A stretch of DNA of 64,000 bases from an uncultured Chloroflexia bacterium. GTDB lineage: Bacteria; Chloroflexota; Anaerolineae; B4-G1; SLSP01. Of the stretch, positions 1-64,000 are shown one piece after another. Every line of letters starts with the position of its first letter. The first letter of the stretch is position 1. Under the pieces are notes generated by a model. The model was not told where the DNA came from. It saw nothing but the letters and a program-made list of their open reading frames with translations, and made no database searches. Location of the stretch: positions 1 to 64,000 of the forward strand of contig CAVVUS010000038.1 of NCBI GenBank assembly GCA_963751345.1, in the 5' to 3' direction. A program made the translations under genes and the position numbers.

Positions 1-1636
1 CCAATATGGGAGAGGGAGTAGAATAGGAGCGTCACCTGATCCAGCCGGACATGAAGTCCAGGAGCCACGGATGGGGAAGCCAGTGAGATTCGGAGAGCTC
101 CTCGCCCCTGTGCGGCAGGCACTCGAACGCTTGCCGGAACATCGACGTGGACAGAACATCCACTACAGCCTCACGGAAGCCGGGCTGAGTGCTTTTGCGG
201 TGTTCTACATGCAATCGCCCTTGTTTTTGGCGCACCAGCGGGATATGCAGCGCCAACGGGGGCGGAACAATGTGCAGAGTTTGTTTGGAGTCGCGCAGAT
301 CCCTAGTGATAGTCAGCTGCGGAATCTGCTCGATCCGGTGGATGCGGCAGGGCTCCAGACACCCTTCTGGGAGATCTATGCGCAGCTGCAAGCTGCGGGA
401 CACTTGGACGCCTACACCGGCGTGGGGGGCACCCGCCTGATCTCACTGGACGGGTCACAATACTTCAGTTCGGAGAAAGTGCAGTGCCCGAAGTGTCGGG
501 TGACCTTGCGGGAGGAACAGCCGCACTACTCCCACGGGGTACTGTTGGCGGTGGTGGGGGCCCCCGAGCAAGCAGCCGTGATCTGCTTAGCGCCGGAGTT
601 CATCACCCCGCAAGATGGGCACGACAAGCAGGATTGTGAACAGCAAGCGATCAAACGCTGGCTTAAGCGGAACGCGGTGCGGTTTGCCCCTGAGAGCGTG
701 ACCATTCTGACGGATGATCTGCATTGTCACTATCCGTTGTGTACGTTGCTGGCGCAGCATCACATGCACTTCATTCTCACCTGCAAAGAAGCCTCACACC
801 CCGCGCTGTACGAGGAAGTGCACTTACTCGAGCCGGTGGCCGGCGCCATTACCACGCAGGTGGTAGAAAACGGCACGGACGACGCCGCGAACGCTGGATC
901 TACCGCTGGGTGGAGCAAGTCCCGCTGCGGGGAGATCTGGAAACGGTGATGGTCAACTGGTGTGAGCTGACCATCTGCGATGGCGCAACCGACCAACAAG
1001 TCTATCACTGTGCCTGGGCGACGGATCATCCGGTGACGGCAGAGACCGTCCCGGAGATTGTGGCCAGTGGGCGGAGCCGCTGGAAAGTCGAGAATGAAGG
1101 GTCGAATGTGCTCAGAACCAAGGATACCGTTCGACATAACTACGGGCCATGGACAGCAACATCTGAGCAGTGTCTTGCTGACCTTGTTGCTGCTGGCCTT
1201 TCTCTGCCACACGGCCCTGGGACTCAGCTGCAAGACCTATCAAGCCGTACGACGCGAACTGGGCGCCCGGCGCACGTTCTTCAACGACTTACGGGCGCTC
1301 ACGCGCTACGTTTACTTCTCCGATTGGCAATGCTTACTCACGTTCATGTATCAGCAGTTGGACTTGCCGCCAGAAGGGCTTCCGAATCAATGCGAAGCGG
1401 ACTCGCTGACGTTGCCACACGTTTCTTAGGTGCGGCACTGTGTGCTGGGCACGTCGCCGGCTATGGGCGGTCGTCCTGAGCCATCCGGCGCTGACCGGCT
1501 ACCTTACCGTTCCCTGTCAGACCTCGCCCTACTCTGTTCAGTTCCGGCCGGACACCTTTAGAGACCCGCTTTTGCGTTCCCCAGCGCCTGCTACGTGTCT
1601 CACCGTTTACATTCGGGCTAATATTTGGAATTGCTG
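1..1636 (+). mobile_element. Insertion sequence, ISNCY/ISAs1-like; left end cut by the window edge
   Basis: Contains a DDE-type transposase. Right end ATATTTGGAATTGCTG (1621-1636, reverse complement CAGCAATTCCAAATAT) resembles the window start CCAATAT, consistent with a truncated left inverted repeat. Confidence 0.7.
71..1429 (+). CDS. Transposase (ISNCY/ISAs1-like DDE), two frameshifts at about 870 and 1130
   Basis: Joins ORFs 71..949, 724..1479 (middle) and 1058..1429. Motifs LDGSQYFSS, DGHDKQDCE, GRSRWKVENE, HNYGHG..HL, GARRTFF. Confidence 0.85.
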
Positions 1637-1695
1637 CAGATGCCGCCTCGCGCATGTCAGGCCCTGGGCTATAATGACAGCGCTACTGTGATAAG

Positions 1696-2691
1696 ATGCG
1701 AAGGATGTGGAAGATGGGTGAAATGGTTGTGTTTTGTGATCCTGAAACGCTGCAGTCCGACTACCTGGCCGAATTCCTAACGAAACGGCGTGTACCCCAG
1801 AACCTGTTCTACCAACTTGATGGCGCTAGCACGTTCTACACTTACCGAAACACCGATCTAGCCCAAATCGCGTGGCAGGACGAGTTCGACTTCTTCAGAC
1901 GGCAGCCGTTTTGGAGCAGGGGCCGGGCGTACGCGTTCGTGAGTCTCGGCTGTGGAAACGCCGGAGCTGAGAAGATGCTGCTGCGGCGAATGCACGACGA
2001 GGGATACGAGATCGCCTACGTCGGCGTGGATTCGTCCGAATCGATGCTAGGGTTGGCGACGGACAACCTCGAGAATGAGGGCTTCGCCCAGACCTACGTG
2101 CTAGCAGATTTTGCTCGCAGGGATTTCTCGACGAGCCTGTGGGACCTCGTTGGCGACTACGATACCCGAATCTACGCGATGATCGGTGGCACCTTCGGGA
2201 ACTTTGATCAGACGTTCGTGGCCGATCTTCTTGCCGATCTTGTGCCTGATGGAGACTACTTCTATCTCGACGTCGTCCCTTCGTATGCGACAGAGGAGCA
2301 GAACGAGCGACTCCGTGCGCGTCTGTCGCGGCTGCCTGAGAATCTCTCGAGTTTCTTTGCCAGCCTGCTTGGAATGTTGGGCCTCTCGATGTCGCAGGGG
2401 CGCGTGGTGACCGTGGAGCGTGGCGACGGCGACCTGAACACGATTCGCTATACTTTCTACTTCGAGCCTACCGCGGCGATCAGAGTGTCGTGTCTGGGCA
2501 GTGAGACCGACCTCGAGGCCGGCGAGCGGATCGAGCTGCTCAGCATCCGTGCGTATGACGTGGATTCCTTGAGCAGGTTCCTCGGAGGCCGTGGATTTCG
2601 ATTGGTCGATACCTACATCCCCAATGTCGGCAATCTCAGCCATCTGTGGCAGAGGCTGCTCTTCGTAAAGGGTCGATCACCATCGGAATAG
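1696..2691 (+). CDS. EgtD-like SAM-dependent methyltransferase (Methyltransf_33 family)
   Basis: VPQNLFY..DG resembles EgtD LPPKWFYD..G; SAM motif SLGCGNA; VDSS; GGTFGNF; GDYFYLDV. True start may be 1714. TATAAT at 1670. Confidence 0.7.
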   Translation: MRRMWKMGEMVVFCDPETLQSDYLAEFLTKRRVPQNLFYQLDGASTFYTYRNTDLAQIAWQDEFDFFRRQPFWSRGRAYAFVSLGCGNAGAEKMLLRRMHDEGYEIAYVGVDSSESMLGLATDNLENEGFAQTYVLADFARRDFSTSLWDLVGDYDTRIYAMIGGTFGNFDQTFVADLLADLVPDGDYFYLDVVPSYATEEQNERLRARLSRLPENLSSFFASLLGMLGLSMSQGRVVTVERGDGDLNTIRYTFYFEPTAAIRVSCLGSETDLEAGERIELLSIRAYDVDSLSRFLGGRGFRLVDTYIPNVGNLSHLWQRLLFVKGRSPSE

Positions 2692-2792
2692 ACGTCACAT
2701 CCCCGTACGTGCGGGTCTCGCGCTCACCGTAGTGGCTTCCCCTGGGGCATGGCTGCCCCATTGTCCGCATTGGCTGAGGAGGCGAGGACGAC

Positions 2793-3692
2793 ATGCAGAT
2801 CACGAAGGCGGTTATCACGGCGGCCGGCAGAGACCAGCGCAGCCTGCCACTGCAGACGCTCATCGATCGGGACGGAACCGAGAGGTCGGTCCTAGGTATT
2901 CTCGTCGAGGAGGCGTTGAGCGCGGGTGTGGAACAGGTCGCGGTGGTCGTCACACCCGGAGATGAGGACAGGTACGCAGAAGTCATCGGCGATCGCCGCG
3001 GGTATGTGCGATTCGTTGTTCAAGAGCGGCCGCTGGGATACGGCCACGCCGTCTTCTGTGCACGCGACTTTGTCGAGGGCGACCCATTCCTGCATCTCGT
3101 GGGAGATCATCTCTACGTGAGCGGCGACCGGCGTACGTGTGCGCAGCAACTGGTGGCCGTGGCCCAGGTTGAGGCGTGCGCCGTATCGGCGGTCCAGGCC
3201 ACGCGGGAGACGCTGCTACCGTACTACGGCACGGTTGGTGGAAAGCGGGTGCCCGGGCGAACCGACCTTTACCAGATCGACACCGTCGCCGAGAAGCCTA
3301 CCCCGACCGAAGCGGAGATTGACCTCATCGTGCCCGGCCTGCGAGCCGGACACTATCTCTGTTTCTTCGGGATGCACGTGTTGACGCCGGCCGTGATGGA
3401 CATCCTCGCCGACCTCGTCAAGCGCGCGCACGATGCGACCGGCGCTGCAGCCCGGCGGGGTGTGTCGCTCTCCGAGGCGCTTGCGGCGCTCGCTACACGG
3501 GAGAAATACCTGGCGCTTGAGGAGCGTGCGCAGCGCTACGACGTCGGGGTCAAGTATGGGCTGCTGACGGCGCAGGTCGCGCTGGCCCTCAGTGGCGACG
3601 ACCGGGATGAGGTGTTGACCAGGCTTCTGGAACTGCTGACGGCGCGCGAGCTGGGCCGTGGGGCTGGCGACCGCGCTGCCTCCGAGGACTAG
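2793..3692 (+). CDS. GalU-like sugar-phosphate nucleotidyltransferase (NTP_transferase family)
   Basis: [31 protein letters not shown]. The GxGTR..K motif is degenerate. SD GAGG upstream. Confidence 0.75.
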
Positions 3693-3694
3693 AG

Positions 3695-6600
3695 ATGGCA
3701 AGCCTGTTGGTAGACACCATTACATCGAGCGATCCCTCTATCCGCAACCGTCCGCTGGATGAGCTGTGCAGTGGGCTGAGCCTCCAGCAACTCCTGGCAG
3801 AGTGCGCTGCCCTGGAGGAGTTTCGGCACCGGAGTGGCAACCTATACGAGCGCGTGCGTGCGCTCTTCTTTCTCTATGCTGTCCATCGTTTCCACGTGCC
3901 GGGGGCGAGCGGGGGTGCATTCCCGTGGACTGATTCCCTACCATGGCTACGAGCATCTCCTGGAACGGCGGTTCGAAGAGGCGATCAACGTATTTCTCGA
4001 AGCTCAGGCACGGGGCGTGGTCAGCGAGGCAACATCCAGTGCATTGGCCGAGGCCTATCACCGTCTGGGGTTTCAAACGTTGGCCGATCAGGTACGGCGC
4101 AGCGTCAGGTCCGTCCGCGGAAATCAGTGGATGTTCAGAGTGGGGCACCCGTCAGACCAGCCGCTTCGCATCCGGCAGGAGATGCTGACGCGGACACCGG
4201 GTGGGCTCTATCCTGTTCTTCACGAGGCCACGCCCGTGAGGATGGATCTGAGCCACAGTGGGTGGAGTGACATCTTCTTCCTGGGGATGGACTACCCGGA
4301 GGGGGCGAGGGTGCTCAACGTCTCCATCGATCTGGCCGTCCGAGGGCGGGATTCGCGTCCCCAGCCGCCGGTGGAGGCCTTCGTGCGAGTGATCGATGCC
4401 CCGGTGCTCCGTTTCACGAGCGTGGATCTGGGTGCCACCGCCGAAGTCCGCGATCTGGCAGAGGTCTTCGACTACGCACGCGACTACCTGGGGCTGCTCA
4501 AGGGAGCCGTGATCGCGGCCGGCATCGTGCCGCCGGGCATGGAGGGGTCGGGCGAGCAGCTGTCCGACCTGTTATCCCGGTTGGTCGGGCCCGGACTCGG
4601 GCTCGAGGTCGTGAGCAAGGTCAACGGTATACCGAAGGGCTCGCGCCTGGCAGTCTCCACCAGTCTGCTGGCGTGTCTGATTGCGGCGTGCATGCGGGCG
4701 ACGGGGCAGACCACGTCGCTCGTGGGTGTTCTGCAGGAGACCGAGCGGCGCCTGGTGGCCGCCCGCGCGATCTTAGGGGAATGGTTGGCCGGGTCCGGCG
4801 GCGGCTGGCAGGACAGCGGCGGGGTATGGCCCGGGATCAAGCTGATCACGGGCGAGCTGTCGGGGCCAGGCGACCCCGAATATGGCGTGAGCCGCGGGCG
4901 CCTTCTGCCCGGTCACCAGATCCTCGGTCCCGACCAGGTCGGCCCGGAGGCCCGGCGCCGGCTCCAGGACAGCCTGGTCCTCGTCCACGGCGGCATGGCC
5001 CAGGACGTCGGACCGATCCTGGAGATGGTGACGGAGAAGTACCTGCTTCGATCGGAGCCCGAATGGTCGGGTCGCGCGGAGGCGATGGTCATCTTCGATG
5101 AGATCCTCTCACTGCTTCGCGGCGGGGACGTGAAGGACATTGGACGTGCAACGACCCGCAACTTCTTCGGTCCTATCGAGACCATTATCCCGTGGGCCAA
5201 CAACCTCTACACGGTGTCGCTGATCGATCGCGTCCGCGCGTCATTTGGCGACGATTTCTGGGGATTCTGGATGCTCGGCGGGATGTCCGGCGGTGGGATG
5301 GGCTTTATCTTCGACCCGTCGCGGAAGGCCGAGGCCCAGACGGAGCTGCTGGCGACGATGCTGGCGACCAAACAGGAGCTCTCAAACGCGCTTCCATTTG
5401 CGATGGACCCCGTCGTCTACGATTTCTCGATCAACCAGAGGGGCACGTACGCCGAGCTTCTGGACGAGGATGTAGGGCCGATTTCGACCACAGAGGACGA
5501 CGCGGCTATGATGCCGCCCGGTTACTACACCTTGGTCGTTCCCGAACTGCTGCGCCGCAGTCGCCACGAGCTGTCGCCCGTAAGGCGAGCCGAGCTCGAC
5601 GCGTTCGGCGTGATGTGCCGCTCTGCACCGCAACTCTCGGGCATGGTTCAGACGCTCTTTGACCAGTTGATGCCTCGCTCGGATCGCGAATCGGCAGGTG
5701 CTCAGACGCTGGACAGCCTGCTGTCGGAGTTAGGATTCGATCGCATTCAGCACGAGCAGATCCGCTCGGATCTCCGGAGTGGACGTATTGGCCTTGCGCA
5801 GAACCGCCTGTCCCTCACGACTGAGATCCGTGATGTGGAGGATGGCGATGTGCTATCGCTTGATACGTCACCGGCACAGAACCCGGGCTCAGCTCGGTCG
5901 GCGGAGTTCGTGGGGCTGGGAATGGAAGCCTTGCGCGAGGGTCGCGTCGCGGTAGTCTCGCTGGCTGCCGGTGTTGGAAGCCGCTGGACGCATGGCGCGG
6001 GGGTGGTCAAGGCACTTCATCCGTTCTGCAAGCTCGACGGCGTGCATCGCTCTTTCATCGAGGTCCATCTGGCCAAGAGTCGCCGCGTGAGCCGGATCGC
6101 GGGCACACCGATCCCCCACGTGATCACGACGAGTTATCTCACGCACGAACCGATTCGGAGCTATTTGCACGAGCGCGGAAACTACGGCTACGAGGGCCCC
6201 TTGGCCCTGTCGCTGGGCCGGACCGTGGGGCTGCGGCTGATCCCGATGGCGCGAGACCTGCGTTTTGCCTGGGAAGAGATGCCCCAGCAGCTCCTTGACG
6301 AGCAGGCCCAGAAGGTCCTCGAGAGTCTCCACACGGCCCTGATCGGGTGGGCGCAGCAGATGGGAGAGAGCGTGGACTACCGGGACAACGTGCCGATGCA
6401 GTGCCTGCATCCGGTGGGACACTGGTTCGAGATTCCGAATCTGTTGAAGAACGGCATCTTGGCGCGGATGCTGGAGGAACGGCCGCAGCTCCAGGTGCTG
6501 ATGATGCACAACATCGACACCGTTGGCGCCGACGTCTCCCCCCTGATGCTCGGAGCGCATCTGGCGTCGGGAGCTACGATGACCGTGGAGGTCATCACGC

Positions 6601-7070
6601 GGCGTGTCGAGGACCGGGGCGGTGGGCTGGCGCGGGTCGACGGATCGCTTCGGCTCGTCGAGGGGATGGCGCTGCCCCGTGAGGAGGATGAATTCGCGCT
6701 TTCCTACTACAACTCGAACACGATGTGGATCGATATCGACAGGCTTCTCGACATCTTCGGGCTCACGAGGCCCGAGTTACAGGATGCACGGAAGGTGGCC
6801 GACGCCATCCGCGTGCTGGCGACGCGCATGCCCACCTACGTCACACTTAAGGACGTCAAGAAGCGGTGGGGCCACGGGCAGGAAGATATCTATCCGGTTG
6901 CCCAGTTCGAGAAGCTCTGGGGAGACATGACGGGCCTTCCCGAGATGGACTGCCGCTACGTCTCCGTGCCTCGTGTTCGCGGCCAGCAGTTGAAGGAGCA
7001 GGCACAACTCGACGGCTGGCTCCGCGATGGCTCGGCGGACTACGTCGCGTCGCTCTGCGAGTGGGAGTAA
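3695..7070 (+). CDS. GHMP sugar kinase fused to a UDPGP-type UDP-sugar pyrophosphorylase, about 1120 aa, frameshift near 3905
   Basis: N-terminus from ORF 3695 joins ORF 3834..7070 near a G run. Kinase motifs PVRMDL..GWSD, IPKGSRLAVS, GGGWQD, GGMSGGG. Pyrophosphorylase motifs LAAGVGSRW..K, PVGH, NIDT, QFEK, QLK. Confidence 0.75.
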
Positions 7071-7090
7071 CCGCAGCGCGAGGTTGGCCA

Positions 7091-7119
7091 TTCCGGGCGG
7101 ATCACAGATCCGCCCGGAA
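7091..7119. terminator. Probable bidirectional terminator hairpin
   Basis: TTCCGGGCGGATC-ACA-GATCCGCCCGGAA, perfect 13-bp stem between convergent genes. Confidence 0.6.
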
Positions 7120-7161
7120 CCGAAGACCGGCGACGAGCCTATCCGTGGGTGCGAGCAGGCG

Positions 7162-7548
7162 TCAGGTGTCCCTACGGATCAGTCCTCGTGCGAGATAGAC
7201 CTCGGCAGCCTCAGCCACCAGGTCCGCCGTGAGCGGCGCGTCCAGGTCGTTGCGGAGGCGCTCGGAGAGGCTCACGAGCTCCCCATAGGAGGTCCTCCCC
7301 GGTCTCAGGCTGGCGTAGATATCGAGGACTTCCTGGTTGGACACGCCCGTCAATTCAGCCGCACGGCGAAAGTTGAGGCCGACCTCGGTGTAGCCGGCCG
7401 CCTCTGCCGCTGCGGCCTGCAGGCGAAGGGTCTCCGCACTGATGCGGAAGTCCTCGGCCGTCAGGCGCTGTTCCAAGATGGCCTCCATTGTCAGCTCATC
7501 CAGTCTGCGACCACTCTGCGTGCGCAGATCCTCCGGCGCATCGGGCAT
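7162..7548 (-). CDS. pduE: B12-dependent diol/glycerol dehydratase small (gamma) subunit
   Basis: T.SGRRLDELT, EDFRISAETLRLQA, NFRRAAELT, LRPGR, EAAEVY..RG. Confidence 0.9.
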   Translation of the reverse strand: MPDAPEDLRTQSGRRLDELTMEAILEQRLTAEDFRISAETLRLQAAAAEAAGYTEVGLNFRRAAELTGVSNQEVLDIYASLRPGRTSYGELVSLSERLRNDLDAPLTADLVAEAAEVYLARGLIRRDT

Positions 7549-7557
7549 AGTGTCCTC

Positions 7558-9234
7558 CTACTCGTCGGTCCGGTTCTTGATCACGGCGCCGCGACTTGCC
7601 GACGCTGCCAGTTGAGCATAGAGCGCCAGATAGCCCCGCTTGATCTTCGGCTCCGGCCGGTGCCAGCGCCCGAGCCGAGCCGAGATTTCCGCGTCGGACA
7701 CGTCGAGATGCAGGCCACGGTTGGGCACGTCGATCGTGATCGTGTCACCGTCCTCCACAATGGCGAGCGGCCCCCCTTCGGCGGCCTCGGGCGAGACGTG
7801 GCCGACAAAGCAGCCGTTGTTGGTGCCCGAAAAGCGGCCGTCGGTGACCACAGCCGTGGTCAGTGCCAGGCCGCGACCATAGAGCAGCTTCATCGCCGTG
7901 TACATCTCGCGCATGCCGGGGCCGCCCTTGGGACCCTCGTAGCGAATGACGACGACCTCCCCCGGCCGGACTTCGCCCGCGAGGATCGCATCGTTCGCCT
8001 GCTCCTCGGAATCGAAGCAGCGTGCGCGTCCTGTGAAGGTGTGCATGTCCGGATGAATTGCCGCGGGCTTGGTGATCCCGGTGTCCGGCGCGAGATTGCC
8101 CTTCAAGACGGCGATGCCACCGCCGGCGCTCCAAGGATCCGTCCGGGGCCGGATGACCTCGCCGTCGGGATCGGCGGCGCCGGCGACGTTCTCCGCCATC
8201 GTCTTCCCGTTCACGGTGAGCACATCTCCGTTCAACAGGGGCAGCAACTGCTTCATCACCGCAGGCACGCCCCCCGCACTGTGGAAATCGGGGACATTCG
8301 GCGCGGCTGCGGGAAAGATCCTGGCGATGTGAGGGGTGGAGCGACAGAGCTCCTCAAAGCGATCCATCGTGATCTCACACTCCGCCTCGTAGGCGATGGC
8401 CGGGAAGTGTAGGGCCACATTGGTCGAGCCCCCGATCGCGGTGCTGAGCCGAATGGCGTTCTCAATGGCTGCCGGCGTGAGGATATCGCGCGCCGTGATG
8501 CCCTGTTTCACCAAATCGACGATCTGCCTGCCAGCCGCCTGGGCCGATCGGAGGCGCGCGGCGTGGGTGGCCGGTATGGTGCTGCTGCCCGGCAAGCACA
8601 TACCCAGTGCCTCCGCAACGGCACACATTGTGTTGGCCGTGCCGAGGAACGCGCAGGAGCCGCAGGTTGGCGTGGCGCAGTCCTCTAGTTTGAGGTAGGT
8701 CTCCTCATCGATCTTGCCGCTGGCGAGCATCCCGAGTCCCTCGGTCAACGACGTCGTGTCAGCGGCGCGTTCGTCAAACTCGCAGCCGCCTTCCATCGGC
8801 CCGCCGACCACGATGATGGCCGGCACGTCGAGACGCGCGGCGGCCATCAGCATGCCCGGCACGATCTTGTCGCAGGAGCAGAGCAGCACCACAGCGTCTA
8901 GCCTGTGCGCCTGGATCATCATCTCCACGTCATTGGCGATGAGGTCCCGGCTGGGGAGGATGTAGTGCATGCCGGCATGCCCTTGGGCGATGCCATCGCA
9001 CGGTGCCATCACCCCGAACTCGACCGGCGTCCCGCCAGCCTGGCTGATGCCTTGTTTGACGTAGTCCGACACAAGGTCGAGGTTGTAGTGGCCGGGCACG
9101 ACCCGGTTCCACGAGTTGGCCACGCCGATCATAGGCCTTTCGAGGTCGTAATCGCTATAGCCCATGGATTTCCAGAGGGCACGGTGCATCGACCACTCGG
9201 GCCGTTTGAGGATGTCCTTGCTGCGCCAGGTCAT
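7558..9234 (-). CDS. ilvD: IlvD/Edd-family dihydroxy-acid dehydratase
   Basis: VPGH, PCDG, CDKIVPG, CGSC..GTANTM, GGSTN, YEGPKGGPGMREM, TDGRFSG, GHVSPEAA. 558 aa. Confidence 0.9.
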   Translation of the reverse strand: MTWRSKDILKRPEWSMHRALWKSMGYSDYDLERPMIGVANSWNRVVPGHYNLDLVSDYVKQGISQAGGTPVEFGVMAPCDGIAQGHAGMHYILPSRDLIANDVEMMIQAHRLDAVVLLCSCDKIVPGMLMAAARLDVPAIIVVGGPMEGGCEFDERAADTTSLTEGLGMLASGKIDEETYLKLEDCATPTCGSCAFLGTANTMCAVAEALGMCLPGSSTIPATHAARLRSAQAAGRQIVDLVKQGITARDILTPAAIENAIRLSTAIGGSTNVALHFPAIAYEAECEITMDRFEELCRSTPHIARIFPAAAPNVPDFHSAGGVPAVMKQLLPLLNGDVLTVNGKTMAENVAGAADPDGEVIRPRTDPWSAGGGIAVLKGNLAPDTGITKPAAIHPDMHTFTGRARCFDSEEQANDAILAGEVRPGEVVVIRYEGPKGGPGMREMYTAMKLLYGRGLALTTAVVTDGRFSGTNNGCFVGHVSPEAAEGGPLAIVEDGDTITIDVPNRGLHLDVSDAEISARLGRWHRPEPKIKRGYLALYAQLAASASRGAVIKNRTDE

Positions 9235-9251
9235 GGGTTTCTCCTATATGT

Positions 9252-11492
9252 TCAGGGTTTCAGGACGATGAGTTCGCCGGGAGCGCGGTCAGGCTCGACC
9301 ATTTCCGTCTCGCGGCGATGTAGTAGCGTGGTCTGCACGATCAGGCGCAGGCGCGCTGTATTGTCGATACGCACGGCCACCGGGGACGTCGGCTTGTGTT
9401 GGGCATAGCGCGCCGCGTTCCGGCCGATCTGCCGGTAGGTCTCGAGGTCGAGGTTGGGCGACATCGAGAAGAGCTCCAGATTCTCCAATGGGGCGAGATC
9501 GCGCTGGTGGATGACGGTCGTCCCCTTGGACTGGATCCCGATGGCTACGCCGGAGCCGCTGAGTTGCGCTCCCGCGTGCCCGATGAATGCACAATCTGAG
9601 GTGTGGTGGATCCTGACGATGCGTGCCGGCAGGCCCTCGTCGGCGATGCCCTGGGTGAGGGCCGCGAGGACATCGCGCAGGTCGAGGCCGCTCAGGGCCT
9701 CCTGAATGCCATTCCCGAAAGCGGGGCCGACAGCGACGACGACCTCGGGTGAGGTGCGGGCCTCCGCAGGTCCCGTCTCGCGAAGCCACAGATCGTGGGC
9801 CTCGCGATCGAGATCTCGAAGGAACTGCTGAGGGTCCCAAGCCTGTGGCAGGGCTTGGAGCTGCTCCCAACGCCGCCCCTCGACCTTATATCCGGTTCCG
9901 GGGCCTGTGTAGTCGTTGCGGTCCGTCAGCGCGCTCAGGACGTGGAGGGATCCGTCGTCGTCCACCCCGAAGATGCCCGACGTGTGCAGGTAATCCCCGA
10001 TGACGCGCTGCCGCTGCATTTCGAGCAGATTCGCGGCGATCTCCTCATACCCGGCCTGCGCAAGCGTGCGAATCACCTCGACAATCGTGATCGGGCCGTC
10101 CAGCAGCATTTGGGCAGCCTTGATGTCAGCGATCCGGTCTCGATCCGGCATATCCTGGCTACTGAAGGCGGTGACCGCTGCGTCCACCTCGGCATCGCTG
10201 ATCTCGGCGAAGTCGAAGGCATCGAAGACCGCTTGGATGGCGCGCGCCCCCCGTTCTCGAACGTGGAGCACATCCTCCTCCTGGATCGGGTGGATGCCGC
10301 CGTCGACGCGCATATCCCGCTGGATCACGTACCAGTCGTCGAGCTCGGTGGTGTCGAAGTTTCCCCCTCCGAACATATTATCGTAGCGGGGAATCGACCC
10401 GTAGCCCGAGGTGACGAAGTCGGTGCCAGGGATGAACTGCAGCATGAGCTTGGCGCTCTTGCGCATTTCGGAGTGCGAGGCTAACGCGTCGTTGCCCGCC
10501 GCGACCTCGAGCCCGAGCATCATCGCGATCAGGTTCTCGGCGAGTACGACGCGCACGCCGCCGGGCAGCGATTCGGGCAGCGCGATGCAACTGATCGACC
10601 CATTCTGGGTCCCTTGGCTACCCGCGCCGCGGGTCACCAGAAGACAGCGCGCCTCCAGGTAGAGCATCGACTTGCCCTCAGAGTGGCCCATCAACGCCTC
10701 CGAGCCGGTGCCGGAGGTGAAACGCGTCTTGACGCCGCGGCTGGCGTAGGCTGCCGCGAGGAAGGCCTTCGACCAGGGCGTGTCGTCGCCATCGACGAAA
10801 GCCCCTTCAGTGCCATAGACTGAGAGCGTCTCCGAGTACGTCGTCAGCCCGCGGAAGCCCAGCCGGAGGTTGGTCGCCTCCTCGACCGAACACTGGGTCA
10901 GCACGCCGCCTCCGCCGATCTGGGACCCCACCAGGATCGCCAGTGCGTTCAGGGGCGCATAGCGGCTGACGCCCACCGTCGTCTCGACCTCGTTGAAACC
11001 GCGCAGCGCAGCTTCCGCCGCATCCGCCGCCAGCAGGGCGGGGTGCTCCTTTCGATTGGTCACGTGGGCCTGGTTCGCCGGCGTCCGCCGTGCCCGCATC
11101 TTCGCCAGCCCCATCATCATCTCCAGGACATTCATCTGCTGGACGATCTCGACGAGTTTGGCGGGGGTGCAACCGCGAGTGAGGGCGAGCACCTCCTCGC
11201 GGGTCACGTTGATGTCGACCATCATACGCGCGATATCGCGCGATGGCGTCGCCATCGCGGCTTCCACCGTGGCCGGATCCAGGCTGTGGGAGGCAATGAA
11301 ACGATCGATGAGGTCGAAGTCCGCCTGACCGACCCCGTCGATCTCGACGATGACGCCATCTGCGGTGCGGACGCTGGGGGTCGGATCGTGCGGGCTGTCG
11401 ACGGCGATCAGCCCGACATCGGCCCAAGGCCGGATGAACGTCTCGCGGTTGATCGGACGCTCCTGCCGTATCTCAAAGCGCTTCGATGTCAT
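9252..11492 (-). CDS. pduC: B12-dependent diol dehydratase, large (alpha) and medium (beta) subunits fused, 746 aa
   Basis: Start MTSKRF after SD AAGGAG. Alpha motifs NQAHVTN, EVETT, ETLSVYGT, DGDDTPWSK, QNGSISC, PGTDF. In-frame beta motifs VGPAFG, GIADEG, SGSGVAIGIQSKGTTVIHQRDL.PLENLELF, IGRNAARYA. Confidence 0.92.
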   Translation of the reverse strand: MTSKRFEIRQERPINRETFIRPWADVGLIAVDSPHDPTPSVRTADGVIVEIDGVGQADFDLIDRFIASHSLDPATVEAAMATPSRDIARMMVDINVTREEVLALTRGCTPAKLVEIVQQMNVLEMMMGLAKMRARRTPANQAHVTNRKEHPALLAADAAEAALRGFNEVETTVGVSRYAPLNALAILVGSQIGGGGVLTQCSVEEATNLRLGFRGLTTYSETLSVYGTEGAFVDGDDTPWSKAFLAAAYASRGVKTRFTSGTGSEALMGHSEGKSMLYLEARCLLVTRGAGSQGTQNGSISCIALPESLPGGVRVVLAENLIAMMLGLEVAAGNDALASHSEMRKSAKLMLQFIPGTDFVTSGYGSIPRYDNMFGGGNFDTTELDDWYVIQRDMRVDGGIHPIQEEDVLHVRERGARAIQAVFDAFDFAEISDAEVDAAVTAFSSQDMPDRDRIADIKAAQMLLDGPITIVEVIRTLAQAGYEEIAANLLEMQRQRVIGDYLHTSGIFGVDDDGSLHVLSALTDRNDYTGPGTGYKVEGRRWEQLQALPQAWDPQQFLRDLDREAHDLWLRETGPAEARTSPEVVVAVGPAFGNGIQEALSGLDLRDVLAALTQGIADEGLPARIVRIHHTSDCAFIGHAGAQLSGSGVAIGIQSKGTTVIHQRDLAPLENLELFSMSPNLDLETYRQIGRNAARYAQHKPTSPVAVRIDNTARLRLIVQTTLLHRRETEMVEPDRAPGELIVLKP

Positions 11493-11693
11493 AGCATTTG
11501 CTCTCCTTCGTGGTACGGCGGTAGTATACTCGAAGGGCGGGGAACCGGAAACCGGTGCCAGGCGGCTACACGAGGGTCTCTCTCTCGGCGTCGCTATGCG
11601 GAGTTGGTGCACGGTGGTATAGTTGGATCGGAGGCCGACGGAGGTCGAGCCGCCGTCATTTCCATGCACAACCTAACGAAGGAGTGAAGGTAC

Positions 11694-12422
11694 ATGAGTT
11701 CGATTAAGGTCACCGTATGGAACGAGTACCGCCACGAGAGGGCAGATCAGAACGTTAGAGAGGTATACCCGGACGGCATCCATGAGGCAATCGCGGCGTA
11801 TCTGCGCACCCAAGGCTACGACGTCAAAACTGCGACGCTGGACGAGCCGGAGCATGGGCTGACCGAGGCTGTCCTTGCCGATACCGATGTCCTGTTCTGG
11901 TGGGGGCACATGGCGCACGGAGAGGTGAAGGACGAGATCGTGGACCGCGTGTACGCTCGGATCATGGAGGGCATGGGCTTGATCGTTCTCCACTCGGCGC
12001 ATTTCTCCAAGATCTTCAGAAAGCTCATGGGCTCGACCTGCGACCTGAAGTGGCGAGAGATCGGCGAGAAGGAACGCGTCTACGTGATCGAACCCGGCCA
12101 TCCCATCGCCGCGGGTCTGGGGGAGTACTTCGAGGTCCCGCATTCCGAGATGTACGGCGAGCGCTTCGATATTCCCGCACCGGACACGCTGGTCTTCATC
12201 AGTTGGTTCGCGGGTGGGAATGTCTTCCGCAGCGGATGCTGCTATCACCGGGGTGCCGGGAAGATCTTCTACTTCCGCCCAGGCCACGAGTCGTTTCCCG
12301 TCTTCTACCAGCCTGAGGTCCGCAAGGTGCTCACGAACGCGATTCAGTGGGCGGCGCCCGTCGCCGGTCCGACCGTGACATACGGGCACCGTCCTCAGCC
12401 CCTCGAGCGCGTCGAGCCCTAG
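11694..12422 (+). CDS. thuA: ThuA-family trehalose/glycoside utilization protein
   Basis: [46 protein letters not shown]. Confidence 0.9.
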
Positions 12423-12471
12423 CATAGCTAACGCCGTATTCACCCTTATGTGAGAGGAGAGAAGTCGACCT

Positions 12472-13224
12472 ATGGTGCCACCTATTGCATTGCAGTTGTA
12501 CTCGGTCAGGGAGTATGCGCAGGAGAGCTTTGAGGACGCCGTCCGGAGGGTCGCCGCGATGGGTTACGCGGGCGTTGAGCCGGCGGGGTTCCCAGGGACG
12601 ACGGCGGCGGCCGCCGGCGCATTGTTCAAGGAGCTCGGCCTTCAGGTGAGTAGCGCCCACACGGCACTCCCCATCGGTGACCAGGAGGCCGACGTGCTGA
12701 GGACCATGGAAGCCATCGGCGGGACGCGGATCATCTCGGGGATCGGGCCGGATGGGTACACGTCGATTGACCAGATCAAGAGGACGTGCGACACCTTCAA
12801 TCGGGCCGCGGCCGTTGCCCGGGCCAACGGCATGACCTTCGGCATGCACAATCATTGGTGGGAATACACACCTGTGGAGGGCAAGTACCCGTATAAGGTG
12901 ATGCTCGACCTGCTCGACCCGGATGTCTTCTTCGAGATCGACACCTACTGGGTGCAGACGGCGGGGGTTGATGTCGTGGAAGTGGTCAAGGAGCTCGGAA
13001 CACGCGCGCCGCTGCTGCACATCAAGGACGGCCCGTGCGTGCAGACGGAGCCAATGACGGCTGTGGGGGACGGTGTGATGGACTTCCCTGCCATCTTGGA
13101 GGCCGCGGGAACTACGCCAGAGTGGCTGATCGTCGAGCTGGACCGCTGTGCCACCGATATGATGGATGCCGTGCAGCGTAGTGTGACCTACTTGGTCGAG
13201 AGCGGCTTGGGCAAGGGCCGCTAG
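12472..13224 (+). CDS. Sugar phosphate isomerase/epimerase (AP_endonuc_2 TIM barrel)
   Basis: LQLYSVR, GYAGVE, HNH.WE, EIDTYW, HIKD, IVELD. Confidence 0.85.
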   Translation: MVPPIALQLYSVREYAQESFEDAVRRVAAMGYAGVEPAGFPGTTAAAAGALFKELGLQVSSAHTALPIGDQEADVLRTMEAIGGTRIISGIGPDGYTSIDQIKRTCDTFNRAAAVARANGMTFGMHNHWWEYTPVEGKYPYKVMLDLLDPDVFFEIDTYWVQTAGVDVVEVVKELGTRAPLLHIKDGPCVQTEPMTAVGDGVMDFPAILEAAGTTPEWLIVELDRCATDMMDAVQRSVTYLVESGLGKGR

Positions 13225-13236
13225 GTCCGATACCAG

Positions 13237-13307
13237 AACCTTGCGAAGGTGGCCCGAGTCCCCGGCACCCGGTCGCCGGGACCTCGGGCTTGAACCTTCG
13301 CAAGGTT
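13237..13307. repeat. REP-like dyad, copy 1 (AACCTTGCGAAGGT ... AACCTTCGCAAGGTT)
   Basis: Inverted pair of imperfect palindromes around a further GC stem, between convergent genes. Confidence 0.65.
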
Positions 13308-13316
13308 GACCTATGC

Positions 13317-14510
13317 TTAGTAGCTGACGTCGACGTGGCGCTTAGTGCGCGCCGATTCGATGATGGCAGCCGACACACAGTCGGCCCGGTAGCCGTCCTC
13401 GAAAGTGGCTCCGTAGGGGCCCACCTCTTTGTTGTTTGCGACGCAGTCCAAGAAGTGGTTTAGCTCGTGGATAAACCCGTGCTCCCATCCGATCATATGT
13501 CCCTGCGGCCACCAGTTGGACCACCACGGATGGAATGGCTCGCTCACCAGGACGGTCGAGAAGCCTTGGGCTTCCTTGGGTTCCTGATCGATGAAGTACA
13601 CCTTCAGCTCATTCAGGCGTTCGAGGTCGAACTCGATCGAGCCCTTCTCCCCGTTGATCTCTATGATCTCGTGGTTTTTCCGCCCTGCGGCGAAGCGTGT
13701 CGCCTCCAGGGTCCCGATCGCGCCGTTGGCAAAACCCACTGATGCCACAAAGGCATCGTCGATCTCGACGGTGCCTGTTGACCCGTCCGGGTTGGGGCGG
13801 TGCTCGGTGAAGATCCTCGTCATTGCCGCGACGCTCTCGATGTCACCCACGAGGAAGCGTCCCAGATCGATGAGGTGCGTTCCAAGATCGCCCAACGCGC
13901 CACAGCCTGCCACATCCTTCTCCAGCCGCCACGTCATCGGCGTGTTGTAGTGCGGCAGCACCCACTCCTGGAGATAGGTGGCGCGGTAGTGGTAGATTCT
14001 ACCGAGCTTTCCTTGCTCGATCAACTCGCGAGCTAGCCGAATGGCGGGCAGGAAGCGGTAGTTGAACCCGACCATATGCTTGACGCCGGCTTTGGTCGCG
14101 GCGTCGAGCATCGCCTTGCTTTCCTCGGGTGAACGGCCGAGGGGCTTCTCGCAGAAGACGTGCTTGCCCGCCTCGACCGCCGCAATCGTGGGAGCGTAGT
14201 GGACGCTGTTGGGCGCGCCGTTATCGAGGATCTGTACCTCGTCGTCGGCCAGCATATCATCCCAGTTCGTGTAGTACTTCCTGTAGCCATAGCGTCGTGA
14301 GGCCTCTGCCACCGCCTCCTCATCGCGGCCACAGATGGCAACGAGATCGGGCACGACCACCGGCGGGTACATCATGTAAGGAATGGTCTTGTACGCGTTG
14401 CTGTGGGCCTTCCCCATGAAGGCATAACCAAGCATCCCTACCCCGACGTGCGGTGCCTCTCCCTCGGCTCTAGCTCCTGCCATCGTGGTGAAACCACCGG
14501 CTTCCGACAT
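13317..14510 (-). CDS. Gfo/Idh/MocA oxidoreductase (levoglucosan/glycoside 3-dehydrogenase-like)
   Basis: GYAFMGKAHS, CEKPL, FNYR, YLQEW..WR...AG.GALGD.GTH, EATRFA.GR.N. Confidence 0.85.
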   Translation of the reverse strand: MSEAGGFTTMAGARAEGEAPHVGVGMLGYAFMGKAHSNAYKTIPYMMYPPVVVPDLVAICGRDEEAVAEASRRYGYRKYYTNWDDMLADDEVQILDNGAPNSVHYAPTIAAVEAGKHVFCEKPLGRSPEESKAMLDAATKAGVKHMVGFNYRFLPAIRLARELIEQGKLGRIYHYRATYLQEWVLPHYNTPMTWRLEKDVAGCGALGDLGTHLIDLGRFLVGDIESVAAMTRIFTEHRPNPDGSTGTVEIDDAFVASVGFANGAIGTLEATRFAAGRKNHEIIEINGEKGSIEFDLERLNELKVYFIDQEPKEAQGFSTVLVSEPFHPWWSNWWPQGHMIGWEHGFIHELNHFLDCVANNKEVGPYGATFEDGYRADCVSAAIIESARTKRHVDVSY

Positions 14511-14545
14511 CTCATCCTCCTGGCGTGTTCGATAGGGGTAGGATC

Positions 14546-15546
14546 TCAGTTGCTGCTGAACGCGGCGTCAAAGGCTACATCTGAAGGGCGGAAGTCCTCA
14601 CGGCGTACCATCGCCAGCGCCTCAGGCGCACCGAACTCGCGGTCCATACCGCTGTCCTCCCACTCGATCGAGAGCGGCCCCTGATATCCGGCACGGTTGA
14701 GCGCTCGGATGATCGGGTCCCAGCGAACGTCGCCGTGTCCCGGCGAGACGAAGTCCCAGCCGCGGCGCGGATCACCGAAGTCGAGGTGCGAGGACAGGAT
14801 GCTGTTCCTGCCGGTGAGCTGTACCCGCGAATCTTTGACGTGCACGTGGAAGATACGCTCGGCAAAGGCGTCGATGAACTCCACCGGATTGATGAACTGG
14901 TGGATCAGGTGGCTCGGGTCGAAGTTGAAGCCGAAGTTCGGGTGCCCGCCGACGGCGTCCAGCGCTCGCTGTGCCGTGATGAGGTCGTAGGCGATCTCGG
15001 TCGGGTGTACCTCGAGGGCGAACTTGATTCCCTCTTCCTTGTACACATCAAGAATCGGCAGCCAGCGATCTGCGAAGTCCTGGTAGCCTGCCTGCACGTA
15101 AGCCTGTGTGGTAGGTGGGAAGAAGTAGAAGGCACCCCACACGGAGCTGCCTGTGAAGCCGTTGACGGTATCGACGCCAAAGAGCTTCGCCGCCCGTGCC
15201 GTGTTCTTGCATCTCCTCCGCAGCGCGCTTCCGTACGCCCTCTGGATCGCCATCGCCCCAGATTCGCGCGGGGAGTATGTCCTTGTGGCGCTCGTCAATC
15301 CGGTCGCAGACGCACTGGCCCACAAGGTGGTTGCTGATTGCGTACCACTTGAGGCCGTGCTTGCTGAGAATGTCCTGCCGCCCCCGGATGTAGGCATCAT
15401 CCTCCAGGGCCTTAGTCAACGTCGAAGTGACTCCCCCAGCAGGCCAGCTCCAGCCCGTCGAATCCCCAGGCACTGACCTTTTCGGCCAGTACCTCCAGGG
15501 GTAGATCAGCCCATTGTCCGGTGAATAGCGTGACAGGTCGTGCCAT
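14546..15546 (-). CDS. Sugar phosphate isomerase/epimerase (TIM barrel), frameshifts near 15415 and 15210
   Basis: Reconstructed [16 protein letters not shown]...ELACWG.HFDV...ISNHL.GQ...GFTGSS...EVHPTEIA...NFDPSH...HVHVKD...SIEWED. Confidence 0.85.
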
Positions 15547-15738
15547 AGCCGACTCTCCTTTCTGTTGAGACTCCTGGGTATGGATGATGGGTGCATTGTG
15601 GTTGAGCGCCCACCGGATGCCCAGAGTGTACCGGGAATGGTCGGGGCACGCAAGTGGAGGGCGTCTGGGCGTTGGACTGCGGGCGAGACTGTCCTGAGCG
15701 CTGCGCTCAGGGCAGGCTGTCCGCGGTCCATAGCGTTG

Positions 15739-16719
15739 CTATGCGTGTGACAGCGCGTGCCGCCAGGTGAGCAGATCACGGACCGTCTCCACAAAGGGAC
15801 GCGACCGGTATCCCAGCTCTCGCCGCGCCTTCGCTGAGCTGAATCGCGCGTTCTCCGAGATCGTCCTCAGGGAATAGGGCGTGAACTGTGGCGTGGTCTT
15901 GGTGAGCCGGTAGACGTGCTGCATCACCCTGGCCAATGCCATCGCCATGCGCCACGGCAGCATAAGGTGGGGGGAGCGGACGCCCGCTGCCGCCTGCATC
16001 GTGCTCATGGCCTCGGTCAGGGTCGCGTAGTGTCCCGATAGGATGTAGATCTCGCCGCGACGCCCCTTCTCCCCGGCAAGAATCAGCCCTTCCACGATGT
16101 CCCGCACATCCACGAAGTCGTAGGCGCCGGGAACCAGAAGGTGCAGCTTCTGCTTGGCAAAGTCCAGCAGGGCCTTGCCCAGCAGCGAGCCGCGGAAGTC
16201 GAAGGGCCCGACGATGGCCGTTGGGCACACGATCACGGCATCCAGCCCCTGCTTGACGGCATCGAGCACGGCGGCCGTGCCCTGCGCTTTGGTCTCGTCA
16301 TAGGTGCCTGCCGCATGGCTCAGGGCCAGAGGTGTGGTCTCATCGACCACGACGTCGCCCGGCATCCGCTGGAACGCGTGAATCGAGCTTACGTGGACGA
16401 AGCGCCTGACACCGGCGCGCAGCGCCGCAGCCGTCACATTGCGCACCCCCTCGACGTTGACCCTCCGCATCATCCCCTCGATGCCGGGCATGATCGAGAT
16501 GATCCCCGCGAGGTGATAGACCGTGTCGACGCCCTCCATCGCGCAGTCCAGGGCCTCGGGGTCGAGTACGCTGCCTTCATACTTCGTGACATTGAGTGCC
16601 TCGAGTGATGCACAGTCATCACCGGGCAAGACCAACGCTCGAACAGACGCTCCCGCGGACAGCAGCCTACGAACAAGCACATTGCCAATATGGCCGGTCG
16701 CACCAGTTACCAGAATCAT
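15739..16719 (-). CDS. NAD-dependent epimerase/dehydratase (dihydroflavonol reductase/3-beta-HSD-like extended SDR)
   Basis: VTGATGHIG, YHLAG, HVSS, YDETK (YxxxK), GAYDFVDVRD. Confidence 0.85.
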   Translation of the reverse strand: MILVTGATGHIGNVLVRRLLSAGASVRALVLPGDDCASLEALNVTKYEGSVLDPEALDCAMEGVDTVYHLAGIISIMPGIEGMMRRVNVEGVRNVTAAALRAGVRRFVHVSSIHAFQRMPGDVVVDETTPLALSHAAGTYDETKAQGTAAVLDAVKQGLDAVIVCPTAIVGPFDFRGSLLGKALLDFAKQKLHLLVPGAYDFVDVRDIVEGLILAGEKGRRGEIYILSGHYATLTEAMSTMQAAAGVRSPHLMLPWRMAMALARVMQHVYRLTKTTPQFTPYSLRTISENARFSSAKARRELGYRSRPFVETVRDLLTWRHALSHA

Positions 16720-17315
16720 GTCGTTCTCCTTAAGCCCTCCAGCAGGACTTGAATACTTTGCTCGGCGACGGCGCTCCAGTCCGAACCGTGAGGGTCAAGG
16801 AGTCCCTGGAAGAAGAGACCGCTTGCCATCGAGAGCAGCACCTGGGCTCCCCCTTTCGGACCGATGGGCCAGAACTCGCCGGACGCTACGCCTTCCCGGA
16901 TAATGCCTTCGAACAATTGCTGGAAAGTGCGGTAAGGAGAGAGGATCGTCTGCCGGACGGTCTCGTCACGGCTGGCTTGAATCCAGAACTCCAGAATTAG
17001 CGCGAGGCGTTCGTTTTGGGACTCGAGGATGGTTTGGAAAGTGTGGGACATCGCCAGCAGCCGGTCGGACGCCGTGCCATCCACCGGCACGATATCATGC
17101 AGCGCCACGTCAAGATCCTCAAGCCAACTGCCGATGACCGCGAGAAAGACCGCCTGCTTGGTGTCGAAGTGGTAGTAGAAGGCCCCTTTGCTCACGCCCG
17201 CGCGCTTGCAGATCTCGGCGACGCCAGTGGCATCGTAGCCCTTCTCGGCAAACAGGCGTGCTGCGGCCTGGAGAATGCCCTGAAGGGTTTCCTCGCGACG
17301 CTGCTCATTCCTCAA
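16716..17315 (-). CDS. TetR/AcrR-family transcriptional regulator
   Basis: HTH LFAEKGYDATGVAEICKRAGVSKGAFYYHF. TTG start after GGAGAGGAG. Overlaps the SDR gene by 4 bp. Confidence 0.9.
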   Translation of the reverse strand: MRNEQRREETLQGILQAAARLFAEKGYDATGVAEICKRAGVSKGAFYYHFDTKQAVFLAVIGSWLEDLDVALHDIVPVDGTASDRLLAMSHTFQTILESQNERLALILEFWIQASRDETVRQTILSPYRTFQQLFEGIIREGVASGEFWPIGPKGGAQVLLSMASGLFFQGLLDPHGSDWSAVAEQSIQVLLEGLRRTT

Positions 17316-17334
17316 TGCTGGCTCCTCTCCATAT

Positions 17335-17388
17335 AAAAAACCGACCGGTTGGTATGTTTCATGATACGAGTATCTCGAGGAAAGTCAA
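17335..17388 (-). promoter_or_regulatory. Sigma70 promoter with downstream TetR-type operator
   Basis: Minus strand TTGACT (17383-88), 16 bp, TATCAT (17361-66). Imperfect palindrome AAAAAACCGACC|GGTTGGTATGTT at 17335-17358. Confidence 0.6.
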
Positions 17389-17546
17389 TAAGGAGCGAAC
17401 CAGCTCGTTGGACGTCCGGATCGTGATAGCGTTCCGGCGTGCTAACGAATCGGTGACCCACGCCTTGCGCCTGGAGCGCTTTGCGTCTACACTGAAGATG
17501 TTCATTCTGTCGGTTGTTATCTCGTGATCATCAAGCGGAGGGACTC

Positions 17547-18407
17547 ATGACATCGGTGGCGATTGTGACGGATACGGACGCCAGCTTGCCCGCGGACGTT
17601 GCCAGGCGCTACGGCATTCGTCAGGTGCCCATCCACGTGCACTTTGGCGACGAGAGTTTCAGGACGGGCCTGGACATCGATGACGCACGGCTCTTCGAGC
17701 GTGTTGACCGGGAGGGTGCACTGCCGACCACGTCGGCACCGGCGCCCGGCCAGTTTGCGGCTGCCTACCAGGCGGCTATTGATGAGGGGCACGACGAGGT
17801 CGTCTGTCTCTGCGTAAGTGCTGAGGTCAGCGGGACCTACAATGCCGCACTCAATGCCTGCCAACTCGTCCCGGATCTATCTGTGACCGTGGTGGATTCG
17901 CGCAATATCTCGATGGGGCAGGGCTTCATGGCCATCGAAGCCGCCGAGGCGGCCAGGGGCGGTGCCGGAATCGAGGAAGTCCTGGCGCGGGCGAGGAGCG
18001 TCTGTGATCGATCCTGTCTCTTCGCCTCTCTCGCGACGCTCAAGTATCTGGCGATGAGTGGTCGGGTGGGGCACCTGGCGGCAGGCATGGCTTCGCTGCT
18101 GAACATCAAACCCATACTCACGATGCAGGCGGGCAAGCTCGACCTGCTGGAGAAGGTGCGCACGCGCAAGCGAGCGTGGGCCAGGGTGATCACGCTGGTT
18201 TCCCAGAGCCTCGCCGACCGCCCGGTCGAGCGACTGGCTATCCTGCACGTCAATGCGGCGGAGGACGCGCTGGTGTTCGAAGAGCAGCTTTGCTCGGAGA
18301 TCGGCTGTCCATCTGAGGTGATCCTGGCGGATTTCACGGCGGGCCTGTCAGTGCATACAGGACCTGGTATGATTGGGGTGGTGGCCGTCGCGGCGCAGGA
18401 TGGGTAG
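17547..18407 (+). CDS. DegV-family fatty-acid-binding protein
   Basis: IVTDTDASLP, PTTSAP, VSGTY, VDSR..SMGQG, L.YL..SGR, H.GPG. Confidence 0.92.
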   Translation: MTSVAIVTDTDASLPADVARRYGIRQVPIHVHFGDESFRTGLDIDDARLFERVDREGALPTTSAPAPGQFAAAYQAAIDEGHDEVVCLCVSAEVSGTYNAALNACQLVPDLSVTVVDSRNISMGQGFMAIEAAEAARGGAGIEEVLARARSVCDRSCLFASLATLKYLAMSGRVGHLAAGMASLLNIKPILTMQAGKLDLLEKVRTRKRAWARVITLVSQSLADRPVERLAILHVNAAEDALVFEEQLCSEIGCPSEVILADFTAGLSVHTGPGMIGVVAVAAQDG

Positions 18408-18420
18408 ACGTTCGTTCAAG

Positions 18421-18515
18421 ACCTTGCGAAGATTAGGCTAGCGCCAGCTCTTGCCGGCGTCCGTGTAGGCGCGGGCGCCATATCGAGCCGGAACGCCGGT
18501 AACCTTCACAAGGCT
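18421..18515. repeat. REP-like dyad, copy 2 (degenerate)
   Basis: ACCTTGCGAAGATT at 18421 and AACCTTCACAAGGCT at 18501. Confidence 0.5.
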
Positions 18516-18572
18516 GCACGCGTCGGCGACGGTCAAGCTGCACAAGGCAACTATCGAGGGAGGATATCACAT

Positions 18573-19950
18573 ATGGAGTTGCGTCTCTACGACACTTATA
18601 CGCGGAGCTTGCGGACCTTCGAGGCTCTGCGACCGCCTGAGGTAGGGCTCTACACCTGCGGCCCTACCGTCTACGATTATGCCCACATTGGGAATCTGCG
18701 CACCTACGTCTTTGAGGACGTGCTGAGACGTGTGCTTGCGCTCAACGGCTACCAGGTCAAGCACGTGATGAACATCACGGATGTCGGGCACCTGCTCTCC
18801 GATGGCGACCTTGGCGAGGACAAAGTCGAGATGAGCGCCAGGCTTCAGGGGAAGTCAGCATGGGACCTTGCCGAGCACTATGCGAATGCGTTCAAAGAGG
18901 ATCTACAGCGGCTGCATGTCCTGGAGCCCACGATCTGGGCACGCGCCACGGATCACATCCAGGAGCAGATCGAGACCGTGCAGTGTATCGAGAAGAAGGG
19001 CTATACTTATAGGACTGAGGACGGTATCTACTTCGATACCTCCAAGCTGGATGACTATGGCTATCTCGGTCGGCTTGATATCGAGGGGCTCCACGCGGGT
19101 GCCCGCGTCCGGCTGGGCGAGAAGCGCAACTCCACGGATTTCGCGCTCTGGAAGTTCAGCCCTGAAGGTCAGCAGCGCCAGATGGAATGGGATAGTCCGT
19201 GGGGGGTGGGTTTCCCGGGATGGCATATCGAGTGCTCGGCCATGTCGGCCAGAGTACTTGGGTCCCTACTTCGACATCCACTGCGGCGGCGAGGACCACA
19301 TCAACGTCCACCACTCGAACGAGATCGCCCAGACCGAGGCGTGCTATGGCACGCGGCTGGCGAACTTCTGGCTACACGCCTATTTCCTCCAGGTGGATAC
19401 GGGCCGGATGGGCAAGTCGGCCGGCAACTTCATCCGCCTCCAGGATCTGGTGGACCGTGGGTATGACCCCGTGGCGTATCGCTATTTCTGCCTCGGAGCG
19501 CATTATCGATCGCGGCTGACCTTCTCGTGGGACGCGCTGGACGGCGCGGTCACGGCATTGGACCGGCTGCGCGATATCGTCTACGGGTGGGGAGCGCCGG
19601 GTCGGATTGACGAGGAATGGATGCAGACCTTCGTCGAGCAGGTCAACGACGATCTCAATGTGACGCGCGCGTTGGCCGTCACCTGGGATCTCACGAGGAG
19701 CGATCTCGCGGACGCCGACAAGAAGGCGACGGTGCTCAGGTTCGACGAGGTGCTGGGTCTGGGACTTGCGGATTGGCAGCCCGCCGTCGTGCCGGAGGCT
19801 GTGATGGCGCTGGTGCGTCAGCGTGATGAGGCCAGGGCCGGCAAGCGGTGGGCGGATGCCGATTCGCTCCGCGACGAGATCGCCGCCGCCGGCTACGAGG
19901 TGCGCGACACCGCCGAGGGCGCGGTCGTGCGGAAGCTGGAACGCGCCTAG
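18573..19950 (+). CDS. cysS: Cysteine--tRNA ligase, frameshift near 19250
   Basis: [43 protein letters not shown]...HH.NEIAQ, RMGKS, DDLN. Confidence 0.95.
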
Positions 19951-19984
19951 CCGGAGGGCGGGACGCCTGCTGAACGTGGCAGAT

Positions 19985-20034
19985 GCCGACCGTGGCGCAA
20001 ACGCCGACTGTGGCGCGAACGCCGACCGTGGCGC
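19985..20034. repeat. 18-bp intergenic tandem repeat, about 2.8 copies
   Basis: GCCGACCGTGGCGCAAAC / GCCGACTGTGGCGCGAAC / GCCGACCGTGGCGC. Confidence 0.85.
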
Positions 20035-20117
20035 CAGCTCACGCAACCTTGGACGGCGTGCCTCGTATCTAGCAGTAGCGCACATCGCAAATCGAGCATT
20101 TTGAAGGAGACAGATCA

Positions 20118-20906
20118 ATGCAAAGCCACGTCGTAGACTACACAATCTATGGAGACGACCTGCAGTTCGTTGAGGTCGAGCTGGACCCCCGCGAAACCGT
20201 AATCGCAGAAGCTGGGGTGATGATGTATATGGAATCCGGGATCTCATACGAGTCCAAGATGGGCGATGGCTCGAAACCCAAGGCCGGGCTTCTGGATTCG
20301 CTGGTCAGTGCGGGCAAGCGGGCCTTGACCGGCGAGTCCATCTTCCTGACGCACTTTACCCACACCGGCGAGAGCGGGAAGCGCCACGTCGCCTTCGCCG
20401 CGCCCTATCCAGGCAAGATCATCGCGATCGACCTGGACGAGACCGGGGGCGCTCTGACCTGTCAAAAGGATGCTTTTCTGGCAGCGGCGCTGGGCACCGA
20501 GATCAGCATCACGTTCAACCGGCGCCTTGGAGCCGGTTTCTTCGGCGGTGAGGGCTTCATCCTGCAGAAGCTGCAAGGAGACGGCATGGTCTTCCTCCAC
20601 GCGGGCGGCACGATCGTGGAGAAACGTCTGAACAATGAGCGTCTGATGGTGGATACGGGCTGCATCGTGGCATTTGAGAATCAGATCGACTACAACATCC
20701 AGCAGGCCGGCAATCTGAAGTCGATGTTCTTTGGGGGTGAGGGACTCTTCCTGGCGACGCTCCAGGGGACGGGACGTGTGTGGCTGCAGTCGCTGCCGTT
20801 CTCGCGGCTGGCCGACCGCATTATCCAGTCGGCCCCATCGGTGGGGGGAAAGTCCACGGGTGAGGGTTCCGCCATCCGTGGTCTGACGAAGCTGATGGGC
20901 CAGTAG
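20118..20906 (+). CDS. TIGR00266/AIM24-family protein
   Basis: [59 protein letters not shown]. Confidence 0.9.
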
Positions 20907-20920
20907 CCAAAGGTCGATCC

Positions 20921-20950
20921 AAGGCCCCCGACGTGCGCGTCGGGGGCCTT
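20921..20950 (+). terminator. Terminator-like hairpin
   Basis: AAGGCCCCCGACG-TGCG-CGTCGGGGGCCTT, 15 bp after the stop codon. Confidence 0.6.
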
Positions 20951-21027
20951 GTCGTATGTCGTCCATCCTGTAGAATTCGTTCTCGATTCCCGTCGGAGTA
21001 TCCTGACGAATACTGTCTGGAGGGCCT

Positions 21028-21474
21028 ATGATATCGCGGAAATATCGAGTTGCAGTCGCCGTATTGGCTTTGGCCGCTGGTCTGATTGGATGCAGTGGCA
21101 CGCAGGCGGTTACGCCGGATGGGGCCTTGCCAGCGGCAACCGCCGTTTCTCAGACGGTGGATCTGGGCCCCGAAGTCTCGCCTGACGTCGTGTCCCAGCT
21201 CAATGCACAGGGCGACATCGTCGTCATCGACGTGCGTGAGCCAAGCGAGTACGCCGATGGACACATCGCCGGCGCGACGCTGATCCCCCTGGGGACCTTG
21301 CCCGACAATCTGAGTTCGGTGCCCACAGACCAGCCCGTCGTGCTCGTCTGCCACAGCGGCAACCGCAGCGGGCAGGCCTATTCGTACCTCACTCAGCAGG
21401 GGTACACAAACGTCCACAACATGACCGGCGGCATGATCGCCTGGCAGGCAGCGGGGCTCACGATCGAGAAGTAA
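21028..21474 (+). CDS. Rhodanese-domain lipoprotein
   Basis: Signal peptide with lipobox LIGC; DVRE..EY..GHI.GA; active loop CHSGNRS; GGM.AW. Confidence 0.88.
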   Translation: MISRKYRVAVAVLALAAGLIGCSGTQAVTPDGALPAATAVSQTVDLGPEVSPDVVSQLNAQGDIVVIDVREPSEYADGHIAGATLIPLGTLPDNLSSVPTDQPVVLVCHSGNRSGQAYSYLTQQGYTNVHNMTGGMIAWQAAGLTIEK

Positions 21475-21491
21475 GATCGGTGCTCAAGCGA

Positions 21492-21519
21492 AGAGCCGGG
21501 GACGTGCGTCCCCGGCTCT
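21492..21519. terminator. Bidirectional terminator-like hairpin
   Basis: AGAGCCGGGGACG-TG-CGTCCCCGGCTCT between convergent genes. Confidence 0.6.
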
Positions 21520-21524
21520 CCGTT

Positions 21525-22955
21525 CTATACTGCGGGCTCAACTTCAGGCTGAGGTGTCACACCTACGGCCACAGCCTCTGCGTCGTGATCCGGGAGCCGT
21601 GTCTCGGCCTCGCGGATTGCCGGGAATAGGTAGCCGCCGAAGCCGACGACGGCCGCAAAGAGACCGCTGAGCGCGATCTGGAACCCCATTCCGGCGCCCG
21701 CGCCGGTGCCGAACACCCTCCCCAGAGGCGTGTTCACCAACGCGCCGGTCCTGAAAGCAGGCTCGAGGACGTAATCCGCTAGAGGCCCCGCGATCAACTG
21801 GCCGATGGGCGAGACGAGCCAGGCGATGAGACGCCGGGTGGCAAAGACACGGCCCTGCACGTCCGGCGGCACCTTTGCCTGCCAGATTGCCTGGTTGGAC
21901 GAGTTGATCAGGGGCGTGAAGAGCGACATCGTGAATCCGGTGATGATCCACGGGAGGAGCGACCTCGACAGCCCAATCGCGATCGTCGCGACGCCTGCCA
22001 GTGCCCAGCCGATGAGCACGCCGTGTACCCTGCGCTTGAAGCCGCCCCACGCACCGAGCGCGATCCCACCCACGAGGCCGCCCACCGCGGCCGCCGTCTG
22101 GATGCTGCCAAAGGTCAACTGGTTGCTCCCCGTGCGCGCCAGGATCATCGGAGCGCGCACCGAGTTTCCGAGCGACGCGAAGAAGTTGCCGACCAGGAAG
22201 ACTAACTGCAGGCCCAGGAGGCTCGGACGGGCCAGGATGTAGCGCAGGCCGAACACCGCCTGGTGCCAGAAGCTTCCCTGCGCCTCTCGCCCGGTCTCGG
22301 AGCGCTCGGGCTGAGGGATGTAGACGAAGAGCAGGGATCCAATAGCAAATGCAGCACTGATGAGGTCGAGCACCAGCAGCACCGTCAGGCCGGCTTCGGT
22401 TGTGGCGCGCTGCGCCATGACCGGGAACATCCGGATCACCCAGATGCCCAGCGGCCCAATCAGAGCGCCCGCTACGAGCGGAGCGAAGACCGCGGAGGAG
22501 TTGCCGGCGAGGTCGAGCATGGCGTTGGCCCGCGTGTAGTTCTTCTTGTCGAGCATCGTCGAAATCGCAGCCGAATAGGCGGGCCACTGGAAGCCCTCGA
22601 ATGTGCCGCTGATAAAGGCGGTGATGTAGAGGTGCCAGACCTGCAGGTGGCCGGTCGATAGCAGCACGAGGACAACGAGAGTGGTGAGGGCAGCGGCGAG
22701 GTCGCTGAGCATCATCATCAGCTTGCGGTTGGCTTTGTCGACCATCACGCCCACCAGGGGGGTGAAGATGACCATCGGCACGAACCAGAAGAAGCCGATC
22801 AGCGTCATGGGGGTCGCCCGGCCCCCACTCGCGTCGAAGATCCACAACTGCAGTCCGAACTGGCTCACAGCGGTGCCCAAGAGTGAGAGGATCTGCCCGA
22901 TCCATATGATGGTGAAAGCCGTCATCCCTGTGGGGCGTCCTGTTTTGTCTGCCAT
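21525..22955 (-). CDS. MFS transporter (macrolide-efflux/DHA3-like)
   Basis: WIGQ.LS.LG, G..VDK.NRK (motif A), FQWPAYSA, WQ.KVP...QGRVF; about 12 hydrophobic segments; ATG after GGAGG. Confidence 0.88.
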   Translation of the reverse strand: MADKTGRPTGMTAFTIIWIGQILSLLGTAVSQFGLQLWIFDASGGRATPMTLIGFFWFVPMVIFTPLVGVMVDKANRKLMMMLSDLAAALTTLVVLVLLSTGHLQVWHLYITAFISGTFEGFQWPAYSAAISTMLDKKNYTRANAMLDLAGNSSAVFAPLVAGALIGPLGIWVIRMFPVMAQRATTEAGLTVLLVLDLISAAFAIGSLLFVYIPQPERSETGREAQGSFWHQAVFGLRYILARPSLLGLQLVFLVGNFFASLGNSVRAPMILARTGSNQLTFGSIQTAAAVGGLVGGIALGAWGGFKRRVHGVLIGWALAGVATIAIGLSRSLLPWIITGFTMSLFTPLINSSNQAIWQAKVPPDVQGRVFATRRLIAWLVSPIGQLIAGPLADYVLEPAFRTGALVNTPLGRVFGTGAGAGMGFQIALSGLFAAVVGFGGYLFPAIREAETRLPDHDAEAVAVGVTPQPEVEPAV

Positions 22956-23029
22956 TTCCCCTCCGTTGGGCCCTGGACGCCGCCTTCCAGACGTCTCGGC
23001 GTGTCCGCAAGCGGCCCTATGATGTATCC

Positions 23030-23182
23030 ATTGTAAGCATGGGTTCGATAATGTCAAGTACATACTTCATAAAATCAACATCATGATTAAGAATCATCCA
23101 CCCAAATGAGGGTGGCGCGGGCAGGAGTTCCCGCGCACGTGTGCATGACCATATTGACCCAGATTACCCAAATGGGTATAAT
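23030..23182. promoter_or_regulatory. Divergent sigma70 promoters
   Basis: Minus: TTGACA (23052-57), 16 bp, TACAAT (23030-35). Plus: TTGACC (23154-59), 17 bp, TATAAT (23177-82). Confidence 0.65.
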
Positions 23183-23222
23183 AAAAAAGACGGCCTTCGT
23201 GACGGTCTCGAAAGGAGGCGCT

Positions 23223-23510
23223 GTGTTGGGAAAGCGGAATCCATTGGAGATCCGGATGGCGCGCGGGGAGCCGATCCGGGTCGGCGATGTGAGGGTTAGC
23301 CCCGTGTCGTGGTCTCTTGTCGGCAGGTGGCCTGGCGGTGGGTTCGTGTGGTCTCGGCCGGCTGCCCTGGACGTCGAACGGGGTGGGCGCGTTGAGAGGG
23401 TCCCGATCATCGATGTGACGAGGCTCGTTCAACTGGGGCTGGCGGCGGTCACGCTGTGCGGAGCGCTCGGCTTGATCGTTAGGAGACGTAGGCAGACAAA
23501 GGGAGGGTAA
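23223..23510 (+). CDS. Small hypothetical membrane protein (GerW/YtfJ-like partner)
   Basis: SD AAGGAGG before GTG/TTG; GEPI.VG...V.PV, P.IDVTR and a C-terminal TM helix, resembling the next gene. Confidence 0.55.
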   Translation: MLGKRNPLEIRMARGEPIRVGDVRVSPVSWSLVGRWPGGGFVWSRPAALDVERGGRVERVPIIDVTRLVQLGLAAVTLCGALGLIVRRRRQTKGG

Positions 23511-23511
23511 C

Positions 23512-23943
23512 GTGAGCGAGAAACAGGAAGGTTTCCGGCTGTTGGCGGCTACTCGTGCCGACGAGGCTGTCCGACTCATCGGCCGACTCTACGAGGTGGC
23601 CAGCCCGAGTGCGGTGTTCGGCGAGCCGATGCAGGTTGGCGATCGGACGGTGTTCACGGCGTCTGAGGCTTCGGTCTCGATGGGGGTGGGCTTTGGTTTC
23701 GGAGAGGGCCCAGAGCCGACGAGCTCCGAAGCGTCCGACCTCGAACGAGAGAGTGGTGGCGGTGGCGGTGGAGGTGGCGGGGGATACGGTACCTCACGCG
23801 CCGTGGCAATCGTCAGCGTGGACGCGGACGGGGTGAGGGTTGAGCCGATTTTCGACGTGACCAAGATCGCGCTCGCGTTCGTCTCGATGCTCGGGACGCT
23901 TCTGGTGATGCAGGCCAGGATGCGCAGGGCCATGAAGGGATAG
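23512..23943 (+). CDS. GerW/YtfJ-family protein
   Basis: VFGEP...G...V.....V..G.GFG.G, poly-Gly tract, VAIV.V...GVRVEP, C-terminal TM helix. Confidence 0.75.
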   Translation: MSEKQEGFRLLAATRADEAVRLIGRLYEVASPSAVFGEPMQVGDRTVFTASEASVSMGVGFGFGEGPEPTSSEASDLERESGGGGGGGGGGYGTSRAVAIVSVDADGVRVEPIFDVTKIALAFVSMLGTLLVMQARMRRAMKG

Positions 23944-23947
23944 CCAC

Positions 23948-24343
23948 ATGCCAACAGACAAGGCAACCCCAGATGCAGACTCCTCACCCGATCCGTGGCG
24001 CGAGGTCGGCCAACAGTTCGAGTCACTGAGCCAGAGCCTCTCGGCGGCATTTCGGAAACTTCAGCACGACGAAGCAACCCGTCAGGCCATGAACGATGTG
24101 GCGTCGGGGCTCAAGACGATGGCGCAGGCCGTCTCCAATGCGGTGGATGAGGCCGCGGCCTCGCCCGAAGGACAGAAGTTCCGGGCCGACGCGGAGCGGG
24201 CAGTAGATTCGGCCGCCAAGATGGGGCAAGAGGCCGTGTCGGAGGCCCGTCCGAAGGTGCTTGCCGCGCTTGAGTCGATGCGGGCCAGCCTGCAGTCGGC
24301 CATCGCGGAGCTCCGTGGCGGTGACGAGCCGCCGGAGTCGTGA
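23948..24343 (+). CDS. Hypothetical helical protein
   Basis: Ala-rich amphipathic ORF starting 4 bp after the previous stop; DPWREVG.QF. Confidence 0.6.
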   Translation: MPTDKATPDADSSPDPWREVGQQFESLSQSLSAAFRKLQHDEATRQAMNDVASGLKTMAQAVSNAVDEAAASPEGQKFRADAERAVDSAAKMGQEAVSEARPKVLAALESMRASLQSAIAELRGGDEPPES

Positions 24344-24453
24344 TGCTGCCAGTGAGGGGCGACAATCATCTTCCGGGTTGTCCCGGCGAATAGCCGTGTT
24401 CGTGGCTCCGCGCGAGCAACCCGGAAGACCGAGTGTCCGGCAACCCGGAGGGG

Positions 24454-24831
24454 CTAGGCCGGGCGTGCGTCGACGAGCGTGCGGATCTGCTGTCGCAATT
24501 CGTGGATCTGAGCCTGCGTCTGCTGGATGCGGTCGAACGTGGTCTGCTTTGCACCGATGCCCGCGTCGAGCAGTGTCGCCGCAGCGTCGCGCCGGCTCGT
24601 GGCAACCCCGGCGTCGACCAATAGGTCGAGATGCTTGCGCGTGTCCCCGTCGACCTTGATGACCATCAGGTTCGAGATGTCCTGAGCGGCGGTGACAACT
24701 GCCTTCCCAAGGACGTCAAAAAACTTCACCGCCTCGTTGATGACTGTGGCAACCGCCTCGGCCACTTCTGGGTTCTCGCCGTTGTTGGCTTCTGCTTCCT
24801 TCACTTTTTCTTTCGCTTCCTCTTTGTCCAT
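24454..24831 (-). CDS. Hypothetical protein, ribbon-helix-helix-like core with coiled-coil tail
   Basis: NLMVIKVDGDTRKHLDLLVDAGVATSRRDAA, paralogous to the upstream gene; SD CAGGAG. Confidence 0.6.
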   Translation of the reverse strand: MDKEEAKEKVKEAEANNGENPEVAEAVATVINEAVKFFDVLGKAVVTAAQDISNLMVIKVDGDTRKHLDLLVDAGVATSRRDAAATLLDAGIGAKQTTFDRIQQTQAQIHELRQQIRTLVDARPA

Positions 24832-24912
24832 CGTCTGTCTCCTGATCGTGCCTGAGTGCTGGGCTGCCCGGCCCGCCCCTCGGATTAGCACCGGGGTGGG
24901 AGCCGACGGCGA

Positions 24913-25374
24913 TTACTCCTGACCTTCGTCCTTTGGCTGCAGTCTCACATCCTGTCGTAGCTGATCCCGGAGTTCGGCGATCTGATTCGTGATCGCGCTG
25001 ATCTTCCCGAAGAGCTCCTGGTTGGCCGAGATGCCCTCGTTGATCAGGAAAGCGGCGCTCTCGGAACGGCTCTTTGTGATCTCCGCCTCGACCAACATAT
25101 CCAGATGGTCGAGAGCCTCGTCGTTGACCCGCGCCATCACTACATTGCCCCGGCCCTGCAATGCTTCGCTCAGGGCTTGGCCGAAGGACTCAACCTGCTT
25201 GAGGGCGTCCTTGATGGCATGTGCCGTCTTGTCTTTCTTGGCTTCTCCCTTTAGCTTGGCCTCTTCCTCAGGGTTAGGCTCCGGCGTTACCTCCGGTGTG
25301 ACTTCAGGCGTTACTCCCTCCGTCATGACCTCCGGCTGCTCTTGTTCGGTTTCCATACGTTCTTCCTCGCTCAT
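24913..25374 (-). CDS. Hypothetical protein, ribbon-helix-helix-like core with coiled-coil tail
   Basis: NVVMARVNDEALDHLDMLVEAEITKSRSESAAFLI (CopG/NikR-like pattern); acidic N-terminus with VTPE repeats; SD GGAGG. Confidence 0.65.
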   Translation of the reverse strand: MSEEERMETEQEQPEVMTEGVTPEVTPEVTPEPNPEEEAKLKGEAKKDKTAHAIKDALKQVESFGQALSEALQGRGNVVMARVNDEALDHLDMLVEAEITKSRSESAAFLINEGISANQELFGKISAITNQIAELRDQLRQDVRLQPKDEGQE

Positions 25375-25428
25375 GTCTGTCCTCCATCGTGAACTGAGTG
25401 GCCCTCGTTCGTGTCCACTCCCAAGGTC

Positions 25429-25480
25429 CATGTAATTGCATTACATGTAACAGTATAACGCAATTGCGGGATTCTGTCAA
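25429..25480 (-). promoter_or_regulatory. Near-consensus sigma70 promoter with palindromic operator
   Basis: TTGACA (25475-80), 17 bp, TATACT (25452-57). Inverted repeat CATGTAAT-TGC-ATTACATG at 25429-25447. Confidence 0.75.
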
Positions 25481-25566
25481 GCCCCTGTCATTCTCTGTGC
25501 GCCAAGTTGCCTACGTGCCGCCGAGGGTATACGATGGCGGTTAACATGGCTGAGGAGGTGCGGAAG

Positions 25567-26334
25567 ATGACTGTGCTAAGGGTTGCAGGTGCCCAGCTCT
25601 CGGTCACGAATGACGTTGAGCGGAATGCGGCTGCTATCGTTCGGGCGATTGACTTCGCGCGGGACGCCCAGGCGGACATCCTGCTGACCCCCGAGGGATC
25701 TCTGAGCGGATACCGAGCGGACTTCGACGCCGACGAGGTCCGGCTCCACCTGGAGCAGGTGACCGGGGCAGCCAGGTCGGCGGGCGTCGCCCTGGCGTTG
25801 GGCACCTGCTACGTGGATGGGGACAGTCGCTGCTATAACCAGGTCCGCTTCTACGACAGTGGTGGGGTGTTTCTTGGGTTTCACAGCAAACAACTGCGGT
25901 GCGGCACCTTGACTGACCCGCCAGAGGGCGAGATCAACGACTACCATGCGGGGCCACTGCGCGTCTTCGATCTAGGAGGACTCACGGTGGGCGCCCTGAT
26001 CTGCAACGATCTCTGGGCGAACCCGGAGTGCACCCCGATGCCTGACCCGCATCTGAGCCAGCAGCTGGCGACGATGGGGGCGCGTATCGTGTTCCACGCG
26101 GTCAACGGCGGGCGCAGCGGGAATGAGTGGTCGCGGGTTGCATGGCAATACCACGAGGCCAACCTGCGGATGCGGGCCCGCGCCGGCCATCTCTGGATCG
26201 TAACCGTCGACAGCAGCTACCCGCCGCATCTGCCGTGCTCGGCGCCATCGGGGGTCGTCAACCCCCAGGGCGACTGGGTCTGCCGCGCAGAGCCGCAGGG
26301 AGAGCAGTTCTTCGCGCACACGATCACGATCTAG
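25567..26334 (+). CDS. Carbon-nitrogen hydrolase (nitrilase superfamily)
   Basis: E-K-C triad: TPEG, HSKQ, LICND. Start uncertain (25534-25567). Confidence 0.85.
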   Translation: MTVLRVAGAQLSVTNDVERNAAAIVRAIDFARDAQADILLTPEGSLSGYRADFDADEVRLHLEQVTGAARSAGVALALGTCYVDGDSRCYNQVRFYDSGGVFLGFHSKQLRCGTLTDPPEGEINDYHAGPLRVFDLGGLTVGALICNDLWANPECTPMPDPHLSQQLATMGARIVFHAVNGGRSGNEWSRVAWQYHEANLRMRARAGHLWIVTVDSSYPPHLPCSAPSGVVNPQGDWVCRAEPQGEQFFAHTITI

Positions 26335-26383
26335 CGAATCCGGAAGCGACCGCCGCCATTCGAGGAAATGAGGACATCTAGCC

Positions 26384-27352
26384 ATGATCGATGCACACAT
26401 TCACTACGTAGGGGACCATCCAGAGGCGCTGGCACTGCTGGAGAGGCTGGACCTGAAGCTGCTCAACGTTGCCGTGGCCCATCGTGAAGATGACCCATGG
26501 CGACGCGGAGCAGAGGCTTTTCGCGATCTGGCCGATCGCTACCCCGAGCACTATGCCTGGTGCACGACGTTTGACCCTCCTGGCGAGGTTGTCTGGGCCG
26601 GTCCTGCGGAGGCCCAACGCTACGCCGATCGCGTCACCGCGGGGCTTACCCGAGACTTCGAGGCCGGTTCCGTGGCATGCAAGTTCTGGAAGAATATCGG
26701 CATGCAGATCCGCAAAGCCTCGGGCGAGTTCCTGATGATCGATGACCCCATCTTCGATCCGATCTACGAGTATCTCGCGTCTGTCGGCAAGCCTGCGCTC
26801 ATGCATATCGGCGAACCGCTGGCATGCTGGCAGCCACTGGATGAGAGCAATGTGCACGCCGGGTACTATAGTGCCCATCCCGAATGGTATATGGGTGACA
26901 AGCCGGCGTATCCCTCACACGCTGCGCTGATCGCAGCGAGGGACCGCGTCCTGGCGCGCCACCCGCGCCTAAGGGTGATCGGCGCGCACCTTGGCAGCCT
27001 CGAATACGATGTCGCGGAGGTCGCGGACCGGCTGCAGCGGTATCCCAACTTCGCCGTTGACACCTCAGCCCGGCTGCCCGACCTGGCAAGGCAGGATCGT
27101 GGGGCGGTGCGTGCCCTCTTTCTGGCTCACCCCGACCGCATTCTGTACGGCACGGACGTTGTGCAGCGTGTCCCGGTATCGAGTCTCTTGGAGGCTGACA
27201 GGGATGTACATCTGGCCTCGCTGGAAGCCCGCTACGCGCGCGAACTCGATTACCTGGGCAAGGACGCCAACGGGCGCGGGCTGTCCCTGCCGCCGGAGGT
27301 TTTCGGACGCGTCGTCGACGCGAACGCGGCAGCGTGGTATCCGGGCCTCTAG
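26384..27352 (+). CDS. Amidohydrolase_2-family metallo-hydrolase
   Basis: IDAHIH, LMHIGEP, GAHLGS, VDTSAR, LYGTD. Confidence 0.85.
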   Translation: MIDAHIHYVGDHPEALALLERLDLKLLNVAVAHREDDPWRRGAEAFRDLADRYPEHYAWCTTFDPPGEVVWAGPAEAQRYADRVTAGLTRDFEAGSVACKFWKNIGMQIRKASGEFLMIDDPIFDPIYEYLASVGKPALMHIGEPLACWQPLDESNVHAGYYSAHPEWYMGDKPAYPSHAALIAARDRVLARHPRLRVIGAHLGSLEYDVAEVADRLQRYPNFAVDTSARLPDLARQDRGAVRALFLAHPDRILYGTDVVQRVPVSSLLEADRDVHLASLEARYARELDYLGKDANGRGLSLPPEVFGRVVDANAAAWYPGL

Positions 27353-27376
27353 GAACCCCCTCGGGGCGTGGGGGTA

Positions 27377-28519
27377 CTATCCGTCTGCCGGTATGGCAGC
27401 GGGGTCGATCGGACACGCGCCATAGGCACGGACCATCTCCGTGACGCGCTGGATTCGCTCCAGTTTCGCCTCGGCCATCACGTTGTCCGCGACGCCCAGG
27501 ATGAACGCCCTGCCGGGCGCGATCGTGCGAAAGAGCTCGCGCATGTAGGCCTCAAATGCGGCGTCGGTGACCGGCTCGCAGAGGATCGATGAAGGAATCC
27601 CGCCCCAGATGGTCACGCGGTCGCCGAATGCCGCGCGTGCCTCTGACAGCGTCACCGGGACCATAGGAGCGGTGACGAAGCACTCCGCCATATCGAAGCC
27701 CGAGGCGACGATCAGCTCGAGAAGGCGTGAAGTGTCGGCATCGGCGTGGCAGCATAGGACCTTGCCGCGGTCGTGCAGGCGCTCCGCAAAGGCCTGGAAA
27801 TAGGGCAGCATATATGTCCTGAAGATCTTCGGCGGCGTGAACTGCGAGTCAAAGTGCTCACCGTGAAGGATGAGCTTCGCCGGTGATGCCAGGACGATGC
27901 GCTGTATCTCCTGGGCCTGCTGATTGAGCGCGGCGTAGAGGTGCAACACTTGCTCGCGATGGTCGTGTAGATGGAAGTAGGCATCGTTGTAGCCGATCAG
28001 GTCCTGGATGATTCGGTACATCGGATCCGGGCCGATGGCGACGAGCGGGACGCCATCCTCACCGACTTCGGCTTCGTACGCCAGGTAATCGTCGTATGTC
28101 GCGATGACGTCGGTGTGCTCGATGATGTACTCCACCACCGGGTAGTCGTCGGTGCTGCCGATCATATGGCCGACCTGGAGCGGGCCTGCGATACCCCCGT
28201 GCGTCCACGTGTCGGACCACCGGCTCACCGTGGAGACGGCTCCAACCGGGGTGGTGTAGGTAGTGATGTGGTCGTTGCCACGATCCTCGACGGTGACGTC
28301 GACGCGTCTGAGGACGGTCCGGAAGACACGGCCATCGCGCGCCGGGTTGCCCATCCCCAGGTTGCGCTCGATGTCACGCAATGCGAGATCCCGGTACGGC
28401 TCCGGCAGATCCCCGCGCTGACGGTGGGCGTCATACCAGATCTGCAGCCTGGGAATCCACGGGATGCGATCGGGCATCTGCCCGTCCATGATCGCCATGA
28501 GCCGCTCGCGGTCTGTCAT
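27377..28519 (-). CDS. Uroporphyrinogen decarboxylase/MtaA-CmuA-family protein
   Basis: MTDRER......G..PDRIP, P..F..Y.LP, CHAD, IWGGIP, FILG.AD. Confidence 0.8.
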   Translation of the reverse strand: MTDRERLMAIMDGQMPDRIPWIPRLQIWYDAHRQRGDLPEPYRDLALRDIERNLGMGNPARDGRVFRTVLRRVDVTVEDRGNDHITTYTTPVGAVSTVSRWSDTWTHGGIAGPLQVGHMIGSTDDYPVVEYIIEHTDVIATYDDYLAYEAEVGEDGVPLVAIGPDPMYRIIQDLIGYNDAYFHLHDHREQVLHLYAALNQQAQEIQRIVLASPAKLILHGEHFDSQFTPPKIFRTYMLPYFQAFAERLHDRGKVLCCHADADTSRLLELIVASGFDMAECFVTAPMVPVTLSEARAAFGDRVTIWGGIPSSILCEPVTDAAFEAYMRELFRTIAPGRAFILGVADNVMAEAKLERIQRVTEMVRAYGACPIDPAAIPADG

Positions 28520-28600
28520 GCGTGCCTCCGTCTTGCTGTCGAGTAGAGCGCGTCCTATATAGGGGCCGACCGGCCAACACCGAATCAGCTTCTGTCGACG

Positions 28601-28669
28601 ATTTTGGCTGCCTCAACGGCAATGTCAAGGCTGTGTGGCTTTTGACATGGGACCGTCTGGCCCTAGAAT
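28601..28669. promoter_or_regulatory. Divergent sigma70 promoters
   Basis: Plus: TTGACA (28642-47), 16 bp, TAGAAT (28664-69). Minus: TTGACA (28623-28), 16 bp, CAAAAT. Confidence 0.55.
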
Positions 28670-28781
28670 GAGCGCGACCGCGGCGGAACTGCTGCGAGGC
28701 CGCGAGTCTCCGGCCGCGGGGGACACTGCATTTGTGGGTCTCCAATCAAGCATAGTCGGCTTCCCCTGAAAGGAGCACAAG

Positions 28782-29816
28782 ATGGCGCGAGCTGCGTTCT
28801 ACGAGCACGATAAGGTGATCCGCGTCGGCGATGTCACACCCGTCGCACCCGGCCCCGGCGAGGTGCAGGTCAAGATCGCTTACGCCGGTATCTGTGGCAC
28901 CGATCTACATATCTATCACGGCAGGATGGACCAACGGGTGGCCGCATCGCAGATTATGGGTCACGAGGTGTCGGGCACCATCGCATCGCTTGGCGCGGGT
29001 GTGGGTGGGCTCGAAATCGGCCAGCCGGTCACGGTGATGCCGCTCGATCCCTGTGGCACCTGTCCCGCGTGTCTTGCCGGCCACAGCCACATCTGCCTCA
29101 ACCTGAAGTTCCTCGGCATCGACACCCAGGGCGGCTTCCAGACGTACTGGACCGTGCCGGCGCACACGATTCTGCCGCTGCCCGCGACGATGTCGATGCA
29201 GCGGGCAGCCCTGGTGGAGCCCCTTGCGGTTGCCTGCCACGACGTCCGGCTGGGCAAGGTCAAGAACGGCGAATCCGTGGTCGTCCTGGGAGGTGGGCCG
29301 ATCGGCAGTTTGGTCAGCCTTGTGGCGCAGAACGAGGGGGCCAGCGTGCTCGTCTCGGAGATCAACCCGGAGCGCGTGCGGATCGGCCGAGCGCTTGGGC
29401 TTGACGTCGTGAACTCGCGCGAGGTCGATCTGATCGAGCTGGTGGAGCGGCGAACGGGCGGCGCCGGGGCCGACGCCGTCTTCGAGGTGACGTCGAGCGC
29501 CGGCGGTGCGGCGATGATGACGGCCTTGCCCCGAACCCGCGGCAGGATCGTCATTGTTGGTATCTTCAGCGAGCCGGCAGAGGTCGATCTGCACCGCATC
29601 CTGTGGCGCGAACTGAAGATGCGCGGAGCGCGCGTCTACGAGCGCGAGGACTTCGAGAAGGCCATACGCCTGGCCGCGAGTGACGCTCTGCCGCTCGATG
29701 ATATCATCTCAGCTGCTTACCCGCTGACCGGGCTCAAGGACGCGCTGGAGCTGCTTGCGGGGGGCGGGGACGTGATGAAAGTGTTGATCGACGTACAGGA
29801 TGACGGAGGAGACTAG
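28782..29816 (+). CDS. Zinc-dependent polyol/sugar-acid dehydrogenase (MDR family)
   Basis: GICGTD.H, GHE, C..C..C.......C, VEPLAV, GGGPIG. Confidence 0.9.
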   Translation: MARAAFYEHDKVIRVGDVTPVAPGPGEVQVKIAYAGICGTDLHIYHGRMDQRVAASQIMGHEVSGTIASLGAGVGGLEIGQPVTVMPLDPCGTCPACLAGHSHICLNLKFLGIDTQGGFQTYWTVPAHTILPLPATMSMQRAALVEPLAVACHDVRLGKVKNGESVVVLGGGPIGSLVSLVAQNEGASVLVSEINPERVRIGRALGLDVVNSREVDLIELVERRTGGAGADAVFEVTSSAGGAAMMTALPRTRGRIVIVGIFSEPAEVDLHRILWRELKMRGARVYEREDFEKAIRLAASDALPLDDIISAAYPLTGLKDALELLAGGGDVMKVLIDVQDDGGD

Positions 29817-29817
29817 C

Positions 29818-30588
29818 ATGGGGATCATGGAGCAGTTCAGGCTCGACGGCAAGGTCGCGCTCGTGACCGGCGCCCGACGGGGCATCGGCATGGGACTGGC
29901 CATAGGGCTGGCGGAGGCAGGCGCCGACATCATCGGCGTCTCGAAGTCGCTGGAGCGATCCGGCAGCGAGGTTGAGCGACAGGTCACGGCGCTGGGGCGC
30001 GACTTCGCGGCATTCCAGTGCGACTTCGCCGATCGGGACGCCCTGTATGCGCTCATCGCCGACGTCAAGCGCGATTTCTCGAGGATCGACATCCTGGTCA
30101 ACAATGCGGGCACGATCCTGCGCTCCCCGGCCGCGGAGCATCCGGATGAGTACTGGGATACCATCATCGAGGTGAACCTGAACGCCCAGTTCATCCTCGC
30201 GCGCGAGTTCGGCAAGGAGATGGTGGCCAGGGGTAAGGGAAAGATCATCTTCACGGCCTCGCTGTTGACGTTCCAGGGCGGGATCACGGTGCCGGGCTAT
30301 GCAGCGAGCAAGGGTGGCATCGGCCAACTGACGAAGGCGTTCGCTAACGAATGGGCTGCGAAGGGTGTCAACGTCAACGCCATCGCGCCCGGCTACATCG
30401 CTACGGACAACACGCAGGCGCTCCGGGATAATCCGACGAGGAGCCGGCAAATCCTCGAGCGCATACCCGCGGGCCGGTGGGGCGATCCCGAGGACTTCAA
30501 GGGGGTGGGCGTGTTCCTTGCGTCCGACGCATCCAACTACGTCCATGGCGCGATCGTCCTGGTGGACGGAGGTTGGATGGCGCGGTAG
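29818..30588 (+). CDS. kduD: KduD-like 2-dehydro-3-deoxy-D-gluconate 5-dehydrogenase (SDR)
   Basis: TGA.RGIG, NNAG, ASLL.FQGGI.VPGY.ASK, ANEWA..G.NVNAIAPGY..T.NT.ALR, VDGGW. Confidence 0.8.
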   Translation: MGIMEQFRLDGKVALVTGARRGIGMGLAIGLAEAGADIIGVSKSLERSGSEVERQVTALGRDFAAFQCDFADRDALYALIADVKRDFSRIDILVNNAGTILRSPAAEHPDEYWDTIIEVNLNAQFILAREFGKEMVARGKGKIIFTASLLTFQGGITVPGYAASKGGIGQLTKAFANEWAAKGVNVNAIAPGYIATDNTQALRDNPTRSRQILERIPAGRWGDPEDFKGVGVFLASDASNYVHGAIVLVDGGWMAR

Positions 30589-30595
30589 AGCCGAC

Positions 30596-31606
30596 CTACG
30601 GGGTGGGCGTGGGCGTGCCGATCTGGGGCCCGGACAGCATCAACGTCAGATTGGCAAGCTGTATGCGAGCCATGGCCTCAAGCTGGATCTGTCCGGATGC
30701 CGAGGCCAGCTCGCCCGCTTTCTGGTACTCCTGGCTGGCCTCCACCACGTTGCCGAGGGTGGCATTCACGTTGCCCATCTGGAAGTAGCCCATCGCCGAA
30801 TCCGGGTTCAGGGAGACCATTGCCTGGGTGTCCGCCAGTGCGCGGTCGGCGGCACCCGCCATCAAGTAGACCTGGGCGCGCGCGGAGTAGAAGGCTTCGA
30901 GCCCTCCGGCGTTCGGATCACTCTCAAAGGCCAGCCGGGTCTGGGCAAAGACCTGGCCGGCTTCGTCTTGGCGGCCCATCAGCTCGAGAACTGCACCACG
31001 GGTGACCTCGAGGTTGGGGTCCTGCGGTGCGTAGGTCAGGGCCTGTTCAGTCTGGGATAGCGCGAGCGGCAGGTCCCCCTGTGCCAATGCGGTCTCGGCC
31101 CGTTGCTCGTGCAGGGCACGCTCGCGCGTTGCCTTGTCCGGCTGCAGAAAGAGCGCGTAGAGTCCGGAGAGCGCCGCGATGACCACGGCCAAGATGCCCA
31201 TCGTGCGCAGTGTCTTGCGCAGTTGAGCTTTCCGTTCGCTTGCGAGCCGTTCGTCCGTGTACCACCACCAATGGACCTCGGGCGGCTTCTGTTCTGCTCT
31301 CAGATCGCGAAGCGCCTCGGCACCACCGATCTGCCGCACGAAGGCCCCTCCCTTCCTGCGAAACTGCTGGGTGATGGTGTCGAACCGCCCTCGTTCGGCC
31401 GCCAGATCACCCCCGTGCTGGGTGATCGTCTCAAGCAGTTCGCTGGCCCGATCCAGCATCGTCAGTACCTCGACCGGGCGGTCCTGACCGGGGTACCCCA
31501 GCTTACCAATCTCAGCTTCGAGGCGACCGAGCACGTAGCGCAGCTCTTCGGCGGGTGTCTGTGCCTGGCGAATGTGTGAGGCGATAGCGGCTCTTGTAGT
31601 GTTCAT
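30596..31606 (-). CDS. Membrane-anchored tetratricopeptide-repeat protein
   Basis: N-terminal helical domain with WWWY, one TM helix, TPR-like repeats, PTPTP tail. Confidence 0.7.
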   Translation of the reverse strand: MNTTRAAIASHIRQAQTPAEELRYVLGRLEAEIGKLGYPGQDRPVEVLTMLDRASELLETITQHGGDLAAERGRFDTITQQFRRKGGAFVRQIGGAEALRDLRAEQKPPEVHWWWYTDERLASERKAQLRKTLRTMGILAVVIAALSGLYALFLQPDKATRERALHEQRAETALAQGDLPLALSQTEQALTYAPQDPNLEVTRGAVLELMGRQDEAGQVFAQTRLAFESDPNAGGLEAFYSARAQVYLMAGAADRALADTQAMVSLNPDSAMGYFQMGNVNATLGNVVEASQEYQKAGELASASGQIQLEAMARIQLANLTLMLSGPQIGTPTPTP

Positions 31607-31644
31607 GGACTCCGGCTTCATTATACGCGCGCCCCGGATGAGTC

Positions 31645-31705
31645 AACCCTGCGAAGGTTAGAACGGGGCACTTCGAAACACAGCCCATCGGCAACTTCGC
31701 AAAGG
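31645..31705. repeat. REP-like dyad, copy 3 (degenerate)
   Basis: AACCCTGCGAAGGTT at 31645 and AACTTCGCAAAGG at 31693. Confidence 0.45.
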
Positions 31706-31789
31706 AACATTTGCCAGCAGCGCTTCCGCAGCTAGAATGGAGCTTGGTCCGCGAATAAGCGGAGGACGTGGCAACGAGGAGGGTTACGT

Positions 31790-32761
31790 ATGAGATCCAT
31801 TGCTGTGTTGACCAGTGGGGGCGATGGGCCAGGTCTGAATGCAGCGATTCGGGCGGTCACGCGCCAGGCACTGCGGCGCGGCGTTGACGTCTATGGTGTC
31901 AGGTGGGGATATCGTGGCTTGATTAACGGTGAGATCAGCGAGCTTAGCAGCCGGGACGTAGGTGGGATTATGGGACGGGGCGGGACGATGCTCGGCACGG
32001 CGCGCTGTCCCGAGTTTCGGGACGTCAAGGTCCGCCGCACGGCCCTGCGCAGCCTTAATCAGCGGGGCATTGAGGGGCTCGTCGTGATCGGCGGCAATGG
32101 CTCGCTTATGGGTGCCCTTGCCCTCCACGAGATGAGCTTTCCGACCTTTGGCATCCCGGCGTCGATTGACAATGACGTGGCCGGGACCGATATGTCGGTG
32201 GGCGTTGACACTACCCTGAACACGATCCTCGACGCCATCGATCGCATCAAGGATACGGCGTCTTCCCACCAGCGTGCGTTTCTGATCCAGGTGATGGGAC
32301 GAGATTGCGGGTACCTCGCACTTGCCAGTGGGCTTGCCGGAGGCGCCGAGATGATCATGGTGCCCGAGCAGCACGGCCCCCCGGTTGAGGAGATTGCCGA
32401 GACCGTGGTCGATGCGTACGTGCGGGGAAAGCACCACTGCATCATGGTCATCGCCGAAGGCTGGAAGCCCGGCACTCAAGCGGTGGAGGACTATCTCAGC
32501 GCCCACAAGGACGATCTGGGATTCGACGTCCGGGTGACGGTGCTGGGGCACGTGCAGCGGGGCGGGCGACCCTCTGCGTTTGATAGGCTGCTGGCAACCC
32601 GCATGGGTGCCTTTGCGGCGGATCGATTGCTGGATGGGGAAAGCGGCCATATGGTCGCTCTGCGCGGAAATCAGCTCGAGACGTTTCCCCTCTCGGATGC
32701 AGTGGCCAAACTGCGGCCGCTCGACCTACGGCTGTTGGAGCTGGCGGATACGATGGACTAG
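31790..32761 (+). CDS. pfkA: ATP-dependent 6-phosphofructokinase
   Basis: TSGGD.PG.N, GGT.LGTAR, GGNGS, PASIDND, VMGR, LGHVQRGG. Confidence 0.93.
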   Translation: MRSIAVLTSGGDGPGLNAAIRAVTRQALRRGVDVYGVRWGYRGLINGEISELSSRDVGGIMGRGGTMLGTARCPEFRDVKVRRTALRSLNQRGIEGLVVIGGNGSLMGALALHEMSFPTFGIPASIDNDVAGTDMSVGVDTTLNTILDAIDRIKDTASSHQRAFLIQVMGRDCGYLALASGLAGGAEMIMVPEQHGPPVEEIAETVVDAYVRGKHHCIMVIAEGWKPGTQAVEDYLSAHKDDLGFDVRVTVLGHVQRGGRPSAFDRLLATRMGAFAADRLLDGESGHMVALRGNQLETFPLSDAVAKLRPLDLRLLELADTMD

Positions 32762-32810
32762 CGGATGGTCGACTGCGCCGGTTCGGATCCTCCTGCCCGG
32801 CGTGCTGCCA

Positions 32811-33822
32811 TCACTTCTCTCGACCCAGGAGGCGTTCTGCCAGACTGCGGAGCGCCTCTTGTGCAGGTCCGATGCCCCTCGTGCGTTCCAGAGCGTCAAG
32901 TGCCTGCCCGTGATAGTGGGCGGCCCGCTCCTCGGTATATTCTCGGCTGCCGACCCGCTCAAGCTCGGATAGGGCCTGTTCTACCTGTCCATCGCTCAGA
33001 TCGGAACCGGTCAGTAGATGCTGCAGCGATTCGCTTGCCAGCATGCCGTACAGGATGGGCAACGTTTTCTTGCCCTTGCGGAGGTCCGACGCCACCGGCT
33101 TGCCTGTCCGAGCCGGGTCACCCCAGAGCCCCAGAATGTCGTCATACATCTGGAACGCAATGCCCAGCGCCTCCCCAAACTCTCGCAGAGCGTCGGCTTC
33201 GATCCGGCGATGCGCCGGCGATGATGCCACCCAGTTCCGCCGACAGACCTAACAGCGCGGCCGTCTTGCCACGCACCATCTCCAGGTACGCCGGCTCATC
33301 CGTTCTGGCGCGTGTTTCGAACTCCAGATCACGGCACTGTCCTTCGGTGATGTAGATAATGGTCTCTGTGAACCGGCTGGTCGCAAGCACGACCCGGTCA
33401 GCGGGGACGCCGTGGTCGACCAACTCAATCAGCCCACGGTACGAAAGAGCGAAGAGTGCGTCTCCGGCATTCAGCGCCTGGGGAATTCCCCAGAGTGCCC
33501 AGAGCGTCTCGCGCCCACGACGTATGCTGTCTTGATCCTCAATGTCGTCATGGATCAGCGTGAAGTTGTGGAGCAGTTCAACGGCTGCTGCCGCGCCCAC
33601 AGCTCGCTCCCACGCCTCACCTTGGGCCTGTACAGCCAGCAGGAGTATCAGTGGGCGAATGTGTTTTCCACCGTCGACCTGCACAGGCTCGAAGCTCCGA
33701 TCCAGCCAACCCAGGTGATAGCGCAACATACCGTAGAGCAGGGGAGGGCCGTCCTCTTGCGTGACAAGCAGGCGACGCATCTCGGCATCGAGGGCAGGGA
33801 AGTAAGCGGCTGTCAGATCCAC
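32811..33822 (-). CDS. Polyprenyl diphosphate synthase (FPP/GGPP), frameshift near 33210
   Basis: GGK.IRP, FARM FTLIHDDIED...RRG, KTA, SARM FQMYDDILG, GK...DL..GKKT. Confidence 0.9.
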
Positions 33823-33842
33823 AATATCTCCATCACAATAAT

Positions 33843-34886
33843 CTAGCTGGAAGCACAGGCTCTGCTGCCGGAAGCGGCCATTTCGGCCTGTCTCAGGGCA
33901 GCGATATCCGCGGACCCCGTCACGAACATTGCGATTCTGAGTTGCCGGCGGAGGATATCCAGGCAGTCCCGGACCGTCTCAGGCGAGTCTGCGGCAGCCT
34001 TCAGTATGACGCTAGCCATCGTGGCGACGTCGGCGCCCAGGGCAATGCATTTCGCGATGTCGATGCCCGTCGTCAGGCCACCGCTGGCAATAAGCGGTAT
34101 TGTCGTGCTGACGCCGCGCACGAGCTGTAGCGACTCAGCCGTGGGGATGCCCCAGTTCCTGAACCCCGCGGCGATGTCACGCTCCACGACGCCGGTCTGT
34201 CGGAAGAACTCGACCTGACTCCACGATGTACCGCCCGCGCCGGCAACGTCGAGGGCAGCGACGCCGGCATCGATCAGCATTCGCGCGGCCCGGGCAGACA
34301 GTCCCCAACCGACCTCTTTGGCAATTACAGGAACCGTCAGGGTGGTGCAGACCTCCTCGATTCTCCCGACGAGGTTGGCAAATCGTGTGTCGCCCTCCGC
34401 CTGAAGGGCCTCCTGAAGCGGGTTGAGGTGCAGGAAGAGCCCATCGGCGTGCGTCACGTCGACGAGGCGCTGGCAGTCCTGCGCCGTGTAGCCGTAGTTG
34501 AGCTGAACGGCGCCGAGGTTGGCGAAGAGCACCAGGTCAGGGGCCACGTCTCGCATCTGAAAAGTCTCGGCGACCTCCGGGCGCTCCAGCATCGCCCGCG
34601 AGGATCCCAGCCCCATGCCGATGCCGGCATCCGCGGCTGCCTCAGCCAGGATGCGGTTGATCTGTCCGGTCTTCGGCGTGCCGCCGGTCATGGAAGCGAT
34701 GAGCAGAGGAAAGGAAAGCTTGTGCCCGAGGAACGATGTCGTCGTGTCGATCGCGTCGAGGTCGATCTCGGGAAGCGACTGGTGGACGAAGCGATACGCG
34801 TCGAGCCCTGGGTCGATCTCCGTGAAGGATACATCCTCTTCGAGGCTGATGCGCAGGTGCTCGTCTTTTCGTGCGCTAGTCGGCAT
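33843..34886 (-). CDS. fni: Type 2 isopentenyl-diphosphate delta-isomerase
   Basis: RKDEH, MTGG, NLG, HLNPLQE..Q.EGD, KEVG.G, GGTSW..VE, ASGG. Alternative GTG start at 34901. Confidence 0.93.
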
Positions 34887-34925
34887 AGGTTCGCTCTTCA
34901 CAGTCTCTCCGGGTCAGCAGCGGTG

Positions 34926-34984
34926 ACTATACCTGCTGTTGGAACAGGCGTCAAGCTTGACATCTGCCGCAGCGTCATTAGAAT
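34926..34984. promoter_or_regulatory. Back-to-back sigma70 promoters for fni and acpP
   Basis: Minus: TTGACG, 17 bp, TATAGT. Plus: TTGACA (34957-62), 16 bp, TAGAAT (34979-84). The two -35 boxes abut in GTCAAGCTTGAC. Confidence 0.65.
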
Positions 34985-35054
34985 GTCGCCTAGGCAAGGA
35001 CGGACCGGTGCGCTTGGTCCGGCGGAGCACGATCACAACCTGAGGAGGAATGCG

Positions 35055-35291
35055 ATGAGCGACGACGTCTACGAGAAGGTCAAGGACATCATAGTTGATA
35101 CCCTCGCTGTCGAGGAGGACAAGGTGACCCCCGGGGCCAGCTTTCGGGAGGATCTCGGTGCGGACTCGTTGGACCTCGTTGAGCTGATTATGGCCTTTGA
35201 GGACGAGTTCGGCGGGCGCATCTCCGATGACGACGCTCGCAGCATCACCACTGTGCAGGGCGCCGTCGATTACCTCAAGAGCAAGGCGTAG
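35055..35291 (+). CDS. acpP: Acyl carrier protein
   Basis: 78 aa acidic protein with [12 protein letters not shown]; SD GAGGAGG. Confidence 0.95.
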
Positions 35292-35324
35292 GTATCCGAC
35301 CGGCTGCGTCAGGCTGACGATCGA

Positions 35325-35352
35325 AGGCCACCGCTCGACGGTGGCCTCTTTT
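35325..35352 (+). terminator. Rho-independent terminator
   Basis: AGGCCACCG-CTCGA-CGGTGGCCT followed by CTTTT. Confidence 0.75.
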
Positions 35353-35386
35353 CGTACTGCAGCGCCAGCTGCAGCAGCCCTTCTCC

Positions 35387-36377
35387 CTAGTGTGCGTACC
35401 CATTGGCCCTATACCACACGACCGCCTTGCGGAGAGCTTCCCGCGCCGGCGTATGGGGCAGGCCTAGTTCACGTACTGCTTTGCCCGGATCGAAGAACTC
35501 GTAGTTGCGCGAGAGGCGTACCTTGTCCGGCGTAGCGGTCGGCACACGGTGTGGATCCAGCGCTGGCCAACGCCGTGTCCGCATAGGCCCAGGCCATGGC
35601 TACCCAACGGGGAACGCGGAGACGCGCCGGAGGTCGGCCGGAGATCTCGGCCAGCAGATCGAGCACCTGCTTGAGGGTGAGGTTCTCACCGCCAAGGATG
35701 TATCGCTCTCCAACGCGCCCGAGTGTAGCCGCGAGCAGATGCCCTGTCGCCACGTCGTCGACATCGACGATATTCAGGCCCGTATCCAGGTAGCCAAACA
35801 TCCGACCGTTGAGGAAGTCGACGATGATCTGCCCCGTGGGCGTTGGCTTGTGATCACCCACGCCGACGGGCGTGCTTGGGTTGACGATCACGACCGGCAA
35901 ACCGCGTTGGGCGGCATCGTGCGCAACCTCTTCAGCGAGGAACTTGGAGCGCTGGTACGGCCCTATCCGATCATCCAGAGTGCCGAGTGTTTCCTCTGTC
36001 GACGGGACGTGGTCCTTGCGGATGCCCAGGGTGGCGACCGAGCTGGTGTAGACAATGCGCTGCACGCCTGCAGCTTCCGCAGCCTCCAGCACGCGGCGCG
36101 TGCCCTCCACATTGGCTTCGAAGAAATCCTGCCAGTCGTGCCCCCAATAGCTATAGAGGGCTGCCACGTGGAAGACCCAGTCGCAGCCGCGAACTGCGCT
36201 GCGCAGGCTGCCGGTGTCTCTCAGGTCGCCCGGCACCCGTTCCACGGCAAGACCCTCCAGTTGCCGCGTTGCGGATCCGGGGCGCACCAGCACCCGCACC
36301 TCGTGACCTGCCTCAAGCAGCCGGCGCACCACCGCCCCGCCTACGAACCCCGTCCCTCCGGTTACGAATGCGCGAAT
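35387..36377 (-). CDS. hpnA: Hopanoid-associated sugar epimerase (HpnA-like), frameshift near 35565, apparent ATT start
   Basis: RAFVTGGTGFVG, FHVAA.Y, Y.RSK, VNPSTPVG..D.KPTPTG, DTGLN.VDVDDVA.GH, YILGGEN. Confidence 0.85.
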
Positions 36378-36426
36378 GTCTCGCCTCCTATTCAGACCCG
36401 CCGGGATAGCGACACTTTCCGTCGCC

Positions 36427-37180
36427 TCACGGGGCAGTCGCTAGGCGACTGATGATGGTGGTGAGGTTGGTCCTCGCTTGTCGGGCGTTCCCGGAGAGGC
36501 GAGCCAACACTGCCAGGTGCCGAGGATGAAGCAGAAAGTAGGAGGCCACGGCTCCCCATTGCCACCTCCCGTCGGCGTTCAGCCACCGATCGAAAGGTGG
36601 AAGGACGTCGCGCCGGGTGTCCGTTACGGCACGAATGGCCACGAAGGGGACGCGCCGCTGCGAGGCTATCCTGGCAATCCAGTAGCTCTCCATATCGACG
36701 ATGTCCGCACCGGTAGCCACAAATAGGGTTTGTTTTCCCTCGACTGTGCAGATCGCCTGCGGTGTGGTCACGCCGCTTCCAATTCGAGACTCCACAGCCA
36801 TACCGTTCAGCACCTGGGCCGCGAGCCTAACCAAGCCGTCATCGGAACTGCAGTGTCCCGCCTGCGGGACTTCCCCCGTCGACGTCGTAGCACCAAGCAG
36901 CGTTGAGCATATGACCACGTCGCCCGCGCCCAACCGTGCCGCCAGTGCTCCGGCATAGCCGAACGACACTAACCCGCTGACGAGTGTAGCGATCCAGAAC
37001 GTCGCCGGCAGCCGCTTCGGCGCGTTCCCTGCCGGCACCGGTCTGGACCAGAAGGACTTCTCTCCCCCGAAACTCACCTCGGTACAGGCGGCGGGCCCGG
37101 CCCCCGTCGACCTCGGCAAGCCTCATCAGCCTTCGCAGGCCGGACAGCTCGTCTGCCAGGGCACAGAGGAGGGCGATCAC
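36427..37180 (-). CDS. hpnG: Hopanoid-associated nucleosidase/phosphorylase (HpnG-like), frameshift near 36975
   Basis: TG.G...A, SFGYAGAL...L..GDVV, VDMES, PF.AIRAV.D; lies next to hpnH. Confidence 0.75.
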
Positions 37181-37202
37181 GTGTGACGCCAGGCGGCTCG
37201 TC

Positions 37203-38208
37203 TCAGCCGCCGGAGAGGCCCCATTTCAGGGTGTGCCACAGGTTTGACGGGCTCTTGGTAACCTCGGCCACAGCACTAGCCTCAAAGCCACAGTGGACCA
37301 TGCAATTCGCGCAGCGCGGATCGTTGCCGGGACCGTAGTTCTCCCACGGGGTCTCCTCCATGAGTTCACGGAACGAAGCGCAGTGTCCGTCGGTGATCAG
37401 ATAACAGGGCCGCTTCCATCCCTTGGGGTTTCGCGTAGGCGTGCTCCAGGGGAAGCAAGTCAGATCCCGGTTTCCCTGCCAGGAACTCCAGATAGAGAGG
37501 GGTGTTATAGAAGCTGAATTCCCGGCCCAGCTCGAATATCCGTCGGAAGGCTACAACCGCTGCCTCACGGTCGAGGAAGACGTCGGAATCGACCGCTTCA
37601 TACCCAAAGGCCGGCGTCAACATGATGCCGTCGGTAGGTATTCCCGAGAGCCGGGTGAAAAGCTGCTCTATCTCCCCCAGATCGGTGCCCCTGTAGATGG
37701 TGGTATTGGTCAGCACCTGGAAGCCGGCCCGCTTGGCGGCGGTCGCTGCGGCGATCGCCGTGTCGAAGACGCCGCTTCGCCCGGCGAATCCATCGTGGGT
37801 ACCGGCCAGCCCGTCGAGGTGAACGACGAAGCTGAGATAGGGACTGGGTTCGAACTTGGACAGCGACTCCTCCAGCAGCAGCCCATTGGTGCACAAGTGT
37901 ACGAATCGCCGCCCGGCGATGATCTGTCGCACAAGTCGATCGATCCCGGGATAGAGAAGCGGCTCGCCGCCGGTGATGCTGACCACGGGAGCGCCGGCCT
38001 CCTCGACGGCTGCCAGGCATTCCTCGACCGACAGGCTCTCATCAAGGATGTCGCGATACTCCCTGATGCGGCCGCAGCCAGCACAAGCGAGGTTACATCG
38101 GAAACTGGGCTCGAGCATCAGCACCAAGGGGAACCGCTTCCTGCCCTGGAGCTTGTTCTTTCCGAGATATGTGGTCAGTGACGCCGCGAGTTGCCACGAA
38201 AAACCCAT
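37203..38208 (-). CDS. hpnH: Adenosyl-hopene transferase, radical SAM, frameshift near 37460
   Basis: RFPLVLMLEP.FRCNLACAGCG.I, GAPVVSI.GGEPL, CTNG, VHLDG; C-terminal PW..PTRN..GW..PCY and DPRCANCMVHCGFE. Confidence 0.92.
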
Positions 38209-38223
38209 CGTTGCATACCTCCG

Positions 38224-38661
38224 TCACGACCGCAGGCCGATGGCCCGGATCACCAGGTCAGGGTCGACCTCGGTGTCCACACAACCATCTTTGATAAGGG
38301 GAATAATGACGATGGCCGGGGTGCCGTTGTGATATTCGGACGCCCCTTCGACTGCCGCCACTCCCATGGTCAGCTCCTCAGGGCATGCTACGGCTACGAT
38401 TCCCTTCGGGTGAGTTTCCGTGACGAACTTGAGCGCCATCTTGCCCCCGGCTGCGATGCACATCCCTCGGTAACCGAGCCTCGTGGCCTCCTGCCTAAAG
38501 GCCGGGACCACGCAGGTCTCCGTGCAATCCTCGGGACATACGAGGCCCTCTTTGCCGAACTTACCCGGGCAACTCTTGCTGGGCCGCAGACACTGTGGGA
38601 GCAGCAGAATCCTCTCACCAGGCTCTGTACGTGCGAATGCCTCCTCGTTGGCCATATCCAT
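38224..38661 (-). CDS. DUF116-family Cys-rich protein
   Basis: RILLLPQCLR...C, C..C...C, I..GG, IVAVAC..EL, DGCVDT.VD. Confidence 0.75.
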   Translation of the reverse strand: MDMANEEAFARTEPGERILLLPQCLRPSKSCPGKFGKEGLVCPEDCTETCVVPAFRQEATRLGYRGMCIAAGGKMALKFVTETHPKGIVAVACPEELTMGVAAVEGASEYHNGTPAIVIIPLIKDGCVDTEVDPDLVIRAIGLRS

Positions 38662-38747
38662 CTCCCCGTCTCCTTTCCACACTATTCACCCAACTGGTGG
38701 CTTGCCAACCCCCCGCTTCGACCGCGGTTTCCTTCTCCAACCGAACG

Positions 38748-40707
38748 TCAGCGGTCCTCCCCCTGCTCGCGCCAACGCTGAAACCGTGCCAAGGCCATCA
38801 AAGGGAAGTAGATGCGATACATGTGATATCTGAGGTAGAAGGCCCTCGGAAACCCGGTCCCGGTATAAAGCTCTTCGTCCCACGTCCCGTCCGCAGCCTG
38901 CGTGTCCAGCAGATAGGCAACCCCTCTGAGGACCGCGTCGCTGTCGCCCTCGCCGCAGGCCAACAGGCCCATGATCGACCACGCCGTCTGCGAAGGGGTG
39001 CTTGCCCCCAGGCCCCGGAGTGACGGATCCTCGTAGGACTCGCAGGTCTCTCCCCATCCCCCATCCGGATTCTGGTGCTGCTTGAGCCACGCCACGCCCT
39101 GTTGGATGTAGGTCTCGGCTTCATCCTCGCCGGCTTCGTGAAGCGCGGGCAGCACCGCGCTAGTGCCGTAGACGTAGTTCACGCCCCAGCGCCCATACCA
39201 GGATCCGTCAGCTTCCTGCTCGCGTCTCAGATAGCTCAGTGCTCTCCGACAGGATGCCTGGCTACGCGGGTCGCCCAATTTGGCGAGGAGTTCCACTACG
39301 TGAGCCGTAACGTCCGCGGAGGTCGGGTCCAGGGGCGTCATGAAATCCGCAAAGGGGATCTTGGCCAGGATCTGCATATTGTTGTCCCGATCGAAGGCCG
39401 CCCATCCACCGTCCCCGCTCTGCATGTCCAGGATCCACCGCTGAGCTTTGTCTAGCGCCTCGACCTTGGCCTCTCGCTCCGGAAGATCCACCCGCAGCAA
39501 CGCCAGGGAGACCGCAACGGTATCATCTACGTCCGGATAGAGATCATTGTCAAACTCAAAGGACCACGCGCCCGGCTCCGTGTGGGGGTTCTTGACCTGC
39601 CAATCACCACCGGAGAGGACCTGCTCACCCAGAAGCCACCGGGCCGCCTTGACGAGGGCGGGATGGTCGCCGCTCAAGCCCGGAATCGCCCAGGGCGATC
39701 ACGGCCAACGCCGTATCCCAAATAGGGGACACTGCGGGTTGCAGGTGAAAGGTCGACTCGTCCTCCACAATGAACCTCTGCAGCCCGCCCAGGGCCTTCG
39801 CCATCACCGGATCGTCAAGCGAGCGGCCCACGCTCTTCAGTGCCATCAGGGAGTATACCCAGGGGAGCATAATGCCGCCCCAGCTACCGTCGGACTCCTG
39901 ATGATCCTCTATCCACTCTATCGCCTTCCGCAAGGCCCGTCCTCGCAGCGGGTGGAAGGGGAAGATATCCCAGGTCTTGAGCAGCCTGTCCAACAGCGTG
40001 AAAACCCCCTCCCAACTGAGGCGCTTGTCGGGCTTCGGTACGCGCCAGTGCAGGTGATCCCTGGGTTCGGTGTACAGCTCGAAGATGCTCTCCGATTCCG
40101 GTATGTGGCAGACCGGTTTCTGTGCGAGGACCACCATCAAGTCGACGATCGTGGCCCGCGCCCAGCTGGCGAATTCGTAGATGGTGAAGGGAGACCCATT
40201 GGGCAGCAGCATCAGTTCGGGGGGGATGGCAGGAAGGCCCTCCCAACCATACTGACCGAAGGGCGCGATGAGGGTCTTGGTGAAAGTGTGGGTCTTGTTG
40301 ACGCCGCCCTTGGACAGGATGTAGGCCCTCGCCCGCTGCATGGCAGCGTCCTCGGCGGGGACGCCGGCCAGCTTGAGCGCGAAATAGGCCTGGACACTGA
40401 CGTCGAGGTTGCCCGGGCCGCCCGTGTAGCTGCACCAGCCGCCATCGGGCAGTTGACGGCTTCGGAGGACGTTCACGATCTTGGCCTCGCGCTCGGGTTG
40501 CGGGATCCCGAGGAAGCGCATCAGGGGGATGTATCCTGCTGCGACGCTGACGTCCGATTCCAGTTCTCCCACCCAGTACCCGAGCGGAGCCTGTTGCCCC
40601 AGCAGATAGCTCCGGCATCTCGCAATTGCCTGGGACAGCGCCTCAGGGGTGATCCAAGCACTACCAACATCCTCCGAGTCGCGCACCCGGGCATTGACAC
40701 TCGCCAT
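38748..40707 (-). CDS. shc: Squalene-hopene cyclase, frameshift near 39670
   Basis: Catalytic YPDVDDT; multiple QW repeats (Q..DG.W); SWAR, SPIWDT, GRWGVNY.YGT, TGTGFP..FYL.Y..Y...FPL.AL. Confidence 0.95.
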
Positions 40708-40922
40708 TATCTCCCCCGCCATCGCAGCCAACCGTCAGGATGCAAAGACCCCGGCCCTCTGTGCCCGTCGTGATGACCGGCAGGACAGGGAAGGCTTCGC
40801 AGTTGGTCACGCCGTGAGCCCCAAGCCGACGCCACGGCTGGTTGCCAGAGACAACTCCATCCCATTATACGGGACGAAGTTGGAGGATGCAACCATCAAA
40901 ATGGTTTGAACTCTCAAACTCC

Positions 40923-40951
40923 TTGACGCCGCGGGTTGGCCGTGCTATAAT
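40923..40951 (+). promoter_or_regulatory. Sigma70 promoter of yceD-rpoD
   Basis: TTGACG, 17 bp, TATAAT, with TG extended -10. Confidence 0.75.
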
Positions 40952-40986
40952 TGCAATGTTAGTGGGACACGGAGGTAGTCCGTGCA

Positions 40987-41496
40987 ATGATAAAGCTGAA
41001 TCTTTCTTCACTAGCGCACGCTAGAGTTGGACGGCAAGAGTCGAAAGATCTCGATATTGAGGATGTGCCCGTTGGTGATACTGAGCTTCGGTACCTGCGG
41101 GGCCATCTTCAGTTTACTCGCGTCGCGGAAGGGATCCTGGTCCTAGGTGAGCTCGATGCTGAAGCCAAGACGGAGTGCACACGCTGTTTGACCCCCTTTT
41201 ACCAGCCGATCACGATCGAACTCGAGGATATCCTCAGTCTGCCCGGCGCGGGTCTCACGCCCGAGCGCCCGGTTCGAGTCAACGAGGATGGCTGGGTCGA
41301 TCTGGCTCCTCTGATTCGCGAATACGTCTGGTTGGGAATGCCGCCCAACCCGATATGCTCTTCTACATGCCAGGGATTGTGTCCTGAGTGTGGTGGAAAC
41401 AGGAACAATGGGGAATGCACGTGCGAGAACGTCGCAACGATTGATCCCCGTTGGGAGGCTCTGCGGCAGCTGGTGGATAAGCCCGGCGGGACGTAA
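40987..41496 (+). CDS. yceD: YceD/DUF177-family protein
   Basis: C.RCL, DL...IRE, C...C.GLCP.CG.N.N...C.C, DPRW..L. Confidence 0.9.
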
Positions 41497-41564
41497 GTCA
41501 CAGTAGCGTCTCACTGCCGGGTATCTCGGAAGCGTTTTGTGGATCTCACATTCCAAGGAGGCCT

Positions 41565-42731
41565 ATGGACGTAATTGCCGAGCTGCTGGAAAAGGCGGAA
41601 GCTCAGGGGTTTCTGACCGTTGACGATGTGCTGGAGGCCCTGGCATCGCTGCGGGGGCAGGAATCCCTTGAGAGCGTGCTTGCCGAGCTTCGACAGGCCG
41701 GCGTTGAGATCGAGGCCACGGACGATGATGAAGAGGAGGATGAGGACGACGTCGATATTGACTTCGCAGAGTCGCTAGAAGAAGACCTCGATTTGGATGA
41801 GGACGTCTACAACCTCGACGGCATAGGTGTGGACGACACCGTAGCGCTCTACCTCCGTGAGATGGCACGGGTGCCCTTGCTCAGCAATGAGGAAGAGGTG
41901 AGCCTGGCAAAGGCGATCGAGCGCGGGCGTGAGACAGAGAGATTGCTGCAGGATGGGAGCCTTACGGTTGAGGCACGGGCGTGCCTTGATCAGATCGTTC
42001 TTGAGGGGTTGGAAGCCCGCGACCACCTCATTCGCGCGAATACCCGCCTCGTCGTAAGCATCGCCAAGAAGTACATCGGAAGGAACGTGCCCTTTCTCGA
42101 TCTGATCCAGGAAGGCAACCTGGGGTTGATGAAGGCGGTCGAGAAGTTCGAATACCAGCGTGGCTATCGTTTCAGCACCTATGCCACGTGGTGGATTCGT
42201 CAGACGATCACGCGGGCAATTGCGGATCAGGGTCGCACGATTCGGGTTCCCGTGCACATGAGCGACCGGATTCGACGCCTTTACCGGCGTGCCCAGGAGA
42301 TCGAACAGGAGCGCGGCACCCGGCCGACGCCCGAGGAACTTGCGGTGGAGATGGGCCTTGAACCTCGTAAGGTCCAGTGGATGATGCGGGTTTCCTGGCA
42401 GCCGCTCAGCCTCGAACGTCCCGTCGGAGAGGATGAGGACAGCGAGCTGAGCAATTTCATTGAGGACGATCAGACACCTACGCCTCCCGATACCGCCTAC
42501 ACGGGCATGCTTCGTGACCGCATTGAAGAGGTGCTCTCGACGCTGAATCCACGTGAGGTCCGCATTCTGCGCATGCGCTTCGGCCTGCACAATGGCCGTA
42601 GCTATACGCTGGAGGAGGTCGGTCAGAAGTTTGGGCTAACGCGCGAGCGAATTCGCCAGATTGAGGGGCAAGCGCTGCGCCGTCTACGACATCCAAGCCG
42701 GAGCCGCGATCTGAAGGACTACCTCAGATAG
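41565..42731 (+). CDS. rpoD: Group 1-type RNA polymerase sigma-70 factor
   Basis: Acidic region 1.1, D.V.LYL.EM...[52 protein letters not shown]. Confidence 0.9.
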
Positions 42732-42755
42732 GCTATTGTAGGTACGCGACAGAGT

Positions 42756-42784
42756 GAAAGCCGCCAGCCTCGCTGGCGGCTTTC
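42756..42784 (+). terminator. Rho-independent terminator
   Basis: GAAAGCCGCCAGC-CTC-GCTGGCGGCTTTC. Confidence 0.75.
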
Positions 42785-42855
42785 GGTTGTCAATGTCTCT
42801 GCCCGTCTTTTCATCAACCTTTGGTATACTACGTTTGTCTGGAAGAAGGAGGGAT

Positions 42856-44646
42856 ATGTCAGATCGTCAACAGAATGTCGAAGGAAAGCGGATCCTCGTC
42901 TCGGTAGCGTGGCCTTATGCGAATGGTGACCTACACGTGGGTCACCTGGCAGGCGCCTATCTGCCGGCAGATATCTTCGCGCGCTATCACCGTCTGGCCG
43001 GGGACGATGTGCTGATGGTGTCCGGGTCTGACTCACACGGAACGCCAGTGTCACTTCGCGCCGAGCAAGAGGGCGTGACCTCCACCGAGGTTTTTGAGCG
43101 CTTTCACCGGCGATTCCTGGAGACGCAGCAGGCGATCGGCATCTCCTACGATTTGTTCACGCATACTGACACGGCTAACCATCACAGGGTCTCACAGGGC
43201 ATGTTTACGGCGCTGCTCGAGAACGGCTATCTATACACCGAGAGTCAGAAGCAGTTCTACTCTGAAACGCTGGGACGCTTCCTCCCCGATCGCTACGTTG
43301 AGGGGACGTGCCCGTACTGCGGCTACACGGAGGCGCGCGGCGACCAATGTGACAACTGCGGGAAGATCCTCGATGCCCTGGAGCTTGGCAACCCGCGTAC
43401 CAAGATCGATGGTTCCATCCCCGTGATCCGCGAGACCGAGCACTTCTTCCTGGACCTCCCGAAGCTTGGTCCGGCGGTCGAGGCATACCTGGACGAGGAT
43501 AAGGAGGACTGGCGACCTGCGGTCCTGAACTTCTCTCGCAACTACGTGAAGGGCGGCCTCAGGGGACGGGCGATCACGCGCGACATTGAGTGGGGCATTC
43601 CCGTCCCGGTGGAAGGATACGAGGAGAAACGGCTCTACGTCTGGTTCGAGGCCGTGATCGGTTACCTGTCGGCAAGCATTGAGGAGTCCGATCTCCGCGG
43701 CGATCCGGAGCTATGGAAGGCCTGGTGGTACGAACCCGAGGCGGAGACCTATTACTTCATCGGCAAGGATAACACGGTGTTCCACACGGTGATCTGGCCC
43801 GCCGAGCTGATTGGCGTCGGACGCATCTACGAGGACGATACGACGAAGCGCTTGAACCTGCCGACGGATGTGCCCGCCAACGAGTTCATGAACCTTGCAG
43901 GTTCGCAGTTCTCAAAGAGCCGGGGCCACATGATCACACTGCCTGATCTGCTCTCCAGGTACGATCCGGATGCCTTGCGCTTCTATGTGACGGTCGTCAT
44001 GCCCGAGACGAGCGACAGTGACTTCCTCTGGGATGACTTTGTCCAGCGGAATAACGGGGAGTTGGTCGGCGTTTGGGGCAATCTGGCGCACCGCGTGCTG
44101 TCGTTCACCTACCGGCACTTCGGCGCTGTGCCGGAACCGGGCCCACTTGGCGAGGTGGATGAGGAACTCCTGGCGAGCGCCAAGGCGGGGTTCGACAGCG
44201 TCGGTCGGGAGTTGGCGGCATGCAACTTCAGGGCTGCGATGTCGGAGGCTTTGTCGCTGGCCCGTGAAGCGAACCGCTATCTGGAGGTCAAGTCACCCTG
44301 GACACAGATCAAGACCGACCGTGTCGCGGCTGGCACCACGCTCTACGTCGCACTTCAGACGATCAACGCGATCAAGACCCTGATCTCGCCCTTTCTCCCG
44401 TTCTCGGCCCAGAAACTGCACGAGCAGTTGGGCTACGAGATGCCGCTGTTTGGCCAACAGGTCATCCAAACGGTGGGAGAAGGCGATGATCTGCACGATG
44501 CGCTCAGATACGATGATAGCCAGGCCGCCGGTCGTTGGCTGTACGAGGAGCTGCCCGCCGGACGGCAGCTTGGCAAGCCCGAACCTCTGTTCCGCAAGCT
44601 CGATGACAGCGTCGTCGAGGACGAGATCGCGCGGATGGGAAGCTAG
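42856..44646 (+). CDS. metG: Methionine--tRNA ligase
   Basis: AWPYANG.LHVGH, GSDSHG, zinc knuckle CPYC..RGDQCDNC, YVWFEA, IGKDN..FH, FSKS. Confidence 0.95.
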   Translation: MSDRQQNVEGKRILVSVAWPYANGDLHVGHLAGAYLPADIFARYHRLAGDDVLMVSGSDSHGTPVSLRAEQEGVTSTEVFERFHRRFLETQQAIGISYDLFTHTDTANHHRVSQGMFTALLENGYLYTESQKQFYSETLGRFLPDRYVEGTCPYCGYTEARGDQCDNCGKILDALELGNPRTKIDGSIPVIRETEHFFLDLPKLGPAVEAYLDEDKEDWRPAVLNFSRNYVKGGLRGRAITRDIEWGIPVPVEGYEEKRLYVWFEAVIGYLSASIEESDLRGDPELWKAWWYEPEAETYYFIGKDNTVFHTVIWPAELIGVGRIYEDDTTKRLNLPTDVPANEFMNLAGSQFSKSRGHMITLPDLLSRYDPDALRFYVTVVMPETSDSDFLWDDFVQRNNGELVGVWGNLAHRVLSFTYRHFGAVPEPGPLGEVDEELLASAKAGFDSVGRELAACNFRAAMSEALSLAREANRYLEVKSPWTQIKTDRVAAGTTLYVALQTINAIKTLISPFLPFSAQKLHEQLGYEMPLFGQQVIQTVGEGDDLHDALRYDDSQAAGRWLYEELPAGRQLGKPEPLFRKLDDSVVEDEIARMGS

Positions 44647-44655
44647 AGGAGTGGG

Positions 44656-44696
44656 GGGCCGGGGCGAGCAGAGGGGCCCCTCTGCTGCCCCGGCCC
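44656..44696. terminator. Long GC hairpin after metG
   Basis: GGGCCGGGGC(G)AGCAGAGGGG|CCCCTCTGCT-GCCCCGGCCC. Confidence 0.55.
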
Positions 44697-44702
44697 TCTG
44701 CT

Positions 44703-47576
44703 CTTTCGCTCTTCCGTTCCGCCGCTCCCCTGCTGTTCTGCTTTTTCCTGTACTCCCTGGTTGTTCTGACCCTGGAGTCGCAGTCGATCTGGTGGGATGA
44801 GGGTATCAGCCTCCATCTGGCCGGATTATCCTGGGCCGCGATCGTGGCAGATCGCGCTGCCAACATCCATCCGCCCCTCTATTTCTTCATTCTCAAGGTC
44901 TGGACCTCGCTGGTTGGGTCGTCGCCGTTTACAGGACGCTACCTATCAGCCCTTTCGGTCACGCTGCTCCCTGCTGCCGTCTATCGCTTTGTCGGACGCC
45001 GGGTCGGGGAGCGTGCCGGGCTGATCACCTCATTGCTTGTCGCGTTGGCTCCCCCGATTGTCATCTACGGGCAGGAGACGCGTGCCTATGCGATGCTGCC
45101 TTTGGGTGTTCTGGCATTGTGGTCGCTGGCCTGGACGCCGGGGAAGGTCTCGGCACAGGTGGGGCTTCGCCGCTTGCGCCTCTTCCCTCCATGGCTTAGG
45201 CGAGGGCTGCTGTTGGGCGCCGTGCAGGCCTCGCTGCTGCTGACGCACTACGCCGGCGCCATTGCGATTGGCGGCGCGGCGGTTCTATTCATCGTGACCT
45301 CGCGGCGGCTGAGTCCCCGCGGCGCGCGCCGATGGGTCCTATACGAGTGGCTGATCGGCGCCGTTGTGACGTTGGCTATCGCCTCTCCGTGGGCGGTGGC
45401 CATCGCGTGGGCCGGCGTGGGGGGGCTGACCGCGCAGGCGGGCCTCGGCAACGCCTTTGCAGTGCCGGTACCGGCCCGGTACGTCGCGGCCTTGGTCGGG
45501 ATATTCCACACCACGGGGCTTCCCCAGGCGCTCGGCGACCCTGCTCTGGTGAGACCCTCCTTGCTGACCGGGTTTCTGCTGGTGGCGGCGCTCGTCTCGG
45601 CGCTCCTGTCGAGGGCCGAAAGGTCGCTTGGACTTGGCCTGACCCTCGTGCTGTGGCTGGTTCCCTTGCTGAGTGCGCCGGTTCTGTGGTGGCTAAGCCC
45701 CCAATCGCACCCCCGCTATCTCTTTCCGTTCGTGGTGGGCGGTTGGCTGGTCACGGGAATGGCGGTCGGTGACCGGTCTGCGCTCCGCCCGATTCGCGCG
45801 GCCCTGCTTGCCGCTGTCCTGGCTACAAGCCTGCTGGGGCTGCGCGCTTACCTTGTCGATCCTGCCTACGCCCGCAGTGACGTGCGTAGCGTGGCCGCGT
45901 ACCTGAGCACCTCTGCCAGGCCGGGCGACATGGTGGTCGTGCCGCCTACCGACTGGTCACTGGCGCAGTATGATCTGGGTGCTGCCCGACTGGCGATGCC
46001 GCCTCAGGTCTCGCGTGGGGACATGTCCTGGCTGGCCGAGAGAGCCGGACGCACGAGTGAGGTGTATTTGCTGGACTATGATCGCGGGGCGCTGGATCCG
46101 TCAGGGAGGCTCCGAGCCGAGCTGGCCTGGTCGGGTGTGCTCGTGTCGCGGATCCGATTCCAGGGCGTTTTCCTCGAAGCCTACGAGATGCGCGATGGCT
46201 TGACGGTACACGACTGCCAGCCGGTGCCGCCGGTGTGTGCAGAGGGAAGCGGTCCCTGTTTGGTGGGCGTTGCCTACCAGGCTCGCCCCGTTAGCGGTGC
46301 CGCACTGCCCATACGTCTCTGTTGGGATGGCCCGGGCGATGGGACACGGTATGCGGCATCGGTCCGTCTCTATGCTGCTACCGGCGTCGATGCGCCGGGA
46401 GGTGCCCTGGTCTCGTCTGACGAGCGCGTCTTGGTAGATGGGGCCGGTACCCCCACGGATACGTGGGCTGATGGTGGCCTCCACTCGTCGTACCACCTGC
46501 TGCCCGTGCCTGTCGGCGCATTGCCCGAAGCGTACCGGCTGGAAGTCGGCCTCTTCGATCCTTCCGACCCGGAGAGGGCGTGCTATTGAAGGGCGGGGGT
46601 CAGGCCGTGGCATCTGTCGACCTCGGTACCCTCCGTCCCCTCGTGAGGCCCTGGCGGGATGTGTCCCTCTATCCCGTCGCTGCAGCGCCGACCTCGCCCT
46701 CGCTCCCAGTGACCCCTTCTCTCTATCTGGATGGCGCGCGTGTCGATCGGGGGCAGGCTGCGCCCGGTGAGAGGATCTACATTACCCTCTGGTGGCGTAT
46801 CGTTGGTATCCCGCCCGCGGATGTCCAGCCTCTGGTCAAGTTGCAGCGGGGCGGCGAGACCGTGACGGTCAGCGCGCTTTCGACGATCTCCGCGGACTGG
46901 CCATCCGGACGGCCCCTGATGCAGGTTGCCGCGATGACGGTGCCACCGGATGCCGCGTCAGGCCGCGCTGAGGTCGTGGCTGCGGTCGATGGGCAGTCTG
47001 TAACGCTTGGTGAGGTCGTCATTCAGCCGGCGTCGCACCGGTTTGCGGCCCCCGAGGTGGCCCACATGGTGGGGGCAGGGGCGGGCGACGTCGCGACGTT
47101 GGTGGGGTATGACCTGGCGCCTCAGACGGCGGACGCGCCTGGGACGGCGGACGCGCCTGGGACGGCGGACGCGCCTGGAGACGGGGCACCGCCCCGTCTC
47201 TACGACAGGAGAGGCGCCTGAGACGGCGGGGGTCCAGGTTGGTGCCGGCGAGCCGCTCACAGTGACCCTCGTATGGCGCGCCGGAGAGGCTGCGTCGAAT
47301 CGGGACCTGAAGGTCTTCGTGCACCTGGTCTCTGACGATGGGCGGATCGTGGCGCAACACGATGCAGTGCCCGTGCAGTGGTCACGCCCGACGGGGGGAT
47401 GGGTCGTCGATGAGATCCTGGTCGACGTTCACCCCCTGGAATGGCAGGACCCCGACTTCTCCGGCGAGGCATATCTGCAGGTGGGTCTGTACGATGGTGT
47501 GACAGGTGTCCGAGTGACATGGGATGATGGTACAGACGCCCTGGTGCTGCCGACGAGAGTCCTGGTTGGCTACTGA
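44703..47576 (+). CDS. GT-C (ArnT/PMT-like, GT39-type) membrane glycosyltransferase with extracellular C-terminal domains; start uncertain; frameshifts near 46580 and 47200
   Basis: The frame extends upstream of 44844 to SIWWDEG; IHPPLY, YGQETRAY, many TM helices; tail VTLVW..., KVFVHL......VAQHD..P....PT..W, VGLYD. Confidence 0.7.
47125..47178 (+). repeat. Perfect 18-bp tandem repeat, 3 copies, encoding TADAPG
   Basis: GACGGCGGACGCGCCTGG at 47125, 47143 and 47161. Confidence 0.9.
47178..47203 (-). repeat. GTAG-type REP-like palindrome inside a CDS
   Basis: Minus strand GTAGAGACGGGGC-GGT-GCCCCGTCTC. Confidence 0.6.
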
Positions 47577-47721
47577 CGCAACACCAAGCGCACGCCGTGG
47601 CACAGGCATCCCGAGTGGGGCTCCTTCCGCGTGGGCGCGGCTTGGTAGTTGACGCGGACCTGGTATCATATGTGGATACCGAGGGCACGCACCACGCCCG
47701 GGAATGCTACAAGGAGTGAGT

Positions 47722-50700
47722 ATGTCGCGCGAACTCGTGGGGCGCTGGGAGCGCATCCTCTATGTGCTGATTCTGGCTCTGGCTCTCTTCAGCCGCTTCT
47801 ATATGCTGGGCGATCGGGCGATCAGCCACGATGAGAGCATCCACACGAAGTTCTCCTGGAACCTCTATGCGGGAGACGGGTTTCAGCACAATCCGATGAT
47901 GCACGGGCCCCTGCTTTTCGAGGCGACCGCATTCATCTACTGGTTGCTGGGCCCCAGCGACTTCACCTCGCGGATTTTTGAGGCAGCGGCGGGCGTGGTG
48001 CTCGTGATGACACCTTTCCTCTTCCGGCGGTGGCTGGGACGCTCCGGGTCTCTCGTCGCCTCCGGGCTTCTGCTTCTGTCGCCGTCGATCTCCTATTACT
48101 CGCGCTACATCCGGCATGACGTACTCCTGATGCTCTCCGCGGTCCTGCTCCTGTGGGTGATGCTGCGGTTCCTCGAGTCCGGAAAGAAGGTGTGGCTCGC
48201 CTGGCTGGCAGCTTCCTTCTCGCTGATGTTCGCGACAAAGGAGGCCGCCTACATCTACACGGCGATCTTCGGCGCGCTGCTCTTCCTGCCGTTTGCCTGG
48301 CAGGTGATGACGGTGAAATGGGAGCACGGGCGGCTCTTCGTGGTTTTCGTCGTCCTGGTATGCCTTGGCCTGCTGATGGGCGTGGCTTTCGCGGCCTCGT
48401 TCCGTGACGGGCAGGTGAGCCAGGTGCCGCTGGATGACGCGGGTAACAGCAGCGTGGCAAGCACGGCCATTCCGCTTTGGGGTCGCGTCGCTGCCATAGC
48501 GGCGCTGGTCTCCCTGGGAATCGCGCTCCTCGTGATGCGGATTGGCATCGGCCGGCGCGAGCTTCAGCAGATTCGCCTCTTCGACCTCCTGATGGTGCTG
48601 GGCACGCTGACATTGCCACTTGGCTCGGCGTTCCTGATCAAGTTCACCACCGGCATCGATATGACGTTGGTCTACAATGCCGTGCGCACGGGGGACTTCT
48701 CGAGCATACCGGTTCCGAGCATCGTGACAATGTCCGTCGTGATTGCCGCCACATTGGTCGTGTCGATCGTCTTCGGGCTCCTCTGGGATCACAGGCATTG
48801 GCCCGTCGTTGCACTCATCCACTACTCGATCTTCATCGTTCTCTACACCACAGTCTTCACGTGGGCGTTTGGGGCGCTCTCGGGTCTGGTCGGAGGATTG
48901 GCTTACTGGCTCGCGCAGCAGGGCGTCAAGCGGGGCGATCAGCCGATCTACTATTATTTCCTGGTGGGACCCCTGTATGAGTACCTGGCGATCTCGCTGT
49001 CGCTCGGAGGGGGTGTGGCTGCGTTGGTCCAGGCTGTTCGAGGCCTACCCGGTCGACTACGGCCTCCCGCTCGGGATGAAGACGCCGTTCCGATCCGACG
49101 CCGGCCTGGATCTACCGTATCTCTTTCCGCTCTTCCTCTTGGGTTGGACCACGATGTCGTGGATTGCCTACACGATCGCCGGTGAGAAGATGCCCTGGCT
49201 TGTGGTCCACATCGCTCTCCCGAGCATCCTCCTTGCAGGCTGGGGCGCCGGTCGACTGCTGGATGGCGTGCCGTGGGCCGAAGCTGAGGATCGGGCCTGC
49301 AGCGCTCTTTGCCGTCACCCTTCCCCTCACGCTGGCTGCGCTGGTAGTCTTTGCCCGAAGTGTCTTGGGACTCCGTGCGGGCCTGCAGCAGGGCGTATCC
49401 CCGGCAGGGCTGGACCTGGCTCAGTTGGACTCGTATGGTTCTGCCCTTGGCGGCCTCGTCGGGTTGGTCGTCTTTGGGCTCCTGCTCTATCGCTCACTCG
49501 CCCGCCTCGGCGGTCGGATAGGCCTGCGTCTGGCGACGCTCCTGGCCGTGCTGGCGATGGCCGGCCTGACGGCGCGCACGATGGTGATGCTGAACTACAT
49601 CAACGACGATCTGGCAACGGAGCTTCTGGTCTACGCGCACGGGACGCCGGACATCAAGGTGGCACTGCAGCAGGTGCACGATGTGTCGTGGACCCAGACC
49701 GGGACGGCCGACGACGTCCGTGTTGCCTACGGCGAGGATGGATCCTGGCCTTTCACCTGGTATATGACAGAGTTTCCCAACAACTACTTCTACAGTATGT
49801 CCCCGGACCCGGCCCAGTTACTGGATTGTCCGGTCATCATCGCTGGCAGCCCGCAGTACGATGCCGTCGAGAGCATCATCGGCGACGACTACGTCGCCTT
49901 CGACTATCGCTATCTATGGTGGCCGATCCAGGATTACTTCGGGCTCACGTGGGGACGAGTTCGCGCTGCGCTCGCCGACCCCCAGATGCGACTGGCGCTG
50001 TGGGACATCGTGTGGCGCAGGGATTACACCCGGTACGCCGAGCTGAAGAATCCGGCGGCTCCGTTCGATCTCTTCAACTGGCCGTATCGCAAGGATTTCC
50101 GCCTCTACGTTCGACGGGATGTGGCCGAGGCAACGTGGCCAACCAGCCGGCCGGCGGGGGTTGCCCGCTACGTACAGCCTGTCGAGACGCCGCCTCCGGA
50201 TCCCTTTGCTGCCGGGGGGCGGAACCTCTCGCTGGTCAGCCAGGTGCTTCTGCCCGGTTCGGTGGTGCGCGGTATCGCCCAGGCAGCCGACGGCACCTTC
50301 TATGTGGCCGATACGCTCAACCACCGCATCTGGCATATCGGGCCCGATGGTCCGATCGATTCGTTCGGCGGGTACGGCACGGATGTGGGGCAGTTCAACG
50401 AGCCATGGGACGTGGCGGTCGGGCCGGACGGCAGCATCTACGTGGCGGACACGTGGAACCATCGCATCCAGAAGTTCGACGCTGGTTACGTCCCGGTTGC
50501 CAGTTGGGGCGGCATCGTCCAGGTGACGCAGATCGGTGAGCCGGGTGCGCAAGGTCTCTTCTACGGACCCCGCGGGATCGCCGTGAGCCCTGAAGGCGAC
50601 GTCTTCGTAGCGGACACGGGCAACAAGCGCGTTCAGGTTTTTGACGCCGACGGCAACTTCCTCCGCGAGTTTGGTGGTTGGGGGACGGGGCCGGGACAAC

Positions 50701-51098
50701 TGGATGAGCCGGTAGGCATCGCGATAAGCCCGGATGGCACGGTCGCGGTGGCGGACACGTGGAATCTCCGCGTGCAGCTCTTCGACGAACAAGGCGTGCC
50801 GCTGACGCAGTGGGACATTCCGACGTGGAACACCGAAAACCCGGATGAGAAGCCTTATCTCACCTGGGGCCCACTTGCGCAGGAAACGGCGGATGCCGGG
50901 CCATCCCTCGGGCTCTTCGTTACAGATTCACTGGGCCGTCGAGTGTTGGCATTCGACGCCAACGGCGCATACCAATGGGGACTGAGCGCGGCCGCCGGCG
51001 CCAAGGTGGCGTTCCCCCAAGGGCTGTTCGTGGCGGATGGCATTCTCTACGTGGCCGATGCTCAGAACGGCGAAGTGGCGGGGTTCGCCCTGCCCTAG
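47722..51098 (+). CDS. TIGR03663/Agl23-like GT-C membrane protein fused to an NHL-repeat beta-propeller; frameshifts near 49050 and 49285
   Basis: LG.R..SHDESIH, PMMHGP, YYSRYIRHD, TKE, YWLAQ.GV.RG.QP, GEKMPW, YA.G.PD, WP..WY; NHL repeats YVADT.NHRI, GQFNEPW.VAV. Confidence 0.85.
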
Positions 51099-51160
51099 AA
51101 GACGAAGATCCTTGGGGTTTGCGGCCCGAGCAGATCGGGCTTGACACCCCAAAGGTCTCT

Positions 51161-52729
51161 TCAGGCGCCGCCGGGCACGCTGGGGTATCCCGTGATCTTG
51201 CGGATCTCCTCGTAGAGCGGCTGCAGCCGATCGTACATCCGCTTGTAGACACGCTGGTAGAGGCCGTCGTAGATCCTGCGCGTCTGCGGATCGGGCTCGA
51301 AGACCCGGCCGATGCGGGTCATCTCACTCACGGCGGTTTCGAAGTCCGGATGGAGACCCAGGCCCACAGCCGCATCGATGGCCGCGCCTAGACCCGAGGT
51401 CTCGTAAGTGTGCGGGCGGGCCGTGTGCATCCCGAAGATGTCTGCCGTCAACTGCAGTGCGGCATTGCTCTGTGAGCCGCCACCGGATACCCGCAGTTCG
51501 GTGACTTCGATGTGGCTGCGCCGTTCCGTGCGCTCCTTGCCTTCGCGTAGTGCGTACGCCAACCCCTCCAGGATGGCCCTGTAGAAGTGGGCGCGCGTGT
51601 GAACACCCCCGAAGCCGATGATGGCGCCCTTGGCCTCCGGTCCCGGCACCCGGATGCCGGGCGACCAATAGGGCTGGAGGATCAGCCCCATCGAGCCCGG
51701 CGGGGCCTCGTTGACGAGGTCCTCGAAGAGGCTCTCCGGCTCGACGCCTTGCTCGTCGGCCAGCCACTGTTCGAGGTGGCCGAACTCTTCCTTGAACCAA
51801 CTTACCATCCAGAAGCCGCGGTTGATCCCGATCTCGAGGCTGTAGTGGTTGGGAATCGCCGACGGATAGGGCGGGATGAGCGGGATCACCTCGGCGTACT
51901 TGGTGTGGGTCGTGTTGATCGTCGCCGTCGTCCCGTAGCTCAGGCACCCGATGTGCGGCTGAACGCCGCCGGCGCCGATGACCTCGCAAGCCTTATCGGC
52001 CGCAGCTGCGATCAACGGGAGACCCTGGGGTATGCCCGTGGCGGCCGCCGCCTCACGCGTGATCGTGCCCAGACGCCCGGCCGGCGGCACCAGCCGGGGA
52101 AGTAGCCTCGGGCTCATCGGCACCGCGCGCCACTTCCAGTCCCAGGATTTGCTCCATGCCAGCGCTTTGTAGTCAAACGGAAGGTAGCCAACCTGGCATC
52201 CGATGGAGTCCACGAAGTCGCCGGTCAGTCTGTGTGTGAGAAAGCCGGAGAGCAGCAGGTACTTGTGGGTGCGGCGCCAGATGTCCGGCTGATGGGTGCG
52301 GATCCAGTTGGCCTCAGCCTCGGCCTGTAGGTAAGCGACCGTCTCGGACATCCCTGTGAGGCTGAAGAGCCGTCCCCACAGCCCTCCCACCGGTTTGAGC
52401 GATTCGACCCTCCGCTGATCCAGCCATACGATGGCCGGTCGGAGTGGCGTGCCTTGGGCATCGACGTTCACCACGGTGCCCCGCTGCGTCGTCAGGGCAA
52501 CACCCGCGATGGCGTCGCGTGGCACGGTCGTGGTCTGCCATAGCCTCTGGCACGCTTCACAGAGCGTCTCCCAATAGTACAGCGGGTCTTGCTCGGCCCA
52601 TCCGGGCTTAGGCGAAACGTAGGGCTCAATGAGGATTCGCGCCTTGCTCACGAGGTTCCCCGCCAAGTCAAACAGGAGCGCCCGCACGCTTTGGGTGCCG
52701 TTATCGATAGCCAGGATGTGATCTTTCAT
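51161..52729 (-). CDS. FGGY-family carbohydrate kinase
   Basis: [44 protein letters not shown]. Confidence 0.9.
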
Positions 52730-52861
52730 AGTCCCCCGCTTCGCGCATGACCGATCGGCGTAGTATAGGCAGGGCAGAGAGCCGGTCAACTGCCAGCTGT
52801 GGCTTTCGGCGATCCCCATATCGTAGTACTATGGTGCCCAATGTGGGAAAAGGAGACGACA

Positions 52862-53557
52862 ATGGATTACACCTACGAACAGATCGCCAAGATGATTGAC
52901 CACTCGCTGCTCAACCCAACCCTGACCGCAGACGACCTCGAGGCGGGCATTCAGGTTGCGCTTGACTACGACGTAGGAAGCGTCTGCATCATGCCCTACT
53001 ATCTCGGACGGTGCGCGGAGCTGCTCGCGGGCAGCAGCGTCAAGGCCAGCACCACCATCGGGTTCCCTCATGGTGGTCACACGACGTCGACCAAGGTCGC
53101 CGAAGCCCGGCAGGCACTCGCCGACGGGGGGCAGGAGCTTGACACCGTCGTCAACATCAGCAAGGTGCTCAGTGGCGATTGGGACTATGTTCGGGCCGAT
53201 CTTGGCGCCGTAATCGAGCTGGTGCATGGCGCGGGCCAGAAGGTCAAGGTCATTTTCGAGAACTGCTACCTAGAGGACGCTCACAAGATCAAACTGTGCG
53301 AGATCTGCGCGGATCTGAGAGCTGATTGGGTGAAGACCTCCACCGGATACGGCAGCGGTGGCGCGACGGATGCCGACCTCAGGCTGATGCGGGCGCACTC
53401 GCCCGACTACGTCCAGGTCAAGGCAGCGGGCGGCGTGCGGACGCTGGATCGCTTGCTCGAAGTCCGCGCCATCGGTGTGACCAGGGTGGGGGCCTCGCGG
53501 ACGGTTACTATGCTCAACGAGACCCGCGAGCGGCTGGGCTTGCCACCGGTAGGCTAA
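52862..53557 (+). CDS. deoC: Deoxyribose-phosphate aldolase
   Basis: IDH.LL.P, IGFP.G, ELD.V.N, KVIFE, VKTSTG (Schiff-base Lys), VKAAGGVR, RVGAS. Confidence 0.9.
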   Translation: MDYTYEQIAKMIDHSLLNPTLTADDLEAGIQVALDYDVGSVCIMPYYLGRCAELLAGSSVKASTTIGFPHGGHTTSTKVAEARQALADGGQELDTVVNISKVLSGDWDYVRADLGAVIELVHGAGQKVKVIFENCYLEDAHKIKLCEICADLRADWVKTSTGYGSGGATDADLRLMRAHSPDYVQVKAAGGVRTLDRLLEVRAIGVTRVGASRTVTMLNETRERLGLPPVG

Positions 53558-53604
53558 CGGCGCACCGTCTGCGTGGGCCGCTGGATCGCACGGGATCGGG
53601 CCTC

Positions 53605-53676
53605 GAACCTTCCGGGTTGCTTCTGAGGTTGCCTTCGGATGAGGCAACCTGCGTCGAGCAACCCGGATGGTGGTTC
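53605..53676. repeat. Long imperfect hairpin between convergent genes
   Basis: Nested stems TCCGGGTTGCT/AGCAACCCGGA and AGGTTGCCT/AGGCAACCT. Confidence 0.6.
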
Positions 53677-53707
53677 TACCTGGAGCACGTGAGTCGCCGG
53701 GGTCGCA

Positions 53708-54745
53708 TCAGTCGACGCTGAGGCTGCCCGATCCCTGGTCGACCGCAAGTTCGATCTGGTGGGTAGCGGCGTCGAAGCCCGGTGTCTCCCACACGCCGTC
53801 ACCATCCACCTTGCCGGAGATGAGGGTCAGCGTGTCACCTGGCCTGAAACTGCCGCTGCCGTGGTCCAGGGTCAGGCGCACTCCAACGTCTGAGGGCACG
53901 TGCAGGCGAAGTGCCCCGGAGCCCCCATCGACGTCGCCCGCGAAGCTCATCCGTGCGGGCAGGGTCAGGTCAACCGCGCCCGATCCCGCGTCCAGCTGTA
54001 GGCGATCGATGGCGAGGCCGGTGAGATCATAGTGACCGCTCCCGGAGCTTGCGTCGAGACGCAGATCAAGCGTTACGTCTGGGGAGAGCCCTACATCCCA
54101 CCTGTCCTGGCCATCGTCGAAGGTGAAGTTTCCGTAGGAGACACCTTGCAGGTAGGTGTCGAGCGTGATCGTCGCTTCGGAGCCCGACGAGTGGGCGTCA
54201 AACGCAAGCTTGCCCCGGTAGGCGATATCCGCTTCGATCACGTTCCCAGAATCCTCAAGTGCGCTGAGATAGCCAGGGGCGCTGGTCCAGTCAATGGTGA
54301 CCACAGCAGACTCAAGGCCGGTCGCGGGGTATTCGACGTGGTCGAACTGCAGGGTCGCGGGCCTGGCTAGATCCACGAGAAACGGCATCTGTTCGGCAAA
54401 CAGGGCGATGCCGATGGCGACCCCCACAAGTACGAGAACGAGCACGCCTCCTGCGACAGCCCCTGCGACCGACCGTCGTCCGATCAACACGTCGATTCCG
54501 AGGGCGATCACGGCGATGGGCCAGAAGCGCCACAGCACGGCCCATCCGGTCGCGGGAATGAGGCCAAGGTTGGATAGGAGCAGGAGGGCCCCGAACGCGA
54601 TCAACGCAATCGGCCAGAAGAAGGAGTGGCGGGCGCGACGCGCGCGAGTGTACTGGATTGCGCCCGGCACCGGGTGGGCGGCCGTCGGGAGCGGGCTATC
54701 AGGGCGCTTGTCTTCCTGTGGGGTGATCGTCTCTGGGTCTTGCAT
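53708..54745 (-). CDS. LiaI/LiaF-like (DUF5668) membrane protein with C-terminal toast-rack-like beta repeats
   Basis: FWPIALI..G.LLLL.N.G......W..LWRFWP...I..G, then repeated L.LD.GSG units. Confidence 0.75.
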   Translation of the reverse strand: MQDPETITPQEDKRPDSPLPTAAHPVPGAIQYTRARRARHSFFWPIALIAFGALLLLSNLGLIPATGWAVLWRFWPIAVIALGIDVLIGRRSVAGAVAGGVLVLVLVGVAIGIALFAEQMPFLVDLARPATLQFDHVEYPATGLESAVVTIDWTSAPGYLSALEDSGNVIEADIAYRGKLAFDAHSSGSEATITLDTYLQGVSYGNFTFDDGQDRWDVGLSPDVTLDLRLDASSGSGHYDLTGLAIDRLQLDAGSGAVDLTLPARMSFAGDVDGGSGALRLHVPSDVGVRLTLDHGSGSFRPGDTLTLISGKVDGDGVWETPGFDAATHQIELAVDQGSGSLSVD

Positions 54746-54825
54746 TATCTCCTCCGTATATGCCGGTTATGTACTACCTACTACGCGGCAACTGTGCGGA
54801 GGTTGCAGGCCGCTTCCGCGATTCG

Positions 54826-57220
54826 TCAGTCCTCCGTTCGAGGAACCTGTGGCTCGGGGAGTTCGCAGCTAAGCTCCACACCCTCGGGGTGGAGGGCCAG
54901 GAACACTTTCTCACCGGACAGGGGCAAGTCTGAGAACCGAACACCTGTTGCGGCGTAGAGGGCGTTTGCGATGGCCGGTGCTGTTTGGACCATCACATGC
55001 TCGCCTACCCCACGAGCGCCCCAGGGGCCGTCGTCGAGGGGCGTCTCGACGATGTCGCCGTGGATTTCACGCGGCGCGTCCATAGCGGTGGCGATCTTAT
55101 AGTCGACAAAGCTGGCGTTGATCGCGCGCCCCGCTGCATCGAACCGCAGTCCCTCAAACGCGGAACTCATCCCGTGGACGGCGCCGCCCTCGATCTGGGT
55201 CAGGACCAAGTCCGGGTTGATGGCCTTTCCGACGTCATACGCACTGGCGATCTTCAGGATGTCGATGGCGCCCGTCTCAGTGTCGACCTCCAAGTCCACC
55301 GCCTGGGCACCCACCGTATAGTGCACCACGGCGCGGGTCCCCTGCCCGGTCTCGGGGTCAAGCCCCGTGACGTAGGTCGGCATGAACTTCCCCGATCCTA
55401 CGACGGGTCCACCCTGCCAACCCTCGAACCCCTCGTTGGGCAGGCCGTAGATGACCATATGATTGAGGGGCTGCTCTCTCTCGGTGCGATAGGAGACGAC
55501 GACGCCATCCTTGATGTCGAGATCGTCGGGGTCCTCGTCCCAGTACTCGCGCTACGATGTCGAGTATCTTGACGCGGGCATCCTCCGCGGCAGCCTTGAC
55601 CGCGTTGCCCATCGACCACGTGAGCCGACTTGCGACTGTTTGCCACTCATATGGGCTGTACTTCGTGTCCACGGGGTTGGCCGAGACCCGGACCCAGGCG
55701 TAGGGAACGCCCAGGGCTTCTGCGGCGATCTGGGCTGCGACCGTGAACGCCCCCTGCCCGATCTCCTGGCCTCCGACGTAGACGTTGACCGTGGCGTCCT
55801 CGTTGAAGCGGACAATGGCCGAGCTGCCGGGGTTCGGCGGCATCGCGGGCGCTTTCCACATGATGGCGATCCCTCTGCCGCGCTTCTTGGTCGGGCTCGA
55901 GGGTCTGGGACTGTCCTCCCAGCCGATGGCCTGTGTGACCCTGTCAATGCAGGTGGGCAGGTCTACCTGCGGCATTGCCATCCCGGTGAGGATCGTGTCG
56001 CCCGTGCGCACGCAATTCCGGCGCCGGAAATCGGCGGGGTCCATGCCGATCCTCGTCGCGAGCTGATCCATGATCTGCTCGATGCCCCAGTGAATCTCGG
56101 GCATGCCGAATCCGCGCATCGCGCTGCCGATGGGATGGTTGGTGTAAACGCAGAGAGAATCACCTTTGACATTGGGGACGTCATAGGGGCCGGTGCAAGA
56201 GTAACCCGCAGCACGGGCGATGTTGACGCCATAGTCGTTGTAGGCGCCACCGCCGAAGTAGTAGGCCACTTCCATTGCGAGGAGACTGCCTTCAGCGTCA
56301 CATCCAATCTTGTACATCGCCACGAGGCTCTGACGGACATTGGTGGCGACGAACTCCTCCTCACGCGTCATCCGCACCTTGACCGGGCGCCCCTTCACCG
56401 CTCGCGCCAGCAGGGCGACGTTGGCCTCGATGGAGATGCCGGCCTTGCCCCCGAAACCGCCGCCGACGTAAGGCGATATCACGCGGACGTCGCCATGGGG
56501 AATGCCGAGGCTTTGGGCCAGTAGGTCGCGCTGTGCGAACGGCGACTGCGAAGCTGCCCAGACGGTGAGCTCATCAGAAGGGTCCCATCGGGCGATGGCC
56601 ACGTGGGTCTCGATCGGGGCGTGCTGGATCTGGGGTAAGGTGTACGTTCCCTCGACGATGGCAGCGCAGCGGGGCCAGGCCTCGTCCACGTCCCCCTTCC
56701 GGAGCTTGAAGTGCTCCGAGACATTGGTGCCGGGCACAGGGAAGATGAAGTTGACGACTTCGTAATCACCAAGGTCGGGATGGATCAGGGGGGCATCCGG
56801 CTGCGCGGCCTCGTAGGGATCGAAGACCGGCGGCAGCGGCTCGTAGTCCACGTGCACGAGTGCCGCGGCGCGCTCGGCAATCTCCTCGCTGACCGCGACA
56901 ACGCCGGCGACCGACTCTCCCACGTACCTCACACGGTCGTAAGCAAAGATGAAGCGATCTTTGAGATAGAGGCCCAGGCGGGTGGGGTTGTCCTGCCCGG
57001 TCACCACCGCCTTGACGCCGGGGAGCGCACGGGCCTGGCTAATATCGATGTTCTTGATCAGGCCGTGGGCGACGGGGCTGTGGATGATCTTGCCGTAGAG
57101 CAGGCCAGGCCCAAACGCCATGTCGTCCACGAACCTGGCGGAGCCTGTCACTTTGTCAACGGCGTCGACGCGCCGCACGCTTTGGCCGACAGGGCCACCT
57201 GTTTGCTTGGTGGGCATCAC
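54826..57220 (-). CDS. Xanthine-dehydrogenase-family molybdopterin-binding large subunit, frameshift near 55550
   Basis: RVDA..KVTG, VGGGFGGK, AMRGFG, EIGQG, TVASR, DVG.AINP....QIEGG, GARGVGE (catalytic Glu). Confidence 0.92.
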
Positions 57221-57240
57221 GCCATCCTCCTCTCAGCCGG

Positions 57241-57705
57241 TCAGGACAGCTCCGAGGCAGCCTGGACCGCCTCAATGATCCGCAAATAGCCCGTGCAACG
57301 ACACAGGTTGCCGACCAGCGCGGTGCGGATCTCGTCTTCGGTCGGATGGGGAACACGATCGAGGAGCGCCTTCGCAGACATGAGCATGCCAGGGGTGCAG
57401 AAACCGCATTGGATGGCATTGTGCTCGATGAAGGCTTCCTGGAGCGGGTGTAGGCTGCCGCCCGCACTGAGGCCCTCCACAGTCTCGATCTCAGCGCCAT
57501 CGGCCTCCGGCGCAAGTACCATACACGAGTTGACAGGCAGTCCGTTCACGATGACCGTGCAGGCGCCGCACTCTCCATTCTCGCAGCCCCTCTTGGGACT
57601 GGTGATGCCGAGCGACTCTCGAAGCACTTCCAGCAAGGTCTGGTTTGACCTGACGGCAACGGTGTAGGGGTCGCCATTGACCGTGATCGAGATCTCATGT
57701 AGCAT
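57241..57705 (-). CDS. Mo-hydroxylase small subunit with two [2Fe-2S] clusters
   Basis: GC..GECGACTV...NSC, QCGFCTPG, GNLCRCTGY; ATG 6 nt after AAGGAG. Confidence 0.93.
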   Translation of the reverse strand: MLHEISITVNGDPYTVAVRSNQTLLEVLRESLGITSPKRGCENGECGACTVIVNGLPVNSCMVLAPEADGAEIETVEGLSAGGSLHPLQEAFIEHNAIQCGFCTPGMLMSAKALLDRVPHPTEDEIRTALVGNLCRCTGYLRIIEAVQAASELS

Positions 57706-57753
57706 CGGCAACTCCTTCGTTTGAGCGTTTCAACGTTGACGCGTTGGGACGTG

Positions 57754-58643
57754 CTAACGTGTCAACGTGGAAACGATCCTCTTGATGGCCCGGCGGCTGA
57801 GGGTAATGACCATCGCCTGGCGGTACTCGAGCCCGGATCGGATATCGGAGATCGGACAGCAGCAGCCATAGGCCGAGGCGGCGGCACGGTCGATGGCCGT
57901 CATCGTCGAGGCTGTGTTGCAGGATGGCCTCCGACTCGGTCGATCGCAGCGGCGTAGGCCCGACGGCACCGAGGGCGAGGCGCCAAGCATAGGTGCCATC
58001 CGTCTGGTGCTGCCATCACGGCGACACTTACGATGGACAGATCGCCCGCCTTGCGCCTGCTCAGCTTCTCGTGGTAGCTAAGCGCTCCGGCGGGAGGCGT
58101 GGGGATCATCAGCCCTGCGACAAGCTCGCCACGACGCAGGGCGTTGTGCCGCGGCCCGACGAAGAAGTGGGAGACCGGCAACGAACGGTCTCCCTCTGGT
58201 CCCCGGATCAGCACCATAGCCTCGAGGACGTAGAGCGCGGGCGCGGTGTCGGCGGCGGGCGAGGCAGTGCAGATATTCCCCCCGATCGTCGCGCGGTTCC
58301 TGACTTGTTCGTTGCCCACCGAGGCCGCTGCCTGTGCCAGAAGCTCCCAGCGGCTCCTTACGATCTCGGACCTTGCCAGCTCATTCATGCTGACGGCAGC
58401 GCCGACGCGCAGACAGGTCGACGGAGCGTTGCCACAACCGGGTCCGCCGTCAACACACAATAGGTCGTGCATGCCGGGCAGGCCCTTGATATCGACCACG
58501 ACGTCGGGCGCCAGACGACCATCGCGGATGAGTGGGATCACGTCGGTGGTGCCGGCGACGGGCACCACGATTCTGCCCGGTTGGGCAAGAAGCTCGAAGG
58601 CTTCCTCGAAGCTCGTCGGTCGGTGGTAGTCAAATGGCTGCAT
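57754..58643 (-). CDS. Mo-hydroxylase FAD-binding subunit, frameshifts in the 57900-58000 region
   Basis: FDYHRP, AGTTD, QVRNRATIGGN...ASP.AD, PISDIR....YR. Confidence 0.9.
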
Positions 58644-58664
58644 CGCGCTCGCCTCCTGCCCCGC

Positions 58665-58692
58665 TGGAGACCGGACCGCGGTCCGGTCTCCA
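58665..58692. repeat. Perfect intergenic palindrome
   Basis: TGGAGACCGGACCG|CGGTCCGGTCTCCA between the permease and the FAD-subunit gene. Confidence 0.65.
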
Positions 58693-58703
58693 TCAGGTAC
58701 GAC

Positions 58704-60045
58704 TTACTCTGTCGCGACGTTTCCGGGTGGAAAGAGGACGAAAATCAGGTTAAGCAGTATGCCGACGACCGCACCGGTAGCGATAGCGGGGAGCCCGTCC
58801 GGGAAGATACCGGGGACCGTGATCGCGATGAATCCGCCTCCCAGGATCTGCCCGCCGATCGCGATGATCGTCACGACGGCACCGACGGCCAGTTGGCGAG
58901 GATCAAAGAGGTTCACCTTCTCTGACTGGATCAGCGCGATACCTTGCATTCCGATCACGCCGAAGAGGTAGATGGCGAGACCCCCGGTGACCGCGGTCGG
59001 GATCGTGTTCACCATAGCCGTGAGCTTGCCGATGAAGCCAAGGAGTATGGCGATCGCCGCGGCCATCGAGGAGTGCGGGGCCGGAGTAGTTGCGAGTGAT
59101 GGCCATCAGGGAGTTGTTCTCGCCGTAGTTTGTCCCAGCCACGCCGCCGAAGAGCCCGTTGATGAAGTCGCCCAGGCCGTCCAGTACCAGGTTCTTGCCG
59201 ATGTGCTGGCTCAGCTCGTAGCGCTTCTTCCCCAGGTTATCGGCCAGGGTGTCGACGTAGAGGCTGATCTGGTAGAGGTGCGCGGTCGACTCCGGGATGG
59301 TTGCGATGGCGATAACTGCGATGGCAGCCACCGACTCCCACGCCCTGGGATCCCCGAACGCGGGTAGGGTGAACCTCGGGATCGCGAAGAAGCTGGCGGC
59401 TCCGACCGACGTCAGGTCCACCAGGCCGAAGGGGATGCTCACGAGGTAACCAAAGACCGCGCCCAAGAGAATCGGCAAGAGCCCGATGAAGCCTCTGCCC
59501 TGCAGATAGACCGAGAAGACGATCGTGGCCAACAGGGTCAGAATGGCGACGATCCAGTTGGCGGACGCCATATCCAGAGCAGAGCCCCCCAGCGTGACGC
59601 CGATGACCAACGCAACGGACCCGGTCAGCACAGGCGGGAGAACCTTGTCCAGGAACGCCTTGCCCGCCCAGACGATGATGAAGCCGACCACGATGTTGGC
59701 CAGGCCGGTGGCTACGATACCGACCTGCGCGAGGCGCACGGCCTCGCCGGCGTATTGGCCGAACTGGGCGTGCGTGAGTGTGAGCGTCGCGGCGATGTAG
59801 CTGAATGATGAGCCGTAGTAGAGTGGGATGAACTTGCCGATCCACACGTACGAGAGCACCAGTGCTACGGCGGTCGCCACGCCGGATACCGTCAGGACGG
59901 TGCCGACATCAAAACCTACAAGTAGTGCAACGAGAACGGTCGCGGGGAACATCGTCAGCACGTGCTGGAAACCGAGCAGCACGAGCTGGCCCACCGGGGG
60001 GGCGTCGTTAGGAAGGAACCCCCACACCTTGCGCTTCTCTGCCAT
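58704..60045 (-). CDS. NCS2 nucleobase:cation symporter, uracil (UraA/RutG)-type signature, frameshift near 59070
   Basis: QH in TM1, YYGSSFSY, ESTAH (ExxxH), NYGENN....ITR, GG.A.YLFG.I. Confidence 0.88.
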
Positions 60046-60183
60046 TTGAGACCTCCTACTTGGCTACGGATAATGGTTGGCTGGAAGGGAAAAACGATGA
60101 CTGCCGCCAAGGTTATGCCACAGATTGCCTATTGATCACCCCCTTTCTCGATGTCTCGCCGCTGCCCCAGAAGCCTCGCAGAG

Positions 60184-60534
60184 CTAGAGCGGCTCATACT
60201 TGAGCCCGAAGACCGGCTCGCCGGACACATAGCGTACCGGCTCCCAACTGGGCTTCAGCGCGATGCCGGTATGGATACCTTCGAGGGACTCAGCCTTGAT
60301 CTGTCCCATGGCCTTGATCCCGTTGTCGAACTGCGCAATGCCGATGATCAGGAATCGCTCGTCGAACCCCCAGGGAAGGTTGAAGATCTGCGTGTAGGCC
60401 AGCAGCGTCGCGTTGCCCTCAGGTGCGATCTCCTCGAAGTCCCTATGGTGGCACTCCAGGCATCGTTCGTGTCGTGGGTAGTGGATGTGCCCGCAGTGCT
60501 TACACTTGTACCCCGTGATCTTGATCTCACTCAT
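60184..60534 (-). CDS. DUF35-type zinc-ribbon/OB-fold protein
   Basis: KCKHCG...YP....C..C followed by OB-fold G....YT.I; directly after the thiolase. Confidence 0.85.
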   Translation of the reverse strand: MSEIKITGYKCKHCGHIHYPRHERCLECHHRDFEEIAPEGNATLLAYTQIFNLPWGFDERFLIIGIAQFDNGIKAMGQIKAESLEGIHTGIALKPSWEPVRYVSGEPVFGLKYEPL

Positions 60535-60535
60535 C

Positions 60536-61762
60536 TCACACCTCTTCCCGGGACGCCCGCTTCAGCACCGTGGCCAGGACGTTGTTGCCGAACCCGCCGA
60601 AGTTCACGGCCAGACCCATCCTGAGCATCCTTGACCTGGCGGTCTGCCGGAAGCTCGTGTCGAAGCTGCCAGGTCAGGTCCACCACCTGTGCGACGCCGG
60701 TGGCGCCTACGGGATGCCCGCGTGCCTTGAGGCCGCCGGACACATTGATAGGGATCTTGCCCCCAAGCCGGGTCTCGCCTCCGAGGGCAGCCTTCCCACC
60801 CTCGCCCTTGGCGAAGAAGCCAACGTGCTCGCTCTCCGCGATTTCCAGGATGGTGAAGGCGTCGTGGAGTTCGGCCACGTCGACGTCCTCCGGTCTCGCC
60901 TTCGCCCGAGCAAATGCCTGTCGAGCGGCCAAGGTGACGGCCTTCAGGTCGGTTGGGTCATCACGCTCCTGTAGCGTGTGGGTGTCGGTCGCCTGTCCGA
61001 TCCCCGCGACAACCACGGGTATCCTCTTCGTCAGCTCGGCTGCCATAGCCAGCGGGCAAAGGAGCACGGCGGCAGCCCCGTCACTGACCGGGCATGCATC
61101 ATAGAGGTGCAGCGGGTCAGCGACCGTGCGGGTTGTTGACGACCGAGTGTGGGCTGTCCAGGATGCCCTCCTTGGTGATGAGCATCTCCACGTGTGCGTA
61201 GGGGTTGAGTGCGCCCATCTCCTGGTTCTTGATGGCGACGGCCACGAGCATCTCTCGGGTCAGCCCGTACCTCTCCATGTAGAGCCGGGTGAACATCCCC
61301 GCCATCCCCGGCAAAGTGATGCCGTAGGGGTACTCGACGCGAGGGTGGGTCAGCGTGGCCACGAAGTCGGTGGCACGCCAGCCCGTGACCTCGCGCATCT
61401 TCTCCCCCCCGGCAACGAGAACCACGTCGGCGTAACCCGAGGCGACAGCCTGCACCCCATTCTTGATCGGCGGAGGCCCCCGAGGCCGGCCCGTTCTCGA
61501 CGAGGTCGGCTGCCGCGGGTAACAGCGCCAGGCGGTCCACCAGCGCGCTCGCAATGCCCGTCTGGTGTTGGAGGATTCCGCCCCCCATATTGGCCACGTA
61601 GACCGCATCGACCGCGGCCTTGTTCCCCAGAGCCGCATCGTCCAGGGCCTTGAGCGAGGCATACGCCAGCATATCCACCAGGGTATCCTGGTCGCGGCGA
61701 CCAAAGGGGATCATGCCCACGCCGATGATCGCGACCTCCCTGCCGTACGTCGTGTCTGCCAT
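60536..61762 (-). CDS. SCP-x/archaeal-type thiolase-family protein lacking the nucleophilic Cys; frameshifts near 61470, 61125 and 60620
   Basis: VAIIGVG..PFG, ENGPASG, GGEKM, A.KN...G..NP.A, PVSDGAAA, ELHDAF, NVSGGL...GHPVGATG, NFGG. Confidence 0.85.
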
Positions 61763-61765
61763 GCC

Positions 61766-62457
61766 TTACCTCCCCTTCAGCCCTGCGATTTTCTCGCGGA
61801 TCATCGCCTCATCGGCGATGACGATCTCTTGCTCCGCAAGGGCCAGCAGATCCTCGGGAACGGGCCGGTCACCGACTACGAGCCGATCCTTGCTGGCGAA
61901 GTAGAGGTCGCGGGTCAGCCGGTACGATGGCGCGCCACCCAGTTCGTGCGGAATGGTCGTCGGCTCCAGGCCATATTCGGTCATCCAGCGGCGGAACCCG
62001 ATTGGGCTCTCGGCGACGATCAGTACCTCATCCTGGCCCAGATACTCGATGTGATGCTCCATCTTCGCCGCGAAGAGGTGCGCGCCGATGCGCAGCCCGC
62101 GATCGATGGCCAGCGTGTGCAGGCTCATACCCGTCCCCTGGGTGTACATCCGGCTGTTGACCAGCCCGGCCAATATGCCGTCGACCTGTCCGATCAGACA
62201 GAACTCGTTCTGGACGCGGTAGTACTGCCACGCGAGAAGCTCGGCGTAGACGCGGGCGCCCACGACATTGTAGTAGTCCCGGTCGATGAAGAGCGTCGGA
62301 TGCACGACCTTCAGCAGCGTCGGCACGTCCTCGCGCTGTCACCTCGCGCACGACCATACGCTTCCCATTGGCCAGCGTGATGACCTTGGGAGGGTAGGGC
62401 GGTTGCGGGATACTCCGGCGGTCGGAGGATGGCCTCCAATTCCATGTCAACTGCCAT
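61766..62457 (-). CDS. Hypothetical GNAT-fold-like protein, frameshifts near 62415 and 62335
   Basis: Reconstructed MAVDMELEAILRPP...MVVRE...; SLHTLAIDRGLRIGAHLF resembles GNAT motif A (RG.GIG); SD AAGGAG. Confidence 0.55.
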
Positions 62458-62461
62458 CGTT

Positions 62462-63341
62462 CTAGCTCCTTGCTCTTACCTGGCGGTTGAGGCTCTCAAC
62501 GTGTGCCGGGTTGTAGGCGTCACCGAACTTGGTCTTGGGCAGGCCGGCCTTCGTCGCCATCAGCGGCGTCGTAGCGATCGTCCTCCAGGAAGGCGACACA
62601 TCGGCCGATACTCGACTCCCCGTCGACGAAGCGCCACGGGAAGAACCCGATCTGCACGCGTTGGTTGACCAGCAGGTCGATCTCCCCGCCGATACACTCG
62701 GCGTGGATGATCCCCTCGGGGAACATCTCGATGTGCATCAACTGATACTTCGTGTCATCGAAGACGTCGGCCAGACCGGCGCCGTACTTCGCCTGGAAGT
62801 GTGCCTCTGCCTCACGCGCCTGGCGCGGCATCCAGTCGCGGATGATGGTGTTCATCGGATGGTCCGCGCTGCCGCAGTCGACGCCGATCCAGCGCAGCTT
62901 CTTCTCCTTGGCCCAGATCGCGAACTCACGGTCGGGTCCGGGGTGCTGGACCATGTAGCGGATCTCGTTGGCGGTCGGCATGTCCCACCCGAAGTGGTGG
63001 AAGCCCGTGTGGATGATCAGGATGTCGCCCTCCTTCACCTCCACCCGATCCTCGATCATCTTCGACGTGTAGATGTCGTAATCTGCGACGACGTCCGAGA
63101 GATCGACGACCGCGGCCTCGTGGACCAGGTAGTCCATCTGAAGGTCGGCGATGTCCTTGCCGGCGGTGAAGAAGTGGATCTCACCGTCGAGATGCGTTCC
63201 CAGGTGGTTGGAGTGGGTCACCACCTGACCGTTGGCGCCGTTGGGCGCCAGTCGCTTGAAGTACTTCACCTGGAGTGGCTCATAGGTCGGCCACGGCGGG
63301 GTACCAATGCCCAGCGGAATAGTAAGGTCCAGTAGCTTCAT
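62462..63341 (-). CDS. Cyclase-family (kynurenine formamidase-like) metal-dependent amidohydrolase, frameshift near 62565
   Basis: LDLT.P, H.GTHLD metal motif, GDILIIHTG, PG, IGVD..S.D, H...F...I...E. Confidence 0.88.
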
Positions 63342-63354
63342 CTCTCACACCCTC

Positions 63355-64000
63355 CTATCGAGTTCTTGGGTCTATGCAGACAGCCTTCAGTGCATCGAAC
63401 GCCTGTTCGAAGCATTCCCGTGGAGCGCGGACGAGTCCGGCCCCCACCATTCCGATGCCCGGTTGCTTGTGGGCGATGCCCGTGTTGATGAAGGGCAGGA
63501 TGCCTGTAGCCATCACCTTGCGCACGTCAATGCCCAGCGGCGTTCCGCGGAAGTCGAGCACGGGCACGGTGAACGACTCGTGCTCTCCAGCCGTGATCTC
63601 GTACATTTCGCTCGTGACACTCAACGCTAGGCTGGCGGTGCCGCCGACAAAGCGCACGATCGCGGGAGCTGCCGCCATCGCAAACCCTCCGAGACCGCCC
63701 GTCTCGGTGATGCTGGAGTCCCCAATGTCGGGGTTGGCATCCTCTGCTGTGAAACCCGGGAGCCACATACCATCGACGACCGGCGCGGGCGCGGTGAACC
63801 ACCGGTCGGGAAGGCCGGCAACGCGTATCCCGAAGTCGGTTCCGTTCCGCGCCATCACGGTGACCAGCGAGCTGCCCTCAACCGTCTCTGCCGGCTCCAG
63901 CATCGCCTTGACCGTAGCCATGGAGAGGTTGAGGAAGAAGTGATCGTTGCTGTCGATGAACCGGAGCACACGGCTGGCGATGGCCTTGGTTGTTACCCCG
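63355..64000 (-). CDS. DUF1116 protein (YlbE/YahG; oxamate carbamoyltransferase subunit AllG-like), 5' part outside the window
   Basis: NDHFFLNL.MA..K, MARNG..FGIR, DIGDS.ITET.GLGG..MA.AP, GIDVRKV...G..P.INTGIAH...G.G..GAG. Confidence 0.85.
   Translation of the reverse strand, partial: GVTTKAIASRVLRFIDSNDHFFLNLSMATVKAMLEPAETVEGSSLVTVMARNGTDFGIRVAGLPDRWFTAPAPVVDGMWLPGFTAEDANPDIGDSSITETGGLGGFAMAAAPAIVRFVGGTASLALSVTSEMYEITAGEHESFTVPVLDFRGTPLGIDVRKVMATGILPFINTGIAHKQPGIGMVGAGLVRAPRECFEQAFDALKAVCIDPRTR

Follow-up and report, generated by a model that had tools for sequence, protein, structure and literature searches.

An IlvD/EDD-family dehydratase gene between the subunit genes of a fused coenzyme-B12 diol dehydratase in uncultured Chloroflexota

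Diol dehydratases that use coenzyme B12 are radical enzymes generally held to depend on a reactivating chaperone and, in most cases, on a microcompartment. The window studied here, a 64,000-nucleotide stretch of DNA from an uncultured Chloroflexia bacterium, carries genes for such an enzyme in an arrangement that raises a question: why does a gene for a dehydratase of another family lie between the subunit genes, and do both enzymes serve one pathway? An earlier note on this DNA had described a fused alpha-beta gene, a 17-bp gap, ilvD, a 9-bp gap and a gamma gene, and had proposed a two-dehydratase pathway. The open reading frames and gaps read from the sequence are as described there, and form a three-gene operon on the minus strand.

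Layout and signals of the operon

The features of the locus are as follows:
11493 to 11693, unstranded: divergent intergenic region of 201 nt that separates the operon from a ThuA-like gene, presumed to hold the promoter
9252 to 11492, minus strand: fused alpha-beta (PduC-PduD type) coenzyme-B12 diol/glycerol dehydratase subunit, 746 amino acids (Pfam, NCBIfam, catalytic residues)
9235 to 9251, minus strand: 17-nt intergenic gap with GGAG as ribosome-binding site for the IlvD2 gene (sequence)
7558 to 9234, minus strand: IlvD/EDD-family dehydratase paralogue, here IlvD2, probably a sugar-acid (aldonate) dehydratase, 558 amino acids (Pfam, motif, tree, sister-clade context)
7549 to 7557, minus strand: 9-nt gap between IlvD2 and gamma (sequence)
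7162 to 7548, minus strand: gamma (PduE type) small subunit, 128 amino acids (Pfam PF02287)

The fused gene starts at the ATG at 11492, with GGAG 12 nt upstream; a longer frame opening with GTG at 11669 is improbable, as relatives begin at the same M-x-SKR. The AGGAGG preceding gamma extends over the stop codon of IlvD2, a hint that translation of gamma is coupled to that of IlvD2. No terminator-like site was found on the minus (coding) strand within the operon, the 17-nt gap included, no sigma-70-like promoter site in the 11493-11693 intergenic region, and no match to Rfam families, cobalamin riboswitch included, between 6900 and 12500 at E values up to 1. From this layout we infer that the three genes are co-transcribed as one transcription unit. 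Tight spacing, ribosome-binding sites and the lack of a coding-strand terminator-like site were counted in favour of reading the operon as a single route, and the lack of aldolase, reductase and aldehyde dehydrogenase genes within it against a two-dehydratase route. The sequencing runs listed for this genome include none of RNA; five are DNA runs from metagenomes, in which its share does not exceed 0.25.

The fused diol dehydratase

The operon encodes all three subunit domains, large, medium and small, that make up a coenzyme-B12 diol/glycerol dehydratase. In Pfam searches, Dehydratase_LU (PF02286, 873 bits) covers residues 1-555 of the fused protein and Dehydratase_MU (PF02288, 98.5 bits) residues 590-701 of the same polypeptide, and Dehydratase_SU (PF02287, 122.5 bits) is found in gamma. 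Klebsiella oxytoca PddABC, Salmonella and Citrobacter PduCDE and K. pneumoniae DhaB (1dio, 1iwp) have the same three domains, and the fused protein matches the classical chains with 703-709 bits to alpha and 152-155 bits to beta. Unlike in these enzymes, alpha and beta are here one polypeptide. Each of the large-subunit gene and the medium-subunit domain occurs in one copy in the genome. The NCBIfam large-subunit model is passed (860 bits, cut-off 788), whereas the medium-subunit model (215 bits, cut-off 248; profile positions 38-216 of 219) and the small-subunit models (126 bits, cut-off 183; positions 51-173 of 174) are not reached, the beta part lacking the first ~37 profile positions and gamma ~45-50 N-terminal profile positions of PduE. 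In Pdu-type systems, the N-terminal stretches of beta and gamma direct the enzyme into the microcompartment; by NCBIfam profile coverage these parts are missing here, in a further difference from the classical enzymes.

The active site combines strict conservation with substitution. The window protein shares with the classical enzymes, under the same numbering, residues Q141, H143, E170, E221, Q296, D335 and S362, which are also identical in all 74 aligned homologues; F374 is likewise conserved in the fused protein. These seven are active-site and Ca-binding residues. In contrast, position 336 in the alignment is Ala in 68/68 fused dehydratases and Gln in the 6 classical enzymes, among the matches listed, which also hold 16 further fixed differences between the two groups. 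Other altered pocket residues accompany Ala336, namely A142, L223, G375 and G377. Mutants of the Q336A type reportedly accept longer 1,2-diols. The seven conserved residues all figure in the mutant table of PMC7674605. The K. oxytoca Q336A mutant (Yamanishi et al. 2012) is reported to be resistant to inactivation by glycerol; the same table gives it a kinact with glycerol lowered from 1.15 to 0.081 per min, a propanediol kcat of 109 per s against 304 before, and a Km raised from 0.06 to 0.57 mM; an S301A/Q336A double mutant of the K. oxytoca enzyme was also made (Yamanishi et al. 2012, PMC7674605). Unlike in that mutant, Ala336 is here natural and, among the matches listed, invariant across the subfamily. 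The best reading of these features is a predicted adenosylcobalamin-dependent diol dehydratase of a fused alpha-beta plus gamma subfamily. Alpha-beta fusions of natural origin have also been noted in the glycerol dehydratases of Mesorhizobium loti and Mycobacterium smegmatis (Liu et al. 2010, cited in PMC7674605), which share the two-gene architecture of a beta-bearing large subunit plus gamma.

The genes that usually accompany such an enzyme were sought in the host genome (5.40 Mb in 49 contigs, 93.4% complete). In a profile search for the reactivase (PF08841), the best match in the genome reached 13 bits, below the cut-off, and none of the 145 genomes of the order gave a match; as a positive control, the Citrobacter PduG open reading frame of locus L084 gave 527 bits. 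The BMC shell domain (PF00936) had no match in the whole genome. What the earlier note had said of the operon, that reactivase and microcompartment genes are lacking, extends, by these searches, to the genome at large, and no pduGH turned up elsewhere in it or in the order. As the assembly is not complete, the genome probably lacks reactivase and shell genes, but this falls short of proof. The genome does encode an adenosyltransferase of the PduO type and carries a single cobalamin riboswitch. The locus is unlike the classical systems in having no PduGH/DdrAB reactivase, no shell genes and a foreign gene between the subunit genes. In most lineages, among the matches listed, fused dehydratases have neither reactivase nor IlvD2. 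In the full-text literature outside subscription papers, no report was found of an IlvD-family gene inside a diol dehydratase operon, and nothing on natural Ala336 or on the absence of a reactivase in the fused subfamily.

Conservation of the gene order

We consider it somewhat probable that the three genes are transcribed together and that their two dehydratases serve the breakdown of one sugar acid or polyol. The neighbourhoods of related genes, for which 80 of ~600 fused loci were surveyed, bear on this reading. In the window's own genus (g1), 19/19 other genomes with the fused gene have IlvD2 downstream of it, on the same strand of the same contig; the gap measures 14-103 nt in 17 genomes and about 660-755 nt in the other two. 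Fused gene, inserts, IlvD2 and gamma follow one another in this order on one contig in 8 genomes of genera g225 and g232, and the gene order persists in three sister genera, so that the linkage reaches well beyond the assembly in which it was noticed. The embedded-IlvD layout is no assembly artefact. Synonymous divergence (dS) from relatives is 1.1-2.1, with a dN/dS of 0.07-0.11 for the fused gene and 0.05-0.15 for IlvD2. Since dS exceeds 1 where the order is kept, the order has outlived synonymous saturation, and the low dN/dS of IlvD2 indicates purifying selection on it.

The two enzymes also occur apart. Among the matches listed, the IlvD-carrying order is found in 6/74 fused loci (on contigs of species-representative genomes), while 52/74 have no IlvD and at most 300 nt between fused gene and gamma. 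Orthologues of IlvD2 with 75-76% identity stand alone, in unrelated contexts, in three genomes of a sister family (G408, G430 and G431) that have no dehydratase match. Another relative (G485, locus L105) retains the fused gene and gamma together with an internally deleted remnant of IlvD2. A phylum-wide sample of 400 other genomes held the fused gene in 7, which added no contexts, and IlvD2 in none.

As each enzyme is found without the other and IlvD2 was lost in one relative, neutral insertion is the main rival to a shared pathway. A free-standing IlvD2 would have landed at an insertion-tolerant junction and would borrow the operon promoter, the two enzymes serving unrelated pathways; we regard this as rather unlikely, though as a serious contender. 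It would account for the solitary orthologues, the many loci without IlvD, the remnant, and the unrelated genes that occupy the same junction elsewhere (toxin-antitoxin, restriction-modification, MFS transporter, glycosidase-like and PIN genes). Purifying selection, moreover, tells that IlvD2 works and not that it works with the dehydratase. Against a mere passenger speak the order, kept at dS above 1 throughout the genus and also in three sister genera, the tight spacing to gamma and the overlapping ribosome-binding signals. Where mobile genes part IlvD2 from the fused gene, moreover, IlvD2 still adjoins gamma.

Fused dehydratases elsewhere also lie among sugar-acid genes, which again argues against a chance passenger. 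In other lineages they occur in sugar-acid operons with KduD, KDG-kinase-like, KDPG-aldolase, enolase-superfamily dehydratase and GFO/IDH/MocA genes, and at least one such gene is present in 33/75 fused loci against 0/6 classical ones, one ilvD aside, among the matches listed. An enolase-type dehydratase occurs in 20/75 fused loci among the matches listed, many of them kin. With 44 enolase-superfamily dehydratase genes in the host genome alone, or a ~13% chance per 16 kb, what was at first taken as strong enrichment of this family was downgraded to weak. The operon itself is neighboured by ThuA-like, GFO/IDH/MocA and xylose-isomerase-like TIM-barrel genes, the second of them levoglucosan-dehydrogenase-like with 363 bits against a cut-off of 650. 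These neighbours are kept in 3/6 IlvD-carrying loci (L008, L017, L043), L009, L010 and L014 being too short to judge; they were rejected as members of the operon unit, as they do not lie beside it in genus g225.

Identity of IlvD2 and the proposed route

IlvD2 carries the Pfam domains ILVD_EDD_N (PF00920, 413 bits) and ILV_EDD_C (PF24877, 239 bits), and is one of four IlvD/EDD family members in the genome. It could be a second true dihydroxy-acid dehydratase of branched-chain amino acid or pantothenate synthesis, co-expressed for regulation only, and profile scores lean that way. The dihydroxy-acid dehydratase equivalog TIGR00110 is passed with 672.7 bits (cut-off 618.15) and NF002068 with 691.6 (cut-off 644), whereas the models for L-arabinonate dehydratase (444 against 882), YjhG/YagF (262 against 808) and Edd (276 against 708) are not reached. 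The closest solved structures are likewise dihydroxy-acid dehydratases (6ovt, 463 bits; 6nte, 425 bits), against 350 bits to L-arabinonate dehydratase. Still, this explanation is quite improbable. The biosynthetic role is already taken by a housekeeping ilvD, which the genome keeps elsewhere, in the cluster ilvC-leuA-leuCD-cimA-leuB-ilvD-ilvE; it scores higher (814 bits to TIGR00110) and is 50% identical to IlvD2. IlvD2 is not the biosynthetic ilvD.

The motifs also separate IlvD2 from that enzyme. In the alignment it keeps the Cys-Asp-Lys motif SCDKIVPGMLMAA and Asp-Gly-Arg-x-Ser, and after the catalytic Ser it reads S-G-T-N-N-G, where dihydroxy-acid dehydratases have S-G-A-T-R-G. The second IlvD signature, T-D-[GA]-R-x-S-[GA]-[GAV]-[ST] in its closing part as quoted in PMC5770437, does not fit, as IlvD2 has T-D-G-R-F-S-G-T-N, with Thr and Asn in the last two positions. 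DGRFSGTNNG is found in 119/120 close homologues of IlvD2. According to the part of PMC5770437 that deals with this motif, Thr at Ser+2 marks pentonate dehydratases, other members having Ala or Gly, then Ser or Thr. IlvD2 is in this like the Weimberg/Dahms pentonate dehydratases Caulobacter CcXyDHT (5oyn) and Rhizobium RlArDHT (5j84), of the same family and with the same catalytic motifs, and unlike them in overall similarity, with 259-350 bits to the two and 463 to the M. tuberculosis dihydroxy-acid dehydratase.

In the tree, IlvD2 falls within an S-G-[TS]-N clade separate from the housekeeping type. Its sister clade, 60% identical and with the same motif, includes a GntP, TRAP-DctM or MFS transporter in 44/55 loci and a DHDPS-family gene in 13/55 (loci of at least 7 kb), and an ilv/leu gene in 0/80 loci, which speaks further against amino acid synthesis. 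The window operon holds around IlvD2 only diol dehydratase genes, with no acid uptake or keto-deoxy-acid genes. Longer IlvD2-like representatives, searched as Rosetta-stone fusions, had no informative extra domain. Motif, tree and context together point to IlvD2 as probably a sugar-acid (aldonate) dehydratase, and members of the S-G-T-N-N-G clade are probably misannotated as 'dihydroxy-acid dehydratase', even if the two enzymes act separately. That IlvD2 should instead be an accessory factor of the dehydratase, such as a reactivase stand-in, and not a metabolic enzyme is most improbable: the missing reactivase and the kept place of IlvD2 beside gamma would suit this, but fused dehydratases of most lineages do without both, the relative with the remnant retains its dehydratase, the orthologues occur without one, and the motifs kept are those of a working dehydratase.

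The conserved linkage, the separate ilvD, the lack of pduGH and the sugar-acid-like character of IlvD2 make a functional two-dehydratase pathway the best reading. The earlier proposal is supported in part: the three checks named with it, on linkage, on a separate ilvD and on pduGH elsewhere, came out in its favour, and the second enzyme looks sugar-acid-like; it is weakened by the occurrence of the two enzymes apart and by the remnant. In such a pathway IlvD2, as an Fe-S/Mg enzyme of the IlvD/EDD family, would convert a 2,3-dihydroxy (sugar) acid to a 2-keto-3-deoxy acid, and the diol dehydratase, cytoplasmic and working without microcompartment or PduGH-type reactivase, would then act on a vicinal diol of the same pathway. 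This link and the candidate substrates are likewise inferred. The diol could be a small one arising from aldol cleavage of the keto-deoxy acid and reduction (ethylene glycol, 1,2-propanediol or glycerol), or else the terminal diol of the keto-deoxy acid itself. A stronger form of the latter, that the fused, reactivase-free Ala336 enzyme is not for propanediol or glycerol but a B12-radical dehydratase of the terminal vicinal diol of the 2-keto-3-deoxy-aldonate made by IlvD2, seems unlikely. It would lead from pentonate through 2-keto-3-deoxy-pentonate to 2,5-dioxopentanoate (alpha-ketoglutarate semialdehyde), the second dehydration step of the Weimberg route in a cobalamin-dependent form, and would make the enzyme the founding member of an acidic-diol B12 dehydratase class.

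The locus belongs to a large, mostly uncultured subfamily of B12 diol dehydratases without reactivase and microcompartment, in which the Q336A change, engineered to slow suicide inactivation, occurs naturally, and in one lineage of which a predicted aldonate-type dehydratase is wired into the operon. If both enzymes act in one route, sugar acids, or fragments of them, would be deoxygenated in a manner not yet described, for which engineered xylonate-to-diol routes would be the man-made parallel, and biocatalysis could draw on the locus for single-chain dehydratases that resist inactivation.

Elsewhere in the same genome, a classical YjhG-type xylonate dehydratase is encoded together with FAH-family and aldehyde dehydrogenase genes.

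The three-gene unit and its fused dehydratase

The unit lies on the minus strand of the window and consists of three genes:

11492..9252, minus strand: fused alpha-beta (PduC-PduD type) B12 diol dehydratase gene, 746 aa, ATG start, GGAG 12 nt upstream
9234..7558, minus strand: IlvD2 gene (IlvD/EDD-family dehydratase), 558 aa
7548..7162, minus strand: gamma gene (PduE-type small subunit), 128 aa

The genes are separated by 17 and 9 nt, with a Shine-Dalgarno-like GGAG or AGGAGG in each gap; within the unit the coding strand showed no terminator-like site, and no known RNA family matched within 6900-12500 of the window. In the fused protein Pfam places a large-subunit domain at residues 1-555 (873 bits) and a medium-subunit domain at residues 590-701 (98.5 bits); it places both IlvD/EDD domains in the second protein and the B12 diol dehydratase small-subunit domain in the third. 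By ORFs, gaps and domains, the layout described in the earlier note is correct to the base.

Fused alpha-beta proteins number thousands in metagenomes, and those with names are mostly from Anaerolineae; natural fused forms are on record in Mesorhizobium loti and Mycobacterium smegmatis according to a review (PMC7674605). When 68 fused large subunits were aligned with the classical ones (separate PduC and PduD), Q141, H143, E170, E221, Q296, D335, S362 and F374 were kept in all. Position 336 is Ala in 68/68 fused and Gln in 6/6 classical proteins, and 16 further positions split the two types on a classical side limited to six sequences, including 142 (A/C), 223 (L/V), 375 (G/A) and 377 (G/S), which adjoin active-site residues. 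According to a table in the same review (PMC7674605), the Q336A mutant of the K. oxytoca enzyme has a kinact with glycerol of 0.081 per min instead of 1.15 but a worsened kcat and Km, and an engineered alpha-beta fusion is described there as inactivating more slowly in lysate. A natural Ala336 fusion without reactivase would thus be coherent. The N-terminal segments of the beta and gamma subunits have a targeting role. The beta part lacks its N-terminal 37 profile positions and gamma about 50, which fits a cytoplasmic, non-encapsulated enzyme.

The genome containing the window (5.40 Mb, 49 contigs, 93.4% complete) yielded no reactivase domain PF08841 above cut-off (best 13 bits), no BMC shell domain and no second large or medium dehydratase subunit. 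In the window's order PF08841 was found in 0/145 genomes at E up to 1e-5, while the positive control, a Citrobacter PduG ORF (L084), scored 527 bits. The absence of reactivase and microcompartment genes, already claimed in the earlier note, probably extends to the genome and, for the reactivase, to the order. Reactivase genes (clusters c14 and c15) are confined, among 80 related loci, to the six with separate PduC and PduD, from Citrobacter and Clostridia. For cofactor supply, the genome has one cobalamin riboswitch, no CobA-type transferase and a sole PduO-type adenosyltransferase match (G000:C30:326898-327390) in two overlapping pieces in different frames, possibly a frameshift or an assembly error. 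No canonical PduP/PduQ follow-up is evident, since the genome has three Fe-type alcohol dehydrogenases and only two aldehyde-dehydrogenase-family genes, of which one belongs to a Weimberg-like cluster.

Nature of the interposed IlvD2

The genome encodes four IlvD/EDD-family members. One of them (TIGR00110, 814 bits) lies within ilvC-leuA-leuC-leuD-cimA-leuB-ilvD-ilvE and is the biosynthetic gene, so that the separate ilvD sought after the earlier note does exist. Another paralogue scores 599 bits, and IlvD2 itself 673 bits against a TIGR00110 cut-off of 618, with 50% identity to the housekeeping copy and 47% to the 599-bit paralogue. The remaining member is a YjhG/YagF-type xylonate dehydratase (1111 bits; G000:C12:61900-64100, L090 5968-10541) that adjoins a FAH-family gene and a divergent aldehyde dehydrogenase, a set that is classical Weimberg-like, with an MFS transporter and a DUF2961 gene nearby.

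IlvD2 keeps the Cys-Asp-Gly, Cys-Asp-Lys and Asp-Gly-Arg-Phe-Ser motifs, but the catalytic Ser is followed by G-T-N-N-G instead of the G-A-T-R-G of the two other short paralogues, and DGRFSGTNNG is present in 119/120 close homologues. The structural work on the Caulobacter xylonate dehydratase assigns the Ser as base, with a Thr at +2 hydrogen-bonding to it in xylonate and arabinonate dehydratases, whereas other IlvD/EDD members have Ala or Gly at +2, then Ser or Thr (PMC5770437). In a FastTree phylogeny, read for topology only, IlvD2 is separate from the housekeeping type and belongs to an S-G-[TS]-N clade; the 119 sequences comprised representatives (150 before a 520-720 aa length filter) together with paralogues and relatives. 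Cluster P0241, the nearest sister group (sharing the motif, at 60% identity), was traced to 80 metagenome loci, mostly from gut and many of them close kin; ilvC, ilvE, leuA-D and cimA were near its members in 0/80. Among the 55 loci of at least 7 kb, 44 contain some acid-type transporter (GntP permease in 30, TRAP DctM in 13); a DHDPS-family gene is present in 13, and a regulator of the IclR or GntR type in 9. Motif, tree and P0241 context, taken together, make it more likely that IlvD2 is a sugar-acid dehydratase than a biosynthetic enzyme. On the firmest ground among the new points are the S-G-T-N-N-G clade and, for the dehydratase subfamily, its fusion, its Ala336 and its lack of both reactivase and shell.

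Gene order and the putative two-dehydratase route

The best 80 loci from species-representative genomes included 74 of the fused type. IlvD directly follows the fused gene in six of these (L008, L009, L010, L014, L017 and L043). Gamma lies within 300 nt of the fused gene in 52, and 400-2200 nt away in another six, behind an MFS transporter, a glycosidase-like gene, a PIN gene or small ORFs; five have room downstream yet no gamma and five reach the contig edge. Across the 145 genomes of the window's order, the fused gene was found in 35 and IlvD2 in 35 (E up to 1e-180). By coordinates, IlvD2 is downstream on the same strand in 19/19 other genomes of the window's genus (g1) with the fused gene, at 14-103 nt in 17 and at about 660 and 755 nt in two. 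Eight genomes of genera g225 and g232 also keep IlvD2 between fused gene and gamma, with 80-5000 nt inserted before IlvD2 (HepT/MNT and DUF433/DUF5615 toxin-antitoxin pairs, DUF3795, an SDR and glycosidase-like genes, among others). The linkage is thus not peculiar to this assembly. In G513 (genus g229) restriction-modification genes stand at the break and IlvD2-gamma is on a separate contig; wherever gamma was found in g225, g229 and g232, it comes after IlvD2. Against the window, nine loci gave dS of 1.1-2.1 (NG86) and dN/dS of 0.05-0.15 (IlvD2), 0.07-0.11 (fused gene) and 0.08-0.23 (gamma), ratios that are rough because dS is saturated. Soft support comes from 12 pairs among the top metagenomic matches of the fused protein and IlvD2 that share the same longest-contig size.

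At seven loci of g225, g229 and g232 (L091-L094, L098, L099, L102), toxin-antitoxin, DUF3795 and restriction-modification insertions recur between the fused gene and IlvD2, and only one, a TPR gene in L094, between IlvD2 and gamma. One of the 19 g1 genomes (G534; L017, G534:C22:398726-402391, on a long contig) has a fused gene and an IlvD2 that are both interrupted by stops and frame breaks, the latter with 4 TGA and 1 TAA internally, reflecting either a decaying operon or an indel-rich long-read assembly.

Most likely the unit would yield two dehydratases serving one catabolic route. IlvD2 would convert an aldonate to a 2-keto-3-deoxy acid, and the diol dehydratase would remove water from a vicinal diol later in the route. 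The diol could be (a) a product of aldol cleavage followed by reduction, as in Dahms-like or 6-deoxyhexose-like routes (ethylene glycol, 1,2-propanediol or glycerol), or (b) the terminal diol of the keto-deoxy acid itself, which in the pentonate case would give 2,5-dioxopentanoate. The operon itself contains neither aldolase nor reductase. The pathway link is probable, if only just. That an IlvD gene landed neutrally between the subunit genes, with no such link, is rather unlikely, although several cases speak for it. In a sister family, three genomes (G408, G430, G431) have IlvD2 at 75-76% identity and no dehydratase match, in unrelated contexts (an O-antigen-ligase-like gene; citrate synthase with aconitase; ETF), with the housekeeping type also present in at least two; in G420, L012 and L013 gamma directly follows the fused gene (73-75% identity); and in G485 IlvD2 is reduced to two fragments between fused gene and gamma (residues 51-198 and 459-555), in effect an internal deletion. 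Hence neither enzyme requires the other to exist, and the fused gene-gamma junction is a tolerated insertion site. The earlier proposal of a two-dehydratase pathway, by polyol disproportionation or sequential sugar-acid deoxygenation, is upheld in part: the conserved order, the separate ilvD and the likelier sugar-acid type of IlvD2 favour it, while each enzyme also occurs without the other.

Neighbours of fused dehydratases

In Phototrophicaceae-labelled loci and relatives, two or three dehydratases of the enolase superfamily come after the fused gene and gamma; they are of galactonate-, glucarate- and rhamnonate-like type, each scoring under its cut-off. A DHDPS-like gene and a GFO/IDH/MocA oxidoreductase are also downstream, and an ABC transporter is upstream. 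Neighbours in other lineages are KduD (374 bits, cut-off 339), a KDG-kinase-like PfkB, KDPG/KDPGal aldolase, a xylulokinase-like FGGY kinase and an SSADH-like aldehyde dehydrogenase. HMMs built from neighbour clusters detected an enolase-type gene in 20 of 75 fused loci, many of them kin, an enolase-type or IlvD-family gene in 27 and any of six sugar-acid families in 33; the six classical loci had none of these families except one ilvD. The window's genome holds 44 enolase-superfamily (MR/MLE) and 42 GFO/IDH/MocA genes, a background of roughly 13% chance per 16 kb, and with this background and the kinship of loci the context is suggestive only. Together with four IlvD/EDD genes, these numbers point to the oxidation of sugars and sugar acids as a major investment of the organism. 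Genes of these families are spread over the genome, for example on contigs C23, C25, C15 and C20.

At five loci of Caldilineaceae and Phototrophicaceae relatives (L068, L072, L075, L033, L064), the genes near the fused dehydratases include a CuyA/XcbE-like PLP enzyme (308 bits, cut-off 450), a GDPD, a MetE-like gene and others resembling arylsulfotransferases, which hints that some of these enzymes may use sulfonated or phosphorylated diols. Beside the operon and divergent from it, 11694-16719 of the window holds a ThuA-like gene, two xylose-isomerase-like TIM-barrel genes, a GFO/IDH/MocA gene closest to levoglucosan dehydrogenase (363 bits, cut-off 650), a TetR gene and one resembling NAD-epimerases; the group, conserved also in L008, L017 and L043, resembles 3-keto-glycoside or levoglucosan-type pathways. 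Convergent with gamma, and conserved in L008 and L043, a plus-strand gene at 3834-7070 encodes a 1078-aa protein in which a GHMP-kinase region resembling fucokinase (67 bits) is combined with one resembling UDP-glucose pyrophosphorylase, and upstream of it are genes for a nucleotidyltransferase and an EgtD-like methyltransferase.
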